Below are positions 1 through 32,000 of a DNA stretch of 32,000 nucleotides, piece after piece; within the stretch, counting starts at the first letter, position 1; each line of letters opens with the position of its first letter. The position numbers and the translations under genes were made by a program. The notes under the pieces are model-generated. The model did no database searches and was not told the DNA's origin. It saw only the letters and a program-made list of their open reading frames with translations. Origin of the DNA: Deinococcus radiodurans R1 = ATCC 13939 = DSM 20539 (GTDB lineage Bacteria > Deinococcota > Deinococci > Deinococcales > Deinococcaceae). The stretch is taken from NCBI RefSeq assembly GCF_000008565.1, contig NC_001263.1, positions 1,668,602 to 1,700,601 of the forward strand. The letters run 5' to 3'.

Positions 1-227
1 CCTCAGCAACAGCGCCGCCCGAACTGGACCTGACCTTCTGGGAATTGCTGCTGCCTGCCGGTGCCCCAGCTCAGGCGTTTCAAGCCGGTTACCGCGAGGT
101 GCGGCCCTGGCCCGACCTGAACCCGCACCGGGCCGCCTGCCGCCTCATTTTGCTGGCACTGGAATCGGAAGGCACCCGCGACGCTGCGCAGTGGCTGGCT
201 CAACCGGCAGTTCTCGAGACGGCCTGA
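1..227 (+). CDS. Partial CDS: C-terminal 74 codons of an unidentified protein (the gene starts upstream of the window)
   Basis: The frame starting at nt 3 is open from the window edge to TGA 225-227, with G/C-ending codons throughout (...ELDLTFWELLLPAGAP...AQPAVLETA*). I recognise no family. It converges on the next gene with a 9-nt gap. Confidence 0.4.
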   Translation, partial: SATAPPELDLTFWELLLPAGAPAQAFQAGYREVRPWPDLNPHRAACRLILLALESEGTRDAAQWLAQPAVLETA

Positions 228-236
228 GTCTTCGCC

Positions 237-983
237 TTACTTACGCCGTTTTTCCGCCTGCACCATCGCCACGAACTGCGCCAGGCGGGGGGCACGGCCC
301 CAGCGTTTGCGGTCGCCGGCCACCCGCCAGACCCACTCCACGCCCATTTTGCGGGTCCATTCGGGGGCGAGCTGCGCGGTGCCAGCGAGCACGTCAATCA
401 CGCCGCCGCAGCCGATGGCGACTGGGGCGCGGTGAATCTGCTTCCAGTAGGCGTTGAAGATTTCCTGCCGCCCGGCGCCCATGCCTGTCAGCAACAGGTG
501 CGCGCCGCTGGCCCCGACGAGTTCGGCCACCCGCTGGTCTTCATCGGGGCCGAAATAGCCGTGGTGAACGCCTGCCACCTGAATCCCGTAATCGCGCACG
601 GCGTTTTGGGCGGCCTGCTCGGCCACACCCGGTTTGGACCCCAGGAAAAAGACCCGCAACTCGGGGCCGTGCCGCTCCATCAGCCCCTTGACCAGATCGA
701 AACCCGGCGCACGCGGCACCTCGGCGCCGTAGAGCTGCCGCGCGGCGTAGACGATGCCCACGCCGTCGGCAGTCACCAGATCGGCCTCCTGCATCGCCCG
801 CACGAACTCGGGCTGGGTGCGCGACTGCACGATGAATTCAGGGTTGAGGGTGACCACCGTGTGCGGGGTGGGCGGCGACTCGAACAGCCAGCCGCTCAGC
901 CGGTCCAGGGCGGCGTCCAGGGTCACGGGGTCGAGCGGCAAGTCGAAGAGAACCAGACGTTCGGGCAGGCTCTTGAGGCTCAT
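237..983 (-). CDS. WecB/TagA/CpsF-family glycosyltransferase
   Basis: 248-aa ORF with blocks typical of this family (VTLNPEF, ADLVTADGVGIV, FFLGSKPGVAE, VAGVHHGYF, LLLTGMGAGRQE, GCGGVIDVLAG). ATG at 983, TAA at 237-239. Confidence 0.85.
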   Translation of the reverse strand: MSLKSLPERLVLFDLPLDPVTLDAALDRLSGWLFESPPTPHTVVTLNPEFIVQSRTQPEFVRAMQEADLVTADGVGIVYAARQLYGAEVPRAPGFDLVKGLMERHGPELRVFFLGSKPGVAEQAAQNAVRDYGIQVAGVHHGYFGPDEDQRVAELVGASGAHLLLTGMGAGRQEIFNAYWKQIHRAPVAIGCGGVIDVLAGTAQLAPEWTRKMGVEWVWRVAGDRKRWGRAPRLAQFVAMVQAEKRRK

Positions 984-991
984 GTAGCGTG

Positions 992-997
992 ATTGTA
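992..997 (-). promoter_or_regulatory. -10 box TACAAT, 8 nt upstream of ATG 983 (leaderless-type promoter)
   Basis: The minus strand reads GGCTACAAT-CACGCTAC-ATG. There is no Shine-Dalgarno sequence. Confidence 0.4.
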
Positions 998-1059
998 GCC
1001 CGCAGCGCAGGTGCGACCTCCCGCCGCTGGGGGGCCTGCGCGGAGCACGGGGCTTGGGG

Positions 1060-1065
1060 CATACT
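1060..1065 (+). promoter_or_regulatory. -10-like CATACT, 7 nt upstream of ATG 1073 (leaderless-type promoter)
   Basis: GGGGCATACT-CTGGGGC-ATG. No SD. The geometry matches the other genes in this window. Confidence 0.3.
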
Positions 1066-1072
1066 CTGGGGC

Positions 1073-1768
1073 ATGTTGCCGGGTGCGTTCGGGACCTTGC
1101 CTGCCGAGGTGCAGGCGCAGCTCACGGTTGCCGGGCGCAGCGGGCGCTGGGCGCGCGGCGGGCTGATCTTTCACCCCGACGACCCCGCCGAGACCCTGCA
1201 CCTCGTCACGCGCGGCACGGTGCGGCTCTACCGCCTGGGCAGCGGCGCGCGCGAGGTCACCCTTGACGTGCACGGCCCCGGCGCCCTGCTCGGCACTCCG
1301 GCCCTGCTGCGCGACCCCGACAGCGCCGCCGCCTACGGCATGTACGCCGAGGCGATGGACGAGGTCGAAACGTTGCAACTCGGCCAGGGCACGCTGCACC
1401 GGCTTTTCCAGCAGCAGCCCGCCGCCCTGCTCGCACTGACCGAGCAGCTCACCCGGCAGACCCGCAGCGTGCAGGAACGCCTCGCCGGGCTGGTCTTTCT
1501 GGAAGTCTCGCAGCGCCTCGCCCTGGCCCTGCTGGCCCTCGCCGAGCGCGAAGGCGGTTGGGAGGGCGGCACGCTGGCGCTGCGCGACCGCATCTCGCAC
1601 CAGGACCTCGCGCACAGCGTGGGGAGCACCCGCGAAACCATCACCAAACTGCTCGGCGATTTCCGCACGCGCGGCTTGCTCGACCTCGGCTACCGCCGCA
1701 TCGTGCTTACCGACCGCGCGGGGCTGGAACAGGCGGCGCGGCAACCACTCGGGCCGCTCCAGCCCTGA
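1073..1768 (+). CDS. Crp/Fnr-family transcriptional regulator
   Basis: cNMP-binding beta-roll (LIFHPDDPAETLHLVTRGTVRLYRL...REVTLDVHGPGALLG) plus a C-terminal HTH (ISHQDLAHSVGSTRETITKLLGDFRTRGLL). I moved the start from the track's 989 to the in-frame ATG 1073 because of the -10 geometry. Confidence 0.85.
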   Translation: MLPGAFGTLPAEVQAQLTVAGRSGRWARGGLIFHPDDPAETLHLVTRGTVRLYRLGSGAREVTLDVHGPGALLGTPALLRDPDSAAAYGMYAEAMDEVETLQLGQGTLHRLFQQQPAALLALTEQLTRQTRSVQERLAGLVFLEVSQRLALALLALAEREGGWEGGTLALRDRISHQDLAHSVGSTRETITKLLGDFRTRGLLDLGYRRIVLTDRAGLEQAARQPLGPLQP

Positions 1769-1855
1769 ACCCTGCCCGGCGGGGTGCATCCGTAAGGAAG
1801 AAACGAGGCTGCAAACCACGTTTCACCGCGTCAAATGTATTAGGGTGACGCCTGC

Positions 1856-3417
1856 ATGGGGCGGAACGTAGCGGCGGAATACAACAAAGGCACCTTGGGC
1901 GAGTTTCTCCGCCTCTCGCCGCGAGACGTGCAGCAGGCGCGGGCCGAGCGGCGCCCTGAGCTTGACCGGGTGGCCCTGGCCGCTGCCCTGCGCGAATACC
2001 ACCGCGACCTGGGCACGCTGGACGCGGGCGTCGAGGCATTGCTGACGCGGCTCTCCCACCCCGAATCGCGCGTCGTTGTGACTGGGCAGCAGGCCGGCCT
2101 GCTCACCGGCCCCGCCTACAGCGTCCACAAGGGCGCGGGCGCGGCACTTCTCGCCCGGCAACTCGATGAGGAAGACACCCCGGTGGTCGCCGTGTACTGG
2201 GTCGCCAGTCAGGACCACGACGCCGAGGAAGTCGCCAGCACCACGCTGCTCGACCTCAACGAAGACCTGCACCGCCTGACCCTCGACGTGCCGCCCGGCG
2301 TGCCGGTGGGCCGGGTGACGTGGCGCGAGGAGTGGACCGCCGAGGTGCTGGCGCTGCTTGACCGCTTCGAAGCTCCCACCGAGTACAAGGACGCCGTTCG
2401 CGCACGGATAGAGCGGGCCATCGCGGGCGGCGAGCGCCACAGCTACGCCGACGTGTTCGCCCGCCTCGTTCATGGGCTGCTCGCCCCCGCCGGGCTGCTG
2501 GTCCTCGACCCGCTGCACCCCGCGCTCGCCCGGCTGATGGCCCCGGCGCTTGCGCGCGAGCTTGAGCAGCCGCTCGCTTCCTCGGCGCGCATCGAGGACG
2601 CTGCCGAGCGTCTCAGCGCTGCCGGGTTCACGCCGCAACTGCGCCGCCCGGCGGGCGCGACCAATCTGTTTGTCGAGGAAGACGACAGCCAGCGCCGCCT
2701 GCTGCGCTTCGATGGGCAGAGCTTCAGCACCGAGACGCACCGGTATACCCGCGCCGACCTGCTTGCGCTGCTGAATGCCGACCCCTCCCGTCTGACCCCC
2801 GCCGCAGGCTGCGCCCGGCGATTCAGGACACGCTGCTGCCCACCCTCGCCTTCGTCGTCGGCCCCGGCGAAATCGCGTATGGAGCGCAACTCAAAAACGT
2901 GTACCCGCTGCACGGCTTGCAACAACCCCTACTGTGGCCGCGCCTGAGCGTGACCTGGCTGGAACCCAATGTCGCCCGCTTGCTGCGCCGCCTCCGCGCC
3001 AGCGTCGCCGAGGTGCAGGCCGACCCGGCGGGCGTGCTGGGCCGCGCCCTGGCCGCCGAGCGGGACGCCGGGGCCGTGAGTGCCGAACGCCTTCAGAGCA
3101 TCGAGGCCGAGCTGGAGCGGCTCATCGGCGACCTCGCGGCCCTCGACCCCACCCTGGTCGGTGCTGCCGAGCGCACCCGCAAACGGGCCCTGCCGCGCGT
3201 CGCGCACCTTCAGCGCCTCGCCGTGAATGCCCTCGCCCGCGCCGAAAATGAGCGCAGCGGTCAGCTCACCCGTCTGCAAAAGCACCTGCTGCCCAACGGC
3301 ACGCCCCAGGAACGTGAAATGAACTTCCTGACTTACCTGCTCAAGCACGGCGACACCCCGCTCCGGCAACTGCTGGCGCTGGACGCGGGGTTCGTAGGAG
3401 AAGTCGAGATTCCGTAA
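1856..3417 (+). pseudogene. bshC: Bacillithiol biosynthesis cysteine-adding enzyme BshC, interrupted by a 1-nt frameshift near 2807-2809
   Basis: Track ORFs 1856-2947 and 2899-3417 are the two halves of one BshC-like protein. The N-terminal half has VVTGQQAGLLTGPAYSVHKG. After the shift the frame reads [30 protein letters not shown], which aligns with B. subtilis BshC ([24 protein letters not shown], recalled from memory). Codon phase changes from position-mod-3 = 2 to 1 between 2795 and 2809, which fits one missing base. It could be a genuine mutation or a sequencing error. Confidence 0.75.
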
Positions 3418-3436
3418 TCATCCTCTCCCCCGACGT

Positions 3437-3578
3437 CTGATACGGTTTCAAATTGAGTCCCGGAGATGTCCGGGCGCAATTTTGCGCGGAGCGCATGGAA
3501 AAAATACGGTTTTAAGGCGATGGACGGGCATCCGGCGCCTTTCCGGATGTTCGGGAATCGGATTCAAACCGTATGACG
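3437..3578. repeat. Hairpin-rich MITE/SNR-like intergenic element A with terminal inverted repeats
   Basis: Arms GATACGGTTTCAAAT (3439-3453) and ATTCAAACCGTATG (3562-3575) share a perfect 9-bp core ATACGGTTT/AAACCGTAT. Internal stem-loops are CCCGGA-GATG-TCCGGG (3459-3474) and CATCCGG-N7-CCGGATG (3529-3549). A third ATACGGTTTT copy lies at 3504-3513. GC is visibly lower than in the flanking genes. Confidence 0.4.
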
Positions 3579-3653
3579 CATTTGACAAAAAGAGGGCACA
3601 GCTTTTTGGTGAGCGCACTCGGAGAACTGCTCCAGGGCGAGGGATCGTCCCGA

Positions 3654-3730
3654 CTCATACGGAGCTGAGTGCGCGGAAGAGATGGCGGCGCTTTTCCGAC
3701 TTCTCTGAAGAAGAGTTCAGCTCCGTATCA
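3654..3730. repeat. MITE/SNR-like element B with 12-bp perfect terminal inverted repeats
   Basis: ATACGGAGCTGA (3657-3668) pairs with TCAGCTCCGTAT (3717-3728). The termini TCATACGG...CCGTATCA resemble those of element A (TGATACGG...CCGTATGA). The right arm overlaps the stop codon of the ABC ATPase gene (3728-3730). Confidence 0.4.
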
Positions 3731-4525
3731 GTGCCCCAGAATCTTGCTGAGGAACTGCCGCGCCCGCTCGTGTTGCGGGTTCTGGTAGAAGGCCTCGGGC
3801 GTCGTGTCCTCCACGATGTTGCCCTGGTCGAAGAACAGGATGCGGTCGGCCACTTCGCGGGCAAAGCCCATTTCGTGAGTGACGACCAGCATGGTCATGC
3901 CGGTGCGGGCGAGTTCCTTCATCACGTCAAGGACTTCCTTGATCATCTCGGGGTCGAGGGCCGAGGTCGGCTCGTCGAACAGCATGATCTTGGGTTCCAT
4001 CGCCAGAGCGCGGGCAATGGCGACGCGCTGCTGTTGCCCGCCCGAAAGCTGCGCGGGGAACTTGTAGGCCTGCTCCTCGATGCCCACGCGCCGCAGCAAA
4101 TCCAGGCCGCGCGCCTGCGCCTGCGCCTTGTCCACGCCGCGCACACGGGTGGGGGCCAGGGTGATGTTGTCGAGCACCGTCAGGTGGGGAAACAGGTTGA
4201 ACGACTGAAAGACCATGCCGACCTCGCGGCGAATGGCATCGAGGTTGCGGGCGCCCTGAAGCGGCAGGCCATCCACCGTAATGGAGCCGCCGTCGTGGGG
4301 GTCGAGCGCATTGATGGTGCGGATAAAGGTGCTTTTGCCGCTGCCCGACGGCCCGATGATGACGACCACTTCACCCTGGCGCACGGTCAGGTTGACGCCG
4401 CGCAGGGCGTGAAAGGTGCCGAAGTGCTTCTGCACGTTCTGCGCCACGATGATCGGCTCGCCCACCGTGCGGGCAGAGACGGCCACCGCGCCGGCAGCGG
4501 GGTCAGAGGAAAGGGGAGCAGTCAT
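3728..4525 (-). CDS. Polar amino-acid ABC transporter ATP-binding protein (GlnQ/HisP-like)
   Basis: 265 aa with Walker [13 protein letters not shown] signature [15 protein letters not shown], Walker [13 protein letters not shown], and an H-loop in VVTHEMGFA. Confidence 0.92.
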
Positions 4526-4532
4526 GGGCGGG

Positions 4533-4538
4533 ATTCTA
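4533..4538 (-). promoter_or_regulatory. -10 box TAGAAT, 7 nt upstream of ATG 4525 (leaderless-type promoter)
   Basis: The minus strand reads CTTTAGAAT-CCCGCCC-ATG. No SD. Confidence 0.45.
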
Positions 4539-4746
4539 AAGCGTTGCCGGGGCAGCGTTGCTGGGGCGAGGCCACCCGGCGGCCTGACTTTGCAGACGAA
4601 AACCCTTCGCTGGCAGCGCTTCCAGCATCATCAGGCCGCTGTGCTAGCATCGGCGGCGACCACACCCCAGGATACGTCCCAGCGCAACCGACCCGGCCCC
4701 CGGCCCCGACTGCCCTGTGCGTGCCCTGTCTTCAACGGAGGAACCC

Positions 4747-5706
<960 letters not shown>

Positions 5707-5754
5707 GGTCTAACCGTCTGAGGGCCTCACTGTCTTAGAATGCCCTCTTCCACC

Positions 5755-5791
5755 GGGCCAGTCCCTTTTGTTTCGAGACTGGCCCTTTTTT
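5755..5791 (+). terminator. Intrinsic terminator/attenuator between the TRAP binding-protein and permease genes
   Basis: GGGCCAGTC (5755-5763), a 13-nt loop, GACTGGCCC (5777-5785), then TTTTTT (5786-5791). Confidence 0.7.
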
Positions 5792-5814
5792 CTTCCCCCA
5801 AGCATGAGGACAGT

Positions 5815-6363
5815 ATGAGTGATCCCACCAAACCGATTTCATCCGACCCCGCGCTGTCGCCGCCCGGCCAGGAGATGACCGAGGGCGAGCGCCGCGCCCT
5901 GGAAATGGTCGAAGCCGCCGAGACGGGCGGGCGCAAGCTCCTCGGCTGGCAGGCCGGCCTGGTCACGACCATCGCCGTCGCGTGGTGCCTGTTTCAGATG
6001 TACGCCGCCTGGAACGGCACGCTGGTGCCGACCACCCTGCGGGCGATTCACCTCGCCTTCGCTTTTGCGCTCGCCTTTCTGGTCTTTCCCTTCCGCAAGA
6101 CGCCAGGGCGCCCGCAGGTCGGGATTCCCTGGGGCGACTGGTTACTGGGGCTGCTGGCGACTGGGAGCGCCGCCTACTTCGTTATCGAGTACGCCAACAT
6201 CGCCGCCAACGGGGGAATCCGCGACGGGGTGCCCGCCGACTTGTGGGCTGGGAGCGCGCTGGTCGTGATGCTGCTGCTCGCGGCGTGGCGCACCATCGGG
6301 ATTGCCATGCCGCTGATTTCCACGGCTTTTATCCTCTTCGCCTTCATGGGCGCCAAGGGACTC
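5815..6363 (+). pseudogene. TRAP transporter fused (4TM/12TM) permease, 5' fragment truncated by the IS insertion
   Basis: GAGGA (5806-5810) then ATG 5815. The product is a hydrophobic TM-rich N-terminus (LVTTIAVAWCLFQMYAAW...LAFAFALAFLVFPF...). The frame runs into the IS at 6364 and stops at 6430-6432. Confidence 0.85.
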
Positions 6364-6594
6364 TTGAACCTCACACGACTAAAGTCGCGTGATTCTCACT
6401 TCGCAGACCATTGCCCGCCGAAGCAGGTCTGACATAGCCTCCATGAGCGTTTAAGGTGTCTGAGATTCCCGCAGCCACCAACGCTTCACGCCGAATGTTC
6501 AGCGCAGCGTTCTCGTCTCGGTCATGGGTTTCCCCACAGTTCGGGCAAGTCCATGTACGGACGGCAAGATTCTTCACTTCGGGATTCTTGAATC
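6348..6594 (-). ncRNA. TnpB guide RNA (omega RNA / reRNA): scaffold from the tnpB 3' end and IS right end, plus a 16-nt guide from flanking host DNA
   Basis: The minus strand ends ...CAGACCTGCTTCGGCGGGCAATGGTCTGCGAAGTGAGAATCACGCGACTTTAGTCGTGTGAGGTTCAA|GAGTCCCTTGGCGCCC. It contains a UUCG-capped helix inside CAGACC/GGTCTG and the right-end hairpin. This matches my memory of the published ISDra2 scaffold. The scaffold/guide junction is at the IS end (6364/6363), with the 16-nt guide running to 6348. The 5' end (231-nt scaffold assumed) is uncertain. Confidence 0.75.
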
Positions 6595-7597
6595 CGCAGT
6601 CATGACACAACTGGCTAGATGGAAAGTAGGGGCTGACTTTAGATACCAGTCGCCCGTACCACGCTGCCTTGTATTCCAACTGCCGGATGAACTCACCCCA
6701 GCCCGCATCACTGATGCTCAGTGCAAGGCGGCGATTTTTCCGCATGTTGTCGGGTTTAAGGTGTTCGGTTCCGATGATTTCGTACTCACGCACCAGGGAG
6801 GTGGTGAGCTTGTGAAGGAAATCCTGACGCTTATTGACAATGCGCTTGTGAATCCGAGCCAGCTTGGTTTTCGCTTTCCCGTAACGTGCGCTGCCCTTCT
6901 TCCGTCTGGACAGGGTTTGCTGAGCTTTACGAAGTCTTTTCAGGGTGGAGCGGTAATATTTCGGATTCTGTTCATGCTTAAACCTCACGCCATCGGTCAC
7001 GATGGCAAAATCCTTGATGCCGACATCCACACCCGCTGCAAACTTGGGAGCCGCAGGCAGGTAGGGAATCTCGACTTCACAGAGAACGGACGCTTCGTAA
7101 TGGCCTTCGTGAATACGGCGCACAGTGACATTCAGAATCTTCCCTTGAATATCCTGCTGGCCCTTGGTTTTCACCCATCCCAGCTTAGGAAGTTTGAGCC
7201 TACCTTCCCCAATTTGGATGTTGTTGTTGGTGAATTGAGTCCGGTAGGACTCTCCCGTGCGCTTCTTTCTGAAACGTGGGAATCCTACCTTTTTACCGGA
7301 CTGCTTCACAGTCCGAAAGAAGTTCTTGTACGCGGTCTCAAGGTTTTTCAGCGAGTTCTGCAAAGCAAACTTATCTACTTCCGAGAGCCAGGAGGTTTCT
7401 TCAGCCTGCTTCAGAAGGGTCAGTTCGCTACTCGTTTGCCCGTAGGTCAGTCCCTTCCCGCTTTCCTTGTAGGCCGCAATGCGACGGGCAAGGAAGTGGT
7501 TGTAGACGAACCTTGCGCTACCCAGCGTGCGGTTAATCAGTTCAGTCTGAGCCGCATTTGGGTACAGCCTGACCACGAAAGCCTTATTCCTTATCAT
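6371..7597 (-). CDS. tnpB: TnpB, RuvC-type RNA-guided DNA endonuclease (OrfB_IS605 / Cas12 ancestor)
   Basis: 408 aa. By direct count the RuvC triad is D191 ([10 protein letters not shown]), E278 (IIGTEHL) and D361 ([12 protein letters not shown]). Zinc-finger cysteines are at C331/C334 and C351/C354. The N-terminus [14 protein letters not shown] is as in ISDra2 TnpB. Confidence 0.97.
6372..6391 (-). repeat. Right-end subterminal imperfect palindrome (TnpA recognition hairpin)
   Basis: Minus strand CACGCGAC-TTTA-GTCGTGTG: an 8-bp stem with one G.T mismatch at position 4. Its foot lies 8 nt from the right-end cleavage point. Confidence 0.75.
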
Positions 7598-8006
7598 GCT
7601 GGCTCTCTATGTATTTCTGAATCTGAGCGCGGGTGTTTTCAGAAACAGTCAGGATGCAATACGACGGGTTCCAGAGATTGCCGCCCCACAGCTTTTCTTT
7701 CAACTGCGGGTAGGCCACGAACATCCGACGTGCGGAAGCGCCTTTCAGCGCCTTCACGAAGTCGGGGATGGCTTGCTGTGGGGTTGCGCTTAGCAGGAGG
7801 TGAACGTGGTCAGGCATGACTTCCATCGTGATGACTTCCAGCCCGTTCTGAGCGGCAATGTCACGCAGGATGTCTTTCAGTCCATCAGCAACCTCACCCA
7901 CCAACACCTGATGACGGTATTTCACGCACCAGATGAGGTGGTATTCAAGCTGATAGACGTAACCCCGGCCTTTCTTCATCTCAAGGGGAAGAATAACATA
8001 TGTCAT
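7584..8006 (-). CDS. tnpA: TnpA, IS200/IS605 Y1 HUH single-strand DNA transposase
   Basis: 140 aa with the HUH motif H67-V-H69 (PDHVHLLL) and catalytic Tyr132 (QKYIESQ). It overlaps the tnpB start by 14 nt (7584-7597). Confidence 0.97.
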
Positions 8007-8012
8007 CTGGAA

Positions 8013-8018
8013 AAGCTA
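8013..8018 (-). promoter_or_regulatory. Possible -10 box TAGCTT, 6 nt upstream of tnpA ATG 8006
   Basis: Minus strand CTCTAGCTT-TTCCAG-ATG. It fits TANNNT and the leaderless spacing seen elsewhere in the window. Confidence 0.3.
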
Positions 8019-8063
8019 GAGGCTTCCGCTTTTCATCGCCCTTTTCAGGGCGAGAGGGGCTAA

Positions 8064-8083
8064 CTCATGACTGAAGTCACGAG
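8064..8083 (-). repeat. Left-end subterminal imperfect palindrome (TnpA recognition hairpin)
   Basis: Minus strand CTCGTGAC-TTCA-GTCATGAG: an 8-bp stem with a G.T mismatch at the same position as the right-end hairpin. It lies 16 nt inside the left-end cleavage site. Confidence 0.7.
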
Positions 8084-8099
8084 TGTGCGCCCCTCAAGC

Positions 8100-9674
<1,575 letters not shown>

Positions 9675-9789
9675 GCGCCTGCTCTCTACGCCCGTTTCCC
9701 TGACCGGAGATGGGCGCATTTGTATTGTCCTCACGTTTGTTCAAGCTTTCATCACTTCAGGGTCAGTTTCGGGGTGCAGAGTGAGAGGC

Positions 9790-10329
9790 ATGAAAAAGAT
9801 TCTTCTGGCAAGTGTGGCCGGCGCGGGTCTGCTGGCGAGTTGTGGCGGCGTGCTGACTGCTGACCCGGTGACGAACCTCGCCGTGAGCAGCTACAGCACC
9901 GATTGGCAGCTGAACAGCGACGTGCGCGATCAAAACGGACAGGTCATCCCCAAGGGGACCTACCTGATCTGCGACAACAAGAACACCAAGATGCAAGTCG
10001 GTGTGACCTTCCAGGGAGGGTTGCAGCAACTCGCCCTCCAGTTCAAGGGCTACAACACCGGCACCACCAAGACGGTGGCCACCAACCCCCTGAACGCCAC
10101 CAACTCCTCGGGCAGCGGCACCTACGAGTACACCTTCGGTCCCAACACCGCCCCCCTGAGCGTGGGCGGCGGCAACCTGAGTGCTCAGGCCATTATCGTC
10201 AACCCCATCACCAACGTGACTGTCAAGGGCTATACCTACGTGCGCGTTCAGGGTTATGACCTGGCTGGCAATGCCAGCAACGTCGCCACCAGCCCCACGG
10301 CTATTCCTGTCGCCGACTGCGCCAGCTAA
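9790..10329 (+). CDS. Hypothetical lipoprotein (Thr/Asn/Gly-rich, probably beta-rich)
   Basis: GAGAGG (9783-9788) then ATG 9790. Signal peptide with lipobox MKKILLASVAGAGLLAS-C-GG. No family recognised. Confidence 0.65.
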   Translation: MKKILLASVAGAGLLASCGGVLTADPVTNLAVSSYSTDWQLNSDVRDQNGQVIPKGTYLICDNKNTKMQVGVTFQGGLQQLALQFKGYNTGTTKTVATNPLNATNSSGSGTYEYTFGPNTAPLSVGGGNLSAQAIIVNPITNVTVKGYTYVRVQGYDLAGNASNVATSPTAIPVADCAS

Positions 10330-10347
10330 AGACACCGACGCTGAAGG

Positions 10348-10375
10348 GCCTTCCCCACCGGGAGGCTCTTTTTTT
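10348..10375 (+). terminator. Intrinsic terminator after the lipoprotein gene
   Basis: GCCT(T)CCC pairs with GGGAGGC (10348-10366, one bulge, 4-nt loop), followed by TCTTTTTTT. Confidence 0.7.
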
Positions 10376-10415
10376 GGCATCCGTCCCTATAGTTGATAAA
10401 AATACTCAACTTATC

Positions 10416-10424
10416 TGCTATACT
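10416..10424 (+). promoter_or_regulatory. Extended -10 TGcTATACT, 7 nt upstream of ATG 10432 (leaderless-type promoter)
   Basis: TTGATA (10393-10398) lies 20 nt upstream. Then TGCTATACT-CCGACGC-ATG. No SD. Confidence 0.5.
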
Positions 10425-10431
10425 CCGACGC

Positions 10432-11406
10432 ATGAAAGTTGCACTCCTCTCCCTTCTCACTCTGACCCTCGCCGCCAGTGCCCAGTCCCAGCAGGCCAAA
10501 GAGCTGCGGCTCGGCGTGTTTCCCAACGTGACCCACGCGGCGGGCCTGGTCGCCATCAACAAGGGCCTGATTCAAAAGGAACTCGGCAGCGGCGTGAAGC
10601 TGGTTGTCCGCGAATTTGCCAACGGCTCGCAGGTGAACGAGGCGCTGGCAGCGGGCGCCATTGACGCTTCCTACGTCGGCCCTGGCCCGGTCATGAACGC
10701 TTTCATGCGCGGCGTGCCGGTGCAGGTCTACGCGGGCGCGGCCAACGCGGGCGCGGTGCTCGTGGGCCGCAAGGACAGCGGGATTCGCAACGTGAAGGGC
10801 CTCGCCGGGAAAAAGGTCGCCGTGCCCACGCGCGGCTCGACCCAGGACATCAGCCTGCGCCACCTGCTGCACGAAAACGGCCTGAAGGCGAGCGACGAGG
10901 GCGGCAACGTGACCATCGTGCCGATTGACCCGGCCAACATGCCCGCCGCGTTCGTGGGCAAGCAGGTGGACGCCGCGCTGGTGCAGGAGCCCTGGGGCGC
11001 CATCATGGAAGGCCAGGGCGCCAAGCTCATCGTGAACGAAAAGGGCGTCTGGAACGGCGGCAACTACACCTCCACCGTACTCGTCGTGAACACCAAGTAC
11101 GCCGCTGCCAACCCGGAAACCGTCAAGGACCTGCTGCGCGGGCACCTCGCCGCCATCAATCTGATCAACAAGAGCAACGCCGGGGCGCAGAAGGCGATTT
11201 CGGACCAGATTTACGCCTTTACCGGCAAGCGTCCTAACAGCGCAGAACTGTTCAAGGCGCTGGCGCGCACCAAGGTCACCTGGGACATCAACCTGCAAAC
11301 ACTGGGCGAGTACGCGCAGCTCAACAAGGAAGCCGGTTTTGCCCGCGACGTGCCGGACCTGAACAAGTTCGTGGACCTGAGCGTGGTCAAGTCACTGGCC
11401 AAATAA
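10432..11406 (+). CDS. ABC transporter substrate-binding protein, NMT1/SsuA/TauA-like (NitT/TauT family)
   Basis: Signal peptide [18 protein letters not shown], then [42 protein letters not shown] and [22 protein letters not shown] moved the start from the track's 10393. Confidence 0.8.
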
Positions 11407-11425
11407 GCCGTAAGACCGCTGTGTG

Positions 11426-11457
11426 TCACGCCCTCCTACGCTGGGGGCGTGATTTTT
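11426..11457 (+). terminator. Intrinsic terminator after the binding-protein gene
   Basis: TCACGCCC (11426-11433), an 11-nt loop, GGGCGTGA (11445-11452), then TTTTT. Confidence 0.7.
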
Positions 11458-11480
11458 GTTGCCCCCACGAGGCCCTTTTA

Positions 11481-12980
11481 ATGCTCGCCCGCGCCCGCAG
11501 TGTGGCCCTGATCGGCGTGGACGCCGTGCCGGTGGAAGTCGAGGTGGACGTGTCGCCGGGGCTGCCGGCGTTTACAGTGGTCGGCTTGCCCGATCAGGCC
11601 GTCAGCGAGGCACGCGAACGGGTGCGGGCCGCCGTGCGGAACTCGGGACTGCCTTTTCCAGCGGCTAGAATTACGGTGAACCTCGCGCCCGCCGACTTGC
11701 GCAAAGAAGGCCCGCTGTACGACCTACCGATTGCGCTGGGGTTGCTCGCCGCGCAGGAACTGCTGCCGCAGGAAGCGCTGGAAGAAACGATTGTGGCCGG
11801 GGAACTCGCGCTGGACGGCAGCCTCCGACCCATCGCGGGAGCAGTCAATCTGGCGCTGCTGGCGGCGGGGCATGACCTCGAAGCCCTGCTGCCGGCGGGC
11901 AATGCGCAGGAGGCGGCACTCATCGAGGACGTGAGCGTGTTCGGCGCGGCCACCCTGCGCGAGGCGGTGGCGCATCTCAGCGGGGCGGCGCGGCTGCCGC
12001 TGACGCAGCCCGAAACGCCCGAGGACGACGCGGCGCTTTTTCCTGACCTCGGCGACCTCAAGGGCCAGACGGCGGCGCGGCGGGCGCTCGAAGTCGCGCT
12101 GGCGGGCGGGCACAACCTGCTCATGGTCGGCTCGCCCGGCTCCGGCAAGACCATGCTGGCGCGGCGGGCTCCGGGCCTATTACCTCCGCTGACCCGTGCC
12201 GAGGCGTTGGAAGTCACCCGGATTCACTCGGCGGCGGGGCTGCTGACCAGCCGGGGCAAGTTCAGCCGCCACGCGCCGTTCCGGGCGCCGCACCACACGG
12301 TGTCGGACGCGGGGCTAATCGGCGGGGGCAGCATTCCCAAGCCGGGGGAAGTGTCGCTGGCTCACCGGGGCCTGCTCTTTCTCGACGAGTTTCCCGAATT
12401 TTCGCGCAAGGCGCTGGAGACGCTGCGGCAGCCGCTGGAAGATGGCCGGGTGACCATCAGCCGGGCGCGGGCGACGGTGGAGTATCCCGCCCGTTTTCAA
12501 CTGCTGGCGGCCATGAACCCGTGTCCCTGTGGGCACTACGGCGACCCGGAAAAGCCCTGCACCTGCACGCCGAACGAGAGAACCCGCTACGCCGCCCGGC
12601 TGAGTGGCCCGCTGCTCGACCGCCTCGACCTGATCGTGAAGGTGCCCCGCCTGACGGTGGACGAGCTGACCCGCGCCCCGGAGCCGGAGACCTCCGCGCC
12701 GGTGCGGGAGCGCATTGCCGCCGCGCGTGAGCGAATGCTGGCGCGGCAGGGGGGCCGCAACAGCGACCTCGCCGGGCAGGCGCTGCGCGAACATGCGCCG
12801 CTGGCCGCCGGGCCGCTCGCCTTCGCGCAGGCCGCCGCCCGGCAACTGGGCCTCACCGGGCGCGGCTACGACCGGGTGCTGCGGTTGGCGCGCACGGTGG
12901 CCGACCTCGCGGGCAGTGACGAGATTCGGGAAGCACACCTTGCCGAAGCGGTGACGTACCGGCCACGGGAACTGGCGTAA
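11481..12980 (+). CDS. comM: YifB/ComM-family Mg-chelatase-like AAA+ ATPase
   Basis: N-terminus [25 protein letters not shown], Walker [22 protein letters not shown], the Cys cluster [18 protein letters not shown] and RLDL motifs. The start was moved to ATG 11481. Confidence 0.9.
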
Positions 12981-12984
12981 CGCT

Positions 12985-14016
12985 GTGTCCAGCCCACCGC
13001 CCCTGTCAACTTCGCCTTCTTTGCTGGGCGCGGTGGGCTTCCTGGCGTGTTTGATGTTCGCGCTGCTGGTGTGCTCTGGCTTCGCCCAGGCGCAGCTCAC
13101 CCCCTGGCTGGGCCTGGCCGGGAGCCTGTTGATTACGCTGGACACGCTCCGGCAGGTTGACAGGACCAAAAGGCAGCACCCGCTGTGGGGCAAGGACCCG
13201 CTTTATCCCCTGCTGCTCGGCCTGAATGCAACCCTGGCCCTGGCCTATCCACTTGCGCTGGCCGGGCTGGGGTTGCTGCTTTTCGGCCTGACCGAGTTGC
13301 TTACCAGGCCTGACCCGCTGCTGCTCGGCCTGAGTGCGCTGGCCCTGGCACCGCTGGGCTACGGGCTGCCCTGGGCTGTGGCAGCGTTCTCACGTCACCT
13401 CGACCCGGAGCCGCCGCAGCCGGACGACTTTGCCGTGGCCGGCGAAAGCGAGCGGGTCTGCGGGCTGGAAGTGAGCGCCGAGGGGCAGCTGTTCGTCGTC
13501 TGGGACAAAAACCGTGACCGCTGGCGGGGGGAGCCCAATGCTTACAGCGAAGCAGACGGAAGAGTCCGGCTTCCGGTGCGCGGAATTCGTCTTCCGGCGA
13601 ATAGGCGCGAAAAAAGCTTGCTGTGGGCGCTTTCCAGGGCGGTGGTCTGGCGGACATACGGTACCAAGCGGCGCAACCGAATTCACGCTCTTCCGCTGTA
13701 CCGGTTGGCCGACGGCGGTGAAGACACCGAACCGTATGTCCTGGTCAAGACCCGTTACGGCAAGTGGCAGCAGCGCAGCACTGGCGAGCGTTATGCGTCG
13801 CTGGCCGAGCTGCTGGTTGGCTGGGGGCTGGCGGTGCCGTACAACACGCAAACGAGTGCAGATTTGCCGGAAGTATTTCATGGCGAGGCCTTCAGCCCTT
13901 TTCTGAGCCGCGAGGAGGACGACCGGGTGCGCAGGCGGGAGCTGATGCGCGGCCTGCTGCTGCTGGTTGTCCTGGGTCTTTGGCTGCTGTGGCGTGGCGG
14001 TTTCCTCCAGCTCTAA
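12985..14016 (+). CDS. Hypothetical membrane protein (N-terminal TM bundle, basic soluble middle, C-terminal TM)
   Basis: 343-codon ORF whose GC3 bias is consistent with coding but weaker than its neighbours. Hydrophobic segments lie at the N-terminus, and LLLLVVLGLWLLW at the C-terminus. The GTG start at 12985 is uncertain (in-frame ATG at 13054). No family recognised. Confidence 0.5.
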   Translation: MSSPPPLSTSPSLLGAVGFLACLMFALLVCSGFAQAQLTPWLGLAGSLLITLDTLRQVDRTKRQHPLWGKDPLYPLLLGLNATLALAYPLALAGLGLLLFGLTELLTRPDPLLLGLSALALAPLGYGLPWAVAAFSRHLDPEPPQPDDFAVAGESERVCGLEVSAEGQLFVVWDKNRDRWRGEPNAYSEADGRVRLPVRGIRLPANRREKSLLWALSRAVVWRTYGTKRRNRIHALPLYRLADGGEDTEPYVLVKTRYGKWQQRSTGERYASLAELLVGWGLAVPYNTQTSADLPEVFHGEAFSPFLSREEDDRVRRRELMRGLLLLVVLGLWLLWRGGFLQL

Positions 14017-14132
14017 CACTATCTGACACTTCAGCCGCCGCTTTTTTTCTTTGCGCTGGGCAGAGGAGCACACCCAGAAAAATCCATCTAAAGGCGGACG
14101 CCCGGCGCGCGGCTTTCCCTGACTCTGCCAGC

Positions 14133-15188
14133 ATGTTGAGAACCGCTTTCGTGCTGACGGCTGGGCTTCTCTCTGCGGCACTGGCCGTTTCAAACAGCTT
14201 GACGGTGTGGCTGCCGGAGCAGGGGCAGACGGCGACATTAAGCAGCCAGGGACTGACAGCGGCGGATGGCGGGCGCATCGTCCTTAACCGCCCCGCGTAC
14301 GATTTGCCGTTTGAGCGGCCTATCTCCGGCGGCTTCGTGCGACTGACTCCGGCGGGTAAAACTGACCCCGCCCGGCTGGAAGTGGTGCAGGGCGGCAAGG
14401 TGACGGCCTCGCGGACTTTTCCCGAAGCGCGGTATGGCGCCAGGTTGCAGGGGACGGAACGAGGCCCCTGCGTGAGCTCTACGGAGACAGACAGTGACAA
14501 GAGCATCACCCGCTGCTTTGCGCCCGACCTGAAAACGGAGTGGGTCAAGTTGCCCGGCCAGCCGTTTCTTAGCGCTAGCGGGAAAGTGGCTTACACCATT
14601 CTGACGGATTGGAAGCTGGAAAAACCTGCCGGTGACGATGTAGACGTCATTCGCCGTGACCTTGGCACAGGCGAGGAAGTGACCCTGAGCTACCGCGTGC
14701 CACTTCCCGGTCAGACTTTGGTGGTGCCCTCCGGGATGTCTGACCCGATTGACCGCCGCGCCACTCTCGGGCTGGCTGCCGAACTGCCCGGCGAGCGTTA
14801 CCTCGTTTGCGCCAACACGACCATTCCCAAAGACCCTTGCCGCCTGGACATCGTTGACCGCGACTTCAAGAAGCTCTTGAGCCTGCAAGGCAACGCTTAT
14901 ATTCATCTGCCGCAGGCCACCAAAGACGGCAGCAAAGTCTTCTATTTGGGCAACACCCTGCAAGTCTGGGACGCCTACACCGGCAAACGCCTGAGCAGCA
15001 TTCACGACCCGCTGTGGGAGAAAAACAGGCAAATCCCGCTGCATGCTTACCTGACGCCCGACAGCACGCAGGCGGCGATTCTGACTGCCGGCATCAAAAA
15101 CGGCTGGCCTGACTCCAACAAAATGACGGCTTACCTCTACCGCCTGAGCGACAGCAAATTACTCGGTAGCTTTGCGGTGAAGCCATAA
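14133..15188 (+). CDS. Hypothetical secreted protein (possible beta-propeller-like repeats)
   Basis: ATG 14133 gives the signal peptide MLRTAFVLTAGLLSAALAVS. I reject the track's upstream extension (13764) because it overlaps the previous gene and is Ala/Arg/Gly junk. No family recognised. Confidence 0.55.
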   Translation: MLRTAFVLTAGLLSAALAVSNSLTVWLPEQGQTATLSSQGLTAADGGRIVLNRPAYDLPFERPISGGFVRLTPAGKTDPARLEVVQGGKVTASRTFPEARYGARLQGTERGPCVSSTETDSDKSITRCFAPDLKTEWVKLPGQPFLSASGKVAYTILTDWKLEKPAGDDVDVIRRDLGTGEEVTLSYRVPLPGQTLVVPSGMSDPIDRRATLGLAAELPGERYLVCANTTIPKDPCRLDIVDRDFKKLLSLQGNAYIHLPQATKDGSKVFYLGNTLQVWDAYTGKRLSSIHDPLWEKNRQIPLHAYLTPDSTQAAILTAGIKNGWPDSNKMTAYLYRLSDSKLLGSFAVKP

Positions 15189-15214
15189 AAAACCCCCTCC
15201 AGGGAGGAAGGGGG
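15187..15214 (-). terminator. Intrinsic terminator for the M3 peptidase gene (hairpin shared with the convergent plus-strand gene)
   Basis: CCCCCT (15193-15198) pairs with AGGGGG (15209-15214). On the minus strand the hairpin is followed by TTTTTT (15192-15187). Confidence 0.6.
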
Positions 15215-15229
15215 AAAGAGCGTTAAGGT

Positions 15230-17287
<2,058 letters not shown>

Positions 17288-17295
17288 CGGGGACG

Positions 17296-17301
17296 AGTAT
17301 A
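17296..17301 (-). promoter_or_regulatory. -10 box TATACT, 8 nt upstream of ATG 17287 (leaderless-type promoter)
   Basis: Minus strand GGCCTATACT-CGTCCCCG-ATG. No SD. Confidence 0.45.
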
Positions 17302-17373
17302 GGCCGGGAAGCTCAGGGACCGCTCAGCCGGGTGGCGTATGGACGGGGCGCCGTGGCGCTGCTCAACTGGTGC

Positions 17374-18387
17374 ATGGAGACGCCCCTTCCCCACCTGCCC
17401 GGCGTGGACTTCCGGCCCGCCGCGCCCGACGATTTGCCGCAACTCGCCGCACTTTTGAACGCGGCGCACCCGCAGTCGCCCACGACGCCCGAAGACATCC
17501 GGCGCCTGGATGCTCTGCGGCAGCCCGGCGAGGCGTTTGGGCGCACCCTGGCCCTGCGCGGCGGCGAACTCGTCGGCCTGGCGGAAACGGCGGTGCCACG
17601 CTCCGAGAACTACCCCGGCTGGTTTCTCGTCGAGGTGGCCGTGCAACCGGGAGAATGGGATGGCCCCCTGCCCGCCACGTTGCTGTGGCACGCCGAGGCG
17701 TTTGCCCTCGCGCACGGCGGCCACACGCTGCTGACGCGGGTGAAGGAAAGCTGGCCGGAGAAGAGGCTGTACGAGGCGCACGGGTACGCCGAGCATGACC
17801 GGCTGTGGAATAGTGTGCTGGACCTGCGGACGCTCGATTTCGGACTCTTCCCCGCGCCGGAAAGGACGGCAGCGGCGGCGGGCGTAACCATTCGCACCCT
17901 GAGTGAGCTGGGCGGGCTGGACACCGAAGCGCAGCAGCGCAAACTCTACGCGCTGTTTCACGCCCTGCTGAGCGACGTGCCGAGCGCCACGCCGATCAAA
18001 GTTTGGCCCTTCGAGCTCTGGCAACAGCGCTACGTGCCTCACCTGAAGCACCCCGAAGGCGTGTTCCTGGCCGTGACCCCGGACGATAAGTGGGCCGGCC
18101 TGACCGAGTTGCATACCCCACGCGCCGCGCAGCCGCAGATGCTGCAAAACGGCCTGACCGGGGTGCGCCGCGAGTGGCGGGGGCGCGGGCTGGGGCTGGC
18201 GCTCAAGCTGGTCGCCGCCCGCGCCGGGCTGGAACGGGGCTTTACCCACGCCCGCACCAATAATCACAGCGTGAACCGGCCCATGCTGGGTATCAACGAG
18301 ACGCTGGGCTTCATGCGCGACGAAGCGACGGTGACGCTGAAACGCGAAGCTCCGCCGCTCACTGTTCAAGCACCGCACAACGGTTAA
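17374..18387 (+). CDS. GNAT-family N-acetyltransferase with two tandem GNAT-like halves
   Basis: The second half carries the acetyl-CoA loop VRREWRGRGLGLALK. The first half has a GNAT-like beta-strand pattern. I prefer ATG 17374 to the track's GTG 17281, which would overlap the divergent peptidase gene. Confidence 0.75.
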   Translation: METPLPHLPGVDFRPAAPDDLPQLAALLNAAHPQSPTTPEDIRRLDALRQPGEAFGRTLALRGGELVGLAETAVPRSENYPGWFLVEVAVQPGEWDGPLPATLLWHAEAFALAHGGHTLLTRVKESWPEKRLYEAHGYAEHDRLWNSVLDLRTLDFGLFPAPERTAAAAGVTIRTLSELGGLDTEAQQRKLYALFHALLSDVPSATPIKVWPFELWQQRYVPHLKHPEGVFLAVTPDDKWAGLTELHTPRAAQPQMLQNGLTGVRREWRGRGLGLALKLVAARAGLERGFTHARTNNHSVNRPMLGINETLGFMRDEATVTLKREAPPLTVQAPHNG

Positions 18388-18446
18388 GAAGCTCTGCATT
18401 GCACTGTCCCCCCACTGGGTGCTAGGCAGACACATCGTCAGCCGCC

Positions 18447-18452
18447 TACACT
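18447..18452 (+). promoter_or_regulatory. -10 box TACACT upstream of the spoVS-like gene
   Basis: TAGGCA (18423-18428), an 18-nt spacer, then TACACT. GGAGG at 18467-18471 follows. Confidence 0.35.
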
Positions 18453-18464
18453 GTCGCCCAGCCT

Positions 18465-18770
18465 GTGGAGGCGACCTTGCAACCCCCTGTCCCCGAAATC
18501 CTGAAAGTCTCTGCCGATTCGCGTCCTCATTCGGTGGCCGGTGCCATCGCCGCGCTGCTGCGCTCGCAGGGGCGGGTGGAGGTGCAGGCCATCGGCCCGG
18601 CGGCGGTCAACCAGGCGGTCAAGGCGCTCGCCATCGCACGGGGCTACCTCACCGAGGACGGCCTCGACCTCAGCACCCAGCCGGCCTTCGTCAAACTCGA
18701 AGTCGAGCAGGAGGAGCGCACCGCCATCAAGCTCGGGGTCTACGCCTACCGCCTGACGGACGTACAGTAA
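18465..18770 (+). CDS. spoVS: SpoVS-family protein (stage V sporulation protein S homologue)
   Basis: EILKVSADSRPHSVAGAIAALLR...VEVQAIGPAAVNQAVKALAIARGYL...ERTAIKL closely parallels Bacillus SpoVS as I remember it. The real start may be TTG 18477, which lies 5 nt after GGAGG, rather than GTG 18465. Confidence 0.85.
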   Translation: MEATLQPPVPEILKVSADSRPHSVAGAIAALLRSQGRVEVQAIGPAAVNQAVKALAIARGYLTEDGLDLSTQPAFVKLEVEQEERTAIKLGVYAYRLTDVQ

Positions 18771-18781
18771 AAGGCACAAAA

Positions 18782-18819
18782 ACCGCCCGGAGCCGCTGCT
18801 TTGGCGGTCTCCGGGCGGT
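18782..18819 (-). terminator. Strong hairpin terminator between the convergent spoVS-like and tdh genes
   Basis: 11-bp stem ACCGCCCGGAG/CTCCGGGCGGT (18782-18792 and 18809-18819). On the minus strand it is followed by TTTTTGTGCCTTTT. The plus-strand side has no T-run. Confidence 0.75.
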
Positions 18820-18831
18820 CTGCCTCCAAGC

Positions 18832-19878
<1,047 letters not shown>

Positions 19879-20108
19879 CCGGGCAGGGGTGGGGGCGGTG
19901 GTCGTGGTCGGGCTGGAAGTTGCGGTCGAGCTGGGAGAAGTCACGACTTCACGTTGTACGCTGCTCGCCCGCCCGGCTGCAAGCGGCGCGGGGGTGGCCG
20001 GAGTCCCGACCGGCTGGACAGCGTGAAAGTCCCATCAGAAGGGCAGCATCAGTGAAGACTTGAACACTTCCATAAGCCGCCCTGCGCCCGTCCTCCCTGC
20101 CGAGCGCT

Positions 20109-20114
20109 TAGGCT
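20109..20114 (+). promoter_or_regulatory. Possible -10 TAGGCT, 6 nt upstream of ATG 20121
   Basis: GCTTAGGCT-GGAGGC-ATG. The GGAGG is only 1 nt from the ATG, too close for a normal SD, so leaderless geometry is the better fit. Confidence 0.25.
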
Positions 20115-20120
20115 GGAGGC

Positions 20121-20261
20121 ATGATCAAGTACCGTAAGCAAAACGCTCTGGAGCCCGAGAAAGACGCCGAGATCACCCTCAACTTGACCCCGCTGCTGTT
20201 TTTCACAGTCGGCTACGTCGCCATGAAGGCGCTGCTGGGCAGCGTGCGCCGCCTGAGCTGA
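20121..20261 (+). CDS. Small hypothetical membrane protein, 46 aa (absent from the ORF track)
   Basis: MIKYRKQNALEPEKDAEITLNLTPLLFFTVGYVAMKALLGSVRRLS*. The codons are strongly G/C-ending, there is one predicted TM helix, and the gene lies in the same orientation as the next one. Confidence 0.4.
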   Translation: MIKYRKQNALEPEKDAEITLNLTPLLFFTVGYVAMKALLGSVRRLS

Positions 20262-20355
20262 GCGGCTCCCCTCCCCCGGCGGCCCCATTTCGTGCTGAAG
20301 CGGGCCGCTTCCTGCTGTCTGTCTCCTGACAGGCGGGTGCGCTAAGGTGTGCTTT

Positions 20356-20808
20356 ATGACCAATCCTCCTCAGACTCCGCAGCAGCCGCAGCAGTTCAAG
20401 AGCGTGCAGAGCAACCGTTTCGTGGTCCCCGGCTGGACCGGACTGGTCCCCGGCAAGCCCGATACCATCGAAATTCAGTTCGACGTGGACCCCGGCGACC
20501 TGAAGCGCGAGAACGGCTGCCTCCTCATCGAGTACTGGGCCACCCCCGACGACCTGACCCTTCAGAGCGTGCTGCCGATTCGCGCCTTCAACACCGCCAA
20601 GGAAGAAGGCGCCGGCTGGTGCGTGTTCGTGCCCGCGCAGGGCCGCGTGCTGGTGCGCGCGCTCGACCCCCAGCCCAACCCCCCGATTCTGGCGAGTCAC
20701 TGGATCAACGTGGACCCCGAAACGGTCCCCGGCACCACGGTCAACGTGAACGTCAACTTCCCCGACCCCCAGCCCACGACCAGCCAGAACCTGCAACTCA
20801 ACAGCTGA
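20356..20808 (+). CDS. Hypothetical protein, 150 aa (Pro/Gln-rich ends, beta-rich core)
   Basis: ATG 20356 follows AAGGTG. Codon usage is strongly GC3-biased and amino-acid composition is balanced. The overlapping minus-strand ORF 20203-20796 is Gly/Arg/Ala junk. Confidence 0.65.
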   Translation: MTNPPQTPQQPQQFKSVQSNRFVVPGWTGLVPGKPDTIEIQFDVDPGDLKRENGCLLIEYWATPDDLTLQSVLPIRAFNTAKEEGAGWCVFVPAQGRVLVRALDPQPNPPILASHWINVDPETVPGTTVNVNVNFPDPQPTTSQNLQLNS

Positions 20809-20823
20809 AGTTCCTCTGAACTG

Positions 20824-20853
20824 ACCGCCGCCCCGCCTGTGGGCGGTTTTTTA
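20824..20853 (+). terminator. Intrinsic terminator after the 150-aa gene
   Basis: ACCGCC (20824-20829) or CCGCCC (20828-20833) pairs with GGGCGGT (20841-20847), followed by TTTTTT. The T-run overlaps the mqnB stop codon. Confidence 0.65.
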
Positions 20854-21504
20854 TTGCTTCCCAACCCCCAGCATCACTTCTAGCCCGCGCCGGGTGGCCG
20901 CCAGTGCCTCGCCGATGCGCCAGCTCGCGCGGTCACGCGGGCCGACGGCGTTGCTGACGCCGCGCAGTTCCAGGGCGGGCACCCCAGCAAGCAGGGCAGC
21001 GTGGGCAACCCCGGCGCCTTCCATCCCCTCGGTCAGCGCGCCGGGAAAGCGAGTTTCCCAGGTCACGGCCTCGGTAGCACTGGCGGTCACAGTGGAGAGG
21101 GTCAGCATAGGCCCAAAGGCCGCTCCCGCACGCTGGGCCAGGTCGGCGGCGCCCTTCCAGGCGGCAAAGTGCCCAAAGTGGGCCGCGTCTGGGCGCACGC
21201 TCAGGCCCAGGTCTTCCAGCCCCAGCCAGGTCGCGCCGTCCTGGGTGCCGAGGTCGGCCTGGATGAGGTCGCTCGACACAGCGAGGGCGCCCGGCCCCAA
21301 CCCGCTGCCCGGATATGCCCCAGCGATGCCCGCACTTACGGCGAGGTCGTAGGACCCGGCCTGGAGTGCCGCCGCTGTTGCCAGAGCCGCCGCGACTGGT
21401 CCTACCCCGCTGACGACCACCTCGGCAGGCAAATCGCGCAGGCGCTCGGCCTCGGCAGTGGTAGCAACGACGATGAGGACGCGGCGGGGCAGGGAAAAAG
21501 GCAT
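20851..21504 (-). CDS. mqnB: Futalosine hydrolase (nucleoside phosphorylase superfamily), menaquinone futalosine pathway
   Basis: 217 aa: VLIVVATTAEAE...VVSGVGPVAAA...AVSAGIAGAY...TEGMEGAGVAHAALLAGVPALELRGVSNAVGPRDRASW. Confidence 0.75.
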   Translation of the reverse strand: MPFSLPRRVLIVVATTAEAERLRDLPAEVVVSGVGPVAAALATAAALQAGSYDLAVSAGIAGAYPGSGLGPGALAVSSDLIQADLGTQDGATWLGLEDLGLSVRPDAAHFGHFAAWKGAADLAQRAGAAFGPMLTLSTVTASATEAVTWETRFPGALTEGMEGAGVAHAALLAGVPALELRGVSNAVGPRDRASWRIGEALAATRRGLEVMLGVGKQ

Positions 21505-21570
21505 GGGCGCAGGGTGCCACGCGGCAGGCCGGTTGCCAAGCGCGGACCCACGTCAAGCTCGGGCAGGGGC

Positions 21571-21576
21571 TACACT
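21571..21576 (+). promoter_or_regulatory. -10 box TACACT, 5/8 nt upstream of GTG 21582 / ATG 21585
   Basis: GGCTACACT-CTGGG-GTGATG. No SD. Confidence 0.35.
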
Positions 21577-21581
21577 CTGGG

Positions 21582-22040
21582 GTGATGTTGCTGTCTGCCG
21601 TTTATCTGGTCATTACCGCTCTGGCCGTGCTGCTCCTGCTCGCTTTTTTGCTGCGGGGCGGCGTGGCGCGGCCCATGACGGTGTGGGGCCTGTCGGCGCT
21701 GCTGCCGCTGCTTGCCGCGCTCAGTGTGGCCCTGACCAGCCAGGCGCGGGCCACCCAGACCCTGGCGTCGTACCACCCGCAAAGTGTGCCCGTGGTGGTC
21801 GAGACGGCGGGCGAGCAGTACGACGCGGTGCTCAGCGCCCGGCAGGCGGCCTGCCTCGAACGCGCCAAGCGCTTGCAGATCGACACCGATTTCCGCGCCG
21901 AAAAAGACAGCGAGCCGATTCCCCTGCGGAAAGGGTCGCAGGTGACCGGCGAGCTGCCCACTCAGGCGGTGGTCGAGGCCCTCGGGGTGAAAGGCCAGTT
22001 GAACTGCCCCGAGTTCCGGCATGTGGTGACGAAGAAATAA
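21582..22040 (+). CDS. Hypothetical membrane-anchored protein (two N-terminal TM helices)
   Basis: MMLLSAVYLVITALAVLLLLAFLL...WGLSALLPLLAALSVAL, then a soluble tail. GC3-biased codons. The start is GTG 21582 or ATG 21585. Confidence 0.6.
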   Translation: MMLLSAVYLVITALAVLLLLAFLLRGGVARPMTVWGLSALLPLLAALSVALTSQARATQTLASYHPQSVPVVVETAGEQYDAVLSARQAACLERAKRLQIDTDFRAEKDSEPIPLRKGSQVTGELPTQAVVEALGVKGQLNCPEFRHVVTKK

Positions 22041-22069
22041 CGGGAGACCGTCCGGTGGCCCTGACTACA

Positions 22070-22096
22070 GGGGTCTTTACCCGGGATGCAGACCCC
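22070..22096. terminator. Hairpin without a U-tract between convergent genes (possible terminator)
   Basis: GGGGTCT (22070-22076), a 13-nt loop containing CCCGGG, then AGACCCC (22090-22096). There is no T-run on either strand. Confidence 0.25.
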
Positions 22097-22125
22097 CAGG
22101 CCATCTCCCCTCACCTCTCCCATCC

Positions 22126-22785
22126 TTATTCCCCCAGATACCGCCGCAGCTCGTCGATGGAGTGCCCGGTGCCGATGACCACCAGTTTGTCGTGGGCGCG
22201 CAGCTCGTCCTCGGCGCGGGGGGTGACTTCCACATTCCCGTTGCGGCTGACCGCGATGACCTGCACACCAAAGCGGCCCGTGAGGTTGAGTTCGCGCAGG
22301 GTGCCGCGCAGTCGCTCGTTGGCCTCGATTTCGACGATGGCGTGGTCGCTGCCGAGGTCGAGCGTGTCCACGATGTTGGGGGTGGCGATCTGCCTGGCGA
22401 GGCGCACGCCCATGTCGTGCTCGGGCCGGATGATCAGGTCGGCGCCGAGGCGCTCGAGCACGCGCCGGGCCATTTCGTCGATCGCTTTGGTCACCACGTA
22501 GGGCGCGCCGAGGCTTTTGGCGTTCATGGTCGCCAGGATGTTGGCCTGCACGTCGGTGCCGATGGCGACGACCACCACGTCGAAATCGCCCACCCCGATG
22601 GCACGCAGCGCCCGTTCCTCGGTGGCGTCCACGATGGCGGCGTGGGTCACCAGGTTCATGACCCGCTCGACATTTTCCTCGGTGCGGTCGATGGCGACGA
22701 CCTCATGGCCCATCTCGTACAGGGTGGTGGCGACAGCGGTGCCAAAGCGGCCCAGGCCGATGACGAGGCACTGTTTAATCTTCAT
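22126..22785 (-). CDS. trkA: TrkA/KtrA-type K+ uptake regulatory subunit (RCK: NAD-binding N domain plus C domain)
   Basis: MKIKQCLVIGLGRFGTAVATTL (GxGxxG Rossmann) plus a TrkA_C-like C-terminal half. ATG 22785 is chosen over the track's 22806. Confidence 0.9.
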   Translation of the reverse strand: MKIKQCLVIGLGRFGTAVATTLYEMGHEVVAIDRTEENVERVMNLVTHAAIVDATEERALRAIGVGDFDVVVVAIGTDVQANILATMNAKSLGAPYVVTKAIDEMARRVLERLGADLIIRPEHDMGVRLARQIATPNIVDTLDLGSDHAIVEIEANERLRGTLRELNLTGRFGVQVIAVSRNGNVEVTPRAEDELRAHDKLVVIGTGHSIDELRRYLGE

Positions 22786-22792
22786 CGGGCTG

Positions 22793-22798
22793 AGTGTA
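22793..22798 (-). promoter_or_regulatory. -10 box TACACT, 7 nt upstream of trkA ATG 22785
   Basis: Minus strand GTGCTCTACACT-CAGCCCG-ATG. It lies between the trkH stop (22815-22817) and trkA. Confidence 0.4.
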
Positions 22799-22814
22799 GA
22801 GCACACTCACCGCG

Positions 22815-24191
<1,377 letters not shown>

Positions 24192-24204
24192 GGCCGCGCC
24201 GCCT

Positions 24205-25638
24205 TCACCCGATCAGGATGTCCCGGTCTGCCGGGTAGCGGGTAAGCATCTTTTCGGACGCCGGACGGCTGAACGCCACCGCGAAAGTCAATGGCCCGAT
24301 GCGCCCCAGGAACATCAGCGCGATGAGGACGGCTTCCTGCGCGGTGTTGAGCAGCGGCGTGGTGTTCATGCTCAGGCCCGCCGTGCCGAAGGCACTGACC
24401 GTCTCGAAAAAGAGTTGCAAGAACAGCACCTTCTTGTTGGTGTTGAGCAGCAGCATCAGCATGAAGCCCGCCGTGACCAGCCCCATGCTCAGCAGCCCCA
24501 CCGTCATGGCACGCAGAAGCGTCTCGGTGTCGATGCGGCGGTCAAAAAGCGTGGTGTCGCGCCGCCCGCGCACCATGCTCCACGCCGAGGCGACGATGAC
24601 GTAAAAGGTGTTCGTCTTGATGCCGCCGCCCGTAGAGCCGGGGTTGGCCCCGATGAACATCCACACGATGGTCATGAACAGCGCCGGAAAGCCCATCAGC
24701 CCGTAGTCGAGGGTGTTGAAGCCCGCCGTGCGCGGCGTCACGCTCTGAAACCACGATGCGAGCAGCTTGCCGTGCAGCGGCAGCGGCGCGAGCGTCCCCG
24801 GGTTGTTCCACTCGGTCAGGGCGAAAAACACGGTGCCGACCACCAGCAGCACGCCCGTCATGGTCAGTGAGAGCCGGGTATTCGTGCTCAGGCGGTTGCG
24901 GCGGCGGTCGCGCAGCCAGCCGAGCAGGTTGAGCTGCACCAGAAACCCCATGCCGCCGAAAATGATCAGCAGCGTGACCACCATGTTGATGAGCGGGTCG
25001 GACACGAAGCCCGTCAGGTTGGTGGAATAGAGGCTGAAACCCGCGTTGTTGAACGAGCTGATGGAGTGAAAAATGGCGTAGTAGATGCCGCGCAGTACGC
25101 CCTCACGCGGAATGAATGCGGGCAGCAGCAGCAGCGCCCCGAGGCCCTCAAACAGCAGCGAGGTCAGCACAATGGAGCGCACCAGCGAGGTCGCGCTGCC
25201 CAGGCTGGTCGCACTCACCTGCTGCTGCGCGTTGATGCGCCCGATGACTCCCAGCCGCCGCCGCAGCGCGAGCGCGAACAGCGTGCCGAGCGTAATGATG
25301 CCCAGCCCGCCCACCTGAATCAGCAGCAGCATGACGCTCTCGCCGAACACGTTGAAGGTGCTGCCGGGGTCCACCACCGCCAGCCCGGTCACGCACACGC
25401 AGCTCGTCGCCATGAAAAGGGCCTGGATAAAGGTGATGGACTTGCCCGCCTCGTGCGCGAACGGCAGCCACAACAGCACGGCCCCGATGAGAATGGCGGC
25501 GGCAAAGGTCAGCGCGATGAGTTGTGGGGGCCGCAGGCGCGAGGTCCAGGGGCGGCGGGTTTCCGCCGGGCGACCCGGTCCTCTTTGGCTGGCACTCTGG
25601 GAGGCCAGATCACGCGGGGCAGGGCCAGGACGGGTCAT
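24205..25638 (-). CDS. trkH: TrkH/KtrB-family K+ transporter membrane subunit (copy 2, paralogue)
   Basis: Same architecture as copy 1 (ATSCVCVTGL, GGLG, SSFNNAGF, TPRTAGF, GSTGGGIKT, AGLS). The start is placed at ATG 25638 (MTRPGPAP...). It lies 13 nt upstream of copy 1. Confidence 0.88.
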   Translation of the reverse strand: MTRPGPAPRDLASQSASQRGPGRPAETRRPWTSRLRPPQLIALTFAAAILIGAVLLWLPFAHEAGKSITFIQALFMATSCVCVTGLAVVDPGSTFNVFGESVMLLLIQVGGLGIITLGTLFALALRRRLGVIGRINAQQQVSATSLGSATSLVRSIVLTSLLFEGLGALLLLPAFIPREGVLRGIYYAIFHSISSFNNAGFSLYSTNLTGFVSDPLINMVVTLLIIFGGMGFLVQLNLLGWLRDRRRNRLSTNTRLSLTMTGVLLVVGTVFFALTEWNNPGTLAPLPLHGKLLASWFQSVTPRTAGFNTLDYGLMGFPALFMTIVWMFIGANPGSTGGGIKTNTFYVIVASAWSMVRGRRDTTLFDRRIDTETLLRAMTVGLLSMGLVTAGFMLMLLLNTNKKVLFLQLFFETVSAFGTAGLSMNTTPLLNTAQEAVLIALMFLGRIGPLTFAVAFSRPASEKMLTRYPADRDILIG

Positions 25639-25650
25639 AGAACGGGGCGG

Positions 25651-25659
25651 ATTGTAGCA
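25651..25659 (-). promoter_or_regulatory. Extended -10 TGcTACAAT, 12 nt upstream of ATG 25638
   Basis: Minus strand GGTGCTACAAT-CCGCCCCGTTCT-ATG. Confidence 0.5.
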
Positions 25660-25703
25660 CCGCGCCGGGCCAGGGCCGCGCGGCTCACATGGACCGACCG
25701 GGC

Positions 25704-25709
25704 TATACT
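25704..25709 (+). promoter_or_regulatory. -10 box TATACT, 8 nt upstream of ATG 25718 (leaderless-type promoter)
   Basis: GGGCTATACT-GCTCCGCT-ATG. No SD. It is divergent from the trkH promoter. Confidence 0.5.
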
Positions 25710-25717
25710 GCTCCGCT

Positions 25718-26836
25718 ATGCCGCGCCCCCGTTCCAACAGCAACCCCGCCTACGCCAACCGCTCGTCTGTGGGCAAAACCAGCAAAAAGAGCCGTCCCAA
25801 GGGGGACTACCGCGCCCGGCAGCCCGCGCGCGAGTACGAACTCGACGTGCTGCCGGGGCTGGAGGAGGTGGCGGCCACCGAACTTGCGGGGGTCCCGCTC
25901 GCCCGCGATGTCCGGGGCCTGCGCTTCTGGTATCCCGGCAGCCCCGAGCGGCTGACCCGGCTCCGCTCGGCGGTGGCCGTCTACCGCATCAAGTCCTGGG
26001 ACGTGCCGCGCCCGCGCGGGCTGCTCGGGCACCAGCAACTCGGCGAACTCGTCAGCTACGTGCGCGAGGTGACCGAGGTGGGCGGGCACCGCTCCTTCCG
26101 CATCGGCGCGGCGGGCAAGGAGTCACCGACCATGCAGCGGCTCGCCGAGGAACTCAGCGCGGCGCTCGGCCTGCCCCACGACCCCGAGGAAGGCGAACTG
26201 CTGCTGCGGCTGCGGCCCTCGGCAGATAGGCAGGGCGCGGACGGGCAAGGCTGGGACGTGCTCGCCCGCATTACCCCCCGGCCCCTCTCGGCGCGGGCGT
26301 GGCGCGAGTGCAACATGGGCGGGGGGCTGAACGCCACCATCGCCTACGCCATGCATAAACTCGCCGGGCAACGCGACGAGGACCGCATCTTCAACCCCAT
26401 GAGCGGCAGCGGCACCCTGCTCATCGAGCGGGCGCTGCTGGGGCCGTATGCCGCGCTCGTCGGGGTGGACATCGACCCCGTTGCCGTGGCCTGCGCCCGC
26501 ACCAACCTCAGGGCGGCGGGCAAGGAAGTGGAGGTCGCGCAGGTGGACGCGCTGCACACCGGGCTGCCTTCCCGCTCCTTTGACCTCGTCATCAGTGACC
26601 TGCCGTGGGGAGACGCCATCGGCTCGCACCAGAGCAACGAGACGCTTTACCCCGCCTTCCTCAAGGAAATGCACCGCCTGACCAGTCGCCGGGGCCGGCT
26701 GTGCCTCCTCACCCACGAACTGCGCCTGTTTGAGCGCGTCATGCGCGAGCAGAGCGACTGGGAAGCGAAGGAACTGTTTCAGGTCTACAGCGGCGGGCAC
26801 CACCCGAAGGCGTACCTGCTGCACAAGCGGGGATAG
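25718..26836 (+). CDS. THUMP-domain class I SAM-dependent RNA methyltransferase (Trm14/TrmN/RlmL-like m2G type)
   Basis: N-terminal ferredoxin-like/THUMP-like part, SAM motif I FNPMSGSGTLLIE, VGVDID, and motif IV DLPWG. Confidence 0.7.
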   Translation: MPRPRSNSNPAYANRSSVGKTSKKSRPKGDYRARQPAREYELDVLPGLEEVAATELAGVPLARDVRGLRFWYPGSPERLTRLRSAVAVYRIKSWDVPRPRGLLGHQQLGELVSYVREVTEVGGHRSFRIGAAGKESPTMQRLAEELSAALGLPHDPEEGELLLRLRPSADRQGADGQGWDVLARITPRPLSARAWRECNMGGGLNATIAYAMHKLAGQRDEDRIFNPMSGSGTLLIERALLGPYAALVGVDIDPVAVACARTNLRAAGKEVEVAQVDALHTGLPSRSFDLVISDLPWGDAIGSHQSNETLYPAFLKEMHRLTSRRGRLCLLTHELRLFERVMREQSDWEAKELFQVYSGGHHPKAYLLHKRG

Positions 26837-26853
26837 GATTCGCTCAAACCAAC

Positions 26854-26886
26854 AAAAAGCGCACCCCTGGCCGAGTGCGCTTTTTT
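26854..26886. terminator. Bidirectional intrinsic terminator (methyltransferase gene and convergent cysS)
   Basis: AAAAAGCGCAC-N10-GTGCGCTTTTTT: an A-run before and a T-run after a 7-bp GC-rich stem (26858-26864 and 26875-26881). Confidence 0.75.
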
Positions 26887-27005
26887 GCTTTTCTATTCTC
26901 TTCGAAGTTGCTGAGGGAAGCATAGCCAGCGTCCCTGACAGCGGCATGACAGCGCGGCGAGATGAAGGGGCGCCAGCCTCACGGCCCCCACATCGAACCC
27001 GGCAC

Positions 27006-28502
<1,497 letters not shown>

Positions 28503-28524
28503 GGCATGTCCTCGCAGGGAAAAC

Positions 28525-28565
28525 AAAAAAACCGCGCCTCGTTCCGGCAAGGGAAAGGGGCGCGG
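28525..28565 (-). terminator. Intrinsic terminator inside the cysS leader (attenuator)
   Basis: Minus strand CCGCGCC (28565-28559), a 20-nt loop, GGCGCGG (28538-28532), then TTTTTTT (28531-28525). Only 22 nt separate it from the cysS ATG. Confidence 0.75.
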
Positions 28566-28590
28566 CAGGGCAGATGTGCTGCTTACCGCG
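28561..28590 (-). promoter_or_regulatory. Candidate antiterminator hairpin competing with the cysS leader terminator
   Basis: CGCGG (28590-28586) pairs with CCGCG (28565-28561), and GCAG (28582-28579) pairs with CUGC (28573-28570). The 3' arm is the first 5 nt of the terminator's 5' arm. The 5' arm is the last codons of the leader ORF. Confidence 0.4.
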
Positions 28591-28615
28591 TTCGGGGGCA
28601 ACACAGGGCGTTCAT
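28583..28615 (-). CDS. Candidate cysS leader peptide, 10 codons with tandem Cys codons ([10 protein letters not shown])
   Basis: ATG AAC GCC CTG TGT TGC CCC CGA ACG CGG TAA on the minus strand. The ATG lies 7 nt after a -10-like box. Confidence 0.45.
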
Positions 28616-28622
28616 GGGAAGG

Positions 28623-28631
28623 AGGATAGCA
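28623..28631 (-). promoter_or_regulatory. Extended -10-like TGcTATCCT, 7 nt upstream of the leader-peptide ATG
   Basis: Minus strand CTCTGCTATCCT-CCTTCCC-ATG. The spacing is the same as at the other leaderless candidates. Confidence 0.35.
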
Positions 28632-28691
28632 GAGCGAGACGCAAATGCACGGTAAGGGCGGTCTAGAGCAGTGGACGGAGCAGACGCCACA

Positions 28692-29210
28692 TCACCAGCA
28701 GGCGCTTACAGCTTTCATGCCGGCGGTCAGACCCCTGGAATCGAACTGGTAACTGACCGGCACGAGGTTGCCGCCTTCGCGCATGACAGTGACCGCCACC
28801 GGGCCGTTCGCGTTGACCAGGGATTTGTAAAGCCCTCCGGACACGTCGGCGTACTCGGTTTCCCACACCGAGAACTTGCCCGTCTGCTTGTCCTTGCGGA
28901 CATATCCGGGGCCACTCGCCAGCGTTTTGCCCTGCTTGACCATCAGGAGCACGTCGGTTTCGCTGGTCGCGAGCACGTCACGCGAGTACAGGCTCATGGT
29001 GTAGCTGCCCTTGCCGTGGCACTTGAACGCCAGATAGGTCTTGCCGCTCGGGTCCCCGACAGCGTCGAAAAACACCATGCTGGTGTTCTGCCCGCCGGTC
29101 TTCTGGACCTTGTAGGACACACTGGTGCCGGGAACGCGCTGATCAGCGAGGGCTGTCCCTGCCAGGGCAGCGGCCAGAAGAAGGATTTTCCGCATGCCGG
29201 AGTAGAGCAT
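28692..29210 (-). CDS. Hypothetical secreted protein, 172 aa
   Basis: AGGAG lies 7 nt upstream of ATG 29210. Signal peptide ...MRKILLLAAALAGTALA-DQ. No family recognised. Confidence 0.6.
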   Translation of the reverse strand: MLYSGMRKILLLAAALAGTALADQRVPGTSVSYKVQKTGGQNTSMVFFDAVGDPSGKTYLAFKCHGKGSYTMSLYSRDVLATSETDVLLMVKQGKTLASGPGYVRKDKQTGKFSVWETEYADVSGGLYKSLVNANGPVAVTVMREGGNLVPVSYQFDSRGLTAGMKAVSACW

Positions 29211-29304
29211 GTGGTTGCTCCTGTCTAGAGCGGTTGCCGTGAAAGACCCTTCATCTTTTCCCTCAGATAGAGCTTCCCCTTCGCAAGTCTCGCTGCACTA
29301 GGGT

Positions 29305-30009
29305 GTGGAAGTTATGGCGCGGCCCCCCAACAACCTCACTCCTGAACCCGTTTCTCCTGTCCTCCTGACCCCCGACGGCTCGCGCACCGCCCACAACGCC
29401 CGTTACGGCGAGGCCTACGGGTCACGGCACGGAGCGCAGACGCAGGCGCATCACGTCTTTCTGGAAGGCAGCGGCAGCGATAGTGACCCGGCCCCCCGCG
29501 TTTTGGAAATTGGCTTCGGCCTGGGCGTGAATTTCCGGGCGACGCTGGCTAACACGGCGGGGCGGGGCGTTGCGCTCGATTATCTCGCCTACGAATTTGA
29601 CCCTGCCCCCGCCAACCTGCTGCGTGAAGTGGCTGAGGGTGGAGAGGGCGCCGGGCACCCGCTGTGGCCGCAGGTGTTGGGAATGTGGGGACAAGCTGAG
29701 GCGCTGGACGAGGCCGCGAACGGGGCGCGGCTGCGGGTGAAGTTCTGCGATGTGACGCGGGCCGAACTGCCACAGTATTGGGCCACCGCGCTGTATCTCG
29801 ACGGCTTTTCGCCCACGCGCAACCCGGAAGTCTGGACCCCCGACTTCGTGGCGCGGCTGGCGGGGGCGCTCGCGCCGGGCGGCGTGCTGACCACCTACTC
29901 GGCGGCGGGACACGTGCGGCGCAGTCTGGCAGCGGCGGGCCTGGATGTGGAGCGGCGGCCCGGCGCCCCCGGCAAGCGCGAGTGCCTGCGCGCCGTGAAG
30001 CCAGCGTGA
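29305..30009 (+). CDS. mnmC: tRNA 5-methylaminomethyl-2-thiouridine methyltransferase (stand-alone MnmC methyltransferase domain, DUF752-type)
   Basis: [12 protein letters not shown]...[17 protein letters not shown]...[37 protein letters not shown] parallels the E. coli MnmC N-terminal domain from memory. The start is GTG 29305 or ATG 29314. Confidence 0.8.
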
Positions 30010-31028
30010 GGGTCACCGTCATCGGCGGCGGCATCGCGGGGAGCAGCCTCGCCTATTTCCTGGCGCGGGGCGGGGCGCGGGTCACGCTGGTGGACGCAGG
30101 CGAGCACACCGCCAGCCACGTGCCCGCCGCGCTGCTCAATCCGGTGCGCGGGCAGTCGGGACAGGTGGACGCGCAGGCGCTCGCCGGGCTGGCGGCGACC
30201 TGGGCGCTGCTGGACGAACTGTCGGCGGCAGGGTTCGTTGTCCCTCACGGGCGAGAAGGCGTCCTGCGTCCACTGCCCGACGAGAAGACCCGGCGCAAGT
30301 TCGAGCGCCACCTTCCCGCCGAGCTGCCCCACGAGTGGCGCGATCCTGCCGACTGCCTCCCTGCCGACCGTCCGCTCGCCCCCGGCTGGCACGCGGCGCT
30401 GTGGTTGCCAACGGGGGGCTGGGTGGACGGACGGGCCTTTTGCACTGCGCTGCAACAGGCGAGCGGGGCCGAGATGGTGCGGGGCCGGGCCGTGCAGCGA
30501 GGCGACGAATGGCTGCTGCAAAACGGCGAAGACCTGTCTCCTCTCAACCGTCACCCTTCAACCATCATCCACTGCGGCGGGTCCATCGGCTCCACCTGGG
30601 CCGGCGAAACACGCACCCACCGCATGGGCACCATGCTGCTGCTCGACCGGGCACCGACCGCCTCTCCCCTCAGCTTCGGCGCTTACCTCTCCCCCACCGC
30701 TGAGGGCGGGGCGCTCGGCGGCACTTTCGAGGCACCCCGCCCAGCGTGGCAGGAGCCGGCGCTGCCGTTCGCCTCGCTGCACTGGCTGCTCGGCAAGGGT
30801 ACGGCGCTGACCAGTCTGCGCGGCCTTCAGGTGACGGGCCGCTGGACCGGCTCGCGGCTGAGTGGACTGCAAGTGGGGCAGGATGAGGCAGGCCACTGGC
30901 ACCTCAGCGGCCTGAGCAGCAAAGGCTTTTTGCTGGGGCCGCTGCTCGCCCGTGAGCTGGCGGAGCAGGTTCTGAGCGGTCAGAAATGGTCGGAGCAGGG
31001 CGCTGCGCCCGCGTCACACCTCCGGTAA
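30006..31028 (+). CDS. FAD-dependent oxidoreductase (DAO family), probably the MnmC oxidoreductase domain as a separate protein
   Basis: GTG 30006 overlaps the upstream TGA (GTGA). The N-terminus [32 protein letters not shown] is a dinucleotide-binding fold. I reject the track's 29778 extension, which overlaps the previous gene. Confidence 0.7.
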
Positions 31029-31063
31029 CGCCGCAGCTGCCTAGACGCCCCTACTCTCTCCCT

Positions 31064-31069
31064 TAAACT
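31064..31069 (+). promoter_or_regulatory. -10 box TAAACT, 7 nt upstream of ATG 31077 (leaderless-type promoter)
   Basis: CCTTAAACT-GTCTCTC-ATG. No SD. Confidence 0.4.
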
Positions 31070-31076
31070 GTCTCTC

Positions 31077-32000
31077 ATGGCGAAATACCGCATTTGTCTC
31101 ATCGAGGGCGACGGCATCGGGCACGAAGTGATTCCTGCCGCCAAGCGCGTGCTGGAAGCCGCCGGCTTCGACGCCGAGTATGTTCACGCCGAGGCCGGCT
31201 ACGAATACTTCCTCGACCACGGCACCAGCGTGCCAGAAGCCACCTACGACGCGGTGGAAAACACCGACGCGACCCTGTTCGGCGCGGCGACCAGCCCCAG
31301 CGGCGAAAAGCCCGCCGGATTCTTCGGCGCCATCCGTCACCTGCGTCAGAAGTACAACCTGTACGCCAACGTCAGGCCGACCAAGACCCGCCCGGTGCCC
31401 CACTCCTACGAGAACGTGGACCTCGTCATCGTGCGTGAAAACACCCAGGGCCTCTACGTCGAGCAGGAGCGGCGCTACGGCGATACCGCAATTGCCGACA
31501 CCGTGATTACCCGTGAAGCGAGCGACCGCATCGGCAAGTTTGCCGCCGACCTCGCCATGAAGCGCAGCAAGCGCCTGACGGTGGTCCACAAGTCCAACGT
31601 GCTGCCGGTGACGCAGGGCCTGTTCATGAACACCATCCTCGACCACACCAAGACCGTCGAGGGCCTCTCCACGAGCACCATGATCGTGGACAACGCCGCC
31701 ATGCAGCTCGTACGCAACCCGCAGCAGTTCGACGTGATGGTCATGACCAACATGTTCGGCGACATCCTCTCCGACCTCGCCGCCGGTCTGGTGGGCGGGC
31801 TGGGCATCGCCGCCTCGGGCAACGTGGGCGACCAGTTCGGCATCTTCGAGTCGGTGCACGGCTCGGCCCCCGACATCGCCGGTCAGGGCATTTCCAACCC
31901 GACCGCCACCATCCTGGCCGCCGTCATCATGCTCGACCACCTCGGCGACCACGAAACGGCCCGCCGCCTCGACAACGCCATCAACAAGGTGCTCGCCGAA
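31077..32000 (+). CDS. Isocitrate/isopropylmalate dehydrogenase-family enzyme, homoisocitrate/3-isopropylmalate dehydrogenase type (3' end outside the window)
   Basis: My own translation: [31 protein letters not shown]...NLYANVRP...[14 protein letters not shown]...VHKSNVL...[31 protein letters not shown]...[21 protein letters not shown]. It is not in the ORF track because there is no stop inside the window. The 303-aa antisense track ORF is spurious. Confidence 0.9.

Follow-up and report, generated by a model that had tools for sequence, protein, structure and literature searches.

The window analyzed here, a stretch of DNA of 32,000 nucleotides, very probably carries an intact copy of ISDra2, ISDra2F, lodged in a TRAP transporter permease gene, whose RNA-guided nuclease TnpB cuts the resealed site of its own element and so retains the element by homing. 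If the proteins act here as the identical proteins have been shown to act elsewhere, TnpA would move ISDra2 as a single-stranded circle and leave a precisely resealed donor. TnpB would bind an RNA that covers the 3' end of tnpB and the right end and extends ~16 nt into the flank, and would cut double-stranded DNA where TTGAT adjoins a match to this 16-nt guide. Once the element has left one sister or genome copy, TnpB would be expected to cut the vacated allele, which would then regain the element by recombining with a copy that carries the IS. The occupied allele would be spared, its target being preceded by TTCAA and not by TTGAT. Karvelis et al. 2021 (PMC8612924) put forward a donor-joint homing model for ISDra2, and Meers et al. 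2023 (PMC10055086) demonstrated retention with TnpA and TnpB in Geobacillus homologues; for ISDra2 itself, homing has the standing of a proposal. The features of the locus are collected in Table 1.

Table 1. Features of the ISDra2 locus, in window coordinates
Feature	Position	Strand	Basis
Host permease gene, 5' part	5815..6363	+	Deletion of 6364-8099 restores one ORF
Omega RNA (reRNA), 247 nt, -231G to +16C	6348..6594	-	Published numbering and northern probes
16-nt guide GAGTCCCTTGGCGCCC, host DNA (TRAP permease gene, antisense)	6348..6363	-	
Complete ISDra2, copy ISDra2F	6364..8099	-	0 mismatches to the copies in CP150840, CP031500 and CP050116
TTCAA, right-end terminal pentamer (TEM), supplying the pseudoknot 3' strand	6364..6368	-	
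tnpB, 408-aa RNA-guided RuvC nuclease	6371..7597	-	100% identity to PDB proteins
Right-end hairpin CACGCGAC-UUUA-GUCGUGUG, TnpA recognition hairpin in DNA and omega-RNA stem 4	6372..6391	-	
Pseudoknot 5' strand GAA (-105..-103), pairing with UUC (-5..-3) at 6366-6368	6466..6468	-	
tnpA, 140-aa Y1/HUH single-strand transposase	7584..8006	-	Pfam Y1_Tnp 2.3e-43
Left-end subterminal imperfect hairpin, TnpA recognition structure	8054..8095 (inner stem 8063-8084)	-	DNA fold
TTGAT, TnpA insertion/excision target and TnpB TAM, abutting the left end	8100..8104	-	Functions: PMC8612924, PMC2806898
Host permease gene, 3' part (DctM domain)	8100..9674	+	Pfam DctM 4.8e-72

A complete ISDra2 element in a permease gene

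The element is a complete ISDra2 of 1736 bp, which is the published length (PMC2806898), and it is identical throughout to the R1 copies listed in Table 1. Its GC content is 52.7%, against 66.4% for the flanks, which match the D. radiodurans R1 chromosome. In ATCC 13939K (CP150840), ISDra2 occurs at DR_1651/1652 and in pilT and nowhere else. Because this strain holds only these two copies, we assign the present one, from its sequence, to loci DR_1651-DR_1652 of the R1 chromosome, that is, to ISDra2F. The sequence, TnpA, TnpB, ends, TTGAT target and omega RNA all match those of the R1 copy ISDra2F of ISDra2 (IS8301), the 16-nt guide of the cryo-EM and northern work is the guide here too, and no difference was found; element and locus are one and the same. 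All of it has already been published, exact copy and guide included, and the locus itself offers nothing novel. A TnpB query of a one-genome-per-species collection returned no D. radiodurans locus (best match, 85% identical), and a plasmid collection yielded no ISDra2 copy, only relatives at ~78% identity and short Clostridium matches; exact-protein look-ups supplied the remaining copies and the empty sites.

Both proteins are known from crystal or cryo-EM structures. TnpA is 100% identical to the ISDra2 TnpA of PDB 2XM3/2XQC, and TnpB, whose gene overlaps tnpA by 14 nt, is 100% identical to the proteins of PDB 8BF8, 8EX9, 8EXA and 8H1J. TnpB contains the Pfam domains HTH_OrfB_IS605, OrfB_IS605 and Cas12f1-like_TNB, the RuvC triad D191, E278 and D361, and a zinc finger formed by C331, C334, C351 and C354 (CHDC at 331, CPNC at 351), the same catalytic and zinc residues being named in PMC10097598. 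The D191A and E278A mutants are inactive, and cleavage of double-stranded DNA by the identical TnpB requires both TTGAT and the guide target (PMC8612924). The first-pass annotation had named the element ISDra2-type and described a 408-aa TnpB with this triad and a CxxC...CxxC motif; the protein identities and the northern probes that map here bear out the name, the translated ORF bears out the description, and all coordinates and sequence claims held when checked.

The ends of the element were defined by comparison with independent insertions. The right end reads ...GGTTCAA, its last base being 6364, after which the IS strand continues with GAGTCCCTTGGCGCCC (6363-6348). A second insertion (L020/L023) lies within a T2SSE/pilT-type ATPase gene; its 1736 bp are all identical to those of the present copy, and its flanks diverge exactly at TTGAT on one side and directly after GGTTCAA on the other. 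Likewise, similarity to eight Deinococcus relatives is gone immediately after GGTTCAA, and the alignments of relatives break exactly at 6363 and at 8099-8100. TTGAT precedes both independent copies, and the pentamer at the left ends of relatives is TTGAT or TTGAC. The right end at 6364 and the TTGAT flank at 8104-8100, both given in the first-pass annotation, are thereby confirmed. The empty site that it predicted, TTGAT joined to the right flank, exists as well: TTGAT-GAGTCCCTTGGCGCCC is uninterrupted in three related genomes (L026, L029 and L030) with ~95% identical flanks, the pentamer being joined directly to the guide sequence with neither duplication nor scar. These empty alleles are most simply pre-insertion states rather than excision products. 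Insertion thus took place 3' of TTGAT without target-site duplication and from a seamless empty site, as in the IS200/IS605 family. In the same three genomes, this site lies within an intact 707-aa TRAP permease gene (DctM family); in the window, this gene, a fused TAXI-TRAP transporter permease, is split by ISDra2.

Also in keeping with IS200/IS605, both ends carry subterminal imperfect hairpins in place of terminal inverted repeats, and these are conserved in relatives. Folded as DNA, the left-end hairpin (-13.4 kcal/mol, z -3.9) was not equaled by any of 200 shuffles and is ~90% conserved in relatives; the right-end hairpin (z -3.75) was likewise better than all 200 shuffles.

Seemingly intact ORFs and ends might still belong to a decayed or silent relic that neither moves nor forms an RNP. 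Promoter and terminator scans of 6100-8300 told little; no consensus promoter turned up on the IS strand, as a silent copy would have it, but the sigma-70 consensus captures Deinococcus promoters poorly. Furthermore, the copy shows 0 mismatches over its whole length to the one that recently transposed into pilT in strain 13939K. DR_1651-DR_1652 is described as the unique active ISDra2 copy of ATCC 13939, excision of ISDra2 is induced by irradiation, and new insertions or a circular junction from the present copy have already been reported (PMC2806898). We therefore consider a relic extremely unlikely and treat the element as an intact ISDra2F.

The omega RNA and its guide

Every base named in the cryo-EM numbering of the omega RNA agrees with the window sequence. 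The northern probes I to V of Nakagawa et al. 2023 (PMC10097598) map exactly to 6570-6594, 6514-6538, 6458-6482, 6403-6427 and 6348-6372, and probe V includes the 16-nt guide of the present locus. Thus, the published 247-nt omega RNA is the RNA of this locus, and the flank-derived guide that the first-pass annotation had placed at 6363-6348 is contained in a published probe. The mature, TnpB-bound core spans -116..+16 (PMC10097598), which corresponds to 6479-6348, and sRNA sequencing detected a reRNA of ~150 nt whose 3' end consists of 16 nt of flank (PMC8612924). The published RNA data on this exact sequence come from expression in E. coli, not from D. radiodurans (PMC8612924, PMC10097598). 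The tnpB stop codon occupies omega-RNA positions -10..-8. A search of the whole window with Rfam 15 at gathering thresholds gave no RNA family match, crRNA included, and lowering the threshold to E<=10 for 6200-8300 gave only chance matches to snoR113 and RAGATH-25.

The RNA folds into stems 1 to 4 and a pseudoknot, as supported by covariation and cryo-EM. The 34 pairs of the published structure are 97% paired across nine relatives, and 12 of them show compensatory change; none of 500 shuffles did as well, and slid structures were only 30-40% paired. In stem 3a (AGGCUAU/AUGGUCU), pairing is 90% and four of seven pairs are changed on both sides. Stem 4 (-28..-9), an 8-bp hairpin with one G.U, is 100% paired in relatives with two compensatory pairs, and its loop (-20..-17) is disordered in the cryo-EM structure (PMC10097598). 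The pseudoknot, whose pairing is stated in the same paper, was verified base by base and is 100% paired in relatives. When AT-rich elements were added, the RNA alignment became poor on the 5' side, so for these only per-stem read-outs were used.

The fold sketched in the first-pass annotation survived in part: its UUCG-capped stem is the published stem 3b and its right-end hairpin is stem 4, both real and covarying, but it missed the pseudoknot, and the CAGACC/GGTCTG helix that it drew was rejected. That helix is paired in 65% of cells over nine relatives, has no compensatory change and finds no support in cryo-EM. Minimum-free-energy predictions for the 247-nt and 150-nt forms were barely better than shuffles (z only ~-1.9) and got part of the fold wrong, pairing the guide into the scaffold; we rejected them and kept the cryo-EM structure, which we had tested by covariation.

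Proposed targeting of the vacated site

The resealed, IS-free allele, as present in the related genomes, appears from the sequence to be the sole place where TTGAT abuts the guide GAGTCCCTTGGCGCCC, which itself occurs once in the window. At the occupied site, the pentamer directly before the guide-matching target is TTCAA; positions 3 and 5 set it apart from the TAM, and of 11 related elements 10 conserve it. The first-pass annotation rightly held the occupied locus to be protected, but it gave the 1.7-kb distance between TAM and target as the sole reason; with TTCAA instead of TTGAT in front of that target, protection would rest on TAM discrimination. The TEM concept and the stringency of the TAM come from work on Geobacillus elements, in which single TAM changes ablate cleavage (PMC10055086); no statement was found that ISDra2 TnpB completely rejects TTCAA. 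Since a heteroduplex of ~12 bp suffices and TAM-distal mismatches are tolerated (Nakagawa et al. 2023, PMC10097598), other genomic sites may also be cut.

The main rival to homing is that TnpB mainly down-regulates transposition by TnpA or hits other genomic targets, the match between guide and empty site being a by-product of read-through. In a 2013 study, TnpB reportedly reduced apparent ISDra2 excision and insertion, which counts for down-regulation, but cleavage of the donor joint followed by repair would itself lower the apparent excision frequency. That TnpB is dispensable for both excision and insertion (PMC2806898) also fits this rival; no statement that TnpB inhibits transposition was found in that paper. 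In contrast, retention was measured directly for the homologues (PMC10055086), and the 32-kb window has no further TTGAT next to a guide-like sequence, so we judge down-regulation or other targets improbable as the main role and favor homing to the vacated site.

Related systems and meaning of the locus

The closest parallel is the ISGst2-type IS605 of Geobacillus stearothermophilus (Meers et al. 2023), which has the same TnpA, TnpB and omega-RNA architecture, a guide taken from the right flank, a TAM that is the TnpA target, and a TEM distinguished from the TAM by positions 3 and 5 (PMC10055086). It differs from ISDra2 in its TAM, TTTAT instead of TTGAT, and in that retention by homing was measured there. 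IS608 of Helicobacter pylori likewise transposes as a single strand by peel-and-paste, using a Y1 TnpA and inserting 3' of a short motif (PMC8612924), but its target is TTAC, and Meers et al. saw no activity of its TnpB in their interference assay (PMC10055086). CRISPR-Cas12f (type V-F) has in common with TnpB the RuvC and TNB zinc-finger core, a pseudoknot before the guide and the requirement for a 5' adjacent motif. Unlike Cas12f, however, the present system has neither CRISPR array nor adaptation genes, its guide is fixed by the insertion site, and TnpB acts as a monomer (PMC8612924). A CRISPR-Cas12 system was rejected for this locus, as the window showed no repeat array and no Rfam crRNA match.

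Separately, we observed that the terminal 32-35 nt of the right end (GAATCACGCGACTTTAGTCGTGTGAGGTTCAA), which take in stem 4 of the omega RNA, the pseudoknot strand and the TEM, recur with 100% identity in plasmids of Clostridium botulinum and in low-GC viral contigs. Beside these right ends, the TnpBs are only ~20-49% identical to ISDra2 TnpB, and the remaining scaffold has diverged, with compensatory changes. One might speculate, although we think it rather unlikely, that the terminal module is an ultraconserved, perhaps exchangeable cassette constrained both as a DNA hairpin for TnpA and as an RNA element for TnpB. If this were true, such a cassette would allow cross-mobilization or cross-loading between distant elements.

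The locus serves as a calibration point rather than a discovery: the window holds the model locus itself, and the first-pass annotation, working without tools from sequence alone, correctly recovered how the founding TnpB-omega RNA system is built and what logic it follows, with element ends, TAM, guide and self-homing. The system is already in use for genome editing. Its biology, in which an RNA-guided forerunner of Cas12 is encoded by a transposon and targets the site that this transposon has left, is important and has been in print since 2021-2023.

Identity and ends of ISDra2

Every residue of the 408-aa protein is that of the 'RNA-guided DNA endonuclease TnpB' in PDB entries 8BF8/8EX9/8EXA and 8H1J, and the 140-aa protein, whose ORF overlaps that of TnpB, is identical by PDB comparison to the ISDra2 transposase of 2XM3/2XQC. 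A direct recount placed D191, E278, and D361 as claimed in the first-pass annotation and the CxxC pairs at 331 and 351; the catalytic center and zinc ligands described by Nakagawa et al. are these very residues (PMC10097598).

An exact-protein look-up revealed a second, independent site with an identical TnpB, in a T2SSE/pilT-type ATPase gene (L020 and L023, loci from other genomes or contigs). This copy showed zero mismatches to the window copy over 1736 bp, and its flanks parted from those of the window exactly at the two ends, the left one differing until TTGAT and the right one from the first base past GGTTCAA. Similarity also stopped right after GGTTCAA in 8 related Deinococcus elements (TnpB identity, 55-85%), in which the left junction was TTGAT or TTGAC. 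Together with the ISDra2 length in the literature, 1736 bp (PMC2806898), these results confirm the ends initially read as 6364 and 8099. The element has a GC content of 52.7%, versus 66.4% in the surrounding DNA, and an imperfect hairpin at each end (folding z, -3.9 and -3.75, much more stable than shuffles). Several relatives (among L002-L005 and L008) are apparently inserted 3' of TTGAC, not TTGAT, at BLAST-projected junctions that are possibly 1 nt off, and the right end of one relative is TTCAG. These variants suggest a putative drift of the target (TAM) and right-end (TEM) pentamers inside the ISDra2 subfamily.

The window was 99.99% identical over 11.7 kb to the D. radiodurans R1 chromosomes CP150840, CP031500, and CP015081. 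CP150840 is that of ATCC 13939K, which retains only DR_1652-DR_1651 as a functional copy, plus one strain-specific copy in pilT (PMC11219805). Our look-up returned exactly the two sites expected for 13939K, the window site and the pilT-type site. Because these match the two retained copies, the window copy is ISDra2F, with which Pasternak et al. worked in 2010 as the 'unique active ISDra2 copy' (PMC2806898). Two other assemblies deviated. In L022 (GCA_965136095.1, CBCRWM010000001.1; 2498-4233), the left flank of the window (DctM side) and an identical ISDra2 were followed by another right flank, GTTTTGTGCCTCGTCG, within an SNF2-family gene, giving a third insertion site and guide; this junction reflects either assembly collapse across IS copies or recombination between two copies. 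At the same locus in another R1 genome (L027, CP094462.1; 7625-8830), a 401-aa TnpB is annotated without tnpA or DctM gene calls, and the 11.7-kb alignment to the window contained 15 gap openings, apparently from indel sequencing errors in that assembly.

Coordinates of features in the window
Feature	Position	Strand	Details
ISDra2	6364-8099	minus	1736 bp
tnpA ORF	7584-8006	minus	140 aa; Pfam Y1_Tnp
tnpB ORF	6371-7597	minus	408 aa; Pfam HTH_OrfB_IS605 + OrfB_IS605 + Cas12f1-like_TNB
Pseudoknot	6466-6468 / 6366-6368	minus	GAA / UUC
Northern probes (five)	6570-6594, 6514-6538, 6458-6482, 6403-6427, 6348-6372		exact matches
Conserved right-end module	6362-6396		final 33-35 nt of right end
Fused permease	5815-9674		TAXI-type TRAP transporter, disrupted by the IS
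Solute-binding protein gene	4747-5706		NMT1_3 family; just upstream of the permease
TrkH-family cation transporters	22815-25743	minus	tandem paralogues, 458 + 512 aa

Guide RNA

We numbered the minus strand with -1 at 6364 and +1 to +16 at 6363 to 6348. All bases named by Nakagawa et al. (PMC10097598) agreed with the window (-231G, -117U, -116G, -105G, -103A, -91U, -86C, -84C, -81A, -77A, -71U, -48A, -42U, -35U, -32G, -10U, -5U, -3C, +16C). The five northern probes of that study also matched exactly, and probe V, GGGCGCCAAGGGACTCTTGAACCTC, corresponds as reverse complement to the right end plus the 16-nt flank of this very locus. The probe positions and the content of probe V identify window 6594 to 6348, at the sequence level, as the published 247-nt omega RNA, guide included. 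This RNA was previously expressed, is trimmed on TnpB to about 130-160 nt, has a cryo-EM structure, and cut a TTGAT-flanked 16-nt target with TnpB (PMC10097598). Two checks suggested in the first-pass annotation, RNA binding and cleavage in vitro, have in effect been performed in this published work, in E. coli or in vitro, not in D. radiodurans. Rfam searches of the whole window and of 6200-8300 returned no family for the ISDra2 omega RNA.

Minimum free energy prediction was weak (z about -1.9) and mispaired the guide into the scaffold. We mapped the published architecture (stems 1, 2, 3a, 3b, and 4 plus the pseudoknot) onto an alignment of 9 Deinococcus elements. Standard pairs filled 97.3% of the cells, with both-side pair changes in 12/34; 0/500 shuffles equalled the observed values on 4/5 measures, and slid-register controls were 30-40% paired. 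Stem 2 occurred among relatives as CUCA/UGAG, CCCG/CGGG, CUCG/CGGG, CCUG/CAGG, and CCUA/UAGG, and 4/7 pairs of stem 3a showed compensatory change. The UUCG-capped stem and the right-end hairpin first described from the sequence correspond to stems 3b and 4, and both were confirmed, whereas the enclosing CAGACC/GGTCTG helix was rejected: it competes with stem 3a, was 65% paired, and had no compensatory pairs (its shuffle and slid-register values are not comparable). The pseudoknot was absent from that earlier description.

The right-end module was 100% identical in 7 Clostridium botulinum/sporogenes plasmids. In one of them (L031, NZ_CP031095.1; module at 3001-3035), it lies 3' of a 367-aa TnpB-like ORF (Pfam OrfB_IS605 + TNB) only about 20% identical to ISDra2 TnpB, and an LE-like hairpin (1625-1645) is apparently 3' of TTTAT, not TTGAT. 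The same module was also present, as an exact 32-nt match, in two IMG/VR viral contigs of low GC content (28-33%), L032 (9808-9839, plus strand), with an upstream TnpB 49% identical to that of ISDra2, and L033 (6340-6371, minus strand), with an omega-RNA-like scaffold. As TnpB was undetected upstream in L033, this element may be TnpB-less (PATE-like).

Empty sites and protection of the occupied locus

In silico removal of the element joined 5815-6363 to 8100-9674 in a single 707-aa ORF of the DctM/TRAP permease family. A look-up via the neighboring solute-binding protein found the permease gene intact in three genomes or scaffolds (L026, L029, and L030) with flanks ~95% identical to the window, their alignments being interrupted exactly at 6363 and 8099-8100. 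Along the IS strand, the sequence of all three is ...GGCCTTGAT-GAGTCCCTTGGCGCCC..., the TAM followed seamlessly by the 16-nt guide match, without duplication. Thus, the predicted donor joint, with the TAM abutting the guide match, is a real sequence. Given the ~95% flank identity, the empty alleles are most simply explained as states before insertion, not as products of excision. The permease gene was disrupted in every R1-lineage genome seen.

For the identical protein, the reRNA is about 150 nt with roughly 16 nt of flank at its 3' end, cleavage needs 5'-TTGAT plus a guide match, and the D191A and E278A mutants are inactive (PMC8612924). The same study proposed that TnpA excision of ISDra2 would leave a donor joint (TTGAT plus the 16-nt guide match), that TnpB would cleave it, and that homology-directed repair templated by the sister copy would restore the element. 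Retention through such homing was measured by Meers et al. in Geobacillus elements (PMC10055086), to which this locus shows an analogous arrangement in sequence; for D. radiodurans itself, homing is inferred.

The target in the occupied site directly follows TTCAA, a pentamer that mismatches TTGAT at positions 3 and 5, and this site was the sole near-match to TAM plus guide within the window. The occupied locus had been regarded as immune since TAM and target lie 1.7 kb apart. The immunity holds, but its operative basis would be that TnpB discriminates the TAM from the pentamer at the right end, and distance would not by itself account for it. TAM-distal mismatches are tolerated, about 12 bp being enough (PMC10097598), which leaves room for other TnpB targets.

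Surrounding chromosome and standing of the locus

The remainder of the window is ordinary chromosome. It encodes BshC, a Crp-family regulator, WecG, and an ABC ATPase (from the annotation of L024, a compared locus) and, elsewhere, a ComM-like Mg-chelatase, a peptidase M3, CysRS, a methyltransferase, and a DAO oxidoreductase, with no tRNA genes in the window. The two tandem TrkH paralogues explain direct repeats D1, D2, and D4 (spacing, about 1.39 kb; patchwise identity, 70-86%).

A CRISPR-Cas12 system was ruled out because the 32-kb window contains no CRISPR array. All defining features of ISDra2 that can be checked by sequence were found, and those that need experiments are already in the literature for identical molecules (PMC8612924, PMC10097598). 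The element is ISDra2 itself, not a relative, at its best-studied locus and with the guide of the published work. The locus, its TnpB, and its guide are already known: the biology of ISDra2 TnpB is important, yet nothing at this locus is new.

Follow-up and report, generated by a model that had tools for sequence, protein, structure and literature searches.

The gene for cysteine--tRNA ligase, cysS, lies on the minus strand of the analysed 32,000-nucleotide stretch of Deinococcus radiodurans R1 DNA (hereafter the window), and is preceded by a short leader comprised of a promoter-like box, a mini-ORF, overlapping predicted helices and a U-tract. The features are listed in window positions, approximately in the order of transcription.

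28631-28623, minus strand: extended -10-like promoter box TGcTATCCT, TGCTATCCT (TATCCT at 28628-28623), read in the sequence 7 nt 5' of the leader ATG
28615, minus strand: predicted transcription start site (TSS) of the leader, A28615, with box and spacing as in D. deserti
28615-28583, minus strand: leader-peptide ORF of 10 codons, predicted to be leaderless, ATG AAC GCC CTG TGT TGC CCC CGA ACG CGG TAA
28603-28598, minus strand: Cys codons TGT TGC of the leader ORF
28605-28598 and 28582-28575, minus strand: predicted helix P1 ("1:2", anti-antiterminator) in the MFE structure of the free leader, in which UGUGUUGC (both Cys codons) pairs with GCAGCACA (directly 3' of UAA)
28590-28561, minus strand: predicted antiterminator ("2:3") from ribosome-state folding, CGCGGUA (28590-28584) paired with UGCCGCG (28567-28561)
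28582-28579 and 28573-28570, minus strand: inner helix of the antiterminator, GCAG paired with CUGC
28565-28559 and 28538-28532, minus strand: predicted intrinsic terminator ("3:4"), CCGCGCC paired with GGCGCGG, N20 between them, plus inner pairs; dG -19 kcal/mol
28531-28525, minus strand: U7 tract after the terminator stem
28513-28509, minus strand: Shine-Dalgarno (SD) sequence GAGGA of cysS, 6 nt 5' of its ATG and 12-16 nt 3' of the U-tract
27006-28502, minus strand: cysS, cysteine--tRNA ligase of 498 aa, the putatively regulated gene; ATG at 28502-28500, 23 nt past U7

The box, the 7-nt gap, the mini-ORF, an alternative hairpin (here the antiterminator), the terminator, U7 and GAGGA had been described in the first-pass annotation of this DNA, and all were recovered at identical minus-strand positions. 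The gap to the cysS ATG, given there as 22 nt, amounts to 23 nt after the U-tract. Its identification of the downstream gene agrees with the Pfam domains tRNA-synt_1e (E=1e-113), DALR_2 and CysS_C in the product, which is 88-89% identical to CysS of D. lacus, D. proteolyticus and D. piscis, the closest named relatives. Two adjacent Cys codons are found among the 10 codons of the leader in front of cysS; in 13 genes of the window, Cys accounts for 0.8% of codons. The ORF listing runs cysS in frame up to a GTG at 28604, that is, through half of the leader. Further upstream on the same strand, an ORF of 172 aa (28692-29210) stops 127 nt 5' of the hairpin.

In the free leader, the MFE structure combines P1 with the terminator and does not contain the alternative hairpin of the first-pass annotation. 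Helix P1, formed by the Cys codons and the stop-codon region, is a third helix that had been overlooked. When nascent RNA 5' of the terminator was folded, nucleotides of the Cys codons paired with the stop-codon region in all 15 loci described below. The antiterminator has GCAG in common with P1 and CCGCG in common with the terminator, and the three helices are thus predicted to be mutually exclusive, in the classical 1:2 / 2:3 / 3:4 arrangement. The earlier proposal of mutually exclusive structures, with CCGCG common to antiterminator and terminator, is in this way supported. No pairing in the predicted transcript folds sequesters the SD GAGGA.

The 101-nt leader folds at z = -3.5 relative to dinucleotide shuffles, none of 200 shuffles being as good. 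Both strands of the 32-kb window were also scanned with a pattern consisting of a -10 box, 5-8 nt, a start codon, an ORF of up to 35 codons, a strong hairpin and a T-run, and the cysS leader was the sole match.

Conservation was examined in 15 further Deinococcales cysS loci, with CysS identities that decrease from 89% to 60%. They were assembled from one genome scan (5 Deinococcota among 80 loci, a low share because candidates were chosen by pattern) and ten exact-protein look-ups. The layout of a TAnnnT box, 6-7 nt, ATG, a short ORF, an antiterminator/terminator pair and a U-tract is kept 5' of cysS in 14 of them. The exception is a related cysS locus (L087) with no such leader upstream; its cysS 5' region was folded for an alternative structure, without a significant result (z = -0.5). 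Two or three adjacent Cys codons are present in 13 of the 14 further leaders, and D. maricopensis has a single one. With the window included, at least two adjacent Cys codons are found in 14 of 15 leader-bearing loci. Leader peptides of the further loci are as follows.

D. piscis: MNALCCLPTR
D. proteolyticus: MNALCCP
D. navajonensis: MTALCCPRLR
D. deserti: MTALCCPSTR, called as a 10-aa CDS
MAG bin2 (L003): MTTLCCLP
MAG118 (L004): MTALCCLPTR
Deinococcus sp. (L083): MTALCCLPPR
D. sonorensis: MFRPACCLSMR
D. radiomollis: MFRPVCCPPMR
D. peraridilitoris: MTAIACCCS
Deinococcaceae MAG (L086): MRPTDMFCCCRIF
Deinococcales MAG (L005): MNLTTPSSLCCRP
Metagenome contig (L088): MKPAVACCAAPCSPRAA
D. maricopensis (L084): MTFSACSSL, one Cys only

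Outside the Cys codons the peptides are variable, beginning with MNAL.., MTAL.., MFRP.., MRPTDMF.. or MKPAVA.., so the conserved entity is the codons and not the protein. A MAFFT alignment of 12 leaders (alignment A1) shows TA...T, ATG, TGTT, GCGG, CCGC, GCGG and the T-run as invariant blocks. Within it, CCCTGTGTTGCC is conserved at the nucleotide level, synonymous sites included, a pattern that would fit a dual role of this segment as Cys codons and as an arm of P1. The TAnnnT box is placed 6-7 nt 5' of ATG in all 15 leader-bearing loci, and a GC-rich hairpin followed by a T-run occupies the equivalent place in all of them, with differing stem extensions. Genes 5' of the leader differ among species and are often on the opposite strand (LysR regulator, aminotransferase, AI-2E transporter, polyprenyl synthase, MFS). 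As these neighbours change and the leader and terminator stay, the element travels with cysS.

The frequency of the Cys-Cys mini-ORF was compared with that in a control comprised of 74 cysS loci of other phyla from the same scan, in which a CC-containing mini-ORF was sought within 350 nt upstream. Such a mini-ORF, whose conservation the first-pass annotation had proposed to check, precedes cysS in 14 of 16 Deinococcales loci and in 9 of 74 control loci (Fisher p = 9e-9, for loci that are phylogenetically related). The control value, about 12%, equals the reverse-strand background, which is also nine. CC mini-ORFs before cysS in other phyla (L046/L057, L073/L075) were rejected as chance ORFs or out-of-frame readings of upstream genes. 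In addition, ATGANNNCCCTGTGTTGC was used as a pattern across metagenomes; the 119 stretches that it matched are all attributable to chance, none of them having a CysS homologue downstream or a Deinococcus-like context.

Pairing in alignment A1 was evaluated against controls in which the helices were slid. P1 and the terminator are paired in 84% of cells, compared with 25-53% in slid controls, with a few compensatory changes, and the antiterminator in 76%, compared with 21-51%. The first-pass annotation had proposed to look for compensatory changes in both hairpins. They were observed in the terminator, where one stem position changes from CG to UA, and formal covariation of the antiterminator in A1 was not significant (its score was reached by 307 of 500 shuffles). 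The latter result is explained by the invariance of the antiterminator core, GCGG/CCGC in 12 of 12 sequences, whose four pairs never vary. Such invariance is anticipated where one strand must pair with two partners, yet it is not a proof of the structure. As the MAFFT alignment takes no account of structure, RNAalifold derived only a poor consensus from it (11 pairs). Divergent lineages preserve the three-way complementarity with different sequences:

Metagenome contig (L088): antiterminator CUCGAGCGG / CCGCUCGAG; terminator CCGCUCGAG / CUCGGGCGG
Deinococcaceae MAG (L086): antiterminator GCGGCCG / CGGCCGC; terminator GCCGC / GCGGC
Deinococcales MAG (L005): antiterminator GCGUGGCG / CGCCGCGU; terminator GCCGCGUUGGAG / UUCCAGCGCGGC

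Folding was then constrained by the position of a ribosome. The 15 leaders were folded as nascent RNA before the 3' arm of the terminator exists, with nucleotides covered by the ribosome blocked. The leading edge was modelled at +15 from the first P-site nucleotide, a figure known from toeprinting and profiling in E. coli that may differ in Deinococcus. For a ribosome whose A site holds the first Cys codon, the antiterminator is the MFE structure in 15 of 15 loci, at -10 to -22 kcal/mol (-15.5 in the window, where nt 1-24 are blocked). When the stop codon occupies the A site, the antiterminator is lost in all 15, and the best remaining structure has -0.1 to -7.5 kcal/mol. This agrees with the earlier suggestion that a ribosome at UAA masks CGCGG and allows termination. 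Compared with shuffles of region 2, the antiterminator is more stable in every locus (mean z = -1.9; window z = -3.1; p < 0.07 in nine loci), z being weaker than -1 in six of the 15.

The first Cys codon starts at nt 13, 16 or 28 of the leader. Counted from the first nucleotide of this codon, the antiterminator 5' arm begins 13-15 nt further on in 13 of 15 loci. This spacing positions the arm just outside the modelled ribosome edge. The first-pass annotation had cautioned that a stalled ribosome might itself cover the arm, and the spacing largely resolves this concern: it is answered for the first Cys codon, which leaves the arm free, and it persists in part for the second, where the ribosome covers the first 2-3 nt of the arm and the dG in the window falls to -9.7. 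In full-length RNA at equilibrium, the terminator is favoured in most loci even with a ribosome at the first Cys codon, which requires the switch to be kinetic, like that of the trp attenuator.

A corresponding element has been reported before. Using dRNA-seq in D. deserti, de Groot et al. 2014 (Genome Biol Evol 6:932, PMC4007540, Fig. 6) mapped the cysS TSS to the A of the leader AUG, described a 10-aa leader peptide with two Cys residues before cysS, and proposed attenuation; the peptide belongs to a set of 14 Deinococcus leaderless leader peptides (Supplementary Table S9). The first-pass annotation, which knew of no described cysS leader-peptide attenuator in Deinococcus, is corrected in this point. 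In gene calls, the D. deserti leader is present as a 10-aa CDS directly 5' of cysS (CP001114.1, locus L081 1880-1912). It shares with the window the order TGCTAnnCT, 7-nt gap, ATG, 10 codons with TGT TGC, GCGG-UAA, CCGCGCC terminator, U-tract and cysS. The -10 box and the 7-nt spacing are identical, and the leaders are 67% identical over the aligned full length, with all functional blocks kept. The two differ in species, in CysS (79% identical) and in the peptide. The window element is thus an orthologue of a published, TSS-mapped, predicted attenuator, and as such is already known. The passages of the 2014 paper on this leader deal with the peptide, its -10 box and its TSS; antiterminator and anti-antiterminator helices, spacing rules and conservation of RNA structure across species are not described in them.

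Taken together, the element is likely to be a trpL-type ribosome-mediated transcription attenuator on a leaderless transcript, which would sense charged tRNA-Cys and control read-through into cysS. The earlier interpretation as a Cys-codon leader-peptide attenuator for cysS is, on comparative evidence, supported. [quoted passage not shown] When Cys-tRNA is plentiful, the ribosome would reach UAA (nt 31-33) and cover CGCGG (nt 26-30) and GCAG (nt 34-37); with the antiterminator blocked, the terminator (nt 51-84 and U7) would fold and transcription would stop about 23 nt before the cysS ATG. When Cys-tRNA is scarce, the ribosome would stall with UGU (nt 13-15) in the A site, covering approximately nt 1-24. 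The stalled ribosome would melt P1 (Cys codons with GCAGCACA) and leave CGCGGUA..GCAG free to pair with CUGC..UGCCGCG, which includes the 5' arm of the terminator, and RNA polymerase would read into cysS. Without a ribosome, P1 would form first and termination would be favoured. This model builds on what is shown, namely the elements in the sequence and how they are conserved, mutually exclusive structures as predicted by folding, the spacing, and the TSS at the AUG of the D. deserti orthologue; stalling at the Cys codons, the efficiency of termination and the response to cysteine are what we infer. The literature searched holds no premature-termination or cysteine-response experiments in any Deinococcus, and the 2014 report is a prediction only.

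A more elaborate version of the model, which we consider rather unlikely, would see here a minimal SD-less attenuator of about 90 nt whose sole sensor is the 70S ribosome on the 5'-terminal AUG. The conserved 13-15 nt that separate the antiterminator arm from the first Cys codon would, along with the use of the rarer TGT codon, tune a kinetic switch that couples CysRS supply to cysteine/thiol (bacillithiol) status under oxidative or radiation stress. By analogy with rnTrpL and peTrpL, the terminated leader RNA or the Cys-Cys peptide might also act in trans, as a further possibility.

Other readings of the same features were considered, each of them much less likely than the attenuator. Control could be translational, in that a ribosome on the mini-ORF remodels the RNA and changes access to the cysS RBS, or the mini-ORF aids cysS by reinitiation, the hairpin and U-tract being incidental. 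The SD of cysS is indeed only 12-16 nt past the U-tract, mycobacterial Cys sORFs are leaderless and act via RBS sequestration without terminators (bioRxiv 10.1101/834739), and a reinitiation role of leader genes has been proposed (PMC4833913). However, a canonical GC-rich stem with a T-run is kept in all 15 loci, and no predicted pairing in the transcript sequesters GAGGA. Furthermore, the U-tract and the cysS ATG are separated by about 20 to more than 130 nt, depending on the locus, which makes a fixed structural link to the SD improbable. On this evidence translational control appears unlikely.

The leader could also be an independent small gene, either a stand-alone sRNA of about 90 nt or a gene for a small Cys peptide, with its own terminator and with cysS transcribed from a separate promoter. 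Precedents are the rnTrpL RNA and the peTrpL peptide, which work in trans in Sinorhizobium (PMC6614838, PMC7298713), and in several species the 70-130 nt between U-tract and cysS would provide room for a promoter. In the window, however, only 23 nt separate U7 from the ATG, and a sigma-70 consensus scan of positions 27000-30000 revealed no promoter. This counts against a second promoter in front of cysS, and it also agrees with a leader promoter composed of an extended -10 and a weak -35. The cysS mRNA of D. deserti is described as leadered, with its TSS at the leader AUG (PMC4007540), the element accompanies cysS whatever the neighbours, and the peptide sequence is not conserved save for the Cys codons; an independent gene is accordingly very unlikely. 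Finally, the hairpin and U-tract might be the terminator of the same-strand ORF at 28692-29210, whose end lies 127 nt 5' of the hairpin, and the mini-ORF a product of chance. Elsewhere the upstream gene is different or lies on the opposite strand, yet leader and terminator persist; a Cys-Cys mini-ORF precedes cysS in 14 of 16 loci, the background being 12%; and the window scan disclosed no second arrangement of this kind. Comparative data effectively refute this explanation, to which we would assign hardly any probability.

As one more orthologue of the element reported in 2014 in D. deserti, the window leader illustrates how an organism with mostly leaderless mRNAs may build an amino-acid-sensing attenuator without a Shine-Dalgarno sequence. 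Added here are conservation across Deinococcales, an explicit three-helix model and the rule that 13-15 nt separate the first Cys codon from the antiterminator; with these additions, the prediction of 2014 can be put to a direct test. Since Rfam has no entry for the element, and cysS ORF calls that extend too far 5' readily absorb it, its curation would benefit annotation.

The attenuator can be compared with several known systems. In Firmicutes, a T-box riboswitch 5' of cysS or cysES senses tRNA-Cys charging by competition between terminator and antiterminator. It differs from the cysS leader in having no leader peptide and in binding tRNA directly. Neither the T-box nor any other Rfam family matched the window or five orthologous loci at the gathering score, and a search of 28300-28900 at E up to 10 gave only weak chance matches to nrdJ and isrG. 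The Rfam check proposed in the first-pass annotation thus disclosed no known leader family, and in Deinococcales cysS would be under leader-peptide control instead of a T-box.

The trpL, hisL and pheL leaders of E. coli are established ribosome-mediated attenuators (Yanofsky 1981). The cysS leader resembles them in that tandem regulatory codons of a short ORF match the pathway under control, and in overlapping helices 1:2, 2:3 and 3:4 that end in an intrinsic terminator, region 2 being masked by a ribosome at the stop codon. Unlike them, it is predicted to have a leaderless ORF with neither 5' UTR nor SD, on which the ribosome would load at the 5'-terminal AUG, and it is very compact, the U-tract ending about 91 nt after the TSS. 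Moreover, the regulatory codons themselves form the 5' arm of the 1:2 helix, and the target is an aminoacyl-tRNA ligase gene and not a biosynthetic operon, the closest parallel being pheM-pheST.

Leaderless initiation combined with Cys codons is known from mycobacterial polycysteine sORFs (Canestrari et al. 2020, bioRxiv 10.1101/834739), where the supply of cysteine is sensed by ribosome stalling at the Cys codons; Seliverstov et al. 2005 (PMC1262725) had already predicted them. Those sORFs control operons of cysteine metabolism and not cysS, have longer Cys runs, and act translationally, unmasking a downstream RBS without intrinsic terminators. The cysS leader differs from them in its conserved intrinsic terminator and in an SD, GAGGA, that is unpaired in predicted folds.

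A similar arrangement is the uORFC-8-2 motif found 5' of cysS in Rhodobacterales (Brewer et al. 2021, RNA Biol, PMC8632094). It comprises a uORF before cysS, whose two tandem Cys codons lie within a first stem, and a terminator stem followed by a U-run, and the same attenuation logic has been proposed for it. The motif belongs to another phylum, its uORF is longer and has the Cys codons at positions 14-15, and leaderless initiation is not mentioned for it. There is no detectable sequence relationship between the motif and the window leader, and at E up to 10 the region 28300-28900 gave no Rfam match apart from the chance ones noted above. The uORFC-8-2 motif and the Deinococcales cysS leader are probably a convergent solution.

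The conservation of the leader block CCCTGTGTTGCC extends to synonymous sites (window and L001-L005, L081-L086, L208 and L209, the cysS loci compared with it). TGT is the first Cys codon in most leaders (Cys codons at 28603-28598 in the window, with equivalents in the same loci), while across 13 genes of the window Cys is encoded by TGC 35 times versus 10 for TGT. This pattern is consistent with double duty of the block as the 5' arm of helix P1, which pairs the Cys codons with the stop-codon region. An alternative with which it is consistent is selection for a slowly decoded codon.

The leader of D. maricopensis (L084 about 1897-1926, CP002454.1), encoding the peptide MTFSACSSL, has a single Cys codon. 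Its TGT is followed by TCT, which is one base away from TGT. The -10 box is present at this locus, as are P1, the antiterminator and the terminator. The leader is a natural variant that could reveal the number of Cys codons needed by the switch. In D. proteolyticus (L082, about 1825-1848) the leader ORF comprises only 7 codons, MNALCCP*, because TGA replaces the CGA of its relatives. The GCAGCA arm of P1 is missing there, and the GCGG antiterminator arm is still inside the modelled footprint of a ribosome that has reached this earlier stop.

Several copies of the palindrome CTCGAG lie within or close to the cysS leaders of a Deinococcales MAG (L005, about 1760-1960) and a metagenome contig (L088, about 1780-1990). 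In these two divergent Deinococcales lineages, CTCGAG provides the arms of the P1 and antiterminator helices. The palindrome may be a lineage-specific repeat that was recruited for the switch.

A related locus from JGI metagenome 3300033990 (L087, contig region 1700-2000), whose CysS is 63% identical, carries neither a Cys mini-ORF nor a terminator upstream of cysS, which shows that some relatives lack the leader. A short GGGGG...CCCCC hairpin adjoins the SD at this locus, and its region folds no better than shuffled sequences (z = -0.5).

On the minus strand of the window, the stretch from GTG 28604 to the cysS ATG at 28502 is stop-free, so a mechanical ORF list gives a 532-aa ORF (27006-28604, minus) spanning the terminator and half of the leader ORF. 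Automatic gene prediction could likewise place the cysS start too far upstream and so conceal the leader.

Other genes of the window include the following:
1844-2947, plus strand, ORF matching BshC (Pfam PF10079, 2.5e-49)
22126-22806, minus strand, TrkA gene, after the two TrkH genes
22815-24212, minus strand, TrkH-family gene, second of the tandem
24205-25749, minus strand, TrkH-family gene
29305-30009, plus strand, Methyltransf_30 ORF
29700-31028 (stop-to-stop), plus strand, FAD-oxidoreductase DAO ORF

BshC catalyses the cysteine-adding step in the synthesis of bacillithiol, a further cysteine-consuming function within the same 32 kb; its ORF lies 26 kb from cysS, and no regulatory link between them is visible. 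The minus-strand segment 22126-25749 has a potassium-uptake arrangement with a duplicated membrane subunit. The Methyltransf_30 and DAO ORFs overlap in different frames (29305-31028, plus). The two ORFs look like an MnmC-like pair for tRNA modification, either split or made up of two genes; alternatively, the overlap could represent a frameshift.
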